This document shows positions 1 through 64,000 of a stretch of 64,000 nt of DNA, piece by piece. The DNA comes from Pyrinomonadaceae bacterium. GTDB taxonomy: Bacteria > Acidobacteriota > Blastocatellia > Pyrinomonadales > Pyrinomonadaceae. The notes beneath the pieces are model-generated. The model did not search any database. It was not told where the DNA came from and saw nothing but the letters and a program-made list of their open reading frames with translations. The translations under genes were made by a program, and so were the position numbers. The stretch is from positions 1,186 through 65,185 of the forward strand of contig JBGTJP010000007.1 of assembly GCA_041745075.1 (NCBI GenBank). Reading direction: 5' to 3'. Within the stretch, counting starts at the first letter, position 1; each line of letters starts with the position of its first letter.

Positions 1-730
1 GCGTCGCCTGCCCGGCAACGCCGTTGGCCGTTCCGCCCTGGCCCGCACTTGGAACTCCGCATGATTCGGGTGTTGCGGCCGAGGTAGGCGGGGCATTGTT
101 CTCATACTTAACTATCTTGTTGTTCTTAAAACTGACACCGACGATCTGATTCCCGCCGCTTATCGGATCTTTGATGCCGATATTGACCAGCCGTTCTCCG
201 TTTACGACGGTGGTCGGCGGCATTGCCTCGTAGAATTCCAGTTTTTTTGCTTTGCGTTTTGCGGTGAACTCGGGTACTTGATCGATCAGATCGTACGCGG
301 CATCTATCTCAGGCCGGCCGACACCCGGCACCGTATTCATCCAGAGAACGGAAACCGGTTCGGTCCCGGCGAAATCACTTTCGGCGTAAAGCGTCAGATC
401 GGTGGAGTAGTTGTAATAGATCACACGAAAACGTGTCGGGGGGCGTGATGCCTGGGCCTTGGTCTCGCTTTCGTCGTATAGGTATTCAAAACCGAGTTCG
501 CGGAAATTTGCTCCGTTCAGCTCTCGTTTAACAGCTTCGCTCGATGCAACACGCTGTTGGGCCGAATCGACATCCGCTTGGTTAGGGCCCCAGGGAACCA
601 CTTTTATATTTAATTTTTTGTCAGCCCTTTTCGAACGGGCGGGCACATTTTCCGGGTCGCTGGCGGCCACGGACAACACCATCAGTGACACGCTAATAAG
701 TGCCAGCGCAAATGAAGACTTCCTGTACAT
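1..730 (-). CDS. hypothetical secreted protein (partial, runs off window start)
   Basis: Own minus-strand translation: ATG at 730-728 preceded by GGAG, then MYRKSSFALALISVSLMVLSVAAS... (signal-peptide-like). The frame stays open to position 1, so it is absent from the ORF track. The listed + ORF 459..791 is antisense to it. Confidence 0.6.
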   Translation of the reverse strand, partial: MYRKSSFALALISVSLMVLSVAASDPENVPARSKRADKKLNIKVVPWGPNQADVDSAQQRVASSEAVKRELNGANFRELGFEYLYDESETKAQASRPPTRFRVIYYNYSTDLTLYAESDFAGTEPVSVLWMNTVPGVGRPEIDAAYDLIDQVPEFTAKRKAKKLEFYEAMPPTTVVNGERLVNIGIKDPISGGNQIVGVSFKNNKIVKYENNAPPTSAATPESCGVPSAGQGGTANGVAGQAT

Positions 731-870
731 CGATACTCCTTTGAAAAAAACAGATAGAAACAGCGGCGAGAAGCTCAACTACTACAAATAGCACTAATTA
801 GCCCCTCCGGTCAAGATTTTCCCGGATCAGGAATTTAGGACGATCAGCCCAAAATAGTGCTTTTTTGAAG

Positions 871-3390
871 CTATTTACATTTTGAATAACCGCAGTCACG
901 GCAAAAATCACAGCCTGAAGCGTGTTCGAGCTGCCCTCGGCATTCCGGGCATTCGCCGATAAGGTTGGACATCACGGCTGATTCGTACTCGGTCGCCGGA
1001 TCCTGTTTGTCGACACGCTGTGTTTCCGGCAGGTTCTTCAAGCGGCGGTCGATGAGGAGCAAACATTCGGCGACGGCTTGTTCCGGCGAGGTTAACAGCC
1101 GTTTATTGAACCAAACGGCATGCGTGCCCGTTACCTTGTTCAAGCTTCGCGCGACCTCAGGCACTTCAAATCCGCCGCGCAGCATTTTTGAGGCGAGAAG
1201 TCCCACGCCCTGGCTTATCGGCCCGGTCGCGAACACTTCAAGGATCCGCTCGCCGTTGTGGTTGACCGTTACATAAAGGTTCTGATTTTCAAACTGGATC
1301 CGCCAGGTCGATCCTTGAAGTTCGCGGGGACGCTCTGTTCGCTGCGACGCAGAGACCGTGTGACGCAGTGACGACGCGATCTCAGATCCTTCAGCCGACT
1401 GTTTGTTGTCTCCTGGTCGCGCTGTCTGTGGGCCCGCTTTCATCGAGTTCAGCACCTGCCCTTCTCGGCTGCCATCGCGATAATAACTGACGGCCTTGCA
1501 GCCAAGTTCGCGGGCAAGATGATAGAGTTCGTCAACCGATTCGATAGTATCGTCGGCTGCGCCGTTACAGGTTTTTGATATAGCGTTATCGACATGCTTT
1601 TGCGCGGCGGCCAGCACCCTAACGTGATCGATCGATTTGATCTCCATCGCCGAAATGAAGTGCGGGGGGAGGTTGTCCTGATTCTCCACAACATACTCGG
1701 CGGCGGATTTGATCGAAGCTTCGTCAGTCTGATCGACCTCAAGACCGAGTGCCTCGGCCGCGGGCGTGTGAACGTAAGTTCGCGTGCCTACCGTATCTTG
1801 TCGTACGTAAGCCCACGAAAAATTGGGCTCGATTCCGGACGACGTTTCAGCCACAAGTGAGATCGTGCCGGTCGGTGCAATGGTCGTTACCTCATAGTTT
1901 CGGGGCGTAATCGCGATGCCGTCCGGAATGCCTATCTCGTCGCGCAGGAATTTTGTATATGCCGCTCGGTTGGCTTCAAATTCGGGGAATACGCCTTTTT
2001 TCGCGCCAAGCAGAAGAGAAGCGACCCATGATTCGCGGCGGACAAACCCCATAACCCGTTCGACCAGATCAAGCGACCCCTGCTCGCCGTATGTCACACC
2101 AAGCCGCAGGCAAAGGTCCGCAAATCCCATTATTCCAAGCCCGACCGGACGCGTCCTTTTTACTACATCGTCGATCTCGGGCAGCGGAAAATATCCTGCA
2201 TCTACTACGTTATCCAAAAACTGTGTGCTTCGGTGGATGGTTCGTGCCAACCGCTCCCAATCGATGCTCCCGTCTATCGACCCGGCATCATCGCCGTCCG
2301 TGTAAAATTTCGCGACATCTATCGAACCAAGATTGCACGAATTGTTGAAATGCAGCTGCTGCTCGCCGCAAGGGTTGCAGGCATAGATCGGGCCCATCGA
2401 CTCCATCAGATGGTTATGCCGGTTGACTTGATCGATAAAGATTATTCCCGGCTCGGCATACTTGTGTGCCGAAGCGATGATGCGTTTCCATATGTCCGGG
2501 GCATAGACCATTCCGGGCATCGGCGGTTGCTCGGCGGTGCAGTCGGAAAGATCGGCTATCTCGAAGGCGAACTTGTCGGCAAACGTTGCGATTGAACCAT
2601 CAGCACGCCGGTAAAGCAAATAATCCGCACCGGCCACGGGATCGAAAACCGGCTGCGTCCACGGCTCGCCGTTGAATTCGGTTTGGAACCAGACGCCGCG
2701 GTCCACAGCCTCCATGAAAGCGTCGGTAACAGTGACCGATATATTGAAATTCGTCAGGCTGCTCTGGTCGTTCTTGGCGTGAATAAAGCGCAGAATGTCG
2801 GGATGATTGACGCTTAGGATGCCCATATTTGCACCGCGTCTGACGCCGCCCTGCTTCACGACCTCGGTCGTTTGATTGACGATGTTCATGAAGCTGACCG
2901 GTCCCGACGCCACGCCGCGAGTCGAATTCACCATCGAGCCAGCGGGCCGAAGGAATTCATAGCTCATTCCCGTCCCACCGCCGGTTTGGTGGATGATCGC
3001 GACATTCTGGGCGTGTTCCATGATGCCTTCGATCGAATCCGGCACGTTCAGGACAAAACACGCGGCCAACTGGCCTTTAGGTTTGCCGGCGTTTACCAGG
3101 CACGGCGTATTCGGGATAAACTCGCGGTCGAGCATGATCGCGGTCATATCGTTGTAGAATGCGTTCCTCTCTGCCGGGTCAGCTTCGGCGGCGGAAACAT
3201 GTCCCACGACACGGCGGACGATATCGGCCCATGTCTCCAGAGGTTCACCGTTCTCGTCCTTGATCGAATAGCGTTTAGCGACGACCTTCTCCGCGTTCAG
3301 GCCAAGCGGTTTGGATATATACTGCGGAACGCTTAAGGCGTCTTCTTCGGGCCGCGCTTTTACGGTTGCTGATTCAAAGGCCTGGCTCAT
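871..3390 (-). CDS. nrdJ: adenosylcobalamin-dependent class II ribonucleotide reductase
   Basis: 839-aa ORF with core stretches typical of NrdJ ([16 protein letters not shown]). It has a C-terminal Cys-rich zinc ribbon (CPECRGQ...[12 protein letters not shown]). Confidence 0.93.
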
Positions 3391-3564
3391 CCTGATAATT
3401 CTCCTTATTGAACTGCGGCGCAGAACAGTAAAAGGTAATCCCTCAATTTAACTCTATTTTAACACCTGGGTTTGACTTTACGAAAGGCAATATCGACCGG
3501 ATCGGGTTTACCGATATTTGAGCAAATCGTAGAGCATCTTGCCGTTTATGTCAACAGATTTTCC

Positions 3565-3609
3565 ACAACATATCGTTGTTATTTGCATTGAGGCAACAAC
3601 GAATGGTGT
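3565..3609 (-). promoter_or_regulatory. candidate tandem NrdR-box-like operators upstream of nrdJ
   Basis: Two partial palindromes: ACAAC-atatc-GTTGT (3565-3579) and ACAAC-gaat-GGTGT (3596-3609). Their centres are about 31 bp apart, in the 5' region of nrdJ. The match to the published 16-bp NrdR consensus is only partial. Confidence 0.35.
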
Positions 3610-3782
3610 AAGTCGAAAAGTCAGCTCTACCGAGCATCTGTGATCTCTCATCTATTATCTATCATTTAATGCGGATGTCCCCGCTTGGCTTTATAATTGA
3701 TTAGATGATGAGAGATTTCCAGATCATGCCGGCAATGTCGTTCAGAGAAACGGATGAATCCTAACACGATAAAATTCGACAC

Positions 3783-3809
3783 AAAAAAGCCGCCATTCAT
3801 AAGGCGGCT
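3783..3809 (-). terminator. rho-independent terminator downstream of the bacilliredoxin-like gene
   Basis: Stem agccgcc/ggcggct (3788-3794 and 3803-3809) with an 8-nt loop. On the minus strand it is followed by a T6 run (A-run 3783-3788 on +). It lies just after the stop at 3831. Confidence 0.6.
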
Positions 3810-3830
3810 CAACCGGTAAATTCCTATGGC

Positions 3831-4274
3831 TTAGTTATTAGCGGTTTCCGCCTTTGCGCAATGCTCAGTAAACGCCTGAGCAAGAGCATCGGCGATGACA
3901 AAAGGCGGACGGCCCTCAAGATCTTTTCGCTCGAACATCTGAACCAGCTTTCCGTCTTTAATAAAACCGATCGAAGGCGACGACGGAGCGTATCCGGTAA
4001 ACAATTCGCGGGCCGTGTCGGTCGCGTCGATGTCGGCACCGGCAAAGACGGTGATCGAACGGTCGGGCTTAACCGGCGATTGGTCAAGCGCCATCGCGAT
4101 ACCGGGGCGAACGCCGCCGGCGGCACATCCACAGACCGAGTTAACCACAACCATCAGCGTTCCGTCCGTACCCTTCACGGCTGCATCGACGGCTTCGGGT
4201 GTTTTTGTTTCTTCGATCCCAAGCTGCGCAAGTTCGGCACGCATGCCGTGGATCATCATTTCGGGATAAGGCAT
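3831..4274 (-). CDS. bacilliredoxin-like protein (YphP/YqiW, DUF1094 family)
   Basis: Contains the SVCGCAAG redox motif of the YphP/YqiW family. I chose the internal ATG at 4274 (MPYPEMMIHG...) because it is preceded by GGAGA. The ORF track extends to 4331. Confidence 0.75.
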   Translation of the reverse strand: MPYPEMMIHGMRAELAQLGIEETKTPEAVDAAVKGTDGTLMVVVNSVCGCAAGGVRPGIAMALDQSPVKPDRSITVFAGADIDATDTARELFTGYAPSSPSIGFIKDGKLVQMFERKDLEGRPPFVIADALAQAFTEHCAKAETANN

Positions 4275-4434
4275 AATTTCTCCTGTTTTTTCAAATTCGC
4301 GGCCAGTCTGAATACCTGACCTTTTTTTCAAGTATCAGTTACCCGGCGGTGTATAGTCAAGTTCGAGATCGTTTTCGGACCCTGTTTGCCGAGGCGGTGC
4401 ATATCACTTACTATTGGTGTTTATTTGAAAATAA

Positions 4435-4992
4435 ATGGGAATCGAGATCGAAAAAAAGTACCGGCTTGATAAGAAAAAGCTGGTTGAGCTGACGGCAAAG
4501 CTGGGCGAACTCGGCGCCGAGTTTCGCAGCGAGGTGTTTGAAGAAAACTACCTTCATCGCGGCGGGCTTATCGATGAACGCGGGGCCGTGCTGCGCCTTC
4601 GCAAGATCGGCGACCGGACGATCCTGACCTACAAGGAACGACTCAGAAATGAATCAGACATCAAGCACCGCACCGAATACGAGACGGATGTTGCGGATGT
4701 TGATGCGATGGAAAAGATCATACAAAGTCTTGGATACAAGCTCTCGGTGGTTTATGAAAAGCACCGAAAAACCTGGCATTTTCTGGATGTCGAGGTCGTG
4801 CTGGACGAGCTGCCATTCGGCCTTTTTATGGAGATAGAAGGCGAGGTCGAGGCAATAAACGAAGCAGAGAGGGCCCTTGAGATTCAGGACCTTGAACCGG
4901 AGCCACGCGGTTATCCACGGCTCGCCGTAAAGTTCGGCACGATCGTCGAGGAAGTTTCCGAAGCAAGATTTGAAAAGAAAACAGCCGTGTGA
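4435..4992 (+). CDS. CYTH-domain protein (class IV adenylate cyclase / triphosphatase family)
   Basis: N-terminal IEIEKKY (ExExK) signature and a length of about 185 aa, typical of CYTH/CyaB-like enzymes. Confidence 0.8.
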   Translation: MGIEIEKKYRLDKKKLVELTAKLGELGAEFRSEVFEENYLHRGGLIDERGAVLRLRKIGDRTILTYKERLRNESDIKHRTEYETDVADVDAMEKIIQSLGYKLSVVYEKHRKTWHFLDVEVVLDELPFGLFMEIEGEVEAINEAERALEIQDLEPEPRGYPRLAVKFGTIVEEVSEARFEKKTAV

Positions 4993-5064
4993 GCAGGGGT
5001 TAAGAAGGCCCCCTATTGTCATAAAACTGCGCGTTTCGTCGTTTGGACAAATTACACCTTAGCG

Positions 5065-7191
5065 TCAGGCCCCAATGTCCTGGCCGACAAACCTCATCTG
5101 GGCGTCAAATGTTTCGCCCCCCGAAGCCTTTCGGTAGGTTCCATCCGGGCGTAGGATACGTGCGTTCGTGTTGTCTTTCAGATAGCTTCCCAGAATTTCA
5201 TCGCGCAGATATGCTCTTATTCCCGGGTCGATGACCGGTACGACTATTTCGACCCGGCGATCAAGATTTCGCGACATCCAATCCGCACTGCCGATATACA
5301 CTTCATCCTCGCCGCCGTTCGCGAAATAAAGTATCCGGCTGTGTTCAAGAAATCGCCCGACGATCGAACGGACACGGATATTTGACGAAAGTCCTTTTAC
5401 TCCGGGACGAAGGGCGCATATTCCGCGAATGATCAGATCGATCTCGACCCCTGCGTGCGACGCGTCGTAAAGTTCCTGAATAAGATCTTCGTCGGTAAGG
5501 CTGTTCACCTTGACAATGATCCGCGCCGACTTTCCCGCGAGTTTGTTTGTTCGCTCTCTTCTGATCAAATCGGTCAACTTCTCGCGCATATTCAATGGCG
5601 CGACAGACAGCCGCTGATACTTGTCCTGCTGTGAATAACCCGTCAGAAAATTAAAGAGGCTGGTCGCGTCTTCGGCGATCTCTTCATCCGCCGTGAAAAG
5701 TCCCAGGTCGGTGTAAAGGCGCGACGTCGTCGGATTATAATTACCTGTACCAAGGTGCACATAACGGACGAGCTTGCCCTTCTCACGCCTGACAACAAGC
5801 AGCACCTTGGAATGTGTTTTCAACGAACTAATGCCGTAAACGACGTGCACACCCTCATTTTCAAGCCGACGCGCCCATTCGATATTGTTTTCTTCGTCGA
5901 ATCTCGCTTTTAGCTCGACGAGGGCCGTGACCTGTTTGCCCAAGAGCACCGCTCGGATCAGCGAGTTTACGATTGGTGAATCCTTGCCCGTGCGATAGAG
6001 GCAAATTTTGATCGCCCGGACATCGGGGTCTTCGGCGGCCAGAGCGAGAAAATCCGTAACAACCGAGAACGACGTGTAAGGATGGTGAAGAAGCACGTCC
6101 TGTTTTTTAAGAACGTCAAAAATACTCTTTTTCTCAAGCAGCACCGATGGATGAACGATCGAGATCGGCCTGTCCTTGAGTTCAGGACGGTCGAGCGAAT
6201 AAAGCTGCATAAGGTCTGGGATGTCGAGAAAGCCATCGACCTTGAAAACATCCTGTTCCGTCAGGCCGATACCGTCGGTAAGCAGCTTAAGCATTTTTTC
6301 GGGCATCGCCTCGGAGACTTCGAGCCGGACTGGAAAACGGAACCGCCGCCGCTGGAGTTCGTTCTCAAGCGTCCGCATAAGGTCGCCCGCCTCGTCTTCG
6401 CGCAGTTCGATGTCCGCATCCCGCGTCACCCTGAACAAATATCCGTCGCTCGCCTTCATCTTTGGGAACAAGGCCTGAGCATTTGCGGCCACAACCTCTT
6501 CCATCAGGGCAAACCGTCCGTTCTTTTCACTTATCGGTATCAGCCGCGGCAATTTCGGCGGCAGCTTTATGCGTGCAAAGCGCTTTTGACGGAAAAGATG
6601 TTTTAAGTTCTTTTGTGTGACATTCCGGTTGGGCTCGATGAAAATGCCGATGTTAACGCTAAGGTTCGAAATATAAGGAAACGGGTGGCTTGAATCGACC
6701 GATTGCGGCGTAAGGATAGGGAAAAGATTGTCGCGAAAATATTTATCGAGTTTTCTCCTGTCCTTGGCATTTAGTGACCTGTAAGGCTCAATCGTGATCT
6801 TTGCCTCCGCAAGATCCGGCAGCACGCGATCTCTCAAATAGTTGACCTGCCGTTTCACCATCGGCCGAAGGCGTTTGCCTATCTCACGGATTTGTTCGGC
6901 CGCGGTCATACCGTCAGCCGACAGTTCGCTGACGCCCTCGTTAACCTGTTCCTTCAACCCCGACACGCGGATCATAAAAAACTCATCAAGGTTTGTCGAA
7001 AAGATCGAAAGAAATTTTAGGCGTTCGAGGACCGGCAGGTTCTGGTCCATTGCCTCGTCGAGCACCCGGCGGTTGAATTCCAGCCAGCTCAGCTCACGGT
7101 TAAACAGCGTCGCCCCGTCGAAGGCTTCGGTGGACGAGTCAACAATCGATTCGGATGTAACCTTGGATGCTTTTATATCGCCGTGGATCAT
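5065..7191 (-). CDS. ppk: polyphosphate kinase 1
   Basis: 708 aa. FNRELSWLEFNRRVL and LKFLSIFSTNLDEFFMIR near the N-terminus and ...THSKVLLVVRRE... in the PLD-like C-terminal half are classic PPK1 stretches. Confidence 0.95.
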   Translation of the reverse strand: MIHGDIKASKVTSESIVDSSTEAFDGATLFNRELSWLEFNRRVLDEAMDQNLPVLERLKFLSIFSTNLDEFFMIRVSGLKEQVNEGVSELSADGMTAAEQIREIGKRLRPMVKRQVNYLRDRVLPDLAEAKITIEPYRSLNAKDRRKLDKYFRDNLFPILTPQSVDSSHPFPYISNLSVNIGIFIEPNRNVTQKNLKHLFRQKRFARIKLPPKLPRLIPISEKNGRFALMEEVVAANAQALFPKMKASDGYLFRVTRDADIELREDEAGDLMRTLENELQRRRFRFPVRLEVSEAMPEKMLKLLTDGIGLTEQDVFKVDGFLDIPDLMQLYSLDRPELKDRPISIVHPSVLLEKKSIFDVLKKQDVLLHHPYTSFSVVTDFLALAAEDPDVRAIKICLYRTGKDSPIVNSLIRAVLLGKQVTALVELKARFDEENNIEWARRLENEGVHVVYGISSLKTHSKVLLVVRREKGKLVRYVHLGTGNYNPTTSRLYTDLGLFTADEEIAEDATSLFNFLTGYSQQDKYQRLSVAPLNMREKLTDLIRRERTNKLAGKSARIIVKVNSLTDEDLIQELYDASHAGVEIDLIIRGICALRPGVKGLSSNIRVRSIVGRFLEHSRILYFANGGEDEVYIGSADWMSRNLDRRVEIVVPVIDPGIRAYLRDEILGSYLKDNTNARILRPDGTYRKASGGETFDAQMRFVGQDIGA

Positions 7192-7272
7192 ATGGACAAT
7201 CTCTAATTATAGACGAAGCTGCCCAAATGGTGTTTTAAATTCGTGTTAAGGGAATGTTACAGCAATTGCGGC

Positions 7273-7851
7273 TTATTTCAAGATAGTAACCTTTGTTCCG
7301 GCGGGGATCGCTTCAAAAAGCTCGGCCATTTCATCGTTTTGAAGAGCGATGCAGCCGTCGGTCCAATCGCCGGCCGTTCCGCCGCCGTGGATATAGATCT
7401 CACCGCCCAAAGCAGTTTTTTGCGGCGGCATGCCTCGTTCATTGATCGCTTTTACAATTATGTTGTGTTCGTCTTTTGTGATCAACCCGCCGGCAAGACC
7501 GCGTTTGGCATCGTCCTTTGCGGGGTAGCTGAGGCCTAAGGACAGGTGAAAACGGCTTTCGGGATTTTTTGTGAAGACATAAAACTCGCCCTCGGGCGTG
7601 CGGCCATCGCCTTCGACTTCCTTGTCGTCGTTTGGCGAAAATCCGAGCACCATCCGGAATGTTTTAACCAATTTTCCGCCGTCATAAACCTCAAGCGTCC
7701 GGGCGGATTTACGGATGGTGACGGTTGGTTCTTTCAGGCCGGTGAGTTTGGTCTTTTGCATTTCCGTCGAAGTAAGCTGCATAAACGCGGCAGTGGCACA
7801 AACCGCGAGCGTAACTGCGGTAAGAATAATAATAAAACTTTTCCGACTCAT
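7273..7851 (-). CDS. L,D-transpeptidase (YkuD domain), exported
   Basis: N-terminal hydrophobic signal and the catalytic motif IYIHGGG...DGCIAL. Confidence 0.85.
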   Translation of the reverse strand: MSRKSFIIILTAVTLAVCATAAFMQLTSTEMQKTKLTGLKEPTVTIRKSARTLEVYDGGKLVKTFRMVLGFSPNDDKEVEGDGRTPEGEFYVFTKNPESRFHLSLGLSYPAKDDAKRGLAGGLITKDEHNIIVKAINERGMPPQKTALGGEIYIHGGGTAGDWTDGCIALQNDEMAELFEAIPAGTKVTILK

Positions 7852-7926
7852 CGTTTAACGCCTCCTTTCTTAAAGTCGTGCATTTTTTGCGAGTTTTTCA
7901 ACCGGACGCGCCTCGAATTCGCAAAT

Positions 7927-8847
7927 CTATCTAACTGCGGAGACCGCCGTGGCTTTCTCCCTCATTATTCGAGCCTCATCCGGACGGCCGTTCTTTGTCC
8001 AGAATTCGGCAAGTTGATTGTAACGTTCGGCCGGATCATAATTCATCGCCCACGCAAGCTTGGCCATGCATTCGGGGCAGTCATCCAGCGGCCGCCGGTC
8101 CGTTTCTGCAAGATGGTTCGTCCCCGACATCAGGCACTCGTATTTCGTGCAATGCTTCATCGAGAACATATGCCCCGTTTCGTGCATTGCAACCTTCAAA
8201 GTCCGGTCGAGGAGCAAATCGAAGGCGGTTTTGCGCGACGGATTCGAAAACTGATAAAGGGACCAAACACCCACGCGTTCAGAAAAAGTAGCCTGGCCGA
8301 AAACAAAAGCCCACGTATCACCCGGGTACAGATCGTAGTTGGTAAATGCGATCAACGCCGCGGCATTCTTTGGAAGCAATTTTGGAAGAACGTCATCAAG
8401 AAAATAACTCGTCCTGATCTGCAGATTATTTCGGTATTCGATCTTTCGCTGCTTGTCCTTAGGAACATTTCCAAGAGCACGATCGGAATTTAGCTTTACC
8501 GGCAGATCATAGAACGCACGCAAATAGTCGGCTGTCAGGCGAATCGCTCGTCGCTGGTCTGCAGTGAATGTTCCGATCGGCTGGATGTAAATAGTTCGGC
8601 GTTCGGCGGTGGGCAAGGTCGGGTTTGAATTTAGATATTGCTCGAATGTCTCGCCCGCCTCTTTCTGCGTATCGAGCCAGTCGCCCTCCTGGACCTTCAT
8701 CGGTTTGAAGAACTGCACGACCGCGACTTTCTGTTTATCGAGTTTCTCGGCCCGCTCGTCTTTTTTTTCCGCCGTATTCGCAACCGGCGTTTCGACTGAC
8801 GAACACCCGAACGTCAGCACGGCGACAAAAAACAGAACGAGCTTCAT
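7927..8847 (-). CDS. archaemetzincin-like zinc metallopeptidase (M54), predicted lipoprotein
   Basis: HETGHMFSMKHC...CLMSG...CPEC metzincin/Cys motif. The N-terminus MKLVLFFVAVLTFGCSS looks like a lipobox. Confidence 0.78.
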   Translation of the reverse strand: MKLVLFFVAVLTFGCSSVETPVANTAEKKDERAEKLDKQKVAVVQFFKPMKVQEGDWLDTQKEAGETFEQYLNSNPTLPTAERRTIYIQPIGTFTADQRRAIRLTADYLRAFYDLPVKLNSDRALGNVPKDKQRKIEYRNNLQIRTSYFLDDVLPKLLPKNAAALIAFTNYDLYPGDTWAFVFGQATFSERVGVWSLYQFSNPSRKTAFDLLLDRTLKVAMHETGHMFSMKHCTKYECLMSGTNHLAETDRRPLDDCPECMAKLAWAMNYDPAERYNQLAEFWTKNGRPDEARIMREKATAVSAVR

Positions 8848-8853
8848 AATGCC

Positions 8854-9309
8854 TTAGACGGAATTTGTGGCCTTTTGTTCCGGACGACTGACAGTTATTT
8901 CTCGCGCGTCGTCGCCGTCACCTTCTATCTCGACTAAAATAGTTCGCGGCGGCAGCTTATAGTCGCCCAACCGCTCGGCCCATTCGATGATCGCGATCGC
9001 CCTCGGATCTTCGAGGATCTCATCAAGCCCGACCGCAAACGCGGCGTTTCCGCCTTCGATCCGCCATAGGTCGATGTGGTAAATGTTGTACTCGCCACTC
9101 TTGTAAAGATTTACAAGCGCAAAGCTTGGGCTCGTTACTTCATCGATATCAAAATCGAATGAGTTCAAAATGCCCTTCGTCAACAAAGTTTTCCCCGCTC
9201 CAAGCCCGCCAAAAAGCAATACAACATCCCCTGCCGCGAGCTCGCGACCGATCATTTCGCCAAGCTCGAATGTGGCTTCAGGCGATCTGCTTTCGACGAC
9301 TTTGTTCAT
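8854..9309 (-). CDS. tsaE: tRNA threonylcarbamoyladenosine biosynthesis ATPase TsaE
   Basis: GGLGAGKT P-loop and YjeE-like length. I chose the start at the internal ATG (MNKVVESRSPE...). Confidence 0.85.
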   Translation of the reverse strand: MNKVVESRSPEATFELGEMIGRELAAGDVVLLFGGLGAGKTLLTKGILNSFDFDIDEVTSPSFALVNLYKSGEYNIYHIDLWRIEGGNAAFAVGLDEILEDPRAIAIIEWAERLGDYKLPPRTILVEIEGDGDDAREITVSRPEQKATNSV

Positions 9310-9476
9310 TTTATGCGGGACAACCCGGATCTCTTTGAAAATTTTTAAGATGGGAAAAAATAACTTGTCACAATCCACTTTCCACTGAAGAAGTCAATTT
9401 TTTCAGTGGGTAGTGATAAGTGGTTAGTTCATAGTCAGTCTTTCGATTTTCCCTACTGAAATAATTTTAGATTTTT

Positions 9477-11111
9477 CTATTTTGGATCTGCTACTTTTAC
9501 TTCTGCAAACGCCTCGGCCAAACACTCGCGTACATCCGACGCGGTCATCACCCGTTTGCCGTATTTCTTTTCGGCAATATCGCCCGCAAGTCCGGCAATA
9601 TAAACTGCCGCTATTACGGTTTCGAAAATATCGCTCTTCATCATCACCGCTTGCGCGACAAATCCGCCAAGAATGCCGGTCAGCGTGTCGCCGTTTCCGG
9701 CCTTTCCCAATCCTGAATTTCCTGTAGGATTGACGACGACCTTACCGCCGGGTTCGCCGATGAGGACACGCTCGCCTTTTAGTACGAGAGTGACGTTGTT
9801 CTTTTCTGAAAACTCGCGAACGGCCGCAACGCGGTCCTTGATCGCTTCCTTGTCGTCCGTTCCGAGCAGCCGCAGGAACTCGCCCTCATGCGGCGTGAGG
9901 ATCAATGGAACGCGGATGCCTTCGTCCGCGTGTCGCCCCGGAATCCCATTCGGAGGATTGAAGTACGACAGAGCTCCAGCATCAACGATCACAGGTGTTG
10001 TGCGTTCTTCGACTACCTTGCGGACGAGCGATTCGATCTCGGGATCGGTCGCCGAAAGTCCCGGACCGACCGCGATCGCGTTAGCTTTCGATGAAAGCTC
10101 ATCGAACTCCGGCAATCCGATAGTCGCGAGGATGACTTCGGGTAGAATTCGGCTGGCGATCTCTGTTTTGGCGTCCGCGGGACACGCGAGAGTTACCAGT
10201 CCGACGCCCGTACGGATCGCGGAGTTTCCAGCGAGAACCGCCGCGCCGGAATACGTTTCTGATCCGGCGATGATCAGTGCGTGCCCCCGTTTGTTCTTGT
10301 AGGAGGAATTGCTGAATTTGGTCGCACTGAGCCAGTCGCCAGCGTCTTGACGATCAGCTAGAAAAAGTTGAGAGGGTTGTTGATCAATCAACTCCTGAGG
10401 CGAGCCGATCGCGGCCACCACCAACTCCCCGTTAAACCCACACGCGCCTGGGAGAACGTTACCTGCTTTTGGAGCCGTAAAGGTCACGGTCACGTCAGAC
10501 TTTAGCGCTATATCAAGCTCCGCGCCTGAATCCGCATTAAGACCTGAGGGAATATCAACGGCCACTTTGAGCCGCGATCTGCGTGGATCAGTATCATCAT
10601 TTAAGAAGTTAATCTCATGAATGATGTTGTAGACGTATATTTCGAGCGGCCGAGTGAGGCCAGTTCCGAAAACTGCGTCAACGATTACATCGACGCCGTT
10701 GAAAAGCTGAATTTGAACTTCATTCCACTCGTCCTTCGAGAGAATCTCCCGAAGTTCACAAAACTCGCTCATGTACACATCGGTGTGGGTAAAGTCCTCC
10801 GCACACAAAATGCCAAAGTTCGTCCTTGCATCGCCCTTCGTCTCCTTGATCTGACCCAGAAGGACGACGTCTACGAAGGCCCCATCCAGGCCAAGAAGTC
10901 TTGCCAACGCAGCTCCGTCACCGCCGTTATTTCCAGGACCGCAAAGGATGAGGATAGACTTGCCCCTGACCGAGCCGCCGAGTTTCTCCGTGATCACACG
11001 CGCGACTGCATGGGCGGCGTTTTCCATCAAAATGATCGACGGGATGCCGTATTTCTCGGTCGTTAGACGATCGACTTCGCGCATTTCGGCGGCTGTCAGG
11101 ACTTTCTGCAT
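9477..11111 (-). CDS. nnr: bifunctional NAD(P)H-hydrate repair enzyme (epimerase/dehydratase)
   Basis: 544 aa. It has a YjeF N-terminal domain (LCGPGNNGGDG) fused to a carbohydrate-kinase-like C-terminal domain. It is adjacent to tsaE, as in many bacteria. Confidence 0.9.
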   Translation of the reverse strand: MQKVLTAAEMREVDRLTTEKYGIPSIILMENAAHAVARVITEKLGGSVRGKSILILCGPGNNGGDGAALARLLGLDGAFVDVVLLGQIKETKGDARTNFGILCAEDFTHTDVYMSEFCELREILSKDEWNEVQIQLFNGVDVIVDAVFGTGLTRPLEIYVYNIIHEINFLNDDTDPRRSRLKVAVDIPSGLNADSGAELDIALKSDVTVTFTAPKAGNVLPGACGFNGELVVAAIGSPQELIDQQPSQLFLADRQDAGDWLSATKFSNSSYKNKRGHALIIAGSETYSGAAVLAGNSAIRTGVGLVTLACPADAKTEIASRILPEVILATIGLPEFDELSSKANAIAVGPGLSATDPEIESLVRKVVEERTTPVIVDAGALSYFNPPNGIPGRHADEGIRVPLILTPHEGEFLRLLGTDDKEAIKDRVAAVREFSEKNNVTLVLKGERVLIGEPGGKVVVNPTGNSGLGKAGNGDTLTGILGGFVAQAVMMKSDIFETVIAAVYIAGLAGDIAEKKYGKRVMTASDVRECLAEAFAEVKVADPK

Positions 11112-11347
11112 ACACCATCAAGTTGCCACGAATAGCTTCAGAGTTCAAACGCAGAAAAGCCGCACTCTTGCGGTAAGAATGCCGCTTTTCCGCGCTAAAG
11201 GAGACTTGCGAACAGACCTATATCGATGCAATTGGCACAAAATGCCTGCCACTGTGCTTGATCATTGAATACTTCCGTTCATTTAATATAAACCACTATT
11301 CGGCGTGGGCTTCCACAAAAATCCGCCGCTTCGGAAGGCCTGTGAAA

Positions 11348-11424
11348 TGGTGATCCCGGCTGGATTCGAACCAGCGACCTTCCACTTAGGAGGCGGACGC
11401 TCTATCCAACTGAGCTACGGGACC
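11348..11424 (-). tRNA. tRNA-Arg (anticodon CCT)
   Basis: The reverse complement folds as a cloverleaf: GGTCCCG acceptor stem, GCTC/GAGC D stem, anticodon loop CTCCTAA, GCTGG-TTCGAAT-CCAGC T arm, and an encoded CCA. Confidence 0.9.
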
Positions 11425-11464
11425 TATTGCCAAATTCGGATTGTGGATTGCTGAATTCGGATTG

Positions 11465-11986
11465 TCAAGAATCGTATCGAATTAACGAGTTCACTTGATG
11501 CCCGTTAAATTTGCTCCTGCCGCTCAGAAAATCAAGTTCGACGACGAACAGCAGGCCCACGACCTTGCCGCCCAGCCCTTCAACCAGATCAACCACCGCT
11601 TTTGCCGTGCCGCCCGTCGCAAGCAGATCGTCCACGATGAGCACGCGGTGGCCCGACCCGATAGCGTCCTTGTGTATCTCAAGCGTATCCTGCCCGTATT
11701 CCAGATCGTATGAGATCGAGACCTTTTCGGCAGGCAGCTTCTTTGGCTTTCGGACCGGAACGAATCCGGCGCCAAGCTGATACGCAAGCGGCGTGGCAAA
11801 GATAAATCCGCGCGATTCGACGCCGATCACCGTGTCGATCTTTTCGTCTTTACAAAGAGCGTAAAGAGCGTCGATCGTCTGCTTCAAACCGTCCGGGTCC
11901 TTTAGAAGGGTCGTTATGTCGTAAAAGTTAATGCCCGGCTTAGGGAAGTCGGGTACTTCGCGAACAAGTTTGCGTAAATTTTCCAT
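11465..11986 (-). CDS. apt: adenine phosphoribosyltransferase
   Basis: 173 aa with the PRPP-binding motif [13 protein letters not shown]. Confidence 0.93.
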
Positions 11987-12027
11987 TTATTGCGGTCTGG
12001 GCCGAATTATTATCCGGCTTCATTTTT

Positions 12028-12306
12028 TTATTTTTCAATTCTGAAGTTTGAATATTCTGATGTCGGCTCGATCACAAGCTCTTCGACGTCGTCCACCCTC
12101 GAACAACGCGGGCCCGCAGTCATATCGTGCTTGAATGCCTCGACTGCCTTTTCCGGCCCTTGAGCAAATGCTTCCACCCGTCCGTCTTCAAGGTTTCGGA
12201 CATACCCGCGAACCTGATGCCGTGCGGCTGCTCGTTGGGTGAAGAACCGGAAACCTACGCCCTGAACCAGCCCGCTTAAGAGAAATTTTCTGGCCACTAC
12301 CATCAA
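12028..12306 (-). CDS. acyP: acylphosphatase
   Basis: 92 aa with the VQGVGFRFF signature. Confidence 0.85.
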   Translation of the reverse strand: MMVVARKFLLSGLVQGVGFRFFTQRAAARHQVRGYVRNLEDGRVEAFAQGPEKAVEAFKHDMTAGPRCSRVDDVEELVIEPTSEYSNFRIEK

Positions 12307-12313
12307 TTCAAAA

Positions 12314-13081
12314 CTATCCCAGAGCGTCCAGGCACTCTTTCAGGGTCCGTCTGCGGCAAGTGTAAACAGGCATTCCTCGAAGCGTAAGCTTGCTCGCCGG
12401 TGTTTGCCTGAGTTCTTCCGCCAGGGCAAGGAAATCACGAGGTTCATCGGTTTCGAACGAAATGAGATATTCCTGCTCACTGGACCCGAATGCGTGCGTC
12501 ATATGGATGCGGATGTTCGGGAATTTCTTTCCGACCATAAAATTTTCTTCGATCAGGGCGTCACGTTCAGCCCCGGTTTTATCGTACCAATCCGGGTGCT
12601 TCGCGCACGGATAAACGAAATGGTAGGCTCCGCTGCCGGCAATGACCTGAGCCCGGCTTTGCGGGTTGCCGAGACCGTCCTCGGGAATGAACGACATTTT
12701 CTTTGTCACCGCAAGGTAATTTTCGGCCGTTTCAAGATAACTGCCAAGACTGCTGCGGAACAGCTTCGCCGTCATGTCCTGGATCGGGTCCAGCGAATTA
12801 CTGATCCGCCAGAACATCAGGTCGGCCTTTGAGTCGAAACCCACTAGCGAGTAGCTGTAAAGCAGAAAATTGTCCTGGAACGAATCGTACACGCCCTGAA
12901 ATTCGCTTTTGAAAATACTTTTGCTTTCGTTGTCCAGCTTTCGCCATGCCGGATTGACGCGAAAGAAAATGAAATTGACGAACTGCGTCTGCACATCGGG
13001 CAATTTTCGCGGGCCCTTTGGTTCAGGGAGGAGCCTTAGGCTGCCGTCACCCGTATCTTTTGTCCGATCATGCAAATCCAT
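12314..13081 (-). CDS. chlorite dismutase family protein (HemQ/ChdC-like coproheme decarboxylase)
   Basis: About 255 aa. The overall pattern (FFRVNPAWRKL..., ...YHFVYPCAKHPDWY...) resembles HemQ-type proteins. Confidence 0.72.
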   Translation of the reverse strand: MDLHDRTKDTGDGSLRLLPEPKGPRKLPDVQTQFVNFIFFRVNPAWRKLDNESKSIFKSEFQGVYDSFQDNFLLYSYSLVGFDSKADLMFWRISNSLDPIQDMTAKLFRSSLGSYLETAENYLAVTKKMSFIPEDGLGNPQSRAQVIAGSGAYHFVYPCAKHPDWYDKTGAERDALIEENFMVGKKFPNIRIHMTHAFGSSEQEYLISFETDEPRDFLALAEELRQTPASKLTLRGMPVYTCRRRTLKECLDALG

Positions 13082-13219
13082 TCAACCTATTCTGCCAAGT
13101 TTCCAAGGTGATGTCCAAAACCGGCGTCTGAGTGTAAAAACCGAAGGATTCGCGAAAAGCCGCAAGGCTCGGGAAGGAACAAGATCAGAAAACAGGTGAG
13201 CACGATAAATGGCGTACTT

Positions 13220-14026
13220 CTAACGCGGTTCTGCCGCGCGAGGGATATTTATTGGCGAATGCCCGTGTCCCAGGCCTTTGGCCGTTCGGATCGCTTCGGT
13301 GACAAATTCCTTCGCTATTGTCGCCGCATCGGGCAGATCGGCGCCGAGCGCTAGATTTGCCGTGATCGCTGCCGCGAGCGTGCAGCCGGTACCGTGCGTC
13401 GCGTCGGTTACGATGTGTTCGGCTTCTAACACATGCACGCCGCCGTCGGCTTGATAGAGATAGTCGCGTGCCTTGCCGTCTTCGATAAAATGCCCGCCCT
13501 TCATCAGAACCCGCTCGGCCCCCATCGAAAGTATTAGACGCGCTGCGGCGGAAATATCGTCGCGCGTCCTGATCGCCATTCCCGTAATTCTTTCGGCTTC
13601 CTGCGTATTTGGTGTAACTATTAAGCTTAGCGGAAATAATTTGTCGATCATTACTCGAAGTGCATCGTCATCGATCAGATCGAAACCGGACGTAGATCTG
13701 ACAACAGGGTCAACAACAAGCTTCCCGACACCGCGTTCGGTCATTAACCTTGCCGTTTCTTCGATCACTTCGCGCGTCGGAAGCATTCCTGTCTTTACTG
13801 CGGCGATCTCCAGATCATCCATTACCGCTTCGACTTGCGATCGGACCGAGGCTGCGTCCTGATGGACGGCGCCAAAAACACCGGTCGTGTTTTGAAAAGT
13901 GATCGTTGAGATCGCCGCCGCCGCAAAGCAGCCGAACGCCGAAAACGTCTTGATGTCAGCGATAACGCCTGCTCCGCCGGACGGGTCCAGTCCCGCAATA
14001 GTCAGGCACGCCTTTTGGTTTGACAT
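13220..14026 (-). CDS. thiD: hydroxymethylpyrimidine/phosphomethylpyrimidine kinase
   Basis: MSNQKACLTIAGLDPSGGAGVIADIKT... begins at the ATG at 14026. The upstream 180 codons of the listed 451-aa ORF overlap thiE and are low-complexity Arg/Pro-rich sequence. Confidence 0.9.
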   Translation of the reverse strand: MSNQKACLTIAGLDPSGGAGVIADIKTFSAFGCFAAAAISTITFQNTTGVFGAVHQDAASVRSQVEAVMDDLEIAAVKTGMLPTREVIEETARLMTERGVGKLVVDPVVRSTSGFDLIDDDALRVMIDKLFPLSLIVTPNTQEAERITGMAIRTRDDISAAARLILSMGAERVLMKGGHFIEDGKARDYLYQADGGVHVLEAEHIVTDATHGTGCTLAAAITANLALGADLPDAATIAKEFVTEAIRTAKGLGHGHSPINIPRAAEPR

Positions 14027-14063
14027 ACCCGTGTAAACTAATGAAAAAAGATAGCTTATCCTT

Positions 14064-14666
14064 TCAGGCCATAAGCCCGTTGAGATAGCGAATGGCCGCG
14101 TACCCCGCCGCTCCGTTCGCCAAAACGTCTGCCGTGTTTTCAACCTGGATACCACCAAGCGCAAGTACAGGAAAAGGATGCACCCGCGAACAAACTTCCC
14201 GAAGTTGATCGATCCCCACGGGTTCATTCTTGCCTGGGCTTGAAAAAACCGGTCCGAATACAACAAAGTCTGCGCCGGCCGTTTTGGCTGCTTCGGCCTG
14301 GCTGATCGAGTGCGTCGAAACACCGATAATAAAAGGTTCGGGCAAATGCCGCCTGACCTCTGCCGCCGAAAGCCCATCCGCAGGCAAATGAACGCCGTGC
14401 GCCCCTGCCGCCAAGGCGATATCAGCCCGGCCGTTGACCAGTATTTTAACCTCAGTTCCACGGACGGCCTCGGCAACGGCCTGCGCAAGATCGAACAAAA
14501 GAGATGCGGGCAGGCGTTTTTCGCGGAGCTGGAAAATGGCAATGCCGTGCTCGGCGGCGATTGCCGCCTTGCCAACTATTTTCCGCTTTCTCATTGTAAA
14601 ATTGCTTTCGTCGGCGTCACCTTCGGAAATGCAGCAGATGATCGGAATAGGAAACATGCCGCTCAC
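14064..14666 (-). CDS. thiE: thiamine-phosphate synthase
   Basis: 200 aa TMP-TENI-like sequence (IFQLREK..., GVHLPADG..., ALGGI). It lies immediately upstream of thiD. Confidence 0.85.
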   Translation of the reverse strand: MSGMFPIPIICCISEGDADESNFTMRKRKIVGKAAIAAEHGIAIFQLREKRLPASLLFDLAQAVAEAVRGTEVKILVNGRADIALAAGAHGVHLPADGLSAAEVRRHLPEPFIIGVSTHSISQAEAAKTAGADFVVFGPVFSSPGKNEPVGIDQLREVCSRVHPFPVLALGGIQVENTADVLANGAAGYAAIRYLNGLMA

Positions 14667-14962
14667 TTTCTGTTTTGCTTTTGATCGTGTTCGCGCAGGA
14701 GTTCAACGCTTTGGCTGAAATGCGCAGCCTCCCAGAACGCGATGACGATATTCACCACGCCCAGGCCGGTCACGGCACCTCGAAACCAGTTGGATGTCAC
14801 CGTCCGCTGCAGAGAGGGAAGTCCCGTACCCTCGGCCACAAGAGCCAGAAGATAATTCTCGCTCCAGTTACCGAACAGCGTATCCCACGGCGAGAGAATC
14901 AAGTAGAAACCCAGCAGCAGGCATAGAATAATAAAAAAAATGACGGTCAGTTTCTCAACCAT
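14663..14962 (-). CDS. small membrane protein (hypothetical)
   Basis: 99 aa with two or three hydrophobic segments. Its stop overlaps the thiE start by 4 nt. Confidence 0.5.
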   Translation of the reverse strand: MVEKLTVIFFIILCLLLGFYLILSPWDTLFGNWSENYLLALVAEGTGLPSLQRTVTSNWFRGAVTGLGVVNIVIAFWEAAHFSQSVELLREHDQKQNRK

Positions 14963-15016
14963 ACCGTCAAATTATAATCTTTAAACATCTACCGAACAAC
15001 CGATTCGTCGGCCCGG

Positions 15017-17113
15017 TCAGTGATTTACCGCAATACTTTTCATCCGCTCGCTAATGTCGCGGAAATTGACGTTCTCGGCATAAACCTGTTCGAAATACTG
15101 TCCGGCGCGGTTCGTATTTCCATCGGCCTCGTACGCAAGGGCCAGTTCGTACCATAAGCCCTGCATCTCTTCCCTTGAAAGATCGGCGGTTTCCAACGCA
15201 CGTTCGTACCATGTCAAAGCGATATGCGGCATGCTCTGCTGCATAAAACAATGCCCGAGCAGGTTTGTGCACGAGAAAAAGCGGCGCGTCCCGTCGTTCG
15301 GCTGGACGAGAGAAATGGCCCCTTGAAATTCCTTGATTGCTTCTTCCATTAGGCCCATTTCCTGGTATGCAATGGCCGTGTTGAAATGTGTTTCAAAGTC
15401 CGAATCATCCGGCTGAGCGGAATCTTCCAGGCCAAGTTCATTCCTGAGATCGTGCAGCCCTCCTGTATCGTGTTCGATCTTTTCCGATGCCGGGCCCGTC
15501 TCCATTACAGGAGCATCGGCCGATGGTGCGTCCGAAACCAGGGCACCAATCGCTCCGATCTCATCCCGAACTTTTACGATCTCGGGCCGCTCGCCGAACT
15601 CGCCTCTAAGTTCGTTAACGGCTTTTTCGGCCAGCTCGGTGTAGCCGTTCTCGATGTAGAAACGGACTGTTTCGATCTCTTTCTCAAGCCTATGCTGATC
15701 GGCTTTGGCAAATTCGTCCGCGTTCCCCGTGGCCGCCTCGAGGGGAGCAACCTCCGTTACCGCTCCGTTAAATGCGAACCCGCTTTCCGGCTCTGCGGTA
15801 TCCCCGGCTTCGGCCGAATGATCGAAACTAACCAGCGGTGCCTCACCGGGTGCTGAGTACTCCGGCGGGTGCGCGGCATTATCTCCATTTTTCAAAAAAC
15901 GCTTATCAAAAAGGTTCTCTTCGGTCTCGCCGCCCTCAAAACCATGTTCCGCATTTATCTCGCGCAGGCGTTCGGCATAAGTTGCTTCCTGCGGGACCAG
16001 CATCGTCAGTTGGAGCAGGGCAAACCGCTCATCATCCACCGAATCGGCTTTCTTTGCCACCTCGGCGAGCTTTATCAGCGACTCACACAGGGCTGCCTCG
16101 TCTCTTTGCCACGAGCAATATCTCGCCTGAAGCCGCAGTGCGTCCAGTTGTTCCGGATCTTTTTCGAGAACGGCTTTTACAAGCACGCTGAATTCATCCG
16201 CCTGACCGCCGATAAGCATGTGCTCCGACGACATTGAGAGGATCCTGGCCGCCGAATTCAAATCGTTCTGCTCGATATAGATGTTTGCCAGATCAAGGAA
16301 TTTCGGATAGTTCGCCGGCTCTAGCTCAACCAGCTTAATAACCGTTTTTTCAGCTTCGGCCAAATCGTCGCATTCTATAAGGCAGTCTATCAGGAGGTAG
16401 CGGATCTCACGGCTATGCGGAAATTCGGCTAATATTTCGGTAAGCTTTTCAGCGGATTCTCTTGCCTTTCCCAAAGCTGACTGGGAAGCTACGAATCCCG
16501 CGAGCGCGCTTGGATCGCCCTTACTGATAGAGAGCGTTTTTTCAAAGGCGGCTATTGCTTCCTCGTGCGCCCCTTTGTTCGCGAACCGTGTTCCAACCTC
16601 GGTATAGGCGTCGATGGCCTCGTTTTTTTGGTTCTCGGCCAGATATGAATCGGCAAGGCTTAAGTAGGCTTCCGTGTCGGTCGGATCGAGCAGGGCGATC
16701 TCCTTCCACATCGCAAGCGCGTCGATCTTTCTTCCGCACTTTTCGAAATGGTCGGCGACCTTCTGAAAATGCGTGCGAGCCTCATTCAGTGAGCCTTTTT
16801 GCTTGTATAACTCCGCCAGCTTTTGCCAAACTTCGACCGAGCTGGGGTCGAGTTTTGAGATCTTGTTGTAGATCGCGATCGCCTTTTGGGCAAAGCCCTG
16901 CTTGGTATAGTGATTGGCGACAGAGGTGTAACATTTTATTGCCGCCCTGATATCCGTATTCTTCGAATACAGATCTCCGAGCATATTGATCGTTCCAAAG
17001 TCTTTTGCGTCAAACTTTACAACCTGTTCATATTCGCCAATGGCGGAACGGATCTTTCCCTGGGAAAGGTATTTTTCGGCATTCCGCATTGCCTTTGTCT
17101 TATCGAAAGTCAT
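15017..17113 (-). CDS. tetratricopeptide-repeat protein
   Basis: 698 aa with repeated 34-aa A/Y/L patterns (AIxxYxxAL...P) at both ends and an acidic central linker. Confidence 0.8.
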   Translation of the reverse strand: MTFDKTKAMRNAEKYLSQGKIRSAIGEYEQVVKFDAKDFGTINMLGDLYSKNTDIRAAIKCYTSVANHYTKQGFAQKAIAIYNKISKLDPSSVEVWQKLAELYKQKGSLNEARTHFQKVADHFEKCGRKIDALAMWKEIALLDPTDTEAYLSLADSYLAENQKNEAIDAYTEVGTRFANKGAHEEAIAAFEKTLSISKGDPSALAGFVASQSALGKARESAEKLTEILAEFPHSREIRYLLIDCLIECDDLAEAEKTVIKLVELEPANYPKFLDLANIYIEQNDLNSAARILSMSSEHMLIGGQADEFSVLVKAVLEKDPEQLDALRLQARYCSWQRDEAALCESLIKLAEVAKKADSVDDERFALLQLTMLVPQEATYAERLREINAEHGFEGGETEENLFDKRFLKNGDNAAHPPEYSAPGEAPLVSFDHSAEAGDTAEPESGFAFNGAVTEVAPLEAATGNADEFAKADQHRLEKEIETVRFYIENGYTELAEKAVNELRGEFGERPEIVKVRDEIGAIGALVSDAPSADAPVMETGPASEKIEHDTGGLHDLRNELGLEDSAQPDDSDFETHFNTAIAYQEMGLMEEAIKEFQGAISLVQPNDGTRRFFSCTNLLGHCFMQQSMPHIALTWYERALETADLSREEMQGLWYELALAYEADGNTNRAGQYFEQVYAENVNFRDISERMKSIAVNH

Positions 17114-17370
17114 CGTTGGTTCGCTGCCGGATCAGTCTGAAGCTGGATTATGAAGGGCCGATCGCTTTCTACGTGAGTTTTTTGTATGGAGAGTACAGGT
17201 GAATTGTCTAAACCCTGCAAGTAGTAAATTACCACGCCTCATCTTGGAGTGTCAATATTTTTTGACATCTAACAAAGAAGTACAACACTTTCCGGCGCAC
17301 GCGATTTTGCATTTTTTCGGGCCATTTTTTAGTCTTAAACTTCGGCTTGAGATTGGAATTTAGTAAATAT

Positions 17371-18411
17371 ATGCAGGCACTAATACTTGCCGGCGGCAAG
17401 GGCACGCGGCTTCGCCCTCTAACGGTTTACACGCCAAAACCCATCGTACCGGTGATGAACCGGCCATTTTTGCTCTATCAGATCGAGATACTTGCACGGG
17501 CAGGGATAACCGACATCGTTTTGTCGCTAAGCTATCAACCCGACAAGATCGAGGACCTTTTGGGCAACGGCTCCGATTTTGGCGTAAGTTTGAGGTATGT
17601 TACCGAACCAACGCCTATGGGCACCGGCGGCGCCTATCGGTTTGCTGCCGAAGAGATTCGCGAAACAACCGTGGTGTTGAACGGCGATATCCTGACAGAC
17701 CTCGATATTTCCAGGTTGATCGCCTTTCACCGCTCTAAGGCCTCCGACGCCACCATTGCGCTGGCCCAAGTTGACGATCCTTCGGCCTATGGCCTGGTCG
17801 AGACCGGCGACGAAGGCCGTGTGAAACGATTTCTGGAAAAACCTAAACCTGCCGAGGTCAGCGATCTGAAAGTAAATACTGTAAATGCAGGCATTTATGT
17901 TCTGGAACCATCTATTCTCGATCTTATCCCGTCGGGCGAAAGCCGCTCGTTCGAATATGACGTTTTTCCCGAGATCCTAAAAAACGAAAGGCCATTTTTT
18001 AGCTATGTCATGACCGGCGGATATTGGCGCGACCTTGGCAATCCACCAAGCTACCTTCAGGCTCACCATGATTTTTTCGACGGAAAGATCGCCGGTTTTG
18101 ATCACGACCGGTCGGCCGTTTCGGATATTGCGACGGCGGCGAGTGTTGACCGGGCGTCAGTGATCGGGGAAGGGTGCGTTATAAAACCGGGAGCGACCGT
18201 CGTGAGTTCCGCGATCGGGCCAGGCGTCTATATCGATGAAAAGGCGGTGGTTGAAAATTCGGTCATCTGGGGCCACACGCGAATTTCATCGGCGGCTGAA
18301 ATTCGAAATTCCTTTGTCGGACGCAGTTGTCACATAGGAAGGAACGCATCCGTGACGGACGGTGCGGTGCTTGGCGATAAGACTTCATTGTCGGATTACA
18401 CAAAGATATAG
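17371..18411 (+). CDS. sugar-phosphate nucleotidyltransferase with C-terminal left-handed beta-helix domain
   Basis: MQALILAGGKGTRLRPLT N-terminal NTP-transferase motif. Start placed at the ATG at 17371, whereas the track uses an upstream TTG. Confidence 0.85.
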   Translation: MQALILAGGKGTRLRPLTVYTPKPIVPVMNRPFLLYQIEILARAGITDIVLSLSYQPDKIEDLLGNGSDFGVSLRYVTEPTPMGTGGAYRFAAEEIRETTVVLNGDILTDLDISRLIAFHRSKASDATIALAQVDDPSAYGLVETGDEGRVKRFLEKPKPAEVSDLKVNTVNAGIYVLEPSILDLIPSGESRSFEYDVFPEILKNERPFFSYVMTGGYWRDLGNPPSYLQAHHDFFDGKIAGFDHDRSAVSDIATAASVDRASVIGEGCVIKPGATVVSSAIGPGVYIDEKAVVENSVIWGHTRISSAAEIRNSFVGRSCHIGRNASVTDGAVLGDKTSLSDYTKI

Positions 18412-18424
18412 GACGGATCGTGGT

Positions 18425-19252
18425 ATGCCAGAACTCCCTGAGGTTGAACATGTTGCGCAAGCTTTGCAGGGATTGATCGCCGGCCGACGTATCGAATCCG
18501 CCGAGCTCCGGCGCGCCCGCCTTGCGCCTGACACAAAACCGTCAAAGTTTGCCGCCGAACTGGCGGGAACTGGGATCAATTTCATCCACCGCCGCGGAAA
18601 GCATATTCTCATCGATCTCGAAAATGGGCGGACGCTGATCGTGCATCTTCGAATGAGCGGCCGCTTTATGCTGCTCACTCCCGACCACGAAGACCCCAGA
18701 TTCACGCACGCCGTATTTCATTTCTCCGATCAAAACAGGCTTGTGTTCCAGGACCAGCGGCACTTCGGTCTGATGAAAATAGTCGAAACCTCAGAGCTTT
18801 TCGAGGCCCGGGAACTGGCCAAGCTTGCGCCCGAGCCGTTTTCGGCCGAGTTCTCGCCGGACTATTTGCGAACAACCTTGAAGGCGACTAACCGGGTACT
18901 TAAAGAGGTGCTTCTTGACCAGACAAGGGTTTGCGGCGTCGGGAACATCTACGCCTCGGAGGCATTGTTTCTTGCCGGGATCAGTCCGCGGCGGCGCGGT
19001 AAAAACGTGCCTGGTTCGCGTATCGAGCCGCTTTTTACGAGCATAAGAAACGTTCTTTCCGAAGCAATGGCGGCCCAGAATACGATCATTCCGGACCCGG
19101 TAGTGATCGGTGAGGGAGTTTACGGCGTGGTTGATGCGCGCTGGCGGGTGTATGATCGCGAAGGCGAGCCTTGTCCCAATTGCGCAACGCCGATCCGTCG
19201 AATACGGCAAGGGGCCCGTTCAACGTATTTCTGTTCAAAATGCCAAAGATAG
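18425..19252 (+). CDS. mutM: formamidopyrimidine-DNA glycosylase
   Basis: N-terminal MPELPEVE and a C-terminal zinc finger CPNC...FCSKCQ. Confidence 0.9.
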   Translation: MPELPEVEHVAQALQGLIAGRRIESAELRRARLAPDTKPSKFAAELAGTGINFIHRRGKHILIDLENGRTLIVHLRMSGRFMLLTPDHEDPRFTHAVFHFSDQNRLVFQDQRHFGLMKIVETSELFEARELAKLAPEPFSAEFSPDYLRTTLKATNRVLKEVLLDQTRVCGVGNIYASEALFLAGISPRRRGKNVPGSRIEPLFTSIRNVLSEAMAAQNTIIPDPVVIGEGVYGVVDARWRVYDREGEPCPNCATPIRRIRQGARSTYFCSKCQR

Positions 19253-19286
19253 CCGTTACCGGCATGTTTATTGGAGGAAACCGATC

Positions 19287-19940
19287 ATGTATAAGAAGAT
19301 CCTTGTTTTTCTTTCATTAGCCGCCCTTCTCGCCCTTTCGCCGTTGCAAGTTTTCGCATGCGCTTGCTGTGCCGAGCCCGGAACTTATCATCTGCGGACC
19401 TCCAAACCGGATGGTTACTCGCTAAGTGTTGTTGAAGATTTTCGGTTCGAGAAGCCGGCCGACCTGTATATGACCGAGGCCGGTTTTGAAATGATAAAGG
19501 GCTTGGATCCACTTCGGGGCGAATATGAATCGAATGATTGGACCGCAGGCAGCCATTTCGATCTGGCTGCGTCGTTTACAAATAAACTATGGCGGTTCAA
19601 TTTCACTACCCCAAAGGGAACGCGAGGCACGCTTACGCTGCCGCTCCCGACTCAAATGGTGACCTACAAAGTCGATATCCACGACGAGGAAGATCGCCCC
19701 AACGGGCCGCTATTGTACAAAGAGTTTCGCTTCAAGGGCAGAGTGTCGGCGGCGACGGGTTTTGCCCGTTTGGCGGTGGGCCGGGGCACGACCTATTTCC
19801 TTGTTTTTCAGGGTAGGGGAAACGGATGCGACAACGCCTCCGACTTTACCCACTGGCGCCTTGAGATAGAAGGCCCGCGATCCAATTATGCTTTCTTTGG
19901 AAAATTGGATACGGAAGGGGAGGAAGAAGACGCCGCGTAA
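19287..19940 (+). CDS. hypothetical exported protein
   Basis: ATG at 19287 preceded by GGAGG. It has a signal peptide MYKKILVFLSLAALLALSPLQVFA followed by CACC. I recognise no family. Confidence 0.6.
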   Translation: MYKKILVFLSLAALLALSPLQVFACACCAEPGTYHLRTSKPDGYSLSVVEDFRFEKPADLYMTEAGFEMIKGLDPLRGEYESNDWTAGSHFDLAASFTNKLWRFNFTTPKGTRGTLTLPLPTQMVTYKVDIHDEEDRPNGPLLYKEFRFKGRVSAATGFARLAVGRGTTYFLVFQGRGNGCDNASDFTHWRLEIEGPRSNYAFFGKLDTEGEEEDAA

Positions 19941-20070
19941 TCCCTTCTTACTTTGCGTCCTTGGCGGACTTTGCGTGGAATCTTTTTTCTTTACACCAAG
20001 GATGCCTGGATCGCGACGTAAAGAGTACCGCCCTTTTTAGCCCCTTGACAGACGGGCGTTAAAGTAACAT

Positions 20071-20161
20071 CATCAAGCATATTTTGTGGTGAGTTAATTG
20101 CGACTTGCGACCACGTTAAATAATCCGCTAAACAGCTTGCAGGACAAAACGAATTTGAAAA
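20071..20161 (+). promoter_or_regulatory. structured leader (candidate riboswitch/attenuator) upstream of the methionine-cycle gene
   Basis: Nested pairings caagc (20074-78)/gcttg (20135-39) and gtggt (20086-90)/accac (20110-14), with a U-rich joiner. A TTGACA box lies at 20045-50. The leader is followed directly by the terminator hairpin at 20162. No riboswitch class could be assigned by eye. Confidence 0.3.
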
Positions 20162-20188
20162 GTCTCGCTGTTGCAGCGAGGCTTTTTT
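20162..20188 (+). terminator. intrinsic terminator / SD-sequestering hairpin just before the ORF start
   Basis: gtctcgctg-ttg-cagcgaggc (the last position of the 9-bp stem is mismatched) followed by TTTTTTGTT. The 3' arm contains GAGG about 12 nt upstream of the ATG at 20192. Confidence 0.6.
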
Positions 20189-20191
20189 GTT

Positions 20192-22081
20192 ATGAAAAAC
20201 TTTCGGGAATTATTGGATTCGGACAGCGTTTATGTCTTTGACGGAGCGGTCGGAACGCGGCTCTACGACAAAGGCGTTTACATAAACCGAAGCTATGACG
20301 AGCTGAACCTGACCGCCCCCGATCTTGTCCGCGAGGTTCACGAAGAATACGTCAAGGCCGGTGCCGACATAATCGAAACGAACTCATTCGGTGCCACACG
20401 GCACAAACTGCAGCCATACGGTTTGGAAAGCAGGCTCCGCGACATCAATTTTGCCGCTGCCCGGATAGCACGCGAGGCCGCCGGAGAGGACGTTTTTGTT
20501 GCCGGTGCCGTCGGGCCTCTCGGCCTGCGCATCGAACCTTACGGCCCCACATCATTCGATGAGGCAAAAGATCTTTACAAAGAGCAGATCGCGGGACTGC
20601 TTGAAGGCGGTGTGGACCTTTTTATACTTGAGACATTTTCCGAGCTTGCCGCTATCGAACAGGCCATCAGGGCGGTCCGCGAACTTTCGGATCTGCCGAT
20701 CATCGCGCAAATGACCATCCAAATGGATGGAAACACAACTTTCGGCACGTCGCCCGAAGCCTTTACCGTCCGATTGGACAACCTGGGAGCCGATGTTATA
20801 GGCCTGAACTGCGGCATGGGCCCGAACCACGTTTTGACGGCCCTTGAAAAAATGCGGGGCGTCACAACCAAGAACCTGTCCGCACAGCCGAACGCAGGCC
20901 TTCCCCGCGATGTTCAGGGCCGGCAATTTTATATGGGATCGCCCGAATACATGGCGACGTTCGCAAAACGTTTTGTTCAGGCTGGAGCCCGATTTGTTGG
21001 AGGCTGCTGCGGGACGACACCTACCCATATCAAACTGATCGCCGATTCGATCCGCTCGATCAGTCCCCGTCAGCAGGTATTCGCATTATCGGCCGCCGCA
21101 AAAGTGACCGAGCTTACACCGAGCGACGTTACAGTCGTTTCGCCCGAAGAGCGTTCGAACTGGTCGCGCAAGATCGCCCGCCGCGAATTTGTTACATCCG
21201 TCGAGGTACTGCCGCCAAAGGGTTGCGACGCGCAAAAGACGCTCGAATCGATCGCTTTGTTAAAAGATGCCGGCGTCGATGCGGTGAATATTCCTGACGG
21301 CCCGCGTGCCCAAACGCGCATGTCCGCTCAGGCAACCGCGGTTTTGGTCGAGCAAAAGGTCGGCATCGAAGCCGTTTTGCACTACTGCTGTCGCGACCGG
21401 AACCTGCTTGGGATGATGTCGGACCTGCTCGGCGCAGCCGCACTCGGCCTGCACAATTTGCTCATCATCACGGGCGACCCGCCAAAGATGGGGCCTTATC
21501 CTGACGCCACCGCGGTTTTCGACATCGATTCGATCGGCCTGACGAATATGGCGAACAAGCTCAACCACGGGCTTGACCTCGGGAACAACCCGATCGGTCT
21601 GCCGACCGCTTTTTCGATCGGTGTTGGGGTGAATCCAGGCGCCGTAAATCTTGAGGAAGAGATCCGCCGTTTTGAATGGAAGGTCGAGGCGGGTGCCGAA
21701 TATGCTATCACTCAGCCGGTGTTCGATACCGAACAGCTTCGGACATTTCTCGAAAAGATATCGCACGTAAAGATCCCGATCGTTGCCGGCATCTGGCCGC
21801 TGGTTAGTTTTCGTAACGCCGAGTTTTTGCACAACGAAGTTCCCGGCGTCAATGTCACGCCCGAGATCCTGGAACGCATGCGCGTCGCCTCGGAAAATAG
21901 CAAGGAAAAAGCTCGGGAAGAAGGAATCGCGATCGCCCGCGAATCGCTCCTGGAAGTAAAAGATATCATCGCGGGAGTTCAGGTTTCGGCACCCTTTGGC
22001 AATGTACGCTACGCTTTGCAGGTTTTCGATGTCCTTGATGAATTTTCGAGTGAGCAAATTGATGTTGCGGCAGTTCAGTAG
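20192..22081 (+). CDS. bifunctional homocysteine S-methyltransferase-domain / 5,10-methylenetetrahydrofolate reductase (YitJ-like)
   Basis: The N-terminal half has the Hcy-binding domain pattern (...GADIIETNSF..., ...GGCCGTTP). The C-terminal half is MetF-like (...LLIITGDPP...). Confidence 0.88.
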   Translation: MKNFRELLDSDSVYVFDGAVGTRLYDKGVYINRSYDELNLTAPDLVREVHEEYVKAGADIIETNSFGATRHKLQPYGLESRLRDINFAAARIAREAAGEDVFVAGAVGPLGLRIEPYGPTSFDEAKDLYKEQIAGLLEGGVDLFILETFSELAAIEQAIRAVRELSDLPIIAQMTIQMDGNTTFGTSPEAFTVRLDNLGADVIGLNCGMGPNHVLTALEKMRGVTTKNLSAQPNAGLPRDVQGRQFYMGSPEYMATFAKRFVQAGARFVGGCCGTTPTHIKLIADSIRSISPRQQVFALSAAAKVTELTPSDVTVVSPEERSNWSRKIARREFVTSVEVLPPKGCDAQKTLESIALLKDAGVDAVNIPDGPRAQTRMSAQATAVLVEQKVGIEAVLHYCCRDRNLLGMMSDLLGAAALGLHNLLIITGDPPKMGPYPDATAVFDIDSIGLTNMANKLNHGLDLGNNPIGLPTAFSIGVGVNPGAVNLEEEIRRFEWKVEAGAEYAITQPVFDTEQLRTFLEKISHVKIPIVAGIWPLVSFRNAEFLHNEVPGVNVTPEILERMRVASENSKEKAREEGIAIARESLLEVKDIIAGVQVSAPFGNVRYALQVFDVLDEFSSEQIDVAAVQ

Positions 22082-22323
22082 TCAATGGTCCTGATGATTC
22101 CCGGCGCTAGTTTGCCGGGATTTTTCTTTGGCGGGTGAGTGAGCGTAAAGCGGTGATTGAAATCACCGACCGAAACATCCCTCCACTCATAATTAACGAC
22201 CGCTCCATCAGCGAACTCGTATTCGCGGACGATACGGGCATTCTCAAAAACCGTAGGCGTTTCGCGGACGATCTTGTCGATCTCGTCATTCATGATAATG
22301 GCGACGTATTTTTCGGTGCTCAT
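22075..22323 (-). CDS. hypothetical small protein
   Basis: 82-aa ORF convergent with the upstream gene. No recognisable motif. Confidence 0.45.
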   Translation of the reverse strand: MSTEKYVAIIMNDEIDKIVRETPTVFENARIVREYEFADGAVVNYEWRDVSVGDFNHRFTLTHPPKKNPGKLAPGIIRTIDY

Positions 22324-22336
22324 AGTTAACGGAGCT

Positions 22337-23299
22337 TCACGGTTTCAGAACGATCTTTCCGAGTGCCTTGCTTTCAATTATCTCATGATGCGCGCGCGGG
22401 GCCTCGGCCAGGGAAAAAGTACGGCTTATCTCCGGTTTTAGCGAACCTTCACTCAATCCCTTGAAAATCGCGGTGTGGATATCGTCGAGTTTTTCCTGCG
22501 GCGTATTGAACAGCGACATTCCATATATCGTTGCATCCTTTGTCATCGCAAGCCGGGGCGTGAACTGGATGCTGCCGCGATTACCGACTACGACGATCCG
22601 CCCGAACATCCCGAGTGCTTCAAAATCGCGCTCAAGATTTTCGTTCGCAAGCATCTCGATAATAATATCGACACCCTTGCTTTTGGCGAACTGTCGGACC
22701 TCCTCGAAATGATCTTCGTCGGAGTGGTCGAAAACGGCGTCGGCCCCCTGATCTCTGATAAGCTGTTTTCCTTCATCAGAGCTGGCCGTTCCGATCACCG
22801 TCAGGCCCGCATTCTTAGCCCATTGAACGGCCGCAATGCCAACACCGCCAGAAGCTCCGTGGATCAGAACGGTTTCGCCGGACTTCGCGCCTGCCTTTTG
22901 GAATAAAGCTCGGTATGAGGTAGCATACGGCGTCCAGATGCCCGCACCGGCCTCGTAGCTTATGATGTCCGGCAGAGTTCCAAGATGGGCTTCGCCGCAA
23001 AGTGAATATTCGGCATATGTTCCTGAAATTGAGCCGGCAATATAGACGCGATCGCCCGGTTTGAACCTCGTCACATCGGTACCGACATTTTCGACAACAC
23101 CCGCGCCGTCCTTTCCCGGCGTATAGGGCAAATTCGGAGCGTGTGCATGGATGCCCGTCCGCAGATAGGTATCGACAGGATTAACACCGGCGGCCTCGAT
23201 CTTCACTAGAACCTGGCCCGCCGAAGCCGCTGGAACGGCAAGTTCCTCGATCTTCATTACCTCGGGCGGTCCGAATTCGTTTACGACGTTCGCTTTCAT
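22337..23299 (-). CDS. NADPH:quinone oxidoreductase (zeta-crystallin family)
   Basis: MKANVVNEFGPPEVMKIEE... start at 23299 and the GASGGVGIAAVQ Rossmann motif. Confidence 0.85.
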   Translation of the reverse strand: MKANVVNEFGPPEVMKIEELAVPAASAGQVLVKIEAAGVNPVDTYLRTGIHAHAPNLPYTPGKDGAGVVENVGTDVTRFKPGDRVYIAGSISGTYAEYSLCGEAHLGTLPDIISYEAGAGIWTPYATSYRALFQKAGAKSGETVLIHGASGGVGIAAVQWAKNAGLTVIGTASSDEGKQLIRDQGADAVFDHSDEDHFEEVRQFAKSKGVDIIIEMLANENLERDFEALGMFGRIVVVGNRGSIQFTPRLAMTKDATIYGMSLFNTPQEKLDDIHTAIFKGLSEGSLKPEISRTFSLAEAPRAHHEIIESKALGKIVLKP

Positions 23300-23358
23300 A
23301 AATGTCCAACAAACTTCAGTTTGTTGCTCCCCGTGCGGCAAACTGATGTTTGCCGACG

Positions 23359-25221
23359 CTATTCCACCGTCACCGATTTCGCCAAATTGCGGGGCTGATC
23401 CACGTCGCATCCGCGGCGGACAGCAATATGATATGACAAAAGCTGCAGGGGCACGACCGACAGGATCGGGCCAAGCAGATCCGAGGTTTCGGGGATCTCG
23501 ATCACGTGGTCCGAGACCTTTGAGCTCATTCCGTCGCCCTCGGTCAGTACCGCGACCACGATACCGTCGCGAGCCTTTACCTCAACAATATTCGAGTGCG
23601 TTTTTTCGTACCGAAGTTGGCTGGCCGGATCGGCCTCGGCCCGGGTGTTAACAATTACGACGGGGAGCTTTTCATCGATCAACGCATTTGGACCGTGCTT
23701 CATTTCGCCGGCCGGATAGCCTTCCGCATGAATGTAACTGATCTCTTTTAATTTCAGCGCCCCTTCCAACGCGACAGGGAAATTTATGCCGCGGCCAAGG
23801 TATAGGAAATCCTGAACGCGGAAAAAATCCTTTGAAAGCTCTTCGATAGAATCGGCATCATTCAAAAGCTGTTCGATCTTGAGTGGCAGTTCGGCCAATT
23901 CCTGCGCCAGCTTTTTGGCTCCGTCCTCGTCAACCAACCCGCGCACCTGCCCGAGATGCGAGGCGAACAAATAAAGCGCGACCATCTGCGACGTAAATGC
24001 CTTGGTCGAAGCAACACCGATCTCCGGCCCGGCGTGTGTCAGGATAGTGCCGTCGGCCTCGCGGTGGATCATCGAGCCCTGAACATTGCAGATCGCAAGG
24101 ACCTTGCAGCCGGCCTGCTTTGCTTCGCGCATCGCGGCGATGGTGTCCGCCGTTTCACCTGATTGCGAAATGACGATTAACAGGTCCGTGTCCCGCAGGA
24201 CCGGATCGCGGTAGCGGAATTCCGAAGCGTAATCAACCTCGACGGGAACGCGGGCCAGCTTTTCGAGCATGTACTTGCCCGCGAGCCCGGCGTGCCACGA
24301 TGTGCCGCAGGCCGCGATCTTGACCGACGTCAACGCCTGAAGATCTTCGTCGGAAATATCCATCGGGTCAAGATATATCTTGCCCGTGTCAAGGGAAACG
24401 CGGCCTTGAGATGTATCGCGAACCGCCCGAGGCTGTTCGTATATCTCCTTTAGCATGAAGTGCTTAAAGCCGCCCTTTTCTGCCATTATCGGGTCCCAGG
24501 TGATTCGCTGTTGTTTCGGCTCGATCACGTTGCCGTCGAAATCCGTGACCCGCACTGAATCCTTGGTGAGCACCGCAATTTCGCGGTCGCCGAGGAAAAA
24601 CACGTCGCGGGTGTGCTGAAGGATCGGCGGAATGTCGGACGCGACAAAAAATTCTCCGTCACCGAGGCCGATGACAACGGGCGGCCCTTCGCGAACGGCG
24701 ATGACCGTGTCCGGAACATCGACCGAAATTATCGATAAGGCAAAGATGCCCTTAAGTTCCTTCACGGCTTCGCGGACGGCCTCCTCAAAAGGCAGCCCCT
24801 CGCCGTTTACGTAATGCCCGATCAAATGAGCCACAACTTCGGTGTCCGTCTCGGTCTTGAAATCGCTCCCGTTTGCCGACAGACGGTCCTTGAGGGTCAG
24901 ATAATTTTCTATGATCCCGTTGTGGACAACGACGATCTTGCCTGACTGATCACGATGCGGATGTGCATTTTCCTCGGTCGGGCGCCCGTGCGTAGCCCAA
25001 CGCGTATGCCCGATGCCGTAATTGCCGTCGAGCGGATTTAGCCGTATCGCTTCTTCGAGGTTTCGCAGTTTTCCTTCGGCCCGCCGTAGTTCAAGATGAT
25101 TGTCATCATCCACCACGGCGATCCCCGCCGAGTCATAACCGCGATACTCAAGTTTCCGCAAGCCGTCAATGATCAACGGCACTACCTGTTTATTTCCAAC
25201 GTATCCGACAATTCCGCACAT
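23359..25221 (-). CDS. glmS: glutamine--fructose-6-phosphate aminotransferase
   Basis: MCGIVGY N-terminal nucleophile, two SIS domains, and a C-terminal ...AKSVTVE. Confidence 0.97.
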
Positions 25222-25234
25222 ATTCTAATAAAAC

Positions 25235-26668
25235 CTACATGGAGCCGCTCTGGCCTTTTTCACCTTTGACACCAAGTTCCTTTATCTTTTTCGCCGGAGC
25301 CCCGACGACCAGGGTGTTTGGCTCAACATCCTTCGTAACAACACTTCCCGCACCTGTCACAGCATCATCACCTACGTTCACCGGAGCGACCAGCATCGTG
25401 TCCGAGCCGATCTTTACGCGGTCGCCGATGTGCGTCTCGTGCTTGTTCTTGCCGTCGTAATTGCAAGTGATAACGCCGGCACCGATGTTGGTGTCCTCGC
25501 CGATTGTGGCGTCGCCGAGATAGGTCAGGTGGCTTGCCTTTGAGCCTTTGCCGAGACGCGTTTTCTTTAATTCGACAAAATTCCCGACCTTCGACCCCTC
25601 GGCCATTACGGCGTTCCCGCGCAGGTGGGCCATCGGTCCAACGGCGCAGCCGCTCTCGACCTCGGAATCGATGATAAAGCAATTATCGCGAATCTCGACA
25701 TTATTGCCGATCTTTGCATTGGAAAGCCTCGTCCCCGGCCAAATAATGCAGCCTTCACCGATCTCCGTCCGTCCTTCGATAAAAACATTGGGATAAATGA
25801 CCGTGTCGCGGCCGATCACTGCCTGGGCGCTGACATAAGCGTTCTTGGGGTCGATAAAAGTGACCCCGTGATCCAGCATCAGCCGTGACATTGTCCGCCT
25901 ACGCAGGATGCGTTCAAGATCGGCCAACTGGGCACGATTGTTCACGCCCTCTATTTCCTGAGCGTCGTTGAATTGAAAAATCGCGACATTCTCGCCGGCA
26001 CTCTGCAACAGTGCGGGCACATCGGTCAGGTAATATTCACCCTGTGAGTTATTGTTCTTTACGGCAGAGAGGGCGGAATAAAGATTTCGCGAATCGAAAC
26101 AATAAATGCCCGCGTTTATCTCCGAGATCTTCTTTTCTTCATCGGTAGCATCTTTTTGTTCGACGATCCGCTCGAACGCTCCTGAATCGTCACGAACGAT
26201 CCGTCCGTAACCGGTAGGGTCGTTCAATCTCACCGTAAGCACCGTACAGGCGGCACCATGTTCAAGGTAACGATGATGGTGCTGGACAAGCGCCGCAAGG
26301 GTCTCTGGCCGGATCATTGGCACATCGCCTGACAGCACGACCAGGGTCGAATCGTCGTTCTCCAAATAAGAGCGAGCGGCGTTTACCGCGTCACCGGTTC
26401 CGAGCTGGTCCTGCTGCGTTACAAAAACCACTTTTTGTCCATCAAGTTCGTTAAGTACCGAGGCTTTTACCTCGTCGCCCTGATGTCCGATGACGACATA
26501 AATAGTCTGCGGCGCAAGCGCCGTAGCGGTCCGGCAAACGTGGTTTATCAACGGCCGTCCGTCCAGCTTATGGAGCACCTTCGCCAGTTCGGATCTCATG
26601 CGCGTGCCAAGTCCTGCGGCAAGCACAAGGACATTCAATGGTCGTTGTTCTGTCGGACTATCAGGCAT
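25235..26668 (-). CDS. glmU: bifunctional UDP-N-acetylglucosamine pyrophosphorylase / GlcN-1-P acetyltransferase
   Basis: LAAGLGTRM motif plus a C-terminal hexapeptide-repeat domain. It lies directly upstream of glmS. Confidence 0.95.
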   Translation of the reverse strand: MPDSPTEQRPLNVLVLAAGLGTRMRSELAKVLHKLDGRPLINHVCRTATALAPQTIYVVIGHQGDEVKASVLNELDGQKVVFVTQQDQLGTGDAVNAARSYLENDDSTLVVLSGDVPMIRPETLAALVQHHHRYLEHGAACTVLTVRLNDPTGYGRIVRDDSGAFERIVEQKDATDEEKKISEINAGIYCFDSRNLYSALSAVKNNNSQGEYYLTDVPALLQSAGENVAIFQFNDAQEIEGVNNRAQLADLERILRRRTMSRLMLDHGVTFIDPKNAYVSAQAVIGRDTVIYPNVFIEGRTEIGEGCIIWPGTRLSNAKIGNNVEIRDNCFIIDSEVESGCAVGPMAHLRGNAVMAEGSKVGNFVELKKTRLGKGSKASHLTYLGDATIGEDTNIGAGVITCNYDGKNKHETHIGDRVKIGSDTMLVAPVNVGDDAVTGAGSVVTKDVEPNTLVVGAPAKKIKELGVKGEKGQSGSM

Positions 26669-26715
26669 AAAAACAGCGGGCGAAACAGGTTAGCCTTTGG
26701 CGGCAAAATGCCGAC

Positions 26716-27777
26716 TTACTTCTCCGAGATACAGCCGAGAACGGCTTCAGCCAGTTTGGCCGGATCGTGGCGCACCTTTTCCCCAGCCTCCAGTAGATTA
26801 CCATAAACGATAGTTGCCCCTTCAATCGAATCGCCTGATATCGAGCCGTGCACGCCGATCTGTTCGGCCCCTTCAACCTCATAAACTGACGACTGTAACT
26901 CGCTGATACGCTGGCGGTTCACTATGATGTGATCGAATTGCAGACCGGGCGCATATTCGCGAACGATCTCAAGGTGGCGCCGCGCAGTCAGGCCGTCGGT
27001 CTCGCCGGGCTGGGTCATCAAATTGCACACAAATATTTTGACGGCCGTTGATTCCGATATCGCCTCTGCAACACCTTGAACCAGCAGCGGCGGCAACAAA
27101 CTTGTGTACAACGAACCGGGACCGACGGTTATCAGGTCTGCGTTTGCTATTGCCTCTAGTGCTTTTGGAAGCGGGCGGCAGTCGGCCGGTTCGAGATACA
27201 GCCTTTTCAGTGAGCCGCCAAGCTTGCTGATACGAGTTTCGCCTTTCACGCTTGACCCATCCGTCAGTTCGGCAACAAGCCGCACATCGGCCAGTGTTGC
27301 GGGATAAATATGGCCCTTGCTCGCAAGGATCTCGGAAGAGAGCTTCACTGCCTCGGCGAAATCCCCCGTTATTTCTGAAAGGGCCGCCAGGAATAAATTG
27401 CCAAAATTGTGCCCGCCCAGATCGCCGATGCCGCGAAAGCGATGTTGAAAAAGCTGAGAAAGAAGGTTCGAATCCTCGGACAGGGCGACCATACAGTTGC
27501 GCACGTCACCGGGCGGCGGCATCTGAAGTTCATCTCGCAGGCGGCCTGAACTTCCGCCATCGTCCGAAACCGCAACGATCGCCGAAAGGTCCGATATGCC
27601 AGGTTCCGTCCCCGAGCCTACATATTTCTTCAGGCCCGACAAAAGCGTTGCCAGGCCGGTCCCGCCGCCGATGGCAACGCACTTGATGTCTTGACATTGA
27701 TTATTCAAGATAGTTAAAAGGTTCGACCGACCGTAATTAGGATCACGCCATTCCCGCAAGGTAAACGGGAAACGCAC
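26716..27777 (-). CDS. yvcK: YvcK/CofD-family protein (gluconeogenesis factor, UPF0052)
   Basis: KCVAIGGGTGLATLLSGLKKY N-terminal motif and a length of about 350 aa. Confidence 0.82.
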   Translation of the reverse strand: MRFPFTLREWRDPNYGRSNLLTILNNQCQDIKCVAIGGGTGLATLLSGLKKYVGSGTEPGISDLSAIVAVSDDGGSSGRLRDELQMPPPGDVRNCMVALSEDSNLLSQLFQHRFRGIGDLGGHNFGNLFLAALSEITGDFAEAVKLSSEILASKGHIYPATLADVRLVAELTDGSSVKGETRISKLGGSLKRLYLEPADCRPLPKALEAIANADLITVGPGSLYTSLLPPLLVQGVAEAISESTAVKIFVCNLMTQPGETDGLTARRHLEIVREYAPGLQFDHIIVNRQRISELQSSVYEVEGAEQIGVHGSISGDSIEGATIVYGNLLEAGEKVRHDPAKLAEAVLGCISEK

Positions 27778-28023
27778 AGCCTGTTAGCCAGCGGAGGTTT
27801 GATTCGAGCATTACTGGCGATAATTTAGCCGTGAATGCCCGCGTTTGCCGCCAATAAAATCGGGTTTTGCCCCGAAAGCAAAAAATACTTGAAGCGGCCC
27901 TTGTACATATGTTAGATTTAATGGTGAGGTTTTTCCCAAGAACCTCAGCCCTCGCGTCGCTCATTGCATTTCGCCTCAACAAAGCTTGCCGCAATAGTTA
28001 TACTCAAATACAGAGAATATCAA

Positions 28024-28506
28024 ATGGCTCAATCGCCTTTTATTTTACAAGAACACCAGTTTCAAAGGCTAAAAATGGTCTTAGCCAGGTTGTGTGTCGA
28101 GTGCGCGTCCCGTGTCGTTTTCCTTGTGGACCGCGACGGACAGACGATCGCCTTTCACGGCGACATCGGTGACATGGACACGATGAGCTTTTCGTCGCTT
28201 GCGGCCGGTAATGTTGCGGCCACCAGCAGCATGGCAAAGCTTATAGGCGAGGACGTATTCCCGGCGGTTGTGCACGAGGGCGAACGTGAAAGCATCTTTA
28301 TTAGCGTGATCGGCCGCAGCCTGCTGGTCGTTGTGTTCGATGAACGATCGACATTAGGCCTGGTCAAGTTAAGAACAAAGAAGGCCAGTTTTGAAGTTGC
28401 ATCCATTCTTGATGAAGCGGTTCGCGAGTCCGCAACATTTAGTGTAAGCAGTTCCTCGGTTTTTGCCGAGATCACCGACGAAGACATCGACAGTCTTTTC
28501 GGTTAA
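28024..28506 (+). CDS. mglB: Roadblock/LC7-domain protein, MglB-like GAP
   Basis: About 160 aa, immediately upstream of mglA. It shows the typical roadblock pattern (...VFLVDRDGQTIA...SLAAGNVAAT...). Confidence 0.7.
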   Translation: MAQSPFILQEHQFQRLKMVLARLCVECASRVVFLVDRDGQTIAFHGDIGDMDTMSFSSLAAGNVAATSSMAKLIGEDVFPAVVHEGERESIFISVIGRSLLVVVFDERSTLGLVKLRTKKASFEVASILDEAVRESATFSVSSSSVFAEITDEDIDSLFG

Positions 28507-28538
28507 ACGACCTTGATATAGAATATTCGGCAAACGTT

Positions 28539-29123
28539 ATGACATTCATTAATTACGCGTCACGCGAGATCAATTGCAAGATCGTTTACTACGGCCCGGG
28601 GCTGTGTGGTAAAACGACCAAGCTCCAATATATCTACGATTCGACCGCGCCACAGGCAAAGGGAAAGCTGATCAGCCTTGCGACTGAGACGGATAGAACT
28701 TTGTTTTTCGATTTTATGCCGTTAGAGCTGGGCACGGTCCGCGGATTCAAAACCCGCTTTCACCTCTATACCGTTCCAGGCCAGGTGTATTACGACGCGT
28801 CGCGAAAGCTGATATTAAAAGGCGTTGACGGTGTCGTTTTTGTCGCGGACAGCCAGGACGAACGGATGGACGCCAACATTGAATCGCTCTATAATCTTGA
28901 AGAGAATCTTCAAACGCAGGGCTATGACCTGGCGCAGATCCCATACGTCCTTCAGTTGAACAAGCGTGACCTTCCTAATGTCACGCCGATGGACGAACTT
29001 ACCCACGAATTGATTCGAAAGGGTGAGCCCGTGTTCGAGGCCGTCGCAACGGACGGGACCGGCGTATTTGATACCCTGAAAGCCGTGGCCAAACAAGTCC
29101 TGACTGAGCTGCGAAAGACCTAG
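28539..29123 (+). CDS. mglA: Ras-like polarity/motility GTPase MglA
   Basis: MTFINYASREINCKIVYYGPGLCGKTT... is nearly identical in pattern to the Myxococcus MglA N-terminus. Confidence 0.9.
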   Translation: MTFINYASREINCKIVYYGPGLCGKTTKLQYIYDSTAPQAKGKLISLATETDRTLFFDFMPLELGTVRGFKTRFHLYTVPGQVYYDASRKLILKGVDGVVFVADSQDERMDANIESLYNLEENLQTQGYDLAQIPYVLQLNKRDLPNVTPMDELTHELIRKGEPVFEAVATDGTGVFDTLKAVAKQVLTELRKT

Positions 29124-29148
29124 TAAAATTAACCGTACTGAAGGAATG

Positions 29149-29182
29149 AAAAGCCGCCGTGCAATTTGCACCGGCGGCTTTG
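29149..29182. terminator. bidirectional hairpin terminator between mglA and tRNA-Asp
   Basis: aagccgccg / cggcggctt 9-bp stem (arms around 29151-29159 and 29172-29180), flanked by A-rich sequence on one side and T-rich sequence on the other. Confidence 0.55.
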
Positions 29183-29187
29183 ACTTT

Positions 29188-29268
<81 letters not shown>

Positions 29269-29339
29269 CTGCGTTGAGAGTGTTGAGTTCAGAGTCGCGA
29301 GTTAACCCGGCTCTCTACCCTTATCTCTCAACTTATTTC

Positions 29340-29415
29340 TGGTGGGCACGAAGGGACTCGAACCCCTAACTTCCTCCTTGTAAGGGAGGCTGTCTACCAA
29401 TTGACGTACGTGCCC
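29340..29415 (-). tRNA. tRNA-Val (anticodon TAC)
   Basis: The reverse complement has the acceptor stem GGGCACG/CGTGCCC, anticodon stem-loop CCTCC-CTTACAA-GGAGG, T loop TTCGAGT, and A-CCA at the 3' end. Confidence 0.88.
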
Positions 29416-29567
29416 GGACCTTTTTTACTGCTCTTTCGGCACCCAGGCCGTCCGGCGTAACTCTCAACAAAAACAAGCCTTTCCGTCAAAAAGGCGAACT
29501 GACATCGTACGAAAACGCCCCGGTGATGTCAAGTTTCATAACATCACACCAGCGAACTGATATCTTT

Positions 29568-30521
29568 TTAGGAACATCGTTCAAGGATATGCTTCGCGAT
29601 GCCTGCAAGTAACGAAGTCGGGCGGCCGATAGGCCCAAGGTTTTCGATCGTTCTCTCGCAAAGCCGTTGTGCAAGAGCTCCGGTTTCCTCTATCCCGAAA
29701 ACGCTTGGATAAGTGGCCTTGCTGGCGGCGACGTCCTTGCGGGCGGTTTTACCCAGATCTGCCGTCGTTTGCGTTACGTCGAGCAAGTCATCGGTTATCT
29801 GGAACAGAAGTCCAAGATTTGCCGAATATTCGGCGATCGCTCGTGCTTCATCCGCGGCGCCATTACCGATTATCAAGCCGGCCCTTCCACAAGCGGCGAT
29901 CAGCGCGCCGGTTTTTAACCGATGGATCTGCTCTATCTCACCGATCGAGCTGTTTTTCCCCTCGGCCTCCAGGTCAAGCTGCTGCCCGGCAACCATTCCG
30001 TGCGGAGTACCGGCCGCCCTTGCGAGTTCGGTGATAAGCTCAATGCGCATTTCCGGCGAAAGCGTTGTGTCCTCGGCGACGGCCTGAAACGCGAGCGTTT
30101 CAAGAACATCACCCGCCAGAATTGCAGTCGCCTCATCGAATTTCTTGTGGCAGGTTTCGCGGCCCCGCCGAAGATCATCGTTGTCCATAGACGGCAGGTC
30201 GTCGTGGATAAGCGAGTAAGTATGGATCATTTCAACCGCCGCCGCGGTCCGCAAAAGCTTTTCGACCGGCGCATCAAAGGTCTGTCCAACAGCAAAAACA
30301 AGCGCCGGACGAAACCGTTTTCCGCCGGCAAAAAGGCTCCAGCGTATCGCAGCGTGAAGGCGTCGCGGGGCCACTTCGGCCTTTGGTATTAGCTCATCGA
30401 GCGATTCATCAACCAGCCGGACGGACTCCGCAAGAAACTCTTCTAAATTACTCACAATCCGAGAATTATCGTTCAATCGCGCCGGCAATTCAAAACTGGT
30501 CTTTGTCGGAAGCTGTGGCAT
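29568..30521 (-). CDS. polyprenyl diphosphate synthase (FPP/GGPP synthase family)
   Basis: First and second Asp-rich motifs are present: LIHDDLPSMDNDDLRRG and FQITDDLLD. Confidence 0.9.
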   Translation of the reverse strand: MPQLPTKTSFELPARLNDNSRIVSNLEEFLAESVRLVDESLDELIPKAEVAPRRLHAAIRWSLFAGGKRFRPALVFAVGQTFDAPVEKLLRTAAAVEMIHTYSLIHDDLPSMDNDDLRRGRETCHKKFDEATAILAGDVLETLAFQAVAEDTTLSPEMRIELITELARAAGTPHGMVAGQQLDLEAEGKNSSIGEIEQIHRLKTGALIAACGRAGLIIGNGAADEARAIAEYSANLGLLFQITDDLLDVTQTTADLGKTARKDVAASKATYPSVFGIEETGALAQRLCERTIENLGPIGRPTSLLAGIAKHILERCS

Positions 30522-30586
30522 ACGCCTCGTTAGGCCGTGGGTTTTTGCTTATCGATGTACGATAGGATAAATTTCAAAATAGCTTC

Positions 30587-31063
30587 ATGTCAGTAAACAG
30601 TGATGAATTCCGGTCGGCCTTATCCCGCTTCCCCAGCGGAGTTACGGTCGTAACGACCCGTGACGAGGACGGACGATACCATGGCATTACCGTGTCGGCA
30701 TTTTGCTCGCTCTCGCTTGACCCGCCGCGCGTATTGATCTGCGTCGAGAAAACGACCGGAAGCCATCTCGCCCTTGAAACGTCGCAGGCATTTATTGTGA
30801 ATATGCTCAGCGCCGATCAGCGTGAAATGTCCGAGCGATTTGCATCCACCCTCGAGGACAAATTCGAAGCCGTGGAGTTCGAAACCGGTATCGACGGCAT
30901 CCCGATGATTCTCGGCTGCCTCGCGACCCTGGAATGCCGGGTCACGAACGCCTACGACGGCGGCGACCATTCGATCTTTGTCGGCGAGGTCGAGCAAGCA
31001 ACGGTCAACGACGGCGACCCGATCGTTTATTTCAGAGGCGACTACCGGGCAATAACGGCGTAA
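30587..31063 (+). CDS. flavin reductase family protein (FMN-binding split barrel)
   Basis: 158 aa with the ...FPSGVTVVTT...GITVSAFCSLSLDPP... pattern of HpaC-like reductases. Confidence 0.85.
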   Translation: MSVNSDEFRSALSRFPSGVTVVTTRDEDGRYHGITVSAFCSLSLDPPRVLICVEKTTGSHLALETSQAFIVNMLSADQREMSERFASTLEDKFEAVEFETGIDGIPMILGCLATLECRVTNAYDGGDHSIFVGEVEQATVNDGDPIVYFRGDYRAITA

Positions 31064-31072
31064 AAATAACCT

Positions 31073-32062
31073 ATGAAAACAAAATTGACGTACATTGCGG
31101 TCGCTGTCCTGCTGTTGACCGGCCAGTCTTTTGCTCAAGGGCTGCACTGGTACAAAGGCAACACGCATACTCACACGCTGAACAGCGACGGGGATTCGAC
31201 GCCGGACGAGGTGGTGAAATGGTACCGCGAACACCGATACAATTTTCTCTTCATCACCGACCATGAATATTTGACCGACCCCGGGCCGTTGAACGCCGTG
31301 TTTGGAAAACCGGGTGGTTTTCTTTTGATCGGCGGGCAAGAGGTGACCGATTCGTTCGACAAGAAGCCATATCACACGAACGGCCTGGGCGTATCAAAGG
31401 TCGTGATGCCCAACAAACTGCCGGGAGCGGTCGAGACCCTTCAAAAGAATATCGACGATATTATCAAGGCGGGCGGGATCGCCCAGATAAATCATCCGAA
31501 TTTTGGATGGGCCCTGGATGCGGAAAAGCTTATCAAGCTGCAAAACTACACGCTGCTTGAGATCCACAACGGCCATCCGCTGGTCAACAATCTCGGCGGC
31601 GGAGGCTTCCCCAGCGCCGAGGCCTTATGGGACAGCGTTTTGACCAGCGGGAAACTTGTGTTCGGCGTGGCCGATGACGATTCGCACGGCTTCAAACCGT
31701 CCCGCGATGCCATCGTTGCTTTACCCGGCCAGGGCTGGATATACGTCCGTGCGGCCGAGCTGACACCCGATGCGATCATTGCGTCGATAAAGAAGGGAGA
31801 TTTCTACGCTTCGACCGGTGTGGAACTGTCCGATTATCAGGCAAATGCCCGGCAGATCACCGTAACGATAAAACAGACGAATTACAGCAAGTACCGCATC
31901 AAGTTCATCGGCAGCGGCGGCCGCGTCCTGACCGAAGCACTCGCCAGCCCCGCAACCTACACCATCAAGGGCAACGAAGGCTACGTCCGCGCAAAGATCT
32001 TCGAATCCAACGGAAAAATGGCCTGGACCCAGCCGGTTCTTGTTCCAAAAAGCGGGAATTAA
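31073..32062 (+). CDS. exported PHP-superfamily (CehA/McbA-like) metallohydrolase
   Basis: Signal peptide, then GNTHTHTLNSDGD...FITDHE...HPN...DDSHG metal-ligand pattern. Confidence 0.7.
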   Translation: MKTKLTYIAVAVLLLTGQSFAQGLHWYKGNTHTHTLNSDGDSTPDEVVKWYREHRYNFLFITDHEYLTDPGPLNAVFGKPGGFLLIGGQEVTDSFDKKPYHTNGLGVSKVVMPNKLPGAVETLQKNIDDIIKAGGIAQINHPNFGWALDAEKLIKLQNYTLLEIHNGHPLVNNLGGGGFPSAEALWDSVLTSGKLVFGVADDDSHGFKPSRDAIVALPGQGWIYVRAAELTPDAIIASIKKGDFYASTGVELSDYQANARQITVTIKQTNYSKYRIKFIGSGGRVLTEALASPATYTIKGNEGYVRAKIFESNGKMAWTQPVLVPKSGN

Positions 32063-32272
32063 GCTCTTGAGCCAGAGCCAAATGACGTTCCTTGTCGATC
32101 CGGCGTTCGCCCGCCGTTCAGGCCGCGTTCCGTCAATCGCCGGAACGTGCAACCCACTGAAACCATTTGGCTTACGCGTTCAAAAAGGCGAAATTCAGCC
32201 GATTTTGCAAAAAACTTTTTCGAAGCGCAGAACGCGAAATTCTCAAAGAACGGAGCGCTAAAAACCGAGGCG

Positions 32273-32298
32273 CAAGAACAAACAGGTGCCACACCTGT
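32273..32298 (-). terminator. probable terminator downstream of the helicase gene
   Basis: acaggtg-cca-cacctgt hairpin (32282-32298). On the minus strand it is followed by TTTGTTCTT. Confidence 0.45.
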
Positions 32299-32343
32299 CT
32301 TGAAACAGTGTAGCACAAATGGCGCGCTTGCGATCAATAAAAT

Positions 32344-34881
32344 CTAATCTCTCGCAACAACCGTGTCGTATAACCCGTAATGAGTTAAACCTTCATGCCT
32401 TCCGATCCCGGTATAGTGCAGCGAAGCATCCTCGTAACGACGGAAAGCAAAAACCGCCTGGTTCATTTGCTCGGTGTTGAACACCCTCAGACGAACGAGC
32501 AGTTGAAAATCCTTCACCGTCAGGCCGGTTACGGTGAGAAACAGGTCCGGTTCGATCTTGGTAATGACATCCTGGAGCGTGTTTTCACGGTAGTCGGTCA
32601 AGTACATGAATGCCGGAATGCGCGTGGCGAACTTGATCAGCTTTTCCTGAACCATCTTCCGCTTGGACTTGTATTCTTTTTCCTCGGCGGTCAGTTCCTT
32701 CTTTTCTTTATCGGTAAGGTCTTTCTTCTTGGCCTTGTTCTTAAGGTCCTTAACCCGTTCGCTCTTGTTGATGATCGTCTCGATGATGTTGTCGCCGAGC
32801 GCTCGCCAGCCTTCGATCCGTTCCACCGCGGCCATGGCTTCAGGGTCGTCGAAAACGCGTCTAAGGGTATCGTTATCGACGTTCACGAGCAGAGCACTTT
32901 CCCATTTCCTCGCAAGGAGCGTAGCCGACGTTCCGGCCATCGCGATATCGAGAATGCCGCCGGCGTCGATCTGCGTCATGTTCGCGCCGTCGTATGCAAG
33001 CACGGGCAGGAAGGATACGAGGTCTTTTACGGCGTTCTCGGGGTTCGGCTCGTTCGGGGAAAGGCCTATAGCGTAATCAGAAAGCTGTCGCAAGGCCCGC
33101 GTTGGGGCGAAGTCAAAGACAAAGCAGATCGGCTTTAGTATCTCTTCCTCGTTCGGATCGTCGCCGTTCGGATTTTTGATAGACCATGGCGATTGGACAC
33201 GGAACGCCGATTGAAAATAGGTTTCGGGCGATTTGAGGTTGCGAAGCATTAGAATGGACGACCACTGCAGGATAGTCACACCTGTCGTTAGCTTGCCGCA
33301 CGAGAGAGTTATGGTCTTCGTGTCGAATCCGCTCCCGATCGCCTTACGCACAGGCGGCAAAGCGTCCAAACCGATTCCCGCCGAGGCTCCGGCGGCAACT
33401 ATCACCTCATAGTCGCTCCAGAATGTGTTGTGCTTCTCCGCAAGGAGGTTCGCCATTGCGTGACAGGCCGCGACATTCGGCAGGAACCAGAATGAGTGCT
33501 GAAGATACGGCAGAAGACGAACGTCCGAATATGGAAACGGCGGACGCGTTCCGGTCTTCAGAAACTCGACCGCCTTCGGCATATATCCGCCGCGAATGAT
33601 GTCCAGCCACTTTTGAACGTCGCTCTTGTGCTTGAACTGAGCCAAAAAATCCCGGCCCGATGCTTCGAAAAATGCGTTAAGGTCAAACTCGTCAAATTCG
33701 CCCGCACTCGCGATAGCCAGCAGTTCGTCCGGCATCTGATAGGTCAAAAGCCGCATCTGCGGCAACGCTCCGTAAGGATTACGTTTGTCGGGATGTTGGT
33801 CTGCAAATTCTTCCTTTGCTCGCTGTTCGTCGGTGTAAGTCCAGTTGAATATCTGTTCCTCGATAAACTCGCCGGTGGAGAGCGCTCTGAAAGGCGTGCC
33901 CGAAAGATATAGATATGCCTTGGTCGTGATCGGCAGGAACTCAGCTTCTTTCTCCGAAAGCTCGCCGAGATCTACGTTAACGTCCGCAAGATCGCCGCCG
34001 TATTCGAGCTTGGCTTCTTTCTTTGCGACCGATTCTTCTTCGCCCTCGAATAGTTCCTTCGCCGTCTCTCTCCACGCGCCGAAATGGTATTCGTCGAAAA
34101 CCACGAGGTCCCAATTTACAGCATGAAGCCATTCGTTCTTCGGCTTGATGTTGCCGAACAGGTCCCGGCCGAGCAAGTCTTGAAAGGAACCAAAATAGAC
34201 GACGGGTTTCGAAGCCTTGATCTTCGTCGGGTCGCTGCCGGAGCTTTTCGAAAGGTATTGCCACCCGTCGAAATCCACGTGCGATTCCAGATCGGTCCGC
34301 CACGCATCTTCGACGGCTGGTTTGAACGTGACTACCAGAACGCGTTTGGCACCGAGCTTCTTAGCTAGCTGATATGCCGTGAACGTCTTCCCAAAACGCA
34401 TCTTCGCATTCCACAGAAAACGCGGAACGGCGTGCATATCTTCCTTCCAGATCGAATGAAAGTAAGCGTGTGTTTTTCTCACGGCCTCAACCTGTTCGGA
34501 GCGCATCGGGAAAGTTTCGTGATGCGTGCCTGTGAACCGCTGGCCGGTACGAAGTTCGGTAAGAACGGTCTTCACGTCATCGACGGTACACCGCACCCAT
34601 TCCAGTTCCGGGTTTTCGAATTTCTTGGCTTTGAGGGCAGCTCGAACGGCGTGGTCGGAGATGATCGAACCGTCATCGCACTCGGCAGATTCGTTGAGTT
34701 CGATCTTGAAATTCTTGATCGCGGCGGTCTTCAACTGCTCCCCGATCCGCTGCTTCACGTCCCGCGTTGTTTGCCCCACCTTGAGAAGCCCTTTATGAGC
34801 CTCATCCGCGATCGAGTAAGCATAGATCCGCGGCCGAGCCTCGGGTTTTGGAGAGAGGATTTCTTCGATGGTCTTACTCAT
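32344..34881 (-). CDS. T5orf172/GIY-YIG-like N-terminal domain fused to SF2 (Type III Res-like) helicase
   Basis: The N-terminus has RIYAYS...GLLKVGQTTRDVKQRIGEQL...ELEWV (T5orf172-like). Helicase motifs follow: MRFGKT (I), VVFDEYH (II), LSGTPF (III) and QSAFRVQ (VI-like). The ATG at 34881 overlaps the stop of the upstream methylase by 8 nt. The track uses a TTG at 34887. Confidence 0.85.
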   Translation of the reverse strand: MSKTIEEILSPKPEARPRIYAYSIADEAHKGLLKVGQTTRDVKQRIGEQLKTAAIKNFKIELNESAECDDGSIISDHAVRAALKAKKFENPELEWVRCTVDDVKTVLTELRTGQRFTGTHHETFPMRSEQVEAVRKTHAYFHSIWKEDMHAVPRFLWNAKMRFGKTFTAYQLAKKLGAKRVLVVTFKPAVEDAWRTDLESHVDFDGWQYLSKSSGSDPTKIKASKPVVYFGSFQDLLGRDLFGNIKPKNEWLHAVNWDLVVFDEYHFGAWRETAKELFEGEEESVAKKEAKLEYGGDLADVNVDLGELSEKEAEFLPITTKAYLYLSGTPFRALSTGEFIEEQIFNWTYTDEQRAKEEFADQHPDKRNPYGALPQMRLLTYQMPDELLAIASAGEFDEFDLNAFFEASGRDFLAQFKHKSDVQKWLDIIRGGYMPKAVEFLKTGTRPPFPYSDVRLLPYLQHSFWFLPNVAACHAMANLLAEKHNTFWSDYEVIVAAGASAGIGLDALPPVRKAIGSGFDTKTITLSCGKLTTGVTILQWSSILMLRNLKSPETYFQSAFRVQSPWSIKNPNGDDPNEEEILKPICFVFDFAPTRALRQLSDYAIGLSPNEPNPENAVKDLVSFLPVLAYDGANMTQIDAGGILDIAMAGTSATLLARKWESALLVNVDNDTLRRVFDDPEAMAAVERIEGWRALGDNIIETIINKSERVKDLKNKAKKKDLTDKEKKELTAEEKEYKSKRKMVQEKLIKFATRIPAFMYLTDYRENTLQDVITKIEPDLFLTVTGLTVKDFQLLVRLRVFNTEQMNQAVFAFRRYEDASLHYTGIGRHEGLTHYGLYDTVVARD

Positions 34882-36475
34882 CTTCAACCGTCGTACCGAG
34901 CTCCATTGGCTTGATTAAAGACTCGATGTAGTCAACTTGCTCTTGTGAAAGACCATACTTCTTGTAGAGCTCCTCATCGGTCCATTCGCGATCCCAGGTC
35001 TGAACGGGCACCCATGTATAGACTGATCGGCTGGCATGCTGCCCGATCTTCCGTAGCCAAAGAAGAAAACGAAATAACCTCGTCGAATAATAGGAGGCCG
35101 CGCTTTTCGCCTGCTGCTCCGAATCGAAACCTCCAATCACCATGAACGTCTGCGTACATACCGCTCCGGGACCGACTACCATTGGGGCTCCGACAATTCG
35201 GTTCGGGAATCTCTCTGCAATCCTGTATGCCTCAGATACCAAAAGCTTCCATACATCAACCAAGTCCTTTCCCCGTGTCACTTGTGACCTATCTACATAA
35301 GCTGTCTTTCGGACTGCCATTCGCCCACCCGCGTTGTAATGAAGAATCAAGTCTCCCGGTACAAACGATTCCCGGAAGTCTGAGAATGTACTTGGAAGCC
35401 CAAAGGGCGCATGTCGGCTGGCTAGGGCGGACATCGAGGTCTCGCCTACGGCTAACACCCTCTCAAGGATAGACACGGCTTCGGCATCTCGTACAAAGAC
35501 ATCATAGGCATTGAGATCACGGTCCACAGTCCTCTCAACGCCTCCGCGAATAGTTGTCACTTCGCACGAGTCGTTATGGTTCGCGTCCCAGAGGAAATAT
35601 GAAATCCCGCCACCAACGTCTACACCCGGAAATACTTCGGAGGAGATCGGGTAATCAACAATCGCGCGAAGGCGCTTGTCTGCAAGCATTTCAGCACGAT
35701 AGTCGTCCAGGCGATTCCCGCCCGCGAACCAACGTGATGGAGTAACCATCGCGAGAAAGCGGGGTTCAAGAGCTTTTGCTCTTCGCACGAACTCCTGATA
35801 GATCGGAACCGCTCCAGCCGCTCCATCGCCTAGCTGATAGGGTGGATTCCCAACAATTACGTCGAACTGCATTTCGCCTCCAAATATCTCATTTACTCTT
35901 GTCTTGATGTCGTCCGTGTGGAGGACCGCATAGGCATGGGTTTCCATGTTATCGCCCCGATCATAGGTCGTTTGGCTGCTGCCGCAGTATTCGCACCTTC
36001 CGCCCTTCCACGTGTGCTCCAGCCTTTCGAACCAGATGTGACCTCCGGCATCCGAAAATCCCGCGACAATCGAATGCTCGCCGTTGGCGTGCTTCGAGCA
36101 ATACACGCTTCGCCGGGCGAGCAGGCTGGTGAGATGGGTGATGGCGATGCCGAAAACCTGTTTTGTCAGGATGTGATCTACGCGCGTTTGCAGGTCGGGC
36201 ATCTCTTTCGCCAGGCCGCCCGTGAGGCGGCTGGTTATCTCGCGAAGGAAAACGCCCGATTTTGTACACGGGTCGAGGAACCGGACCGAACTATCCGCCC
36301 ACAGGTCCGCCCCGTCATTGTCCGCCGCCCACGCCTCAGCCAATGTATCCAGCATTCGGTTCGCCAGCTCCGGCGGCGTGAATACCTCGTCGTTCGACAG
36401 GTTCGCGATGCACGTCAGCACATCCGGGTTCCGCCCCCGCAATGAAAAACCAGCCTGTTCGTTCATAGCTTCCAT
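34874..36475 (-). CDS. Eco57I-like gamma-class N6-adenine DNA methyltransferase
   Basis: Motif X NDEVFTPPELANRML, motif I RFLDPCTKSGVFL, and motif IV DVIVGNPPYQ (NPPY at 35837-35848). It also has a CEYCG zinc-ribbon-like insert and a long C-terminal putative target-recognition region. Confidence 0.9.
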   Translation of the reverse strand: MEAMNEQAGFSLRGRNPDVLTCIANLSNDEVFTPPELANRMLDTLAEAWAADNDGADLWADSSVRFLDPCTKSGVFLREITSRLTGGLAKEMPDLQTRVDHILTKQVFGIAITHLTSLLARRSVYCSKHANGEHSIVAGFSDAGGHIWFERLEHTWKGGRCEYCGSSQTTYDRGDNMETHAYAVLHTDDIKTRVNEIFGGEMQFDVIVGNPPYQLGDGAAGAVPIYQEFVRRAKALEPRFLAMVTPSRWFAGGNRLDDYRAEMLADKRLRAIVDYPISSEVFPGVDVGGGISYFLWDANHNDSCEVTTIRGGVERTVDRDLNAYDVFVRDAEAVSILERVLAVGETSMSALASRHAPFGLPSTFSDFRESFVPGDLILHYNAGGRMAVRKTAYVDRSQVTRGKDLVDVWKLLVSEAYRIAERFPNRIVGAPMVVGPGAVCTQTFMVIGGFDSEQQAKSAASYYSTRLFRFLLWLRKIGQHASRSVYTWVPVQTWDREWTDEELYKKYGLSQEQVDYIESLIKPMELGTTVEDE

Positions 36476-36484
36476 TCTTCTCTT

Positions 36485-36761
36485 GCGGCTCCGCCGCTCT
36501 ATTTGCGGTGAAGCTGTGCTTCACCGATTGGCCTAACCTGATATTCGCGGCTATGCCGCCGCCCTTTGCCGACAAGCGGCGGCACAGCCGCAAGTCTTTT
36601 CAACCAGCGAACGGAAAAGCAAAGCTTTTCCGCAAATAGATGGGCAAAGCCCACGGAAGACGTTGTCAAGATTTCCAGATCGTCGCGTAGCGACGACTGA
36701 ATCAAACGTCGCTACGCGACGTGAACATTGCTCGAACATCACCGTGGGTTGAAACCCACGG
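36485..36761. repeat. cluster of seven stem-loops filling the intergenic spacer
   Basis: The hairpins are: 36485-97 (gcggc/gccgc); 36506-26 (cggtgaagc-tgt-gcttcaccg); 36554-84 (tgccgccgc...gcggcggca); 36612-32 (cggaaaagc-aaa-gcttttccg); 36641-53 (tgggc-aaa-gccca); 36681-721 (perfect 15-bp arms cgtcgcgtagcgacg / cgtcgctacgcgacg, each arm itself palindromic); and 36742-61 (ccgtgggt-tgaa-acccacgg). Confidence 0.7.
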
Positions 36762-36767
36762 CTACAA

Positions 36768-37409
36768 TCATTCGACCGCTACGCGGTCAGCGGCAAGTTC
36801 GCTCACCGTCATCGCCGGATAAGTCTTGGTTGGCGAGAATATCTCGTGCTTTTCTACATTCGCCCAGAGTGAACCTTCGGCACTGAAGGCTGCCGATTGC
36901 GTGAGGCTGGCGAGAAGAAAGTCGCGCCTTTGAAACTTGCCCTTGCCGAGATAGCCCCACTCAGCGAACGTTAGCGGTTGACCCTCGTCAGTCAACATCT
37001 TCATCGCATCGCCGTGAACGAGATTTTGCGAGAGCACATAGAAAGCTGCCCGATACAGGTCGTCCGTCTCGCCGATATTCAGGTATCCGGCAAATATTTC
37101 AAGGAGATTCGCCCGGCATTCGGCGATGTTGTCAGGCAGAAGCTCAATGCCGTAAATGCACATCAGCCCGAGCAGGGCATAATGTCGCTTTTCAAAGTCC
37201 GACCTTCCATACTTGAGCTCAACTGCCAAAATCTTTCGCTTTAAGATCTGAACGAGGAAGTTGCCGCTTCCGCACGCAGGCTCCAGAAAGCGCGAATCTA
37301 TCCGCTCGGTCTCGTCCTTCACGAGATCAAGCATCGCCTCGACCATCCACGCGGGCGTAAATACCTCTCCATGGTCGGCGACACGTTGTGCTGATTTTAC
37401 AAGTGACAT
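36768..37409 (-). CDS. DNA-methyltransferase-like protein lacking the catalytic NPPY motif (truncated paralog or non-catalytic SAM-binding protein)
   Basis: 213 aa with motif X HGEVFTPAWMVEAML, motif I RFLEPACGSGNFLV, and IELLPDNI...VHGDAM (motifs II/III). No (N/D)PP(Y/F) follows, and the last 90 aa or so are unrelated to any methylase core I recognise. Confidence 0.65.
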   Translation of the reverse strand: MSLVKSAQRVADHGEVFTPAWMVEAMLDLVKDETERIDSRFLEPACGSGNFLVQILKRKILAVELKYGRSDFEKRHYALLGLMCIYGIELLPDNIAECRANLLEIFAGYLNIGETDDLYRAAFYVLSQNLVHGDAMKMLTDEGQPLTFAEWGYLGKGKFQRRDFLLASLTQSAAFSAEGSLWANVEKHEIFSPTKTYPAMTVSELAADRVAVE

Positions 37410-37504
37410 GGGAAATCTGGAGGAAGTATAACTCGATTTCGCTCGTCACGACAATTGATGTGATGGGCGTGGCGGGCGCCTGCTTAAACTTCAATTCGGG
37501 CGGC

Positions 37505-38389
37505 TTAGGGATCGAGGATATTGTTGAGGTCGGCTTCGTTTAGGTGATAGGTTTCGTTGCAGAAGCCGCAGGTCATGGCGGCGCCTTTGTCTTCGATGAG
37601 CATTGACTTGACCTCGGGCTTTCCGAGCGATGAGATCAGCGTCACGGCTTTTTCCATCGAGCAGTTACAGCGAAACTCGGCAGCGGTTTCTTCGAGCACT
37701 TCAAAATCGACTTCGCCGAGCGCGATGCGAAGCAGGTCCTCCGGCCCGGCCCCCTCTTCTATCGAAGCGGTCACATGCGGGGCGTGTCTGATCGTGTCTT
37801 CGATCATCGTTATGATGTGCTCATTAGCACCGGGCAGCATCTGCACCAGCACACCGCCCGATGCCGCTACGAACGGCTCGGTACTTTTCAGAAGTACGCC
37901 AAGCAGGACGGCGGACGGGATCTGTTCCGATTTCGCAAGATAATAAGCAAAATCTTCGGCGATCTCGCCCGACACGATCGGGACGGAACCAACATAAGGA
38001 TCTTTGTGCATTCCGATATCGAAACCGGATTCGCGGATCACATAAAAAGTTCCTTTTCCGACAACGCCGCCGACATCGAACTTGCCGTTACTCGCCGGCG
38101 GCAGTTCGGCCTCCGGATTGCGGACATATCCGCGGACGGTGCCGTTGCCCGTTGTCTCGGCAATGACGCCGCCGATCGGGCCTTCGGAGTCGATCTTGAC
38201 CGTCAGCCGGTCATAATCCTTAAAGGTCGAACCAAGAAGCAGCGTGCCTGTCAAAACCCGGCCGAACGCCGCCGAAGCTGTAGGTGAAGTTTCATGCCGA
38301 CGCACCGCCTCGCGTAAAACACCTGTTGTGATAGCGGCCGAAACGCGGATGGTGCCGTTCGCCGCCGTGCCCCTTATGATCTTATCCAT
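37505..38389 (-). CDS. hslO: redox-regulated chaperone Hsp33
   Basis: C-terminal zinc/redox switch CNCSMEK...CGFCNETY. Start taken at MDKIIRGTAANG; the track offers an upstream start at 38416. Confidence 0.88.
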   Translation of the reverse strand: MDKIIRGTAANGTIRVSAAITTGVLREAVRRHETSPTASAAFGRVLTGTLLLGSTFKDYDRLTVKIDSEGPIGGVIAETTGNGTVRGYVRNPEAELPPASNGKFDVGGVVGKGTFYVIRESGFDIGMHKDPYVGSVPIVSGEIAEDFAYYLAKSEQIPSAVLLGVLLKSTEPFVAASGGVLVQMLPGANEHIITMIEDTIRHAPHVTASIEEGAGPEDLLRIALGEVDFEVLEETAAEFRCNCSMEKAVTLISSLGKPEVKSMLIEDKGAAMTCGFCNETYHLNEADLNNILDP

Positions 38390-38526
38390 CTGCTCTAGTT
38401 TTCGGAATCGGCGCACTCGTTGTCAAACCCGTTCGTGCCCCAAACCAAATAGCTATTGCGTTGGTGCGGTCAATCTCGCTAAAATGGATATGGAAACAAC
38501 GGACCTTTTTGTTTTCCCCCAGCCTA

Positions 38527-38982
38527 ATGCCGATCGAACAAAGAAAACATACGAGATTCTCCCTGGAGATCCCAGCCGTCATATTCACAAAATATGGCGA
38601 GCGGCAAAAGACGACCCTTGACCAGATCAGCATCGGCGGCTGCTTTACCGGCTGGGAGGAGAATATTTATGCCGGTGACGAATTCAGGATCGAGATCCAA
38701 CTGCCAAACAAAAACTGGCTGCCGCTTGCGTCAAAGGCCGTTTACCGCTTTGAAAATACGGGCGTGGGCGTCAAGTTTGTTGACATCACCCAATTCGAGC
38801 AGATGCTTGTATCGGAAATAATCGCCGAAAAGCTAAAGGCCGAAGGTTTACCCGTCGATGTAGATCCTTTTTCGCAGCCGTCTCGCGTATCGCTTGATAA
38901 ACCGCAGCCCAGTATTACCGATGAACGAAAGGACCGGGAAGAGATGCTCGAAAAGATAATGTCGGGCGACGAGAGTGTCTAA
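38527..38982 (+). CDS. PilZ-domain protein
   Basis: QRKHTRF (RxxxR-like) and DQISIGG (D/NxSxxG) c-di-GMP-binding signatures. Start at the ATG at 38527. Confidence 0.72.
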   Translation: MPIEQRKHTRFSLEIPAVIFTKYGERQKTTLDQISIGGCFTGWEENIYAGDEFRIEIQLPNKNWLPLASKAVYRFENTGVGVKFVDITQFEQMLVSEIIAEKLKAEGLPVDVDPFSQPSRVSLDKPQPSITDERKDREEMLEKIMSGDESV

Positions 38983-39018
38983 TTTTCGGCTGTTCATCAG
39001 GCCTCTTGGCCCTGGCGG

Positions 39019-40395
39019 TTAAAACAATTCATCCATTGCCTCTTCCAGGTTTCTCACACCGACAACCCGGATTCCCAACAGCTTTTCAAGGCCTTTTTTA
39101 TTCGATTCAGGCAGGACGAGTTTCTTAAAGCCAAGTGTTTGGGCCTCGCGGGCCCGCGATTGGGCCTGGAGGACGCCGCGGACCTCGCCGGTTAGCCCGA
39201 CTTCGCCAAATACTGCTGTTTCGGGGTCGATCTCAAGATTACGGAAACTTGACGCGATCGCGGCGATAATGCCAAGGTCCGCGGCCGGTTCGTCGATCTC
39301 GAGGCCGCCCGCGATATTTATAAAAACATCGTCGCCGGCAAGCTGAAAACCGAGGCGTTTTTCGAGCACCGCGATCAGCAGTGAAGTGCGATTGTAATCA
39401 AACCCCTGCGCCATCCTGCGTCCCGACGCCGATTTTGTCCCGCTGACTAACGCCTGTACCTCGACAAGCATCGGGCGCGTTCCTTCCATACAAACGGTTA
39501 CGACCGAGCCGCTTGCACCCTCTGGACGTTCCTGAAGAAATAATTCCGACGGATTGCCGACCGGGACCAATCCAGTGTTGGTCATCTCAAATACTCCGAT
39601 CTCGTTCGCGGCGCCAAAGCGGTTCTTTGTCGCCCGGATTATCCTGTGATTGTGATGACGGTCGCCTTCGAAATAGAGCACCGTATCGACGATGTGCTCC
39701 AATGTTTTCGGCCCCGCGATCGAGCCGTCTTTTGTCACGTGTCCGGTCAGAAAAACCGGCGTCCCGGTCTGCTTCGCAAACAGCATAAATTGGCCGGCGA
39801 CGTCGCGGACCTGCGAAACGCTGCCCGGCGCCGATTCTATCCGTTCGCTGAAAACCGTCTGGATCGAATCGACTATCACAAGGTCGGGCCCGATATTTTC
39901 CACCACGCCCAGTATCGATTGCAGATTTGTTTCCGGCAGCAAAAGCAGATTATCGGCGATAAGCCCAAGCCGCTCGCCCCGCATTTTTATCTGCCGTTCG
40001 GACTCCTCGCCCGACACATACAGCACCTTTGCACCGGACGCGCTCAACCGGTCGGCCATTTGGATAACGATGGTCGATTTGCCAATACCCGGCGATCCGC
40101 CTATCAAAACCAGCGATCCGGCAACGATGCCTCCGCCAAGCACGCGGTCAAGCTCTTCGATTCCCGATGACGTGCGGGCATCGTCCTGCGATTCGATGTC
40201 GGGGAATGAAACTGCGTCTTTCCGGGCAAAAGCGCCCGAGAATCCGCCGATCGCACTTCCGTTATGCGATGTCGGGCGAAAGCGTTCCTCGACCGCCGTG
40301 CCCGCTTGATCGCATTCGGGGCAAACACCAAAAAATTTGCGGGCCTGTCCGCCGCAGTTCTGACAAACAAAAATTGTCGCGGGATGTTTTGCCAT
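39019..40395 (-). CDS. radA: DNA repair protein RadA/Sms
   Basis: N-terminal zinc finger CQNCG...CPEC, Walker A GGSPGIGKST, the KNRFG motif and a Lon-like C-terminal domain. Start at MAKHPATIF (40395). Confidence 0.95.
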   Translation of the reverse strand: MAKHPATIFVCQNCGGQARKFFGVCPECDQAGTAVEERFRPTSHNGSAIGGFSGAFARKDAVSFPDIESQDDARTSSGIEELDRVLGGGIVAGSLVLIGGSPGIGKSTIVIQMADRLSASGAKVLYVSGEESERQIKMRGERLGLIADNLLLLPETNLQSILGVVENIGPDLVIVDSIQTVFSERIESAPGSVSQVRDVAGQFMLFAKQTGTPVFLTGHVTKDGSIAGPKTLEHIVDTVLYFEGDRHHNHRIIRATKNRFGAANEIGVFEMTNTGLVPVGNPSELFLQERPEGASGSVVTVCMEGTRPMLVEVQALVSGTKSASGRRMAQGFDYNRTSLLIAVLEKRLGFQLAGDDVFINIAGGLEIDEPAADLGIIAAIASSFRNLEIDPETAVFGEVGLTGEVRGVLQAQSRAREAQTLGFKKLVLPESNKKGLEKLLGIRVVGVRNLEEAMDELF

Positions 40396-40684
40396 GATTT
40401 TAGGAAAATGATACACCCGCCGGCACGTGCACCGGAAACCTAATTTTGGAAAGAAAGGCGTGTTCTTATCCGAATTGAAAGACTTAATCAGCATCTCGCT
40501 CGAACTCAGGTCTGAAATTCACACCCGAATCGTTGTTTTGGAAACCATTGCGGCGTCCGAATTATTGGATACTGTGAAAGTAACCTCTGATCGCGTGTGT
40601 TTGCCCAGACCTGGACGGGGATGTAATACAAAAAGGGAAGACATTGCCCGGCCTATTGGGTTTCGTGGTAGAATTTTGATTGGG

Positions 40685-41839
40685 ATGAAACTTGACGTGC
40701 TAATAATAAGGATAGCGTTTGTTAGCCTGCTTGTGCTTTTGGCCTACGTTCTAAATCCATTTGAACGGACGCAGCGATTCGGGTTGTCTCAGATTGGCGA
40801 CCAAAACCTCCGGCACATGCTCTCGGCGTTTCTTGGCCTTATCGTCGGGTTATTCATTATCGCTTTTGAAATGCGTGTCCGACGGGCCTCGCTAAAAACC
40901 CTGATCGGAGCGGCGATCGGTTCTATTCTAGGTATTATCGGGGCATTTCTGATCGGCGTCCTGATCTCGATCCAAAAAGAAGCAGCGGTTTCGGCCGAAA
41001 TGCAGACATTTCTTACCATCTCGCTCGCTTTCTTTATGGGCTATGTCGGCCTGATGGTTGGGGCGGCGAAGGGCGAATATCTCGACCTTTCGGCACTTGG
41101 CGGAATATTTAGCGACAAAAATTTAAAACGCGATTACAAGATCCTCGATACATCGGTCATTATCGACGGCCGCATTGCCGACGTTTCAGAAACGGGTTTC
41201 CTCGGCGGCACGCTTATCATTCCAAATTTTATCTTGGCTGAATTGCAGCAGGTCGCCGATTCGGCGGATTCGTCAAAACGACAACGCGGGCGACGCGGCC
41301 TGGATATGCTCCAGCGGCTTCGCAATAACAGTAAGCTGGATATCCAGATACTTGAACAGGACTTTCCGGCGGTCAAAGAGGTCGATCTTAAGCTGATCGA
41401 GCTCGGTAAACAGCTTGACGCGGTCATTGTTACCAACGATTTCAATCTGAACAAAGTTTCGCAATTGCGCGGCGTTTCGGTCCTGAATATTAACGAACTT
41501 GCCAACGCCCTCAAACCCGTCGTCCTTCCGGGCGAAGCAATGCGGGTGTTCGTGCTTAAAGAAGGCAAAGAATACAACCAGGGAGTTGCGTATCTAGATG
41601 ACGGAACGATGGTTGTGGTCGATAACGCCCGCAAGCTGATCGGCAAAACCGCCGACATCGCGGTGACCAGCGTTCTTCAGACGACAGCCGGCAAGATGAT
41701 CTTCGGCCGCCTCTGGGAAGAAAAGGGCGAAGAACACTCCGAAAGCAATATGGGCGTACATGATTCGCGTTCGCTCGGTTTTCGCAAGGCGACCCGCGAG
41801 CTGAGACAGACCACCATAATTGAAGAGCTGGACGGTTAG
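40685..41839 (+). CDS. membrane-anchored PIN/TRAM-domain protein (YacL-like)
   Basis: N-terminal transmembrane segments, a PIN region (KILDTSVIIDGRI...) and a C-terminal TRAM-like segment. It sits in the conserved position next to radA and ispD. Confidence 0.82.
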   Translation: MKLDVLIIRIAFVSLLVLLAYVLNPFERTQRFGLSQIGDQNLRHMLSAFLGLIVGLFIIAFEMRVRRASLKTLIGAAIGSILGIIGAFLIGVLISIQKEAAVSAEMQTFLTISLAFFMGYVGLMVGAAKGEYLDLSALGGIFSDKNLKRDYKILDTSVIIDGRIADVSETGFLGGTLIIPNFILAELQQVADSADSSKRQRGRRGLDMLQRLRNNSKLDIQILEQDFPAVKEVDLKLIELGKQLDAVIVTNDFNLNKVSQLRGVSVLNINELANALKPVVLPGEAMRVFVLKEGKEYNQGVAYLDDGTMVVVDNARKLIGKTADIAVTSVLQTTAGKMIFGRLWEEKGEEHSESNMGVHDSRSLGFRKATRELRQTTIIEELDG

Positions 41840-41866
41840 TTTGTTTTTGTCATAATCTTCACGGAA

Positions 41867-42544
41867 ATGAACACAGCCATCATCGTCGCCGCGGGCAGTG
41901 GAGAGCGGTTCGGTTCCGACATTCCTAAACAATTTATTGAGATCAACGGCAAGCCGGTCATTGTGCATACGCTTGAACGTTTTCAGGCCGCGCCATCGGT
42001 CGATTCGATCATTCTTGTCCTTGCAAAAGATCAGATCGCTGCTTTTGAATCGAAACAAAGCGATTTCGCAAAACTGTCCAGTATCGTTGCCGGCGGCAAA
42101 ACGCGGGCACGATCGGTCCTGAACGGTTTGAACGCGGTCGCCGAAACGTGCGAAATAGTTGCCGTGCATGACGGTGCACGTCCGCTCGTTTCCGTCGATG
42201 AGATCGAACGGACGATCGCGAAAGCCAAAGAGACAGGTGCTGCCTGTTTGGTCTCGCCGGTTAACGACACGATCAAATCGATAAGCGGAGCGGAGATAGC
42301 CGCAACGCTCGACCGTGATAAACTGCGTCGAGCATTGACGCCGCAGGCGTTCAAACTTGACGTCCTGAAACGCGCGTTCGAATTCGCCGATCTTAGCGGG
42401 GCGGTCACCGACGAATGCTATTTGGTTGAAAAACTCGGCCATCCGATAGCGATAGTCGAGGGAAGTTCAGCTAATATTAAGATAACGCACCTTGACGATC
42501 TGGCCCTTGCTACAGTCCTTATGCAACGCACCAAGTCCGGCTAA
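41867..42544 (+). CDS. ispD: 2-C-methyl-D-erythritol 4-phosphate cytidylyltransferase
   Basis: IIVAAGSGERFG N-terminal motif, 225 aa. Confidence 0.9.
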   Translation: MNTAIIVAAGSGERFGSDIPKQFIEINGKPVIVHTLERFQAAPSVDSIILVLAKDQIAAFESKQSDFAKLSSIVAGGKTRARSVLNGLNAVAETCEIVAVHDGARPLVSVDEIERTIAKAKETGAACLVSPVNDTIKSISGAEIAATLDRDKLRRALTPQAFKLDVLKRAFEFADLSGAVTDECYLVEKLGHPIAIVEGSSANIKITHLDDLALATVLMQRTKSG

Positions 42545-42675
42545 TCATTGACTGCGACGTCTACTATTTTATCGGATCTTAATAGTTCAAGAATCTAATG
42601 TTGATAGTGCAGGATACGTCAATATCTTAGTGCGGTGCGGGCTGAAGATCAAAATATATTGTTGGAAAAGTCAGG

Positions 42676-43329
42676 ATGAAACCAAGGATAAAGATCTGCT
42701 GCATTGCCAACGAGAAAGAGGCGGCGGACGCTATTGGTTTTGGGGCTTCGGCGATCGGATTGGTCGGTGATATGCCTTCGGGGCCGGGGCCGATCTCCGA
42801 TTCGAAGATGCTGCGCATCGCTCAAACCGTGCCGCCGCCGGTTGCGACGTTTTTGCTTACAAGTAAACAGACGGCTGAAGGCATCATCGATCATCACCAC
42901 CGGACTAGAACGAACACGATCCAGATCGTTGATGAGTTGGAAGGCCGCGATTATGGAACGATCCGTGCATCGCTACCCGGAGTCAAATTGGTACAGGTCG
43001 TTCATGTCCGCGGCGAATGGTCGGTCAATGAAGCGTGTGAGATTGCCGAACATGTTGATGCGATCTTGCTGGACAGCGGGAATCCACGACTCGCTGTCAA
43101 AGAATTGGGCGGCACGGGCCGCAGGCATGATTGGGGGTTGAGCCGCAAGATCGTTGAGACGTGCGGCAAACCGGTGTTTCTGGCAGGCGGGCTGAACGCA
43201 GGGAATGTGCGGGAAGCGATCGAGACGGTGCAGCCGTTCGGGGTCGATCTATGCTCGGGTGTTCGAACTGACGGAAGGCTTGATCTTAGGAAGCTCGAGG
43301 CGTTCTTTGCGGCGGTTGGGGGTGCCTAG
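42676..43329 (+). CDS. trpF: phosphoribosylanthranilate isomerase
   Basis: MKPRIKICCI... TIM-barrel TrpF pattern, with ...FLAGGLN... near the C-terminus. Confidence 0.82.
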   Translation: MKPRIKICCIANEKEAADAIGFGASAIGLVGDMPSGPGPISDSKMLRIAQTVPPPVATFLLTSKQTAEGIIDHHHRTRTNTIQIVDELEGRDYGTIRASLPGVKLVQVVHVRGEWSVNEACEIAEHVDAILLDSGNPRLAVKELGGTGRRHDWGLSRKIVETCGKPVFLAGGLNAGNVREAIETVQPFGVDLCSGVRTDGRLDLRKLEAFFAAVGGA

Positions 43330-43382
43330 AGATCCTGGGGGCTTTGTTTGGCGACGTGGTGCTTGTTTTCAGCGCAGACTCG

Positions 43383-43991
43383 CTACCTCTCGTGTTTCCG
43401 TCTGTTGTCAATAAAATCCGACGGGTCCAGCCAGCCGGTTTGATCGGTTGAATAGCCTCCGCCCGGGCGGTCCCAGTCTCTTGAACTATCGTCGCGCAGT
43501 TCGAGATGTAGATGGCAGAGATATTTTCCGTTCGCGCTGCCGATCTTTCCGATCTGCTCGCGCTTCAACACTTCGCCGGACGTTTTGAGAATTTCCAGCA
43601 TGTGGCCGTAGAGCGACTGAACCCGGCTGCCGTCGGGCAGCGTGTGCGTAATAATGACGACGTTACCCCAGCCGGGCCCTGCATCGGCGGCATAGGTTAT
43701 CACCCCGCTGCCAACAGCATATACGGCCTCACCGCAGTCGGAATTACCGCCAGTGTTCTTATTCCAATCCTCGCCCAGATGGTTCTCTTCACCAAAATCG
43801 AGAGCATTGTACCATTCGTCCTTTGTATCTTTTTGTGGCGTGACCCACCCCTTTTCGCTTATCGGGTAAGCGAACGACTCAGCGACGACAGTCGATGGCG
43901 TTTGCGGGCCCGATCCCGTGTTTAGCGGGGCGATGTGTTTTGTGCAGCAAAGCAGACTAAGTGCCGCCGCGATTGGGATGATAAGCTTCAT
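43383..43991 (-). CDS. M23-family metallopeptidase, predicted lipoprotein
   Basis: HLGEDW ... GHM ... CHLHLEL zinc-ligand pattern. Lipobox MKLIIPIAAALSLLCC at the chosen start (43991). Confidence 0.78.
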   Translation of the reverse strand: MKLIIPIAAALSLLCCTKHIAPLNTGSGPQTPSTVVAESFAYPISEKGWVTPQKDTKDEWYNALDFGEENHLGEDWNKNTGGNSDCGEAVYAVGSGVITYAADAGPGWGNVVIITHTLPDGSRVQSLYGHMLEILKTSGEVLKREQIGKIGSANGKYLCHLHLELRDDSSRDWDRPGGGYSTDQTGWLDPSDFIDNRRKHER

Positions 43992-44098
43992 GAATGCCAT
44001 AAATGCCGTGATCGTTTTGTATGTTACCCGACCTTGCGAATATACTGAACAAAAAGTTGGTGAATTCGGCCACTCGCTGAGACCGGTGGTATTGAAGT

Positions 44099-45028
44099 AT
44101 GACGACAAAGATCGATTGGATGCAGGGCTGTGCGACGGCGCTTGTGACGCCGTTTCGGAAGAACGGGTCGATCGATGACGCGTGTTTCAAGGCGCTTGTC
44201 GAGCGTCAGATAAGAAACGGCGTGAAGCTGCTGGTGCCGTGCGGAACGACGGGCGAGAGCGCGACCATGTCCGAGGCCGAACGGCTGCACGTTATCCGAA
44301 TGACAGTTGAGGCTGCTAACCGCGGAACTTCGAGCCGTTTGCAAGCGGGACGCTTGCGGTCCGGTTATGTCATTGCCGGGACCGGAAGCAACAATACGGC
44401 AGCCACCATCGATTTTACCCGCAAGGCACGCGAGGCCGGGGCCGATGCGGCATTGATCGTGGCTCCTTATTACAACAAGCCGACGCAGGATGGAATGCTC
44501 GCCCATTTTTCCGAGATCGCGCGGTCTGTAAAGGGTTTTCCGATAATGCTTTACAATGTTCCTTCGCGGACGGCAGTGAATATTTCCGCGGAAACGACGC
44601 TAAAGCTGGCGGCCAAATACGACAACATTGTTGCCACGAAAGAAGCGTCGGGCAATTACTCGCAGGTGATGGAGATCATCGCGAACCGGCCAAAAAACTT
44701 CAAGGTCTTTTCCGGCGACGATGCGTCGGCGTTGCCGCTGATAGCACTCGGCGCCGACGGACTGGTTTCGGTTTGTGCGAATGAGCTGCCGAAGGAAACG
44801 TCGCGGATGATCGAAAAGGCACTGGACGGCGCCCAGACGGCGGCGAGAAAGCTGCACTATCAACTATTGCCGCTGATGGAGGCGAACTTTATCGAATCGT
44901 CACCCGCTCCACTTAAGTTTGTGATGAGAGAGATGGGATTGCTTGAAGAAAATCTGCGACTGCCGCTGGTGCCGGTAACGATAGAATCGCAAGCGAAATT
45001 AAGACCGGTTCTGAACGAGCTTCGTTAG
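44099..45028 (+). CDS. dapA: 4-hydroxy-tetrahydrodipicolinate synthase
   Basis: ...VPCGTTGES..., ...VIAGTGSNNT..., ...YNVPSRT..., ...KEASG... motifs. Confidence 0.9.
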   Translation: MTTKIDWMQGCATALVTPFRKNGSIDDACFKALVERQIRNGVKLLVPCGTTGESATMSEAERLHVIRMTVEAANRGTSSRLQAGRLRSGYVIAGTGSNNTAATIDFTRKAREAGADAALIVAPYYNKPTQDGMLAHFSEIARSVKGFPIMLYNVPSRTAVNISAETTLKLAAKYDNIVATKEASGNYSQVMEIIANRPKNFKVFSGDDASALPLIALGADGLVSVCANELPKETSRMIEKALDGAQTAARKLHYQLLPLMEANFIESSPAPLKFVMREMGLLEENLRLPLVPVTIESQAKLRPVLNELR

Positions 45029-45094
45029 GGGTACGCGGTAAGATCAAAGCGAATGTTGGGTAAAGTCTCGGATCGCAACTTAAAGGAACTTGAA

Positions 45095-46255
45095 ATGAAA
45101 AGATCGATCGCTTGGGCGCTTGCCGCCGTTTTGGTCATTGTTATGCCTGCCTCATCTCAGTCAACAAAGCCGCGAGCCCGCGATGTGGGCGTTCCGTCTG
45201 ACGGAACCACCGGAAAATTCAACGCTATCACAGATGTAGGCGGCCTGGAGGTCGGCTTTACGACCTTGATCTCGGGCGACGGGAAGAGCGCCGTCCGAAC
45301 CGGCGTTACGGCGATCCTGCCGCAGGGAAAAGATAAGGCGTCCGCACTTTTTGGCGGCTGGTTTACATTGAACGGAAACGGCGAAATGACCGGAACGACA
45401 TGGTTGGAAGAGTCGGGCGGTTTTGGCGGGCCGGTGATGATAACGAATACGCACAGCGTTGGCGTCGTGCGCGATGCCGTGATCGAATGGGGCACTAAGC
45501 GGAGCCAGCGAAAGGGATATTCGGGTGACTACAGCCTGCCGGTCGTCGCGGAAACCTGGGACGGATTCCTGAATGATATCAACGGTTTTCACGTAAAGAA
45601 AGAGCACGTGTTTGCCGCCCTTGACGGAGCAAAAACCGGCCCTGTAAGCGAGGGGAACGTCGGTGGCGGCACCGGTATGATCGCCCACGGTTTTAAGGGT
45701 GGAACGGGAACATCATCACGTGTCCTGACGGCCGAACAAGGCGGTTACACCGTCGGGGTTTTGGTACAGGCAAACTATGGAGCCCGCCGGCTGCTGAAGA
45801 TCGCGGGTGTTCCGGTGGGGAAAGAGATCACAGACCTGATGCCGGCGGAGGGCAAGGGCGATAATGATTCCGGATCGATAATTGTGATCGTCGCGACCGA
45901 CGCCCCGCTTTTGCCCCATCAGCTTAAACGCATTGCGAAACGAGCATCGCTCGGGATAGGCTTGATGGGCGGCACGGGAGGCAATTCATCGGGTGATATA
46001 TTTCTCGCGTTCTCAACCGCAAATTCCGCCGCCGCCGCGAAGGAGACGGGAATAGCGGAAGCGGCGTTTCTTCCGAATGAACGGATCAATCCACTGTTTG
46101 AAGCAACCATCCAGGCGACCGAAGAAGCGATCGTGAATGCGATGATCGCTGCCGAGACAATGTCGGGCCGGAACGGGAATACTGTTTTTGCCTTGCCGCA
46201 CGACCGTTTGAGGCAGGCGTTGAAAAAGTACGGACGTTTGGCGGAAATAAAATAG
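45095..46255 (+). CDS. DmpA/S58 (P1) family aminopeptidase, exported
   Basis: Signal peptide and the ...GVTAILP..., ...GGGTGM..., ...VATDAPL... pattern of DmpA-like Ntn hydrolases. Confidence 0.82.
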   Translation: MKRSIAWALAAVLVIVMPASSQSTKPRARDVGVPSDGTTGKFNAITDVGGLEVGFTTLISGDGKSAVRTGVTAILPQGKDKASALFGGWFTLNGNGEMTGTTWLEESGGFGGPVMITNTHSVGVVRDAVIEWGTKRSQRKGYSGDYSLPVVAETWDGFLNDINGFHVKKEHVFAALDGAKTGPVSEGNVGGGTGMIAHGFKGGTGTSSRVLTAEQGGYTVGVLVQANYGARRLLKIAGVPVGKEITDLMPAEGKGDNDSGSIIVIVATDAPLLPHQLKRIAKRASLGIGLMGGTGGNSSGDIFLAFSTANSAAAAKETGIAEAAFLPNERINPLFEATIQATEEAIVNAMIAAETMSGRNGNTVFALPHDRLRQALKKYGRLAEIK

Positions 46256-46287
46256 CCGTCAAAGAGAAGCGTTTTTTACGAAGATCA

Positions 46288-46803
46288 ATGGGACGTACAA
46301 CATCGCAAGCCCTCATCGGCGAAACTGCACCGGATTTTGAGCTGACGGCGAACACCGGTGAGACTTGGCGGCTGTCCGATCAGCTTGGGAGCGTGGTCGC
46401 TTTGTTGTTTTATCCGGGTGACGAAACGCTGGTTTGTACGAGGCAGCTTTGCTCGGTTCGTGAGCATTGGGAAGATTATCTGAGGACCAAAGCGACGATC
46501 ATCGGCGTTTCGCCGGGTTCGCCCGAGCAGCACAGTGCCTTCGCCGAGCATCACCGATTGCCGATACATCTTCTAGCGGATGAGGATCGCGTCGTGACTG
46601 AAACTTACAGTTCGCACTGGCTGTTTCCGACTTTCTTTATGCGGTCGATAGTGATCGTTGATGCGAAAGGATTTGTCCGTACACGCCGCTCAATGCTGCG
46701 GGCATTCAGGCCGACCGACCGTTCGGTAATTACCTCGATCTATGCCGCTCGCGGAGACGCTTTGCAAGACAAGTTCGAAAAGCCTACGAAAAAAAGTATT
46801 TGA
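46288..46803 (+). CDS. peroxiredoxin (Bcp/AhpC-TSA family)
   Basis: APDFEL... and FYPGDETLVCTRQLC, containing the peroxidatic Cys. Confidence 0.8.
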   Translation: MGRTTSQALIGETAPDFELTANTGETWRLSDQLGSVVALLFYPGDETLVCTRQLCSVREHWEDYLRTKATIIGVSPGSPEQHSAFAEHHRLPIHLLADEDRVVTETYSSHWLFPTFFMRSIVIVDAKGFVRTRRSMLRAFRPTDRSVITSIYAARGDALQDKFEKPTKKSI

Positions 46804-46818
46804 TGTCGATAAAAGTAA

Positions 46819-47649
46819 ATGAATCTTGAACAACGAATAAGCGAGCTTGCGGCGAAATCCGAATTCGACGATGACGACCGCGCGGTCTATGGAAAATTCA
46901 AATCTGCGCTTCGCCGCGGCGAGATACGTTCGGCGGAGAAAGATGCTGACGGGAATTGGCATGCGAACACGTGGGTGAAGCAGGGAATTTTGCTTGGCTT
47001 TCGGATGGGCAAGATGGTCGAGATGTCGAAAGCCACGGAGACGCTGCAGTTTTTTGATAAGGACACGTTTCCGCTAAGGCCGATGACGCTTGATGACGGC
47101 ATAAGGATCGTGATGGGCGGATCGGCGATACGTGACGGCTGTTACGTGGCACCGGGCGTAGTGGTTGTACCGCCTGCGTATATAAATGTCGGAGCTTACG
47201 TCGATGAAGGCACGATGGTCGATTCGCACGCTTTGGTCGGAAGCTGTGCACAGATCGGCAAACGGGTTCATCTATCGGCCGCCGCACAGATCGGCGGCGT
47301 GCTTGAGCCGGTCGGAGCGGTTCCTGTGATAATCGAGGATGACGTTCTTGTCGGCGGGAATACCGGAATTTACGAAGGCACAATTGTCCGCGAACGGGCC
47401 GTTTTGGCCTCAGGCGTAATTCTGACGCGCTCGACGCCGTTGTTCGATCTGCCCAATCAACGCATCATCAAATCAGCCGGCGAAAATCCCCTCGAAGTTC
47501 CTGCGGGAGCCGTCGTCGTCCAGGGTTCCCGTGCAATATCGAGCGGCTTCGGTGAGGAAAACGGCCTTTCAATTTACTGCCCGATAATCGTTAAATACCG
47601 CGATGAAAAGACCGACACTTCCACCAAACTCGAGGACTATCTGCGATAA
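46819..47649 (+). CDS. dapD: 2,3,4,5-tetrahydropyridine-2,6-dicarboxylate N-succinyltransferase
   Basis: 276 aa with a DapD N-terminal domain followed by hexapeptide repeats. Confidence 0.88.
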
Positions 47650-47658
47650 TCGTTTCAA

Positions 47659-48555
47659 GTGACAGATGCCATAGAAGTCATAGTCAATACAGGCTCCGGC
47701 AGCCTCCTTGAGGGCGAGACCGAGGACAGTCTGCGTAATAGGTTCATTGCTTATGGTATTTCCGTAAACGTCAGTTTTGTCGAGACGGGAGCTGAGATCG
47801 CGGAACATGCGCGCCGAGCGGCGAATGGCAGTGCGGATGTCGTTGTCGCGGGGGGAGGAGATGGAACTATCGGTGCCGTCGCGGCTGAGATCTATGTGGC
47901 GGGCAAGACGCTTGCGGTTCTTCCGCTCGGTACGCTTAATAATTTCTCTAAGGACCTCGGGATCCCGCAATCGCTTGACGGTGCGATCGAGGTCATTGCC
48001 GGCCGCAGATCGGAATCGATCGACTTGGCCGAGGTCAACGGCCAAATTTTTATCAATAATTCAAGTATCGGCCTCTATCCGCAGATGGTCCGCAAGCGGG
48101 AACAGCAGCAGCGGCTAGGTTACGGAAAATGGCGCGCCGCCTTCTGGTCGTGGCTGCGAATCTTCCGGATCTCGCCATTTCTCAAAGTTAGTATCGAGAT
48201 AGATGGAAAGGAGTTTCGGCGAAAAACTCCATTTGTATTTGTCGGCAATAACGAATATGAAATGGACATTTACAACATCGGGCGGCGGATAAGCCTGGAC
48301 CGCGGAAGGCTGAGCATCTATTTTCTTCATCGAGGTGGCCGGTGGGGCGTAACCTCGCTTTTGCTGCGCACAGTTTTTCAGCGTCTTCGGCGCTGGCGCG
48401 ATTTTGAGGCGGTGAGTACCGACGAAATTACTATCGCGACCCGGAAAAATAATATTCTTGTGGCATTCGATGGCGAGATCGCTGTCATGGCGACGCCTTT
48501 AAAATACCGGACTCTCCCAAAGGCGTTGAAGGTGATAGTCCCCGTGAAAGAATGA
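47659..48555 (+). CDS. diacylglycerol/lipid kinase family protein (YegS/BmrU-like)
   Basis: VVAGGGDGTIG motif and NNFSKDLG. Confidence 0.85.
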   Translation: MTDAIEVIVNTGSGSLLEGETEDSLRNRFIAYGISVNVSFVETGAEIAEHARRAANGSADVVVAGGGDGTIGAVAAEIYVAGKTLAVLPLGTLNNFSKDLGIPQSLDGAIEVIAGRRSESIDLAEVNGQIFINNSSIGLYPQMVRKREQQQRLGYGKWRAAFWSWLRIFRISPFLKVSIEIDGKEFRRKTPFVFVGNNEYEMDIYNIGRRISLDRGRLSIYFLHRGGRWGVTSLLLRTVFQRLRRWRDFEAVSTDEITIATRKNNILVAFDGEIAVMATPLKYRTLPKALKVIVPVKE

Positions 48556-49385
48556 GAAAGATCGCACATATATCCGACGTTCATTTTGGCAAGGAAGACG
48601 CCCCTGTCGTTGAGCGCTTGGTCGAAAAGATAGCAGAGATCCGGCCGAACGTCACGGTTGTTTCGGGCGACCTTACACAGCGTGCCCGCAGCAGCCAGTT
48701 CGCGTCCGCCGGAGAGTTTCTTGACCGGCTGCCTAAGCCGCAGATCGTCGTTCCAGGTAATCATGATGTGCCGCTCTACAATTTGTTCGACCGGTTCGTA
48801 CGTCCGCTTCATAAATACGAACGGTTCATCACCCGCGATCTGGAGCCGTATTTTCAGGATGAGGAAATATCTATCATCGGCGTGAACACTTCGCGGTCGC
48901 TTACTGTAAAAGGCGGCCGGATAAACTCTGAGCAGGTAACAAAGATCCGCCAAAAAATGACGGGCGTTGATGACCGACTGCTTAAGGTCGTCGTGACGCA
49001 TCACCCTTTTGATGTGCCGGAAGGGCAGGATGATGACGACATAGTCGGCCAGGCGGAAAAAGCAATGCCGTTGATCGCGGAGAGTGGCGCGGATGTTTTC
49101 CTCGCAGGTCATTTGCACGTTAGCCACATAGGCAACTCCGCTCGGCGGTACAGACTCGAAAGCGGTCGGTCCGCGCTGATCATCCAAGCCGGCACTGCAG
49201 CATCCGTGCGGGGGCGGGGCGAAGAAAACTCATTTAATTTGCTCGAGTTCGAACACCCGTTCCTGATCGTTAGGCGCTTTCAATGCTCCCAACCCGAAAA
49301 CGGATTTCATTTGGCCGCGAGCGAGCGATTCTCTCAAACTGAACGGGGCTGGATCAGAATGGATCATTTACCGGAGCCTACCTAA
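48552..49385 (+). CDS. metallophosphoesterase
   Basis: ISDVHFG, SGDLT, PGNHD and THHP motifs. It has a 4-nt overlap with the upstream gene. Confidence 0.82.
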   Translation: MRKIAHISDVHFGKEDAPVVERLVEKIAEIRPNVTVVSGDLTQRARSSQFASAGEFLDRLPKPQIVVPGNHDVPLYNLFDRFVRPLHKYERFITRDLEPYFQDEEISIIGVNTSRSLTVKGGRINSEQVTKIRQKMTGVDDRLLKVVVTHHPFDVPEGQDDDDIVGQAEKAMPLIAESGADVFLAGHLHVSHIGNSARRYRLESGRSALIIQAGTAASVRGRGEENSFNLLEFEHPFLIVRRFQCSQPENGFHLAASERFSQTERGWIRMDHLPEPT

Positions 49386-49448
49386 AGGGAACGACAATTG
49401 ATTTGGAGCGATTTGAAGCAGCGCGTTTCGCTGATAAACTCTCTATCT

Positions 49449-49688
49449 ATGAGCCAGGAAACAGAGAGGTTGGAAAAACCGGACGATGACGGCCTTGCCG
49501 AAAAGTTATCAGGGTTTGGGCAGAAGATCATCGGCGAGATCGAGACGGTTGGCGGCATTTTGACGGGCGACCCGAATACGCAGGCCGAGGGTGAGTTTAA
49601 CGTCGAGGTCGGCGAGATCCGCGAAGAGATCGAAGATGATCTCGAGAAAAATGAGGAAAAAGCCGACGAAGGATCTCGGGCAGGCTGA
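49449..49688 (+). CDS. CsbD-like general stress protein
   Basis: ...GKIIGEIETVGGILTGDPNTQAEGE... is CsbD-like. The start at MSQETERL is uncertain. Confidence 0.55.
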   Translation: MSQETERLEKPDDDGLAEKLSGFGQKIIGEIETVGGILTGDPNTQAEGEFNVEVGEIREEIEDDLEKNEEKADEGSRAG

Positions 49689-49709
49689 AGTTGGTAGTGA
49701 AAGGCCGAT

Positions 49710-50861
49710 ATGAGTGCGACCGTTGAAAAAACCGAGTTTGAATTGCCCCGGCGGCTTCGCGGGCTTCAGCCGACGTTGATTCGTCAGTTTTTTGAACGGG
49801 CGTTGCCGGACAGCATCAATTTTGGGCTTGGCGAGCCTGATCTGCCGACGCCGGATTTTTTGCGGAACGAGGCGGCCCGCGTCACCATCGAGGAACAGAA
49901 CGGCTACACCTCGCATCCCGGTTTGCCGGCGTTGCGGCTTAAGATCGCCGAGCAGTATCCGCACCTGGATTTGCCGAAGACCGGCGTCGTGGTCACATGC
50001 GGTTCGCAGGAGGCGATGACCGATGCATTTATGTGCTGCGTCGATGAGGGCGACGAAGTTCTGCTGCCCGATCCGAGCTTTCCGGCATATGATGCATGCA
50101 CCCGGATCGCTCAGGGTAAACCGGTCTATTATCGAATGCCGGCCGATACAGAATTTGCGTTCGATATAGAGGAATTCCGGTCAAAGATAACTCCGAAAAC
50201 CAAAGCGGCGGTAGTTATCAGCCCATCGAATCCGACGGGCAAAACGATGACCGCCGATGATCACCGTCAGATGGCCGAAGCATTAAATGGGACCGGCATT
50301 TGGCTGCTTTCGGACGAGATCTACAGCGACCTTTATTTCGGCGAACGCCCGCATTCCGCGTCGGAGTTCTATGACAAGACGATAATTATCAGTGGCCTTT
50401 CTAAATCGCTTTCGATGACAGGCTGGCGCCTCGGTTGGGCGGCGTGTGCCGATCCGAAGATGATAAACGCGATCCAGGTGCTGCACGGATTTACGACGGT
50501 CTGTACTTCGACGATCACGCAAAAGGCATCGCTGCTTGCGTGGACGGATGAGGCTGAGGCGGCAAAGCAAAACGCTCGCGACGTATATAAAAAACGGGGC
50601 GCTCTTTTGGTCGATCTGTTCGAAAAAGAGCTTGGCCTCCACGCAACCTCGCCCGAAGGTGCTTTTTACACGATGCTGGATGTTCGCGAGCTTGGCGATG
50701 ATATCGAGATCGCTGAAAAATGTCTGCAAAATCGGGTGGTAACGGTGCCGGGTGTCGCCTTTGGCTCGGAGGCAAAAGGCTTTTTGAGGATTTCATTCTG
50801 CAACACCGAAGAAAAAATGGCCGAGGGCGTTCGGCGGATGAAAGAGGCTTTGATCCAATAA
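49710..50861 (+). CDS. class I/II pyridoxal-phosphate-dependent aminotransferase
   Basis: PSNPTG and the SKSLSMTGWRLGW PLP-lysine motif. Confidence 0.9.
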   Translation: MSATVEKTEFELPRRLRGLQPTLIRQFFERALPDSINFGLGEPDLPTPDFLRNEAARVTIEEQNGYTSHPGLPALRLKIAEQYPHLDLPKTGVVVTCGSQEAMTDAFMCCVDEGDEVLLPDPSFPAYDACTRIAQGKPVYYRMPADTEFAFDIEEFRSKITPKTKAAVVISPSNPTGKTMTADDHRQMAEALNGTGIWLLSDEIYSDLYFGERPHSASEFYDKTIIISGLSKSLSMTGWRLGWAACADPKMINAIQVLHGFTTVCTSTITQKASLLAWTDEAEAAKQNARDVYKKRGALLVDLFEKELGLHATSPEGAFYTMLDVRELGDDIEIAEKCLQNRVVTVPGVAFGSEAKGFLRISFCNTEEKMAEGVRRMKEALIQ

Positions 50862-51129
50862 TCTTTTCCGAAAGAAAGAGGTTGAGGTTTATTGAAGAAC
50901 GATCGGAACCTCTCGAAGTAACGTAAATAGACCTTTCACTTTGTTCGGGCCAACTTCGTCACCATTCGAGTTCTCTTTCCGCCTTTCACGATCGACTAAA
51001 CATCCCGCCCAGTTAACTCAAAACCATCCCGGAGCGACTCGATCTTCCTCCAACACAACTAAAACAGTCGCCAAAACGCCTGGAAATCTCCCCAATGCAA
51101 CTCGGCCAGAGTCAAAAGCTTCTCCGCAA

Positions 51130-51255
51130 AACAAAAAGCCGGCCCGAACAAACAAAAAGATAACAGCGCCAAACAAAAAGCTATTCCGAAGGCTCAGAAA
51201 CCCGGCAAAAATGTTCCTAAACCGGGCTTTACAAACCAAAAAGCCAGCCCAAAAT
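51130..51255 (+). repeat. phased iteron-like AACAAAAAG repeats
   Basis: AACAAAAAG occurs at 51130, 51151 and 51172, exactly 21 bp apart. ACCAAAAAG occurs at 51235, which is 63 bp (3 x 21) further on. By my manual count, units 1 and 4 share 16 of 21 positions. Confidence 0.7.
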
Positions 51256-51411
51256 AAGTCCCGCTCGGCTATGTCTGTCCCAAAGATAGCATCTACCGAT
51301 CAATAGCTTCTCAGATAGAAAACTCATCGACTTCGCCGGTCAACCGGCAGGTTTGCCTTACATCGAAGTTATGCTAATTTACTACTAATTTCTTCAACGT
51401 TCTTTTCCCAG

Positions 51412-51680
51412 ATGAACACTCTCTACTACGGCGATAATCTAAAGATCCTGCGGGGCCGAAACTATTTTTCCGATGCCTGCGTCGATCTCGTATATCTTGA
51501 TCCGTCGTTTATTTGTGTCGGGAATTTCATGGGTTTCAAAGTAACTCTCACCGAGAGAATGGAACGGAATATAAAATCAAAGGACTGGGGAATTGTATGG
51601 GCTTAGAACGGACAGCTACTCCGTCGAATCCGGCGAACGCGACACCGTCTACAACCGGGTGGCGAAAATAGCAGCGTAAT
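51412..51680 (+). pseudogene. collapsed DNA methyltransferase remnant
   Basis: MNTLYYGDNLKILRG...VDLVYLDPSF matches the N-terminus and motif IV (DPPF/Y) region of beta-class N6/N4 DNA methylases. The frame then degenerates and stops at 51606. A different frame ends ...SYSVESGERDTVYNRVAKIAA* at 51680. Confidence 0.55.
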
Positions 51681-51697
51681 TTTGGCGAAGGGTATAA

Positions 51698-52576
51698 ATG
51701 GCAATAACCGGCTTTCAAAACGAGATCCAAAACTACTTTCGTCAAATGCGTGAGGTTCTCCTAGCTAAGGCTCGTGCCGTGGGAAAAACACACCCAGGAC
51801 TTATAGGCGGACATCGCGAAACATTGATAGGCGATTTTTTATCTCCAATGCTCCCACGACGATTCAGCATTGGACGAGGTATGGTTTTCGGTATCGCCCA
51901 CCGAAGTAAGGAAGCAGATATCGTGATCTGGGACTCCAGCAATTATCCGTCACTACAGTTGCAAGATCACCAGCTCTTTTTTTCCGAATCTGCCCGTGTG
52001 GTAGTTGAGGCAAAATCGAACTGGTCGACTAACGAATTCGAGAATGTGCTGATAAAGTGTGAGGCGGTACGTAACATTGTTCCAACGCACGCTCCTAACA
52101 TAGCGGACAAAGTCGCTCGCATTGAGGTTGAATTACACGCTCTCCAACACAATCGTGGACACGACGGAATATTGCTCTCACAGCCGCATACTGCGACAGC
52201 GGGTTTCTTTTTCTTTGGCGGATCAAATTTTGATTTAGATTTTGTTAAAGACGAATGGTTGGATAACGCTGACGATTCTTGGCCGGACGTCTTGATACTT
52301 CTAGAACCAGGGATTGTCGTTGCGAAGCATTATGTTACTGGCGACACCTTTTTAAGTGGCGAAGGTTATTTGGAGTTTATTGATGCTAAAGAGGACTGTC
52401 TATTAGTCTATACGGCCGCCTTAATCGCCTTGATGAATGAAAGGTCGGTTCAGGTTGAAGATCCGAATTATCTTTCAATTCACATCCAGGGAATTTTAAG
52501 TAACCTAACCGCGCAAACCACTACCTTTTCTTTGACGCGTCCAGCTCCTGGAAGAGTGCCGCTGTGGCGAAGCTAG
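51698..52576 (+). CDS. PD-(D/E)xK nuclease-like protein (resembles DUF6602-type restriction-endonuclease-like proteins)
   Basis: 292 aa. N-terminal GGHRETLIGDFLSPMLPRRFSIGRG, then KEADIVIWD (Asp74) ... VVVEAKS (Glu104-x-Lys106), a classic D...ExK arrangement. Confidence 0.6.
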   Translation: MAITGFQNEIQNYFRQMREVLLAKARAVGKTHPGLIGGHRETLIGDFLSPMLPRRFSIGRGMVFGIAHRSKEADIVIWDSSNYPSLQLQDHQLFFSESARVVVEAKSNWSTNEFENVLIKCEAVRNIVPTHAPNIADKVARIEVELHALQHNRGHDGILLSQPHTATAGFFFFGGSNFDLDFVKDEWLDNADDSWPDVLILLEPGIVVAKHYVTGDTFLSGEGYLEFIDAKEDCLLVYTAALIALMNERSVQVEDPNYLSIHIQGILSNLTAQTTTFSLTRPAPGRVPLWRS

Positions 52577-52683
52577 TCGCACACGAAGCCTTCAAAGTGC
52601 CTCACTTAGCGGTGCAAGTTGATCACGAAACGGGTAAAATCGGTCGCGAACACTAACAAATCGCTCCCGGAGGTTGGGAATCC

Positions 52684-52816
52684 GGCGGCGAAGTAAAAAT
52701 GACCAAACAAGAGATCATCGCGGGTGAGCCACCGCGCAGGTTTTGAAGCTGTTGAGAAGGAGACGGTGTATAATCGTGTGGAAAAGGCTGCGGTCCGATT
52801 GATCGGGAGGCAATGA
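52684..52816 (+). repeat. repeat module copy A
   Basis: Shares ggcggcgaagtaaWaatg...gagatcatcgcgggtga.ccaccgcgc.ggttttgaagctgt with copy B. One frame reads ...HRAGFEAVEKETVYNRVEKAAVRLIGRQ*. Confidence 0.75.
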
Positions 52817-52817
52817 A

Positions 52818-53045
52818 ATGGGCTTAGACAGAATAACATTTGACGCAAACGTAATGGGCGGGAAGCCCTGTATTCGCGGGCTTCGCGTAACGGTTGGAAC
52901 TATAGTTGGCCTAATCGCCGCCGGAAAGTCATCCGACGAGATTCTGAAGGCCTATCCTTACCTTGAAGAACAAGACCTCCGTGAGGCACTGTCCTATGCC
53001 GCTTGGCGTGTCGAGGAGATCGAACTTCCGCTTGCCGCTGCATGA
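52818..53045 (+). CDS. DUF433-family antitoxin-like protein
   Basis: 75 aa with ...MGGKPCIRGLRVTVGTIVGLI...EILKAYPYLEEQDLREAL..., typical of DUF433. SD GGGAGG lies upstream. Confidence 0.85.
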   Translation: MGLDRITFDANVMGGKPCIRGLRVTVGTIVGLIAAGKSSDEILKAYPYLEEQDLREALSYAAWRVEEIELPLAAA

Positions 53046-53416
53046 AGATCGTGATCGATATGAACCTGTCGCCGGATTGGACAGCCGCATTTGCGGCTGC
53101 TGACATCGAATCGGTGCATTGGTCAAAAGTCGGCGACCCGCGAGCCGAGGACACCCTGATAATCGAATACGCTCGGGCGAATGGTTATATCGTTTTCACC
53201 CATGACCTAGATTTTGGAATGATTCTGGCTCTAACCGATGCAACAGGCCCGAGCGTCATCCAAGTTCGCACGCAGGATATTTTGCCATCACATATTGGTA
53301 ACACACTTATCTCAGTCCTGCGTGACAACGCGTCTGCTCTCGACCGCGGAGCCTTGATCGTCGTGGACGAAGCACGAGCAAGAGTTCGCATATTACCGTT
53401 GCAAAGGCCTTCGTGA
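53042..53416 (+). CDS. DUF5615 (PIN-like / Mut7-C-like) toxin-like protein
   Basis: MKIVIDMNLSP...IVFTHDLDFG... pattern. There is an ATGA start/stop overlap with the DUF433 gene. Confidence 0.8.
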   Translation: MKIVIDMNLSPDWTAAFAAADIESVHWSKVGDPRAEDTLIIEYARANGYIVFTHDLDFGMILALTDATGPSVIQVRTQDILPSHIGNTLISVLRDNASALDRGALIVVDEARARVRILPLQRPS

Positions 53417-53417
53417 T

Positions 53418-53565
53418 GGCGGCGAAGTAATAATGTCGAAACAAGAGATCATCGCGGGTGATCCACCGCGCCGGTTTTGAAGCTGTGGAAAGAGACACCT
53501 TCTTCAACCGCGTCGCCGCAGTGGCCCGAAACCGGCCAGATCAGGGCCGTTTACATCAAACGTAA
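53418..53565 (+). repeat. repeat module copy B
   Basis: Begins 2 nt after the toxin stop. One frame reads ...HRAGFEAVERDTFFNRVAAVARNRPDQGRLHQT*. Confidence 0.75.
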
Positions 53566-53637
53566 CGCTGAGGTCGGAAATTTCTCGGCTAGCTATCCGA
53601 TAACCTTCGTGTAGGGCGGGACTCAGAAGAAATACAG

Positions 53638-53681
53638 GATCGCGAATGGCTTATATAGCTGTTCGCGATCTTTTTAATTTT
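53638..53681 (+). terminator. rho-independent terminator closing the accessory patch
   Basis: gatcgcgaa (53638-46) / ttcgcgatc (53662-70) 9-bp stem followed by TTTTTAATTTT. Confidence 0.6.
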
Positions 53682-53789
53682 GTATGAGGCTCTGAAACTG
53701 TAGAACCTGTCAAGGCAAATTTGTGATAGAGGGGCCAGTTTTCCTAACGGTTGGTTTTCCATTACAATTAACATCGGTTTGGACATACT

Positions 53790-54830
53790 ATGGCGAAAAA
53801 ATATCGAGTAGGAATTTTAGGCGCGACCGGAACTGTCGGTCAGCGTTTTATACAGCTTCTTGAGGGGCATCCGCAATTTGATGTTACGGCGCTGGCGGCG
53901 TCGGATCGTTCGGCCGGGAAGACATATGGCGAGGCGTGTGCGTGGAAACTGACCGGTTCGATACCGGAAACCGTTCGCGATATTGTTGTGCAGCCCATCG
54001 AGCCGCCGCTTGATTGCGATCTTGTTTTTTCGAGCCTGCCGTCGTCGGTTGCCCGCGAAACGGAGGAAGCGTTTGCCCGTGCGGGATTTCCAGTCATCAG
54101 CAATTCGTCCAGCTATCGGATGGATGAGGACGTGCCGCTGCTTATTGCCGAGATAAATGCGGACCATCTTGACCTGATCCCTGTACAGCAGCAAAAACGC
54201 GGGTTCGGAAAAGGATTTATTGTTACCAATCCTAATTGTGCGGTCGTCAGCTTTGCTCCGCCGCTGGCCGCGATACATCGAAAATTCGGCATCGAATCGG
54301 CAGTCGTGACAACCATGCAGGCCGTATCGGGAGCGGGCTATCCGGGTGTTTCGTCGATGGACATAGTCGATAACGTTGTGCCCTACATCGCCGGCGAAGA
54401 GCCGAAGGTCGAGACCGAAGCACAGAAAATAATCGGGACATTTGTTGACGGTTCGATCGAGAAAGCCGACTTTGCGGTTTCGGCCCAGTGCTTTCGCGTA
54501 AATGTCCTCGACGGACACACCTGCTCGGTTCGCGTGGACCTTAAGCAAAAAGCCACGCTGGAAGATATTGTGATGGCAATGAGGGAATTTCCTTCGCTTG
54601 ACCTGCACTCGTCGCCTGCGAGATTTATTGAAGTAACGGACGAACCGACCCGGCCGCAGCCGCGGATCGACCGCGACAACGGCAACGGAATGACGATCAC
54701 CGTCGGCCGAATTTTCCCGGACACGGTCTTTGATTACCGTTTTGTTTCGTTGAGCCACAACACGGTTCGCGGCGCGGCCGGGTCGGCCATTTTGAATGCA
54801 GAACTTTTGATAGACAAGCGAATTATTTGA
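53790..54830 (+). CDS. asd: aspartate-semialdehyde dehydrogenase
   Basis: MAKKYRVGILGATGTVGQRF... NAD(P) motif and the active-site segment IVTNPNCAVV. Confidence 0.92.
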   Translation: MAKKYRVGILGATGTVGQRFIQLLEGHPQFDVTALAASDRSAGKTYGEACAWKLTGSIPETVRDIVVQPIEPPLDCDLVFSSLPSSVARETEEAFARAGFPVISNSSSYRMDEDVPLLIAEINADHLDLIPVQQQKRGFGKGFIVTNPNCAVVSFAPPLAAIHRKFGIESAVVTTMQAVSGAGYPGVSSMDIVDNVVPYIAGEEPKVETEAQKIIGTFVDGSIEKADFAVSAQCFRVNVLDGHTCSVRVDLKQKATLEDIVMAMREFPSLDLHSSPARFIEVTDEPTRPQPRIDRDNGNGMTITVGRIFPDTVFDYRFVSLSHNTVRGAAGSAILNAELLIDKRII

Positions 54831-54834
54831 CCTG

Positions 54835-55989
54835 ATGGCTGATGCGGCAAGCGATAATGGCTTTTCGAGAAAGGTCCTGATAGCGGTGGGTCTCGTCTGT
54901 CTGACGTTGCTTCTGCTGGTCGTGGTCTATTTTACGCTGGACGTAATTCTGCTGATCTTTGCCGCCGCACTCCTCGCAATTTTCCTGCGCGGCCTGGCTG
55001 ACATACTTTGCAAATACACAAGCATTCCTGAAGGCTGGGCGGTAATAGCGGTCTCGACATTGATCATCGCGGTGCTTGCCGGGGCGATCGCATTTCTTGC
55101 GCCGGATGTTGCGGATCAGTTTGGACATTTGCGCGAACAGCTTCCGATCTCGGCCGGGAAAGCGGCCGACGACATCTCGGTGTACGGGTGGGGCCGGGCG
55201 TTGATCGACAATCTTCCAAGCTACGACGACGTCCGCAATAACCTAAACCCATCGACCTTACTGGCGGGCGTCGGCGGGTTTTTCTCATCGACCGTTGGAG
55301 CGGTCGGCAATTTCTTTATCGGAATATTGCTTGCGATCTATCTTGCCAGCGAGCCCCGCTTTTACACCCGCGGCTTTACCAATCTTTTTCCGCTGGCAAA
55401 ACGTACGCGAGTGCGCGAGATCCTATTCGCCATCGGCGACACGCTTCGATGGTGGCTGATCGGTAAGGTGGGTTCGATGATCTTTATCGGGATCTTGACC
55501 TGGATCGGTCTTTCGATCATCGGTGTTCCGCTTGCCCTGACGCTTGGCCTGATCGCCGGACTGCTGTCTTTTATCCCGAACTTTGGCCCGATACTTTCCG
55601 CGTTTCCGGCACTTCTCCTTGCGTTTATCGAGAGCCCGACAAAGGCTTTTTATGTGCTTATTTTGTTTGTCGGTGTCCAGTTGATCGAATCGAACCTGGT
55701 AACGCCGTATATCGAACGAAAAACGGTCGAGCTGCCGCCGGCGCTAACCATTGTTTTCCAGCTTGCGCTTGCGGTGCTGGTCGGTGGCCTTGGGCTGGTG
55801 CTGGCAACGCCTATCCTTGCCGTGTTGATCGTGCTGATCCAGATGGTGTATGTCGAGGATGTCCTCGGCGACCGCGGGACCGAAGTCAATCAGAATATTG
55901 GCGACGCAGACATAAAAGCGGGTGCCGAAGAGATCCGAGAGGCCGAAGATGAAAAAGATGAGGATAGCTCCGAGGTCGAAGAATTATGA
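54835..55989 (+). CDS. AI-2E family transporter (PerM-like)
   Basis: 384 aa, multi-pass membrane protein with ...SFIPNFGPIL... and an acidic C-terminal tail. Confidence 0.82.
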   Translation: MADAASDNGFSRKVLIAVGLVCLTLLLLVVVYFTLDVILLIFAAALLAIFLRGLADILCKYTSIPEGWAVIAVSTLIIAVLAGAIAFLAPDVADQFGHLREQLPISAGKAADDISVYGWGRALIDNLPSYDDVRNNLNPSTLLAGVGGFFSSTVGAVGNFFIGILLAIYLASEPRFYTRGFTNLFPLAKRTRVREILFAIGDTLRWWLIGKVGSMIFIGILTWIGLSIIGVPLALTLGLIAGLLSFIPNFGPILSAFPALLLAFIESPTKAFYVLILFVGVQLIESNLVTPYIERKTVELPPALTIVFQLALAVLVGGLGLVLATPILAVLIVLIQMVYVEDVLGDRGTEVNQNIGDADIKAGAEEIREAEDEKDEDSSEVEEL

Positions 55990-57281
55990 TCGAACGTTAC
56001 ACACTGCCTGAGATGGGAGCGATCTGGTCGCTGCAGAACAAGTTTCAGCGGTGGCTGGATGTGGAGATTGCCGTTTGTGAGGTGCACGCCGAAGACGGAA
56101 CGATACCAGCCGACGCCGTCAACGAGATAAGGGCAAAAGCGGCGTTTACCGTCGAACGTATTGCCGAGATCGAAAAGACGACCGATCACGATGTTATTGC
56201 ATTCACGACCAATCTTGCCGAGAACATCGGTGAAGCTGCACGCTTTGTCCATTACGGCCTGACCTCGAGTGATGTTGTCGATACCGCGAACGCAATGCTG
56301 CTGAAAGAATCGTGCGATATTCTTTTGGCAAAGATCGACGCGATGCTTCCGGTGCTGAAGCGGCGTGCATTTGAATTTAAGGACACACCGCAGATCGGGC
56401 GGACACACGGAATTCATGCCGAGCCGACATCTTTTGGCCTTGTGTGGGCACTGTGGTATTCGGAAATGCAGCGGAACCGCGAACGGCTGATCAGAGCGAA
56501 AGATGCCGTTTCGGTCGGGAAGATCAGCGGGGCGGTGGGAGCGTTTGCTCATCTTGACCCGAATGTCGAGGAACGTGTCTGTGCCAGACTCGGTCTGAAA
56601 GCGGCGGATGTTTCGACGCAGGTGATCCAGCGTGACCGCTATGCGGAATATCTATCAACGCTTGCCATAATTGCTTCTACTTTGGAAAAGATCGCGTTGC
56701 AGGTACGTCATTGGCAGCGGACCGAAGTTCGCGAGGCTCAGGAGGCCTTCAGGAAAGGCCAAAAGGGCTCGTCCGCAATGCCGCACAAACGCAATCCTAT
56801 CTTGTCCGAACGCATCTGCGGGATGGCCCGAACCGTCCGGGCAAATTCGATCGTTGGGTTGGAGAACATTGCGCTCTGGCACGAACGCGACATATCACAT
56901 TCATCCGCCGAACGGATAGTTTTGCCTGATTCGTCCGCGACGACCGATTATATCCTTGCGAAAACCACAAGCCTTCTGGATACGCTCGTCGTTTATCCGG
57001 AAAACATGCTCAAAAATCTCGGACTGACCCGAGGCCTGGTGTTCAGCGGACAGTTGATGCTGGCTTTGACTCAGAAGGGTGTGTCACGCGAGGACGCCTA
57101 CGTCTATACTCAGCGAAACGCGATGAAGGTCTGGGACGAAGGCGGCGACTATCAAGAATTAGTAAACAAAGACGCAGACATTTCTTCGAGTCTTTCGACA
57201 GAAGAAATAGCCCGCGTTTTTGATCTGAAACACTATTTACGGAATGTGGAAAAAGTTTTTGAGCGGGTGTTCAGGAGATGA
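55986..57281 (+). CDS. purB: adenylosuccinate lyase
   Basis: 431 aa with the fumarate-lyase signature GSSAMPHKRNP. Confidence 0.95.
   Translation: MIERYTLPEMGAIWSLQNKFQRWLDVEIAVCEVHAEDGTIPADAVNEIRAKAAFTVERIAEIEKTTDHDVIAFTTNLAENIGEAARFVHYGLTSSDVVDTANAMLLKESCDILLAKIDAMLPVLKRRAFEFKDTPQIGRTHGIHAEPTSFGLVWALWYSEMQRNRERLIRAKDAVSVGKISGAVGAFAHLDPNVEERVCARLGLKAADVSTQVIQRDRYAEYLSTLAIIASTLEKIALQVRHWQRTEVREAQEAFRKGQKGSSAMPHKRNPILSERICGMARTVRANSIVGLENIALWHERDISHSSAERIVLPDSSATTDYILAKTTSLLDTLVVYPENMLKNLGLTRGLVFSGQLMLALTQKGVSREDAYVYTQRNAMKVWDEGGDYQELVNKDADISSSLSTEEIARVFDLKHYLRNVEKVFERVFRR
57203..57281 (+). repeat. purB 3'-end, copy 1 (in frame with purB)
   Basis: About 85% identical by eye to 57945-58021. 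Encodes EIARVFDLKHYLRNVEKVFERVFRR*. Confidence 0.85.
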
Positions 57282-57489
57282 GTTCGTTCGCTTCACAATT
57301 TTCTTCGAAAATACGAATCTTATCGATCAGGGAGTCAACAGTTTCTTCGGCAAACTCTTCCTTACGCCACTTTACATAATCAAATGGTTCACGGAGAGCC
57401 GACGAAACAAATCCGGCAGAATCGACCGGACCAAGCGCCTCGATCAATGCTTTCATGCCTTTAACTCTGATTTCCGCCTCAGTTCTCAT
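57271..57489 (-). CDS. small partner protein of the decayed PIN gene (putative antitoxin)
   Basis: MRTEAEIRVKGMKALIEALGPVDSAGFVSSALREPFDYVKWRKEEF... Its ATG lies inside the last codons of the reconstructed PIN frame. Its 3' end overlaps the purB stop region. Confidence 0.55.
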   Translation of the reverse strand: MRTEAEIRVKGMKALIEALGPVDSAGFVSSALREPFDYVKWRKEEFAEETVDSLIDKIRIFEENCEANELIS

Positions 57490-57945
57490 CTTCAATATTT
57501 CGCACCAGATCAACAGGATTCAAAATCGATAGTGCGGTAATTTTTTCGGCACGATTGAGTATTCCCTTATCGACAGTAACAATACAATCGACAACCCCTT
57601 CGTCGCCGATGCTATATGAATCGAATCGATAGAGCCAAAACCAAATTCTACTATTTTTCCAGCGAATTCACGGACTTTTTCGGTCGCGAAAATGTCTGCC
57701 GTGGCAATATGGTTTCCATTTTTTGACAGACTCACGCCTTTCGCTAATAGGGCAGCGATTATTCTCAAATTCGATCGTCGACGACCAAGCAAGTTCGATC
57801 GAAAACTGCTTCAGACTCGATTCTGTTCCGTTCGATCGATTGATCATCGAACGGGCGATGAAAAACGCAGTTGTCAGGATAAACTCGCATCGACGATACT
57901 TGAAAAACAAACTAACGCGGACATTTTCGTCATACCTGTCGGCAT
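57479..57945 (-). pseudogene. frameshifted PIN-domain toxin gene
   Basis: PIN-like pieces are spread over at least three frames. They read ...SIVDAS..., ...TAFFIARSMINRSNGTES...STIEFENN..., ...IATADIFATEKVREFAGKIVEFGFGSIDSIHIASATKG..., and then GVVDCIVTVDKGILNRAEKITALSILNPVDLV...*. Confidence 0.6.
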
Positions 57946-58021
57946 AAGAAATTGCCCGCGTTTTTGATCTAAACCACTATTTATGGAATGTAGATAAAGT
58001 GTTTGAGCGAGTGTTTAATTA
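57945..58021 (+). repeat. purB 3'-end, copy 2 (displaced relic)
   Basis: Encodes EIARVFDLNHYLWNVDKVFERVFN* with mostly synonymous differences from copy 1. It is not attached to any upstream ORF. Confidence 0.85.
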
Positions 58022-58411
58022 ACCGGCCCATTTTTCGGCCATATCGCCTACAACAGGAAACTTAAACTTCTGGCCCTGATAGCCCTTCACGCAGGCGAAG
58101 ATCATCGCACCTAAGAAAGCAATAAGGGCTCCAAAGTAAAGCAGGGTAACCAGTCCGCCAAGAATACTAGATCCTGAAACACCAACTAATACACCACCAA
58201 CAACTGCAATTGCGACGAATATTACGGTGAACAATACTGACAGTAAAAGAGACTGTACGGCATGAAACCGCATCGTCAGGTTATCTTTTTCTGTCACGAG
58301 GACAATTATGCTGTAAATGAGACTAATCGCGCAGACCGGGAGATAACACAGCAACGCGCCGACGTTCGTGTCCAATCCGAGTGCGGTTTTACCGCCAGAC
58401 ATATTTTGCAT
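58019..58411 (-). CDS. DUF4870-family membrane protein
   Basis: ...LCYLP...LVTEKDNLTMRFHAVQSLLLS... pattern and 3-4 transmembrane segments. Confidence 0.7.
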   Translation of the reverse strand: MQNMSGGKTALGLDTNVGALLCYLPVCAISLIYSIIVLVTEKDNLTMRFHAVQSLLLSVLFTVIFVAIAVVGGVLVGVSGSSILGGLVTLLYFGALIAFLGAMIFACVKGYQGQKFKFPVVGDMAEKWAG

Positions 58412-58553
58412 AATAAAGAGTTCTCCTATTTTTCGGGAAAATTAATCGTTGAAAAAAGTGCCGCCACAGGTAAGACTTGCGAGAAAGTTATCACAAGACA
58501 TTGATTAAAACAACGTTTTACGACAGAATCTACAATTTATTTCGGTGACGGCT

Positions 58554-58799
58554 ATGAAAGCAAAAGTGTTCGTAACATTAAAACCAAGCGTCCTGGACCC
58601 GCAAGGGAAGGCAATTCATCATTCTGTCGAACTACTCGGTTATAAGCAGATCGCGGATGTGCGGCAGGGCAAGTATTTTGAGATCCAATTGTTGGATTCC
58701 ACAACCGAGTCCGATGCTCTTTCGTCGGCTGAAAAGATCGCAAAAGATGTACTTACGAATCCGGTAATCGAGGATTACAGGGTTGAGATAACCGAGTAA
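58554..58799 (+). CDS. purS: phosphoribosylformylglycinamidine synthase subunit PurS
   Basis: MKAKVFVTLKPSVLDPQGKAI..., about 81 aa. Confidence 0.9.
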   Translation: MKAKVFVTLKPSVLDPQGKAIHHSVELLGYKQIADVRQGKYFEIQLLDSTTESDALSSAEKIAKDVLTNPVIEDYRVEITE

Positions 58800-58830
58800 A
58801 TGGCAGGCAAGATCAAAGGAGGGCTTCCGC

Positions 58831-59043
58831 ATGAACTCAGATTCTAGAGCCTTGCTTGCAGAGCAGAAGAAAGGATATAGGACATATGCCAGAAAGCTGT
58901 CGTTAACCGAAAGGCTTCGACATCTTGAAGAGCTGCAAGAACAATCTTACGAAATTTTGCGTATCCGCGAGCTGAACGGCGGTAAGCCGATCCCGGAGGA
59001 TTGGCAGCGGTGGGCAAAAGCACAGGAAGCGTCAAAAAAATGA
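58831..59043 (+). CDS. hypothetical small basic protein between purS and purQ
   Basis: 70-aa ORF. Its stop overlaps the purQ ATG (ATGA). No family recognised. Confidence 0.45.
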
Positions 59044-59735
59044 AATTCGGTGTAATAGTTTTCCCCGGCTCGAATTGCGACCATGACGCTTATCACGTCG
59101 TGTCGAAGCACATCGGCCAGCCGGTCGATTTTGTCTGGCATAAGGAAACCGATCTCAGCGGTTACGATGCGATACTTGTTCCCGGCGGATTTTCTTACGG
59201 CGATTATCTGCGGGCGGGGGCGTTGGCAAGTTTTTCACCGGTGATGACGGCGGTCAAGAACTTTGCCGCGGAAGGGAAGTTCGTGTTCGGCATCTGTAAC
59301 GGGTTTCAGATACTTTGCGAAACCGGCCTGCTGCCGGGTGCCCTGATGCGTAACGAGAACCTGCACTTTGTGTGCAAGCATGTGAATATCAGGACCGAAA
59401 ACTCCAACACGCCGTACACCAGCGAACTTGAAACTGGTTCCGTGCTTTCGATACCGATCGCTCACGCCGAAGGCAATTATGTCTGCGACGATGAAACGCT
59501 TAGTTCACTTGAAGAGAACGGACAGATCGTGTTCCGGTATTGCGATGAGAAAGGGGAATTGATGGCGGAAGCGAACCCCAACGGGGCTTTGTCGAACATC
59601 GCGGGCATCAGCAATCTCGACCGAAATGTTTTAGGCATGATGCCGCATCCTGAACGGGCGTGCGAGGAACTTCTGGGCTCAAACGACGGGCGCGATATGT
59701 TCCGCTCGTTAGCAAAGGCTATAGCGGAACTTTGA
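59040..59735 (+). CDS. purQ: phosphoribosylformylglycinamidine synthase glutaminase subunit PurQ
   Basis: [16 protein letters not shown], catalytic Cys in GICNGFQIL, and HAEGN. Confidence 0.93.
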
Positions 59736-59829
59736 GGTTTAAATTTCAACGCGTTCAAGGTTCCAAGTTCAAAGCCCCGGGTCGGATCATTCCAACCTGG
59801 GGCTTTCCACTCTTGCGACATTGGGCCTC

Positions 59830-60708
59830 TTAGTTAGTCCCGATCTTAATGCCGCCGTTTTTGGTCGTGACCTTGATCGGCGCCCCGCCGCCGTTGATAG
59901 CGGTATTGATCTGTTTTGACCTGTTTGCCCAGCCGCCTTTTGCGTCTTCGGTCGTGATGTTCAGGGCTGGAATGTCGCTCTTAAATCCGCCGTTGACGGT
60001 TCCGGTTTCGATATTTGCGGCATAACCTTCGGGCAGGCTAAGGTTTACGCCGCCGTTTGTCGTCTGGACATCGAGGCCGTTACCCTTCCAGCTATTACCT
60101 GAAAGCGATACGTTCACGCCGCCGTTCGTCGTACGGCCGCGAACCTCACCGGCGACATTTGAAAGATTGACACCGCCGTTCATGGTTTCGAACTCCAGTG
60201 TTCCTTCGACCGAGTTGATCGAGATCCCGCCGTTATGCGCATTCAATTTTAGATTGGTGAAGTTCGGCACGCGGGCCTCATACGAAACCGACCAGCCTTC
60301 TTCCGGCCCTTCGGCTTTTACAACACCGCCGGTCCCGATCCTGATGTTAGAAGCGATCGCTTTCGCCTCCGCATCGGAGATTCCCCATGCCTGAACACAG
60401 GCCCGGACCAAAATGTCCGAACGATTCTCGCCCTTTACGCTGACGCCGCCGTTGCGACCGCCGTCCACGGCCAATGAGCCGGTGGCCGGGATCGTCATGT
60501 CGCGAACCTCGCTGAACGAAACCTTGTCACCGTTAGACCAATTGTTGTTCGAGCAAAATTCCTTTTGCTTATATTTATATTCGGCTTTGACGGCCTTTTC
60601 CATCTTCTCGGCCTTTTCCTGCGAAAGGACCACGCCTGCCAAAACAAACAGCATAATTGCCCCAAGACCTAAACGCGAAACAGTTAAGATAAATGACGCT
60701 TTATTCAT
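59830..60708 (-). CDS. exported DUF4097-like beta-helical protein (putative adhesin fold)
   Basis: Signal peptide and repeated NGG(V/I)N(V/L)S units. Confidence 0.72.
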   Translation of the reverse strand: MNKASFILTVSRLGLGAIMLFVLAGVVLSQEKAEKMEKAVKAEYKYKQKEFCSNNNWSNGDKVSFSEVRDMTIPATGSLAVDGGRNGGVSVKGENRSDILVRACVQAWGISDAEAKAIASNIRIGTGGVVKAEGPEEGWSVSYEARVPNFTNLKLNAHNGGISINSVEGTLEFETMNGGVNLSNVAGEVRGRTTNGGVNVSLSGNSWKGNGLDVQTTNGGVNLSLPEGYAANIETGTVNGGFKSDIPALNITTEDAKGGWANRSKQINTAINGGGAPIKVTTKNGGIKIGTN

Positions 60709-60881
60709 TTCTTCATCTCCTTAAGATTTTGATGTTGTCCAAAAAAATGGCCTTACTGATAAGGAGAACACCACGTCTAAGGGTTTTGTGACAAAAACTA
60801 TTATCGAGCCGGACAGGCTATAGCTTTCGCGAGAACCGCGTTGCTTGGGTCAAAAGGAAAATTGGTTGACCTAAACGCCCG

Positions 60882-60972
60882 TTCCTTCTTTCTTCTTCTT
60901 TTTCCTCTACGTCTGTGGTTTCGCCTTTTCCAACCACAGACGAAGAAGAATAAGAAAAAAGAAGAGAAACCG
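60882..60972. repeat. long imperfect palindrome with pyrimidine-rich and purine-rich arms
   Basis: The perfect core is cgtctgtggtt (60910-20) / aaccacagacg (60932-42). It is extended by a C/T-rich arm (60883-60909) facing an A/G-rich arm (60943-60969). By my manual pairing, about two thirds of those arm positions are complementary. Confidence 0.65.
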
Positions 60973-61034
60973 AGGCTGGTATTTTGAAGAACAGCTCTGG
61001 ATTTTGGATAGCTTTTTCAAAAGCACCCTCGAAA

Positions 61035-62042
61035 TCAGGAAATCTTGACGACAAGCCCGTCGGTGCTGATGTTGTATTTCAGCACCTCCGCTCCCCGCTG
61101 TGCCGAGAGTGCCGTTTCGACATCGGCTTTTCTGCCTTCCTCGCAGTAAAACGCGATGCATCCGCCGCCGCCGGCACCGCAAACCTTTGCGGCGATCGCT
61201 CCGTTGATCAGTGCGGTTTCGATCAGCTCGTCCATATGGGGCGTGGTTATCATCGGGGAAAGGCGTTTTCGATGAGGAAATGCCGCCTTGAGTATATGGC
61301 CCAGCTGCGTCCAGTCGTTCTTAAGAAGTGCCGCCCGAACCTCGTGCGACCCGTCGCGAATGCCTTCAAAAACGTCAAAAAGCTCGCGGTCGCCGTCGAT
61401 ATGCCGCTTTGTAATTTCCCAATTATTCGTTCCCGAATTCCGCGGTTCGCCGGTATAAAGAACGGCGACGCGGTCCTGCAGCGTTTTCAGGTCAACTTCA
61501 AGGGCCTCTCTTCTAATGCCGTCCGGGCCGAAATGGATCGCGGCCGCTCCGCCAAACTGGGCCGAATAATAATCCTGAAAACCGGTCGGGACCTTGATGA
61601 CCTGACATTCGACGTTCGCAGCGATGGGAATAAATCTATCGGGCGAATAGCGGTTGCCGACTAGGACGTTAAGGGCCGCGATGCACGCGATGTTGAGAGT
61701 TGACGACCCGGCCAGGCCCGCACCGGCCGGTGCTTCGCAATCCGTGGTCATGTTAAAGCCCGTTTCGGGACGGAAAAAGTAAACCAACTTAGCCAGCAGT
61801 TCGAGCCTCGGCTCGTGCTTCAGTTCGGCGATCTTGTCCAGCGAGGTTTCGAATTTGACACCGCGGTCAACCGATTCAAGACGAATGATATCGTCGTCAC
61901 GCGTTTCGATCCGGCATTTGGCCAACAGGTCGATCGCGAAATTAACGGTAGCGGCTCCCTCATGAAAAAGAAAAAGCGGGGGAATGTCAATCGTCCCGCC
62001 GGCAAGGTCAACCCGCGTCGGTGCAGAAGTTTCGATGATCAT
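61035..62042 (-). CDS. GHMP-family sugar kinase (HddA/fucokinase-like)
   Basis: MIIETSAPTRVDLAGGTIDI... and the GHMP ATP motif PAGAGLAGSST. Confidence 0.82.
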   Translation of the reverse strand: MIIETSAPTRVDLAGGTIDIPPLFLFHEGAATVNFAIDLLAKCRIETRDDDIIRLESVDRGVKFETSLDKIAELKHEPRLELLAKLVYFFRPETGFNMTTDCEAPAGAGLAGSSTLNIACIAALNVLVGNRYSPDRFIPIAANVECQVIKVPTGFQDYYSAQFGGAAAIHFGPDGIRREALEVDLKTLQDRVAVLYTGEPRNSGTNNWEITKRHIDGDRELFDVFEGIRDGSHEVRAALLKNDWTQLGHILKAAFPHRKRLSPMITTPHMDELIETALINGAIAAKVCGAGGGGCIAFYCEEGRKADVETALSAQRGAEVLKYNISTDGLVVKIS

Positions 62043-62246
62043 AAAATCGGATAAAGAACAGATCAAACCCGGATTCCGCTATTAGGAAAAATTTGTTCTT
62101 TGCGTGAAAGAAATCTGTTTCCCGCAAAGCCGCGAAGAACGCAAAGTTAAGAAAATAAGAAAAAGCCCTAACGCCGGATCCTAAGGAAATCAAGTAAAAG
62201 ACTGCCTATATTAGCTTACTTTCGAGCAGGGTTGTTAATCGGAAAA

Positions 62247-63026
62247 TTATTTTTTTGCGGCCTTTGAGGATTCTTTCTTTGGGGCTTCCTTCTCAGTGTT
62301 TGATTTGTTCCCGGTTGGTTCCCGGTCTGTCTCATCGCGGTTGGGCTCGCGCGTCAGGTGCAGCCGTTCGCCAAGGTCGTGAAGTTTTTCCTGGGCAACC
62401 TCTTCGACGGCGTGAAGCTTTTCCTCGAGTTTATGCAGGGCATTCGGATTGACTTCCTCGACCTTTTCGGAAAGCCAGTATCGCTCGACCGCGTAAAGAA
62501 TTATGACCGCGAACAGAATGACGAAAAAAAGCGCGATCCCGATCTGCTGAAAATCACCAATGATGGAAGTGATGGCGCCGCTGAAGAAATAACCCGTGCC
62601 CGCCAGCAGCAATACCCAAAGCGAACAGCTTATTGCGTCAAGGACAATAAAGCGGTGAAACGGCATTTTGCCGATGCCATAAAAGACGCACATTGCGACG
62701 CGGATGCCGTAAATATACTTCGAGATAATTATGGCAAACTTGCCAAACTTTTCGATCAACCGCTCTATCCGCGGTTGGGCCATTTGATAAAAACGGTAAT
62801 CCTTTGCTTTTTCGTGGAAGATCCGGCCGATCGCGTAACCGACGCAATCGCCGACCATTCCGCCGATGGTTCCGGCGAGAAAAACCTTAAAGAAACTATA
62901 TCTACCAAAAAAACCGCTGTGCGCCATCGCCCCCGAGATCAGCAGCGTGATGTCGCCTTCAATGGTGCAAAGCGCAAAAACGGCGTAAATGCCGTACAGC
63001 TCGATGATCTGCGATAGCTGATCCAT
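62247..63026 (-). CDS. DedA-family membrane protein with charged C-terminal extension
   Basis: ...FGRYSFFKVFLAGTIGGMVGDCVGYAIGR... DedA core. Start chosen at MDQLSQII. Confidence 0.75.
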   Translation of the reverse strand: MDQLSQIIELYGIYAVFALCTIEGDITLLISGAMAHSGFFGRYSFFKVFLAGTIGGMVGDCVGYAIGRIFHEKAKDYRFYQMAQPRIERLIEKFGKFAIIISKYIYGIRVAMCVFYGIGKMPFHRFIVLDAISCSLWVLLLAGTGYFFSGAITSIIGDFQQIGIALFFVILFAVIILYAVERYWLSEKVEEVNPNALHKLEEKLHAVEEVAQEKLHDLGERLHLTREPNRDETDREPTGNKSNTEKEAPKKESSKAAKK

Positions 63027-63213
63027 AAAATGCGCGGATCCCAGGGAAACGGGAGGGACTCTCAAAAGAGTATCTTTCACGGGCGAACCAGTCAAACTAT
63101 TCGAATTTCACAACTCCGCCGACATAAGTTGAATATTGTTTGACAGTTACTCCGGCTGTGTCTAAAATCTCGTTAGTTCGCGGACAGATCGGTTTTGACG
63201 AGAGCTTTCGATA

Positions 63214-64000
63214 ATGGCCGAAACGCAAAATCAAGGCAGAACAAGCCTCGGCATCGAAGTGTCGTCTTCGGTGCTGACAGCCGTTTGCATTGGCGAAGGC
63301 GGCGTGATCGCAAAGACCTACCGGAAAGATTTCGAGCCGGCCGCCGGAAGCATCGAACAGATTGCCGCCCTGGTAAACGAATTAAAGGGCGAGGGCGGCG
63401 GCATAAAGTCGATCGGCGTTGCCGTTCCCGGACTTATCAGCCTCGAAACGCGCCGCGTCGCTTTTTCCACTCACATACCGGAACATTCCGACGTTGATCT
63501 TACCAAGGGCATAAATGAGGCGACCGGGCTGCCGACGGTCATCGAAAATGATGCGAATGCCGCCGCCTATGGCGAGTTTCGGCTTGGAGCCGGCCGTAAA
63601 AGCAAAAACCTCTTTTACGCAACGCTTGGTTCGGGCGTGGGCGGAGCTTTTATCATTGACGGTTCGATCTGGAGCGGGAGGTCGGGTTTTGCGGGCGAAT
63701 TCGGTTACATGGCGATCAATTCCGAGGGAATGCGGTTGGAAGATGTAGCGTCGTCGAAAAATATAATCCGCCGTACCCACAACCGGATGCTCCAGGACAG
63801 TACATCCTCACTCAGCACCCTTCCGAAAGCCAAGATAGGGATCGCGGATATTTTGGCCGCTGCCGAAACGGACGACGACCTTGCTCAAATGATGCTCAGC
63901 CGGACCGGCGAATACGTCGGTACCGCGATCGCAAGTGTAATAAATCTACTCAACATTGAGACTATCGTCCTCGGGGGCGAGTTAATGGAAGCCGGCCATT
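63214..64000 (+). CDS. ROK-family protein (sugar kinase or regulator), partial at window end
   Basis: Own translation from the ATG at 63214: MAETQNQGRTSLGIEVSSS...IGVAVPGLI...ENDANAAAYGE...GSGVGGAFI.... The frame is open to the end of the window. Confidence 0.8.
   Translation, partial: MAETQNQGRTSLGIEVSSSVLTAVCIGEGGVIAKTYRKDFEPAAGSIEQIAALVNELKGEGGGIKSIGVAVPGLISLETRRVAFSTHIPEHSDVDLTKGINEATGLPTVIENDANAAAYGEFRLGAGRKSKNLFYATLGSGVGGAFIIDGSIWSGRSGFAGEFGYMAINSEGMRLEDVASSKNIIRRTHNRMLQDSTSSLSTLPKAKIGIADILAAAETDDDLAQMMLSRTGEYVGTAIASVINLLNIETIVLGGELMEAGH

Follow-up and report, generated by a model that had tools for sequence, protein, structure and literature searches.

The window, a stretch of 64,000 nucleotides from a Pyrinomonadaceae bacterium, contains an island of ~5.4 kb between the stop codons of a gene for a PHP-like metallohydrolase and of hslO (Table 1). 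Three genes, which we call SM (213 aa), MT (533 aa) and HEL (845 aa), follow one another in this order on the minus strand; an ORF check placed all three where the initial annotation had them, each of them intact, of full length and with every invariant residue present. The locus is a discrete insertion, for which the empty site can be demonstrated: the annotation had proposed a search for relatives without the insert, and in two related Pyrinomonadaceae genomes (L207 and L209) the PHP-like gene adjoins the HSP33 gene within the same synteny block, at a distance of 58 and 15 nt, respectively. These flanking genes are not kept beside the cassette in 80 other loci. As first reported, no direct repeats were found flanking the island, and no integrase or transposase was seen in the ORF list of 29-41 kb, of whose flanking ORFs a part was scanned. 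The label 'PHP-type' given to the neighbour agrees with the names of its homologs in public sources (CehA/McbA or PHP-domain metallohydrolase), but the Pfam match itself is weak (E = 0.015).

Table 1. Positions of the island, its genes and their features in the window.
Feature	Position	Strand	Remarks
Inserted island	32063..37504	.	Empty sites in two relatives
SM	36768..37409	-	213-aa half-methylase; Pfam N6_Mtase, N-terminal part only
MT	34874..36475	-	533-aa gamma-class N6-adenine DNA methyltransferase, Eco57I family
MT motifs X and I	36245..36391	-	Residues 29-77; invariant in 66 homologs
MT Cys/His insert	35984..36100	-	Cys126/His129 ... Cys161/Cys164; putative zinc ribbon
MT catalytic motif IV, NPPY	35837..35848	-	Residues 210-213; invariant
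MT hypervariable block, putative TRD	35096..35578	-	Residues ~300-460
HEL	32344..34881	-	845 aa counted from ATG; T5orf172/GIY-YIG + SF2 ATPase + conserved C-terminal domain
HEL T5orf172/GIY-YIG-type domain	34537..34833	-	Residues 17-115
HEL SF2 ATPase core	33187..34512	-	Residues 124-565
HEL conserved C-terminal region	32347..33186	-	Residues 566-845; 75-99% conserved
MT/HEL overlap (ATGAGTAA)	34874..34881	-	8 nt
Palindromic repeat filling the SM-MT spacer	36482..36787	.	Fold z, palindromes, Rfam match, dispersed 21-mer
Sigma-70-like promoter match upstream of SM, weak	37425..37454	-	9/12 match

MT matches the Eco57I family of Pfam (5.6e-30) and, in PADLOC, the MTase_II model (1.7e-40) and positions 1002-1359 of the REase_MTase_IIG model. 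Its motifs run in the order X (residues 29-35), I (66-77) and IV (NPPY, 210-213), followed by the variable block; as far as sequence can tell, this is the order of a gamma-class N6-adenine methyltransferase with a C-terminal TRD, as which the gene had been annotated. Two of the motifs depart from the canonical form. Motif I is derived (DPCTKSGVF), with Lys72 replacing the first Gly (K-S-G vs G-x-G), and the K(S/T)G is also retained in relatives only ~30% identical in which the counterparts of HEL and MT are fused (P0372, the pCV56A protein and an E. faecium protein; order T5orf172, helicase, Eco57I methylase, aligned with the whole of MT); motif II is without its acidic residue. Since both motifs are non-canonical, methylase activity of MT standing alone is not certain. 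A Cys/His insert, specific to the split subfamily and absent in the fused relatives, has C126, C161 and C164 invariant and H129 at least 90% conserved, and may bind zinc as a putative ribbon. The variable block shows 20-35% identity, vs 65-94% for the N-terminal half, and falls into 17 clusters among 66 sequences; its identity is uncorrelated with that of HEL (r = 0.04), which supports the view that it recombines independently of HEL, as a shuffling specificity domain would.

For HEL, Pfam agrees with the layout first proposed, a T5orf172/GIY-YIG-like N-terminal domain plus an SF2 helicase, by matching ResIII (3e-7) and the GIY-YIG-clan domain MUG113 (20.2 bits, just under the curated cut-off of 22.3 bits). 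PF10544 is precomputed for a protein identical to HEL (P0001), and the T5orf172 Pfam match is found in 36 of 45 diverse relatives (best 1.4e-11). Among relatives 30-56% identical, Y20 and K34 are invariant and G36, R45 and E94 at least 90% conserved; by analogy Y20, R45 and E94 would be the catalytic Tyr, Arg and Glu of GIY-YIG enzymes, the precedent being the T5orf172 protein ICP1 Gp88, which acts as a nuclease (PMC8263062). The N-terminal domain is the sole confidently modelled part of the AF2 model of HEL, with beta-beta-alpha-beta-alpha-beta-alpha topology; both AlphaFold models are poor overall, which makes the structural comparison with Type ISP uninformative. The SF2 motifs RFGKT (162-166), DEYH (263-266), SGTPF (327-331) and QSAFRVQ (557-563) are invariant in 81 sequences, and the core residues are kept in relatives 30-56% identical. 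In general, all the motifs quoted at the outset (for HEL those just listed, the first as MRFGKT; for MT DEVFTPP, LDPCTKSGVFL and NPPY) are present, and invariant or nearly so in 64-81 homologs. HEL also matches positions 179-797 of the PADLOC model REase_MTase_IIG (PDLC03626; 8.7e-36), and thus HEL and MT both match a single model of 1359 positions. The C-terminal region of HEL (residues 566-845), which in the fused relatives runs straight into the methylase module, is a putative coupler or MT-docking domain. The reported lack of a PD-(D/E)xK domain and of an S subunit holds, with no Pfam match to either.

The ORF of 213 aa had been taken for an extra methylase paralog; it is instead a conserved core gene, present in nearly every locus with enough flank. 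SM carries canonical motifs X (GEVFTP), I (FLEPACGSGNFL), II (YGIE) and III (HGDA); the catalytic motif IV, (D/N/S)PP(Y/F/W), is absent in SM and in its three divergent homologs, and the Pfam match covers only positions 18-96 of the 311 of the N6_Mtase profile. An SM-like upstream partner gene is also kept beside the fused relatives, and SM and MT remain paired in both split and fused relatives, at identities of only 30-38%.

The junctions between the genes are informative as well. The 8-nt overlap of MT and HEL (GATGAGTAAG), on which translational coupling had been proposed, is real and is the same in 50 of 65 related loci; its conservation indicates such coupling. Between SM and MT there is a 4-nt overlap in 44 of 60 other loci, and in the window a spacer of 292 bp, which is strongly structured (fold z = -10.5) and holds three palindromes. 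The earlier description of this spacer as packed with hairpins is correct, but not its inclusion as a component of the system, as it is a dispersed repeat and most loci have the 4-nt overlap. The segment 36742-36787 (+) matches the full model length of Rfam RF01687 (Acido-Lenti-1) with 24.5 bits (E = 0.0016; gathering score 37 bits). An exact 21-mer of the spacer occurs in at least 120 unrelated metagenome contigs, none of which carries the cassette genes, and copies sharing this 21-mer score 37-45.7 bits against RF01687, reaching the gathering score. A dispersed palindromic repeat, probably of the Acido-Lenti-1 type, has inserted here and forms the spacer; it is no part of the restriction-modification (R-M) system, and it provides the last codons and the stop codon of SM. 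Because the insertion breaks the coupling of SM and MT, the balance of expression may be altered in the window. The count of sigma-70-like sites in the region, including the one upstream of SM, is not above chance.

The cassette is found with the same gene order in at least 592 species representatives from nearly all bacterial phyla, and also on plasmids of rhizobia, Deinococcus, Corynebacterium, enterococci and lactococci; the family comprises >8000 protein clusters. In nearly every locus with sufficient flank (80 loci, many phyla) SM, MT and HEL co-occur in order, in agreement with the proposal that the three genes form a coherent system. HEL is 81-87% identical across these 80 loci with dN/dS <=0.045, while its GC3 ranges from 0.36 to 0.88 and follows host GC; SM is 67-82% identical in 63 loci with dN/dS ~0.07, and synonymous sites are saturated in both. 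These values point to very strong purifying selection on HEL and SM. In other genomes the two gene junctions host hitch-hiker genes (RhuM, Fic, YhcG/DUF1016, Schlafen-AlbA_2, KilA-N, M78+DUF4411, PIN, OLD-like).

Overall, the system is most likely one of restriction-modification. In the reading that we favor, with a probability of about 0.72, the operon in the window was horizontally acquired, and its three proteins together make up a split, ATP-dependent R-M system of a Type ISP-like design. MT would be the subunit for modification and specificity, its variable C-terminal domain reading a short, probably asymmetric, DNA sequence, and would methylate adenine (N6) in this target, marking host DNA. 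HEL, the putative restriction subunit, would dock on MT; on unmethylated target DNA its SF2 motor would translocate along the double strand and its N-terminal T5orf172/GIY-YIG nuclease would cut. With only one active site in the GIY-YIG fold, it would probably take two enzymes, converging or cooperating, to break both strands. SM would be a conserved non-catalytic subunit with a canonical S-adenosylmethionine (SAM) pocket, most likely with a part in binding or sensing the cofactor and in assembling the complex.

These features can be compared with those of known systems. Type ISP is the best analogue, because in the fused relatives nuclease, helicase, methylase and TRD follow one another in this order: like LlaGI and LlaBIII these relatives consist of an N-terminal nuclease, an SF2 ATPase, a linker, a gamma-class N6-adenine methylase and a C-terminal TRD, and in lactic acid bacteria they, too, are carried on plasmids. 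The expected logic would be that of Type ISP: the site is asymmetric, a single methylase brings its own TRD, and ATP drives the motor (PMC3553950). The differences lie in the N-terminal domain (T5orf172/GIY-YIG-type here, Mrr/PD-(D/E)xK in Type ISP), in the separation of MT and HEL, with the MT gene upstream of the HEL gene, where Type ISP is a single polypeptide, and in the extra half-methylase subunit and the derived SAM-pocket motifs of MT. At E <=1, neither HEL and MT, nor their profiles, nor the fused pCV56A protein matched any PDB chain, those of LlaGI and LlaBIII included. The cassette resembles Type I (HsdR/HsdM/HsdS) in that the motor is conserved and the specificity varies, in that HEL is ordered like HsdR (nuclease, SF2 motor, helical C-terminal region), and in that hitch-hikers sit between core genes, the same gene classes having been reported inside Type I operons (PMC9881135). 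Unlike Type I, it is without HsdS, has its specificity built into MT and uses another nuclease fold.

Classical Type IIG enzymes join nuclease and methylase in one chain and have no ATPase motor, whereas the genes in the window are split, the SF2 ATPase motifs are intact and invariant, and only the MT module is of the Eco57I family. The family is filed in PADLOC under a 'Type IIG' model and carries names assigned by PGAP, and 'type III restriction endonuclease' is what some sources call its homologs. For R. leguminosarum, a table based on REBASE shows three genes in a row, one of them coding for a helicase-domain protein that matches at 82.7% (PMC8709438); this is probably the same cassette. 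The family is thus already catalogued in prediction libraries; the PADLOC, PGAP and REBASE 'H.' entries are computational labels with no recognition motif or activity attached in the material read, and we found no biochemical characterisation of the family.

By parts list, the nearest described analogue is dnmA(yeeA)-yeeB-yeeC of B. subtilis, which also combines, in a conserved operon of defence islands, a gamma-class adenine methylase that has a TRD of its own with an SF2 helicase and a T5orf172 domain (PMC2731913, PMC9973331). This cluster showed no restriction or anti-phage activity (PMC9973331), which counts against the reading that we favor. It is set apart by description: T5orf172 and helicase are separate genes there and fused in HEL, and its methylase is large and of the MmeI family, with no SM-type protein described, whereas the 533-aa MT is of the Eco57I family and has no MmeI-family Pfam match.

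Two alternative readings were weighed. According to the first, the cassette would be a non-cleaving module for methylation-based defence or epigenetic control, in which MT marks self DNA, HEL, as a translocase or remodeller with BREX-like logic, keeps unmarked DNA from being replicated, and T5orf172 binds DNA. This domain was indeed first described as one of DNA-binding type, with functions 'largely uncharacterized' (PMC9973331), and the GIY-YIG-clan match of HEL in the window is marginal. The reading is challenged by the conservation of the catalytic-equivalent Tyr, Arg and Glu across relatives 30-56% identical, by the nuclease precedent (PMC8263062) and by the place of T5orf172 in the Type ISP-like fused relatives, exactly at the nuclease position, and we consider it unlikely. 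According to the second, less likely again, the cassette would be a decayed relic in which only MT matters, as an orphan regulatory methylase, with SM and HEL as inert passengers. Such a conclusion was reached experimentally for dnmA-yeeB-yeeC (PMC9973331); the ancestral SM/MT overlap is disrupted by the repeat in the window, and decayed copies occur elsewhere, one cut by IS21 (L063) and one with a broken MT (L083). Against it stand the three full-length ORFs with their invariant residues, and, for the family as a whole, dN/dS is too low (0.045 for HEL, 0.07 for SM) for the two proteins to be inert passengers.

Type III (EcoP15I, EcoP1I), whose cleavage needs two inversely oriented unmethylated sites and ATP, had suggested itself for the layout, and the gene order stands: a methylase with specificity precedes a helicase-nuclease with a ResIII-type ATPase (Mod, then Res), the genes overlap, HEL matches Pfam ResIII, and the name of some homologs is that of Type III. 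A bona fide Type III system is nevertheless very improbable, and this identity was rejected on the tested features of MT, HEL and SM, since the TRD of MT, which is gamma-class (Eco57I), is C-terminal, whereas a Type III Mod is beta-class and has its TRD in the centre, the only nuclease-like domain of HEL is the N-terminal T5orf172/MUG113 and not a C-terminal PD-(D/E)xK, a third conserved subunit is present, and no Type III model of PADLOC or NCBIfam matched.

The Type ISP-like system that we favor would add a motor enzyme armed with GIY-YIG/T5orf172 to the group of Types I, ISP and III, and, with at least 592 species representatives, the family ranks with the more widespread of the ATP-dependent R-M designs. 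With HEL ~85% identical at saturated synonymous sites, one characterised member would inform thousands of genomes. In many strains from the environment and from industry the family is likely to hinder transformation and, with 17 types of TRD in 66 copies, it offers new methylation specificities.

The constant retention of a non-catalytic half-methylase that bears a SAM pocket raises the question of its reason. A tentative and rather doubtful answer is that SM and MT make up an obligate two-part methylase with divided labour, MT supplying the catalytic NPPY without canonical cofactor-pocket residues and SM being dedicated to binding or sensing SAM, so as to license methylation, restriction or both. 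If true, this arrangement, not known from any R-M type, would help to explain why the partner proteins are so extremely conserved. In such a two-part methylase, SM might also sense phage-induced depletion of SAM.

Judged from its sequence, the cassette is a genuine, intact, horizontally acquired restriction-modification (R-M) cassette of a Type ISP-like family. The ORF listing of the window bears out the three co-directional minus-strand genes of the initial annotation, here called SM (a 213-aa half-methylase), MT (a 533-aa gamma-class N6-adenine methylase) and HEL (an 845-aa protein with a T5orf172/GIY-YIG-like domain and an SF2 helicase); all the motifs quoted there were found, and MT and HEL do overlap by 8 nt (GATGAGTAAG). 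MT belongs to the Pfam Eco57I methylase family (5.6e-30), HEL matches ResIII together with a marginal match to the GIY-YIG clan (MUG113), and SM matches N6_Mtase in its N-terminal quarter only (profile positions 18-96 of 311). The cassette is flanked by hslO (Pfam HSP33, 6.7e-90) and by a 329-aa gene whose homologs in Pyrinomonadaceae MAGs are named CehA/McbA or PHP-domain metallohydrolase. A block of polyprenyl synthase, flavin reductase, PHP-like gene and hslO is kept in two related assemblies (L207 and L209), in which only 58 nt and 15 nt, respectively, and no insert separate the last two genes; because these genes are near-adjacent there, the window can be said to hold a 5.4-kb insert. Its GC content is not distinct from that of the flanks and, as had been noted, the ORF list shows neither an integrase nor a transposase gene with the window copy, and a repeat check gave no direct repeats at its flanks. 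Some 3 kb from the island are two tRNA genes, which were rejected as the insertion site because three conserved housekeeping genes intervene.

Coordinates of features in the window and in loci of other genomes (L numbers)
Feature	Location	Strand	Remark
SM	window 36768-37409	-	half-methylase
MT	window 34874-36475	-	methylase
NPPY motif of MT	window 35837-35848	-
Cys/His insert of MT	window 35984-36100	-	residues 126-164
HEL	window 32344-34881	-	nuclease-like domain and helicase
Insert	window 32063-37504
PHP-like neighbour	window 31073-32062	+	329 aa
tRNA genes	window 29192-29265 and 29343-29415	-
Composite palindromic element	window 36482-36787		dispersed repeat, contigs L087-L206
Core hairpin of the element	window 36742-36762		21 nt
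SAM-II riboswitch match	window 20076-20152	+	RF00521
ORF downstream of SAM-II match	window 20171-22081	+
ORF inserted between MT and HEL	L082 7235-8008	+	257 aa, no Pfam match
ORF inserted between MT and HEL	L028 5901-6950	+	349 aa, no Pfam match
Decayed cassette	L083 6159-7447		MT split into 322-aa and 87-aa ORFs
Decayed cassette	L063 1363-4773		truncated by IS21 insertion
Junction-cargo loci	L003, L013, L016, L028, L034, L040, L046, L053, L054, L056, L062, L069, L070, L080

When one genome per species was scanned, relatives of HEL were found in at least 592 species. The best 80 of these are 81-87% identical to HEL over the full length, include cultured isolates and come from Acidobacteriota, Proteobacteria, Planctomycetota, Verrucomicrobiota, Chloroflexota, Bacillota, Actinomycetota, Cyanobacteria, Bacteroidota, Nitrospirota, Deinococcota and other phyla; cassette copies occur on plasmids too. 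No copy was found in complete genomes of E. coli, and among phage genomes only 5 records matched, all weakly. SM, MT and HEL occur on the same strand and in the same order in virtually every locus with sufficient upstream sequence, with a 4-nt overlap of SM and MT in 44 of 60 loci and the 8-nt overlap of MT and HEL in 50 of 65: the three genes are one system. An assembly with the empty PHP-like/hslO site has its own copy elsewhere, between mgtE and ffh (L083), the HEL of that genome being 95% identical to the window HEL, and its MT is broken; another close copy adjoins a GmrSD gene (L082). A locus that might pass for a variant architecture with half an MT (L063) was rejected as such, as SM was lost there, along with the N-terminal half of MT, through an IS21 (IstA/IstB) insertion.

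A recent sweep, or an artefact of binning, could be invoked for such similarity across phyla. HEL copies diverge at about 24% of nucleotides versus only about 15% of residues, with pS = 0.73 (synonymous sites are saturated), dN = 0.10 and dN/dS ≤0.045 (about 0.07 for SM), and the GC3 of HEL ranges from 0.36 to 0.88 in correlation with the GC of the flanks (r = 0.62). Saturated synonymous sites, low dN/dS and GC3 that tracks flank GC argue that cassette copies are strongly constrained, ameliorated residents rather than products of either process.

The pairing of an unchanging motor with a specificity domain that recombines freely is a signature of R-M systems, as in Type I HsdS and the target-recognition domains (TRDs) of MmeI and Type ISP enzymes. 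In this family the SF2 motifs of HEL are all invariant, and the N-terminal catalytic half of MT is conserved (65-94% identity) and co-varies with HEL (r = 0.48), while MT residues ~300-460 are hypervariable (20-35% identity), form 17 clusters in 66 sequences and have a similarity that does not correlate with that of HEL (r = 0.04).

HEL and MT match different parts (179-797 and 1002-1359) of one PADLOC model of 1359 positions, 'REase_MTase_IIG', and a fused relative was therefore predicted. An exhaustive search (E ≤1e-30, 50% clustering) returned 1145 related clusters, among them single chains (P0372, P0388, P0379) with the order T5orf172, ResIII, Eco57I; the whole MT aligns to residues 745-1193 of P0372, and similar fused proteins of ~1450 aa are common on plasmids of Enterococcus, Lactococcus and Lactobacillus. 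The fused relatives share the module order of Type ISP enzymes, but the predicted nuclease fold of the family differs from the Type ISP nuclease, and searches with HEL, MT and the fused pCV56A protein detected no sequence similarity to the solved Type ISP chains LlaGI and LlaBIII. By its parts list the cassette also parallels the dnmA-yeeB-yeeC clusters, for which a Type I-like mechanism was proposed by NEB workers (PMC2731913); the study of the B. subtilis cluster did not find restriction and cited protective Vibrio homologs (PMC9973331). The 'Type III-like' label initially given to the locus fails, as the locus departs from Type III in the class of its methylase, the place of its TRD and the type of its nuclease. 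In sequence and profile searches of the PDB, HEL and MT had no relatives and SM had matches of a generic kind only, in motifs X-I, and literature searches found no paper describing the family; four active lactococcal 'ISP' systems are mentioned too briefly to be placed in or outside it (PMC12418389). The family is widespread and apparently uncharacterised, and it is predicted to couple a putative T5orf172 nuclease with an obligatory half-methylase partner. The cassette is noteworthy mainly for its ubiquity, its extreme conservation and its puzzling SM subunit.

In SM, motifs X, I, II and III are canonical and motif IV is absent. It was dismissed as a simple copy of the N-terminal half of MT, to which it aligns only from motif X to motif I and helix A, and as a pseudogene remnant, given its conservation under purifying selection and its presence beside fused relatives. 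Nor is it the 'extra' methylase paralog first supposed: since in three settings (a metagenome contig, L. lactis pCV56A and E. faecium p211b-a) the fused enzyme begins within an SM-like gene of 200-248 aa, SM is a core partner, kept beside split and fused relatives that are just 30-38% identical. In every MT module K-(S/T)-G replaces the G-x-G of motif I, and strand 2 does not end with an acidic residue. We infer that SM is a subunit that binds SAM and has no catalytic activity; that SM and MT share out the work of methylation is compatible with the data, though fairly unlikely. Between motifs II and III, MT of the split subfamily has a conserved Cys/His ... Cys-x2-Cys insert, which the fused relatives lack; this is possibly a zinc ribbon that takes the place of their covalent connection with the motor.

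The T5orf172 domain was matched by 36 of 45 diverse HEL relatives (best 1.4e-11), with Y20 and K34 invariant and G36, R45 and E94 at least 90% conserved, a pattern that fits the Tyr/Arg/Glu set of GIY-YIG enzymes. The T5orf172 protein Gp88 of ICP1, a nuclease with experimental support, retains the catalytic Arg and Glu (PMC8263062). Both AlphaFold predictions were poor (pLDDT 60 and 44) because the alignments were shallow; the sole confident part of the HEL model is the T5orf172 domain (beta-beta-alpha-beta-alpha-beta-alpha), and Foldseek searches of the PDB with this model, poor beyond that domain, gave nothing significant.

In other genomes extra genes sit exactly at the SM/MT or MT/HEL junction, encoding M78 peptidase with DUF4411, Schlafen-AlbA_2, KilA-N, YhcG/DUF1016, PDDEXK_3, OLD/AbiEii-like ATPase, RhuM, Fic-HTH or PIN proteins; these junctions are recurrent insertion points, mostly for one accessory gene at a time. 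Type I operons are reported to have DUF1016, RhuM, Fic/DOC and GIY-YIG genes between core genes (PMC9881135). The two ORFs inserted between MT and HEL in L082 and L028 are possibly accessory or defence genes of a new kind.

The 292-nt spacer between SM and MT is strongly structured, as had been claimed, folding far beyond shuffled sequence (z = -10.5). A role as part of the system, regulatory or otherwise, was rejected: most loci have overlapping SM and MT instead, and the spacer is a dispersed repeat. Exact copies of its 21-nt hairpin, which lies directly 3' of the SM stop, occur in at least 120 metagenome contigs, none of which encodes SM, MT or HEL, frequently in inverted pairs spaced by 100-180 nt, with up to 8 in 8 kb. 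The hairpin is part of a conserved composite in which small GC hairpins flank it (small GC hairpin, TGAATTTA, 21-nt hairpin GCCGTGGGTTTCAACCCACGG, ~20 nt, second small hairpin, TTGAAT); this element provides the final codons and stop of SM, replacing the ancestral overlap. The spacer hairpins do not recur elsewhere in the window, and the 25-mer of the second one is absent from the metagenomes scanned. Immediately 5' of the stem is (G/T)TAG, which we take to be reminiscent of REP elements. Metagenome copies reach the gathering score (37 bits) of Rfam RF01687 (Acido-Lenti-1), and the window copy scores 24.5 bits across the full model; because dispersed copies match it, the data suggest that this 'sRNA motif' behaves as a REP/REPIN-type mobile repeat. 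Elsewhere in the window, a match to the SAM-II riboswitch ('Alpha-proteobacteria SAM', 42.8 versus a gathering score of 36 bits) is found immediately 5' of the gene for a homocysteine S-methyltransferase-MTHFR fusion, in an apparently acidobacterial genome beyond the nominal taxonomic range of that family.

What the first reader, a model, noticed from the sequence alone, without database searches (positions are those of the whole stretch)
51412..53565. Integrase-less cassette-like array delimited by three diverged copies of a coding-like module
About 2.9 kb of accessory DNA lies between the aminotransferase gene and asd. One module occurs three times. Copy C is at about 51611-51680 (...SYSVESGERDTVYNRVAKIAA*). 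Copy A is at 52684-52816 (...HRAGFEAVEKETVYNRVEKAAVRLIGRQ*). Copy B is at 53418-53565 (...HRAGFEAVERDTFFNRVAAVARNRPDQGRLHQT*). A and B share a nearly identical 5' part of about 65 nt. They then differ mainly at third codon positions of one frame (gag acg gtg tat aat cgt gtg, versus gac acc gtc tac aac cgg gtg, versus gac acc ttc ttc aac cgc gtc). That pattern is the signature of selection on that frame, yet in every copy the frame is closed by a stop a few codons upstream and has no ATG. Each copy abuts a cassette. C ends 18 nt before the nuclease ORF. A ends 1 nt before the DUF433/DUF5615 pair. B starts 2 nt after the toxin stop and precedes a terminator. The ...AGFExVE...Y..V tail resembles the C-terminal end of SAM-dependent methyltransferases. 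One reading is that these are relic 3' ends of a methylase gene, displaced by successive insertions. The purB 3'-end duplication at 57.2-58.0 kb shows exactly that process in this window. Other readings are integron-like recombination sites or short upstream ORFs.
Basis: partly seen in the sequence, partly recalled or inferred. Interest (0 to 1): 0.65.

Follow-up and report, generated by a model that had tools for sequence, protein, structure and literature searches.

The report
Leftover mqnE gene ends bounding cassettes
The three "coding-like modules" are leftover copies of the last 50-130 bases of mqnE, a vitamin K2 (menaquinone) biosynthesis gene, and in this group of soil and hot-spring Acidobacteria such leftovers mark the edges of small toxin-antitoxin and nuclease cassettes that pile up with no integrase in sight.

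Summary
Copies A (52684-52816) and B (53418-53565) are an 82% direct repeat, and C (51612-80) shares the tail.

The parent gene is not a methyltransferase. It is the 3' end of mqnE, the radical-SAM aminofutalosine synthase. A and B carry the same 1-nt insertion and C has an internal deletion of about 50 nt, which explains the closed frames. The third-position pattern is inherited from functional mqnE genes. It need not mean selection on the relics.

In 36 of 74 Pyrinomonadaceae/Blastocatellia genomes, intact mqnE is followed by 1-3 such relics (five in one further locus). Each relic separates small co-oriented cassettes (HicAB, DUF433/DUF5615, Uma2, R-M). No integrase was found. The window's DUF433/DUF5615 cassette recurs in at least seven of these arrays.

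Each copy is chimeric: its tail goes with the cassette on its right and its head with the cassette on its left. This fits Campbell-type insertion of cassette circles by recombination within the shared mqnE segment. The enzyme is unknown.

The window's array is an orphan. There is no mqnE in 64 kb. The array sits in a 3-4 nt operon spacer between an aminotransferase gene and asd, which are adjacent in relatives.

A 21-nt tandem repeat specific to these arrays also occurs twice in the patch and is unexplained.

The parts
49710..50861 (+). Left flank: DapC-like PLP aminotransferase. Its stop is the left edge of the inserted patch.
   Evidence: NCBIfam aminotransferase hits. In relatives L083 and L088 asd starts 3-4 nt after this gene's stop.
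50985..51300 (+). About 15 decayed, A/C-rich units of the 21-nt tandem repeat family (core C.CGAA, then AAA)
   Evidence: Clear 21-nt register when printed in rows. Repeat family D2 has spacings of 42 and 63 nt. Intact versions occur only downstream of mqnE in relatives.
51412..51510 (+). Probable N-terminal fragment of an N6/N4 DNA methyltransferase (MNTLYYGDNLKIL...VDLVYLDPSF), truncated; a remnant of a cassette gene
   Evidence: Weak matches only: NCBIfam PRK11524 E = 0.095; BLASTP to the N6_N4 methylase of L039 across the DPPY motif, E = 0.004. Metagenome contigs diverge from the window at 51453 and continue with ...YIKDESVDL....
51612..51680 (+). Relic C: mqnE 3' end (..SYSVESG | ERDTVYNRVAKIAA*) with an internal deletion of about 50 nt between two GTCGAA repeats
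   Evidence: 24/24 nt identity to mqnE plus 85-92% identity to mqnE tails; tblastn E = 1e-4; nhmmer 21 bits.
51698..52576 (+). Cassette gene: DUF6602 / PD-(D/E)xK nuclease, NucC-like
   Evidence: Pfam DUF6602 E = 3e-14. PADLOC PD_DExK E = 1.5e-21 and NucC E = 1.6e-14.
52574..52683 (+). Five units of the 21-nt tandem repeat, running in register into the start of relic A
   Evidence: The same order (gene, 21-nt units, relic tail, DUF433/DUF5615) occurs in L033.
52684..52816 (+). Relic A: mqnE 3' end from ..GGEVKMTKQEII to the stop, with a 1-nt insertion within 52720-52729 that shifts the frame. Its tail is the variant linked to the DUF433 cassette.
   Evidence: nhmmer 73 bits; tblastn; 84 homologous short ORFs; tail linkage.
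52818..53045 (+). Cassette gene: DUF433 (antitoxin-like)
   Evidence: Pfam E = 2e-24. 80-93% identical proteins in mqnE arrays of L019, L033, L054, L058 and L072.
53042..53416 (+). Cassette gene: DUF5615, a PIN-like toxin; overlaps the DUF433 stop by 4 nt
   Evidence: Pfam E = 6e-23 and PIN_10. 73-82% identical proteins in the same arrays.
53418..53565 (+). Relic B: left-truncated mqnE 3' end starting at GGCGGCGAAGT, with the same 1-nt insertion as A (53454-53463). Its tail is of the ..NRVAAV type with the stop lost.
   Evidence: nhmmer 68 bits; tblastn. The head starts at the same position as the relics after this cassette in L058 and L168.
53636..53672 (+). Intrinsic-terminator-like hairpin (16 pairs) followed by a T-run; probably the end of the imported array
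   Evidence: No counterpart in relatives, where the aminotransferase gene and asd abut.
53790..54830 (+). Right flank: asd (aspartate-semialdehyde dehydrogenase)
   Evidence: 75% identical to the L083 asd in conserved synteny; 80 metagenome homologues.

Best explanation
**What it is.** The three modules are pseudogenised copies of the last 50-130 nt of mqnE (aminofutalosine synthase, futalosine route to menaquinone). The organism is an acidobacterium of the Pyrinomonadaceae/Blastocatellia group from a hot spring.

**The general pattern.** In this lineage mqnE is an accretion point for small cassettes. Each cassette travels with a stretch of mqnE 3' sequence.

**How insertion would work (inferred).**
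- The cassette circularises.
- It recombines with the resident mqnE 3' end in a Campbell-type single crossover within the shared 110-220 nt.
- The gene is rebuilt with the cassette's own tail.
- The previous 3' end is pushed downstream as a relic.
- Repeating this gives mqnE-cassette-relic-cassette-relic.

**Consequence for each copy.** Every copy is chimeric. Its tail belongs to the cassette on its right and its head to the cassette on its left.

**The enzyme (inferred).** No cassette carries a recombinase. The most economical agent is host homologous recombination between the repeats. An unidentified recombinase acting in trans is the main alternative.

**The window's array.** Its order is: methylase remnant, C, NucC-like nuclease, 21-nt repeats, A, DUF433/DUF5615, B, terminator. 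It is a decayed copy of such an array that has landed, without mqnE, in the tiny spacer between an aminotransferase gene and asd.

**Shown versus inferred.** Shown: the parent gene, the array architecture across genomes, cassette sharing, tail and head linkage, and the insertion into the operon spacer. Inferred: circular intermediates, the enzyme, and how the array reached this secondary site.

**Confidence by part.** The overall figure of 0.6 is for the Campbell-type accretion model. Parent gene mqnE: about 0.97. Relics mark successive cassette insertions: about 0.85. Host homologous recombination as the agent: about 0.45.
For: **Parent gene.**
- The conceptual A peptide hits 84 short ORFs from Pyrinomonadaceae/Blastocatellia. 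Some carry PF19288 (CofH_C), and JGI names some ThiH or aminodeoxyfutalosine synthase.
- The full-length neighbour scores 487.5 bits on TIGR03700 (MqnE), above its cutoff of 434.55.

**Architecture.**
- Intact mqnE followed by cassette and relic is seen in L001, L004, L168 and L169.
- In the species-level genome scan, 36 of 74 loci have at least one relic and 14 have at least two. L168 has five relics.
- All 103 cassette ORFs taken from the relatives' arrays lie on the mqnE strand. They are dominated by HicA/HicB, DUF5615/DUF433, Uma2, DUF4258 and BrnTA. No integrase appears.

**Cassette mobility.** The window's DUF433/DUF5615 pair occurs at 73-93% amino-acid identity, at different array positions, in L019, L033, L054, L058 and L072. 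DUF433/DUF5615 pairs are also called in the arrays of L168 and L169.

**Chimeric copies.**
- The HicA start codon overlaps the mqnE stop (TTGA/GTGA) in 9 of 9 type-1 HicAB cassettes.
- Identity within a cassette type is raised only in the last 25 nt, 0.75 against 0.65.
- The codon haplotype GTGTATAAT is found in 9 of 12 DUF433-linked tails, 0 of 11 HicA-linked tails and 7 of 111 other tails.
- Relic heads start at cassette-specific positions: about h50 for HicAB, h94 or h128 for DUF433/DUF5615, and h25 for TPR and DUF4258.

**Decay.** A and B share a 1-nt insertion. A metagenome contig carries the unshifted ATCATCGAAATGATCC form. Of 59 relics, 15 are frameshifted.

**Insertion into the operon.** The aminotransferase gene and asd are 3-4 nt apart in L088 and L083. 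None of 80 asd loci has mqnE relics.

**Same architecture at other genes.** It is seen at the purB 3' end in the window and as a 126-nt repeat in L054.
Against: - No circular or excised form was observed. The metagenome contigs give no clean A-by-B deletion joint.
- Homologous recombination alone does not explain how a cassette first acquires a piece of its target, nor why mqnE in particular is favoured.
- Cassette linkage falls off sharply left of about h205. This could instead point to a preferred crossover site near ..TVYNRV.., that is, a site-specific enzyme.
- Whole genomes were not searched for a recombinase acting in trans. Only about 10 kb on each side of the arrays was examined.
- How an array without mqnE came to lie between the aminotransferase gene and asd is not explained by simple homologous insertion. 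No duplication of the local target was found at the patch edges.
- The 21-nt repeats, which are specific to these arrays, have no role in this model.
Confidence: 0.6

Rival explanations
1. **Site-specific accretion.** A recombinase encoded elsewhere in the genome recognises a core near the end of mqnE. It could be a tyrosine, serine or HUH enzyme and might use the 21-nt repeats as accessory binding sites. It would insert and excise integrase-less cassettes, as integrons do with attI and attC, or as ICEs do with cis-mobilisable elements.
For: - The arrays are strictly co-oriented, compact and rich in toxin-antitoxin pairs, like chromosomal integrons.
- Relics always keep the 3' 110 nt.
- Cassette linkage is confined to the last 30-40 nt, as expected for a crossover near the tail.
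- Twelve of the mqnE-downstream loci, and no asd locus, carry the 21-nt repeat arrays.
- RAYT-like Y1 genes recur in these regions.
Against: - No integrase was found in any array or within about 10 kb of it.
- Relic heads start at different, cassette-specific positions rather than at one core.
- Copy A has no attC-like fold.
- The same duplication architecture occurs at unrelated targets, purB and the L054 gene.
- Y1/HUH transposases are not known to create 100-200 nt target duplications (my own knowledge).
Confidence: 0.3
2. **In-situ origin.** The copies arose by local tandem duplication of the mqnE end, followed by rearrangement. Genes then came to lie between the copies by unrelated events. 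On this view the cassettes are not mobile units.
For: A and B share a private 1-nt insertion and are closer to each other than to most other copies. This shows local duplication or gene conversion.
Against: - The same cassette, with the same linked tail, appears in several species at different array positions.
- Tails within one array differ strongly, A against B.
- The window has no mqnE to duplicate.
Confidence: 0.07
3. **Relics are functional in their own right.** They would act as short translated ORFs or leader peptides, or as promoter and ribosome-binding modules kept by selection for the downstream cassette. That would explain the codon-like conservation.
For: - About three quarters of relics keep an open frame over the last 36 codons.
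- Relics are as close to the consensus as intact genes over h131-200.
- HicA is translationally coupled to the mqnE stop.
- A consensus TATAAT lies in 10 of 12 DUF433-linked tails against 31 of 111 other tails.
Against: - Frames are broken in different ways in different relics. In the window all three are broken.
- The promoter scan does not call a site in the tail of A, because there is no -35 element.
- TATAAT is simply the Tyr-Asn codon pair and is common in intact genes too.
- No RNA data were found.
Confidence: 0.08
4. **The first reader's version.** The modules are relic C-termini of a SAM-dependent (DNA) methyltransferase, perhaps the gene whose N-terminus survives at 51412.
For: Only the AGFE.VE resemblance and the nearby methylase N-terminal fragment.
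Against: - All homologues are mqnE ends.
- No methyltransferase family matched the peptides.
- Copy C carries the mqnE-specific ..SYSVESG.. stretch at 24/24 nt identity.
Confidence: 0.01

Closest known systems
Prophage-type insertion into a gene's 3' end with a replacement end (e14 and phage 21 at icd in E. coli; SGI1 at trmE). From my own knowledge; SGI1 at trmE and its tandem and secondary-site integration appear in the abstracts listed (PMC8409611, PMC2297512).
   Same: The incoming DNA carries its own copy of the target gene's last 50-70 codons. The gene stays intact and the old end is left as a relic at the far junction. Tandem arrays and secondary sites occur.
   Different: Those elements are kilobases long and encode their own integrase acting at a short defined core. 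Here the units hold 1-2 genes, carry no recombinase, and their relic heads start at cassette-specific positions.
Cis-mobilisable elements (CIMEs) and site-specific accretion at the fda 3' end in Streptococcus thermophilus (my own knowledge; reviewed under IMEs in PMC5704250, listed)
   Same: Integrase-less segments bounded by att-like direct repeats derived from a housekeeping gene's 3' end, accumulating in tandem.
   Different: CIMEs are decay products of ICEs and are mobilised by an ICE integrase at that site. No ICE or integrase using mqnE was seen in about 80 loci.
Chromosomal integrons and CALINs (clusters of attC sites lacking an integrase)
   Same: Long co-oriented arrays of compact, mostly promoterless cassettes, rich in toxin-antitoxin pairs, separated by one recurring repeat element. 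The array starts at a fixed chromosomal point.
   Different: The repeat is a gene fragment, not a structured attC. Copy A shows no hairpin signal. There is no IntI and no attI. The anchor is a functional biosynthetic gene whose end is rebuilt at each insertion.
pdif modules of Acinetobacter plasmids (my own knowledge)
   Same: Small recombinase-less modules, often toxin-antitoxin pairs, bounded by repeated recombination sites and moved by host enzymes.
   Different: pdif sites are 28-bp XerC/XerD sites in alternating orientation. The mqnE tail has no recognisable XerD arm (inspected by eye only), and the repeats are direct and 100-220 nt long.

Membership tests
mqnE (aminofutalosine synthase) 3'-end pseudogene fragments | Sequence homology to the C-terminal about 70 codons of a gene that itself qualifies as MqnE | tested here: met
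   nhmmer with a profile of 3' ends of the intact genes gives 73 bits for A, 68 for B and 21 for C. tblastn agrees. The parent scores 487.5 bits on TIGR03700, cutoff 434.55.
mqnE (aminofutalosine synthase) 3'-end pseudogene fragments | Not translatable as part of a full gene (truncated or frameshifted) | tested here: met
   There is a 1-nt insertion in A and B and an internal deletion in C. No upstream mqnE body lies anywhere in the window.
   No Pfam or NCBIfam hit for the peptides. All database relatives are mqnE ends.
Integron / CALIN | attC sites: imperfect palindromes that fold as hairpins with R''/L''-L'/R' boxes | tested here: not met
   No internal inverted repeat in A or B. Copy A folds no better than shuffles on either strand, z = 0.36 and 0.21. 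Copy B gives z = -2.5 to -2.8, from a 7-bp end-to-end stem only. No attC covariance model was available.
Integron / CALIN | IntI integrase next to the array (integron), or none (CALIN) | tested here: not met
   No integrase among the ORFs scanned between 41.8 and 48.6 kb or in the patch. Genes from 53.8 to 59.7 kb were identified by synteny with L083 only. None in the arrays of relatives. The remaining ORFs of the window were not scanned.
Integrative element with a replacement 3' end (icd/e14 type, SGI1 type, CIME type) | Direct repeats made of the target gene's 3' end flank the insert, and the target gene stays intact | tested here: met
   Met in relatives. In the window the repeats are present but the intact gene is absent.
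Integrative element with a replacement 3' end (icd/e14 type, SGI1 type, CIME type) | A cognate site-specific recombinase and a short fixed core | tested here: not met
   No recombinase was found. Relic heads begin at several cassette-specific positions. Whole genomes were not searched.
Type II toxin-antitoxin pair DUF433/DUF5615 | Adjacent, overlapping small genes with the two Pfam domains | tested here: met
   PF04255 E = 2e-24 and PF18480 E = 6e-23, with a 4-nt overlap. Toxicity and neutralisation were not tested.

The most novel reading that the evidence does not exclude
Pyrinomonadaceae may carry a cassette-capture system not described before. A functional housekeeping gene end (mqnE) would serve as both docking site and cassette boundary. 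Cassettes would be moved either by an unrecognised recombinase acting in trans or purely by host recombination. The array-specific 21-nt repeats (CTCACGAAG plus 12 nt) would serve as its protein-binding accessory sites. The window would then show that whole arrays can transplant to new chromosomal sites.
Probability: 0.25. Interest if true: 0.8.

Novelty: new variant of a known kind. Interest (0 to 1): 0.55.

Why it matters
**For this window.** The result turns a puzzling "selected but closed" frame into an ordinary explanation: fragments of a conserved gene. It also corrects the parent gene.

**Beyond the window.**
- About half of the sampled species in an abundant soil and hot-spring acidobacterial family keep a compact, co-oriented array of toxin-antitoxin, nuclease and restriction-modification cassettes. 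The array is anchored on a menaquinone gene, and no integrase is visible.
- If cassettes really move by recombination within a gene-end repeat, this would be a simple, integron-like way of trading defence and addiction modules without a dedicated enzyme.
- The relics would serve as ready-made markers for tracing cassette exchange in metagenomes.
- The 21-nt repeat arrays are a second, unexplained, lineage-specific element worth testing.

Tried and rejected
- **Parent gene in the window.** tblastn and nhmmer found only the three relics.
- **The source genome itself.** An exact look-up of the window's asd protein found nothing. The nuclease gave only a 1.3-kb contig.
- **Methyltransferase hypothesis.** Rejected.
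- **RNA families.** Rfam gave nothing credible for the patch or for the 21-nt arrays.
- **attC-like structure.** Not supported for copy A.
- **Extended -10 promoter in the tail of A.** My first reading was wrong. The sequence is GTG-TATAAT, not TGnTATAAT, and the promoter scan calls nothing there.
- **The region left of A as a decayed 5' half of the relic.** Rejected; it is the 21-nt repeat.
- **Rho-site idea for the 21-nt arrays.** C/G ratios of only 0.9-1.6 in the intact arrays, 2.0 in the window's decayed one.
- **21-nt repeats in viruses.** One hit, which is a coding heptad repeat in an unrelated giant-virus-like contig.
- **Phage and plasmid collections.** Only distant DUF433 genes turned up.
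- **Metagenome contigs laid on the patch.** The joints come from other mqnE copies. They are not clean excision products.
- **Literature.** Searches for mqnE islands, Acidobacteria integrons and toxin-antitoxin cassettes with target duplication found no precedent.
- **Tandem Repeats Finder.** It missed the window's decayed repeats.
Full report
**1. The observation**

The patch between the aminotransferase gene (49710-50861) and asd (53790-54830) contains the three modules as described.
- A (52684-52816) and B (53418-53565) form a 96-nt direct repeat at 82% identity.
- A shared 23-mer occurs twice in the window, against none in 100 shuffles.
- The degenerate tail pattern occurs three times, against 0.05 expected.
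- C (51612-51680) shares only the tail plus a short upstream stretch.
- The spacings to neighbouring ORFs and the closed frames are as reported, give or take one base.
- The flanking ORFs are a DUF6602 / PD-(D/E)xK NucC-like nuclease, DUF433 and DUF5615 (PIN-like).

**2. What the module is**

I joined the two frames of A into one conceptual peptide and searched with it. It hit 84 short ORFs (30-81 aa) from Pyrinomonadaceae/Blastocatellia metagenome-assembled genomes. A typical one reads ...LHFGANDLDGTITDGGELTHSYSVESGGEVKMTKQEIIEMIHRAGFEAVERDTVYNRVEKVAA. Some carry PF19288 (CofH_C), and JGI names some ThiH or aminodeoxyfutalosine synthase.

Genomic context shows that these ORFs are duplicated 3' ends of an adjacent 366-aa radical-SAM gene. 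That gene scores 487.5 bits on TIGR03700 (MqnE, cutoff 434.55). The parent is therefore mqnE, not a methyltransferase.
- A and B both read ATCATCGCGGGTGA.CCACCGC where the gene reads ATCATCGAAATGATCCACCGC.
- A metagenome contig from the same samples carries the unshifted form.
- C is ..SYSVESG joined to ERDTVYNRVAKIAA* by a deletion of about 50 nt between two GTCGAA repeats.
- The window contains no intact mqnE.

**3. The wider pattern**

A scan of one genome per species returned 80 loci.
- Of 74 loci with a full 3' end and at least 1.5 kb downstream, 36 have at least one relic after intact mqnE. Eleven have two and three have three.
- L168, from a separate look-up, has five relics separating Uma2, ABC_sub_bind, DUF433/DUF5615, DUF7387/HicA and DUF433/DUF5615.
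- Relic-to-relic gaps are mostly 400-1000 nt.
- All 103 ORFs taken from these gaps lie on the mqnE strand.
- Their Pfam content is HicA/HicB (9 each), DUF5615 (8), Uma2 (7), DUF433, DUF4258, BrnT/BrnA, DNA methylases, IS200-like Y1 genes and assorted others. L039 has a complete type II R-M pair.
- No integrase was found in any array or in the annotated flanks of about 10 kb.

**4. Cassettes are shared between arrays**

The window's DUF433/DUF5615 pair recurs at 73-93% amino-acid identity in L019, L033, L054, L058 and L072. It is first in some arrays and second or later in others. DUF433/DUF5615 pairs are also called in the arrays of L168 and L169.

**5. Anatomy of the copies**

- **Tails go with the cassette on the right.**
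  - In 9 of 9 type-1 HicAB cassettes the HicA start overlaps the mqnE stop, as ...GTTGCNGC(T/G)TGA.
  - Identity within a cassette type is raised only over h216-241 (HicA 0.75 against 0.65; Uma2 0.71 against 0.60). It is not raised further left.
  - The codon haplotype GTGTATAAT is found in 9 of 12 DUF433-linked tails, 0 of 11 HicA-linked tails and 7 of 111 other tails.
- **Heads go with the cassette on the left.** Relics after HicAB start near h50. Those after DUF433/DUF5615 start at GGCGGCGAAC (h94) or at the similar GGCGGCGAAG (h128, as in window B). Those after TPR or DUF4258 start at h25.
- **Relics are nested fragments anchored at the 3' end.** Of 56 relics, 53 cover h131-165, 35 cover h96-130, 11 cover h61-95 and 4 cover h25-60.
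- **Fifteen of 59 relics are frameshifted within the last 108 nt**.

**6. Mechanism (inferred)**

This anatomy is what a Campbell-type single crossover produces. One partner is a circular cassette carrying one copy of the segment, running head to tail. The other is the resident mqnE end.

Tails have repeatedly served as the working end of mqnE, so they diverge synonymously.

I favour host homologous recombination as the agent, for four reasons:
- There is no recombinase.
- Head starts are specific to each cassette type.
- A and B share a private indel, which indicates gene conversion.
- The same flanking-duplication architecture is seen at other genes.

Those other genes are two. The purB 3' end at 57181-57271 is repeated at 57925-58015 (82%) around two small minus-strand ORFs that L083 lacks. 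In L054 a 126-nt repeat of a neighbouring gene's 5' end flanks the DUF433/DUF5615 cassette together with a stub of the mqnE tail.

A recombinase acting in trans near ..TVYNRV.. remains a serious rival, because linkage decays so sharply. No circles or excision joints were seen.

**7. The window's array is an orphan**

- In L083 the gene order is mqnE, a 172-aa ORF, dapA..., dapD, aminotransferase, asd, permease, purB. The aminotransferase gene and asd lie 4 nt apart.
- In the closest metagenome relative, L088 (asd 92% identical), they lie 3 nt apart.
- None of 80 asd loci carries mqnE relics. Several carry other small inserts at that spot, including ParD/ParE-like pairs by my reading of the translations.
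- The window's 50862 to about 53730 is therefore an insertion into an operon spacer.
- No duplication of the local target was found at its edges.
- How the array got there is unresolved. Candidates are secondary-site insertion of a multi-cassette circle, or rearrangement away from mqnE.

**8. A second repeat**

A 21-nt tandem repeat has the consensus CTCACGAAG-C-S-S-(T/A)-n-AAA-G-T-n-C, derived from 49 units.
- It occurs downstream of mqnE, always on the same strand, in 12 of the loci holding intact mqnE, with up to 16 units. It occurs in none of the asd loci.
- The window has two decayed arrays, at 50985-51300 and 52574-52683.
- It has stops in all three frames in L168, no excess secondary structure and no Rfam match.
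- Its function is unknown.

**9. Comparison and novelty**

The principle, an insert that brings a replacement gene end and leaves the old one as a relic, is known from icd/e14, SGI1 at trmE, and CIME accretion.

The array habit resembles chromosomal integrons. It fails the integron tests, however: no attC fold, no IntI.

I found no description of mqnE-anchored, integrase-less cassette arrays in three literature searches. I therefore class it as a new variant of a known kind.

The window's own instance is a decayed copy. The interest lies in the family-wide system and in the unexplained 21-nt repeats.

**Confidence**

| Claim | Confidence |
|---|---|
| Parent gene is mqnE | about 0.97 |
| Relics mark successive cassette insertions | about 0.85 |
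| Campbell-type mechanism | about 0.6 |
| Host homologous recombination as the agent | about 0.45 |

Noticed in passing
window 50985-51300 and 52574-52683; L053 1025-1340, L023 718-990, L168 10867-11200, L020 10959-11165 and eight more loci: A 21-nt tandem repeat (CTCACGAAG, then 5-6 variable bases, then AAAGT) with up to 16 units. It is always on the mqnE strand and was found only downstream of mqnE (12 of the loci holding intact mqnE, none of 80 asd loci). It follows many different cassette genes. In L023, L053 and L020 it ends with a conserved CGTATTATTCYCAAA..GCGA. It looks non-coding and has no excess secondary structure and no Rfam match. It may be an iteron-like or centromere-like array of protein-binding sites.
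   Followed up: partly
window 57181-57271 and 57925-58015, with ORFs 57271-57513(-) and 57520-57792(-): The last 91 nt of purB are duplicated at 82% identity around two small minus-strand ORFs with no Pfam hit. By eye, the second looks like a decayed PIN-like toxin. In L083 purB abuts the next gene directly. This is therefore a second insertion that brought a replacement gene end, at a different gene and in the opposite orientation.
   Followed up: partly
L054 13074-13199 and 13880-14003: A DUF433/DUF5615 cassette carrying only a stub of about 55 nt of the mqnE tail is flanked by a 126-nt direct repeat (about 93% identical) of the 5' end of the neighbouring gene. The same duplication architecture therefore occurs at a non-mqnE target.
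   Followed up: partly
L168 11288-11830 (inverted repeats 11204-11242 / 11876-11914); homologues in L047, L054, L055, L061, L065: A RAYT-like IS200-family Y1 (HUH) gene, flanked by 39-nt inverted repeats that are themselves palindromic, recurs inside the mqnE-downstream regions. In L168 it sits directly after the 21-nt repeat array. Any link to cassette movement is untested.
   Followed up: partly
L097 4303-6001, L129 276-1743, L140 5354-6001 and other asd loci: The spacer between the aminotransferase gene and asd is 16-120 nt in most relatives. In several lineages it holds other small inserts of 0.4-1.7 kb, including ParD/ParE-like toxin-antitoxin pairs (my reading of the translations). This operon junction is itself prone to insertion.
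   Followed up: partly
window 51412-51606; L039 10223-12386: The patch begins with a truncated N6/N4 DNA-methylase N-terminus next to a NucC-like PD-(D/E)xK nuclease. In L039 a complete type II methylase plus restriction enzyme pair sits directly after mqnE. Restriction and defence cassettes therefore also use this site. The window's methylase is dead while the nuclease ORF is intact.
   Followed up: partly
window 52678-52720 and 53459-53492 (metagenome runs X1, X2): Word depth rises to 102-123x at the start of relic A, against 5-15x in most of the stretch. A contig at depth 12.4, close to the 8-10 of neighbouring bins, carries the unshifted ATCATCG-AAA-TGATCC form. The same community, perhaps the same genome, holds further mqnE ends closely related to A and B.
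   Followed up: no
L083 5077-5595: In the syntenic relative, a 172-aa ORF with no NCBIfam hit starts on the base after the mqnE stop and has no relic behind it. It is a possible first cassette whose relic has been lost, or a native neighbour.
   Followed up: no
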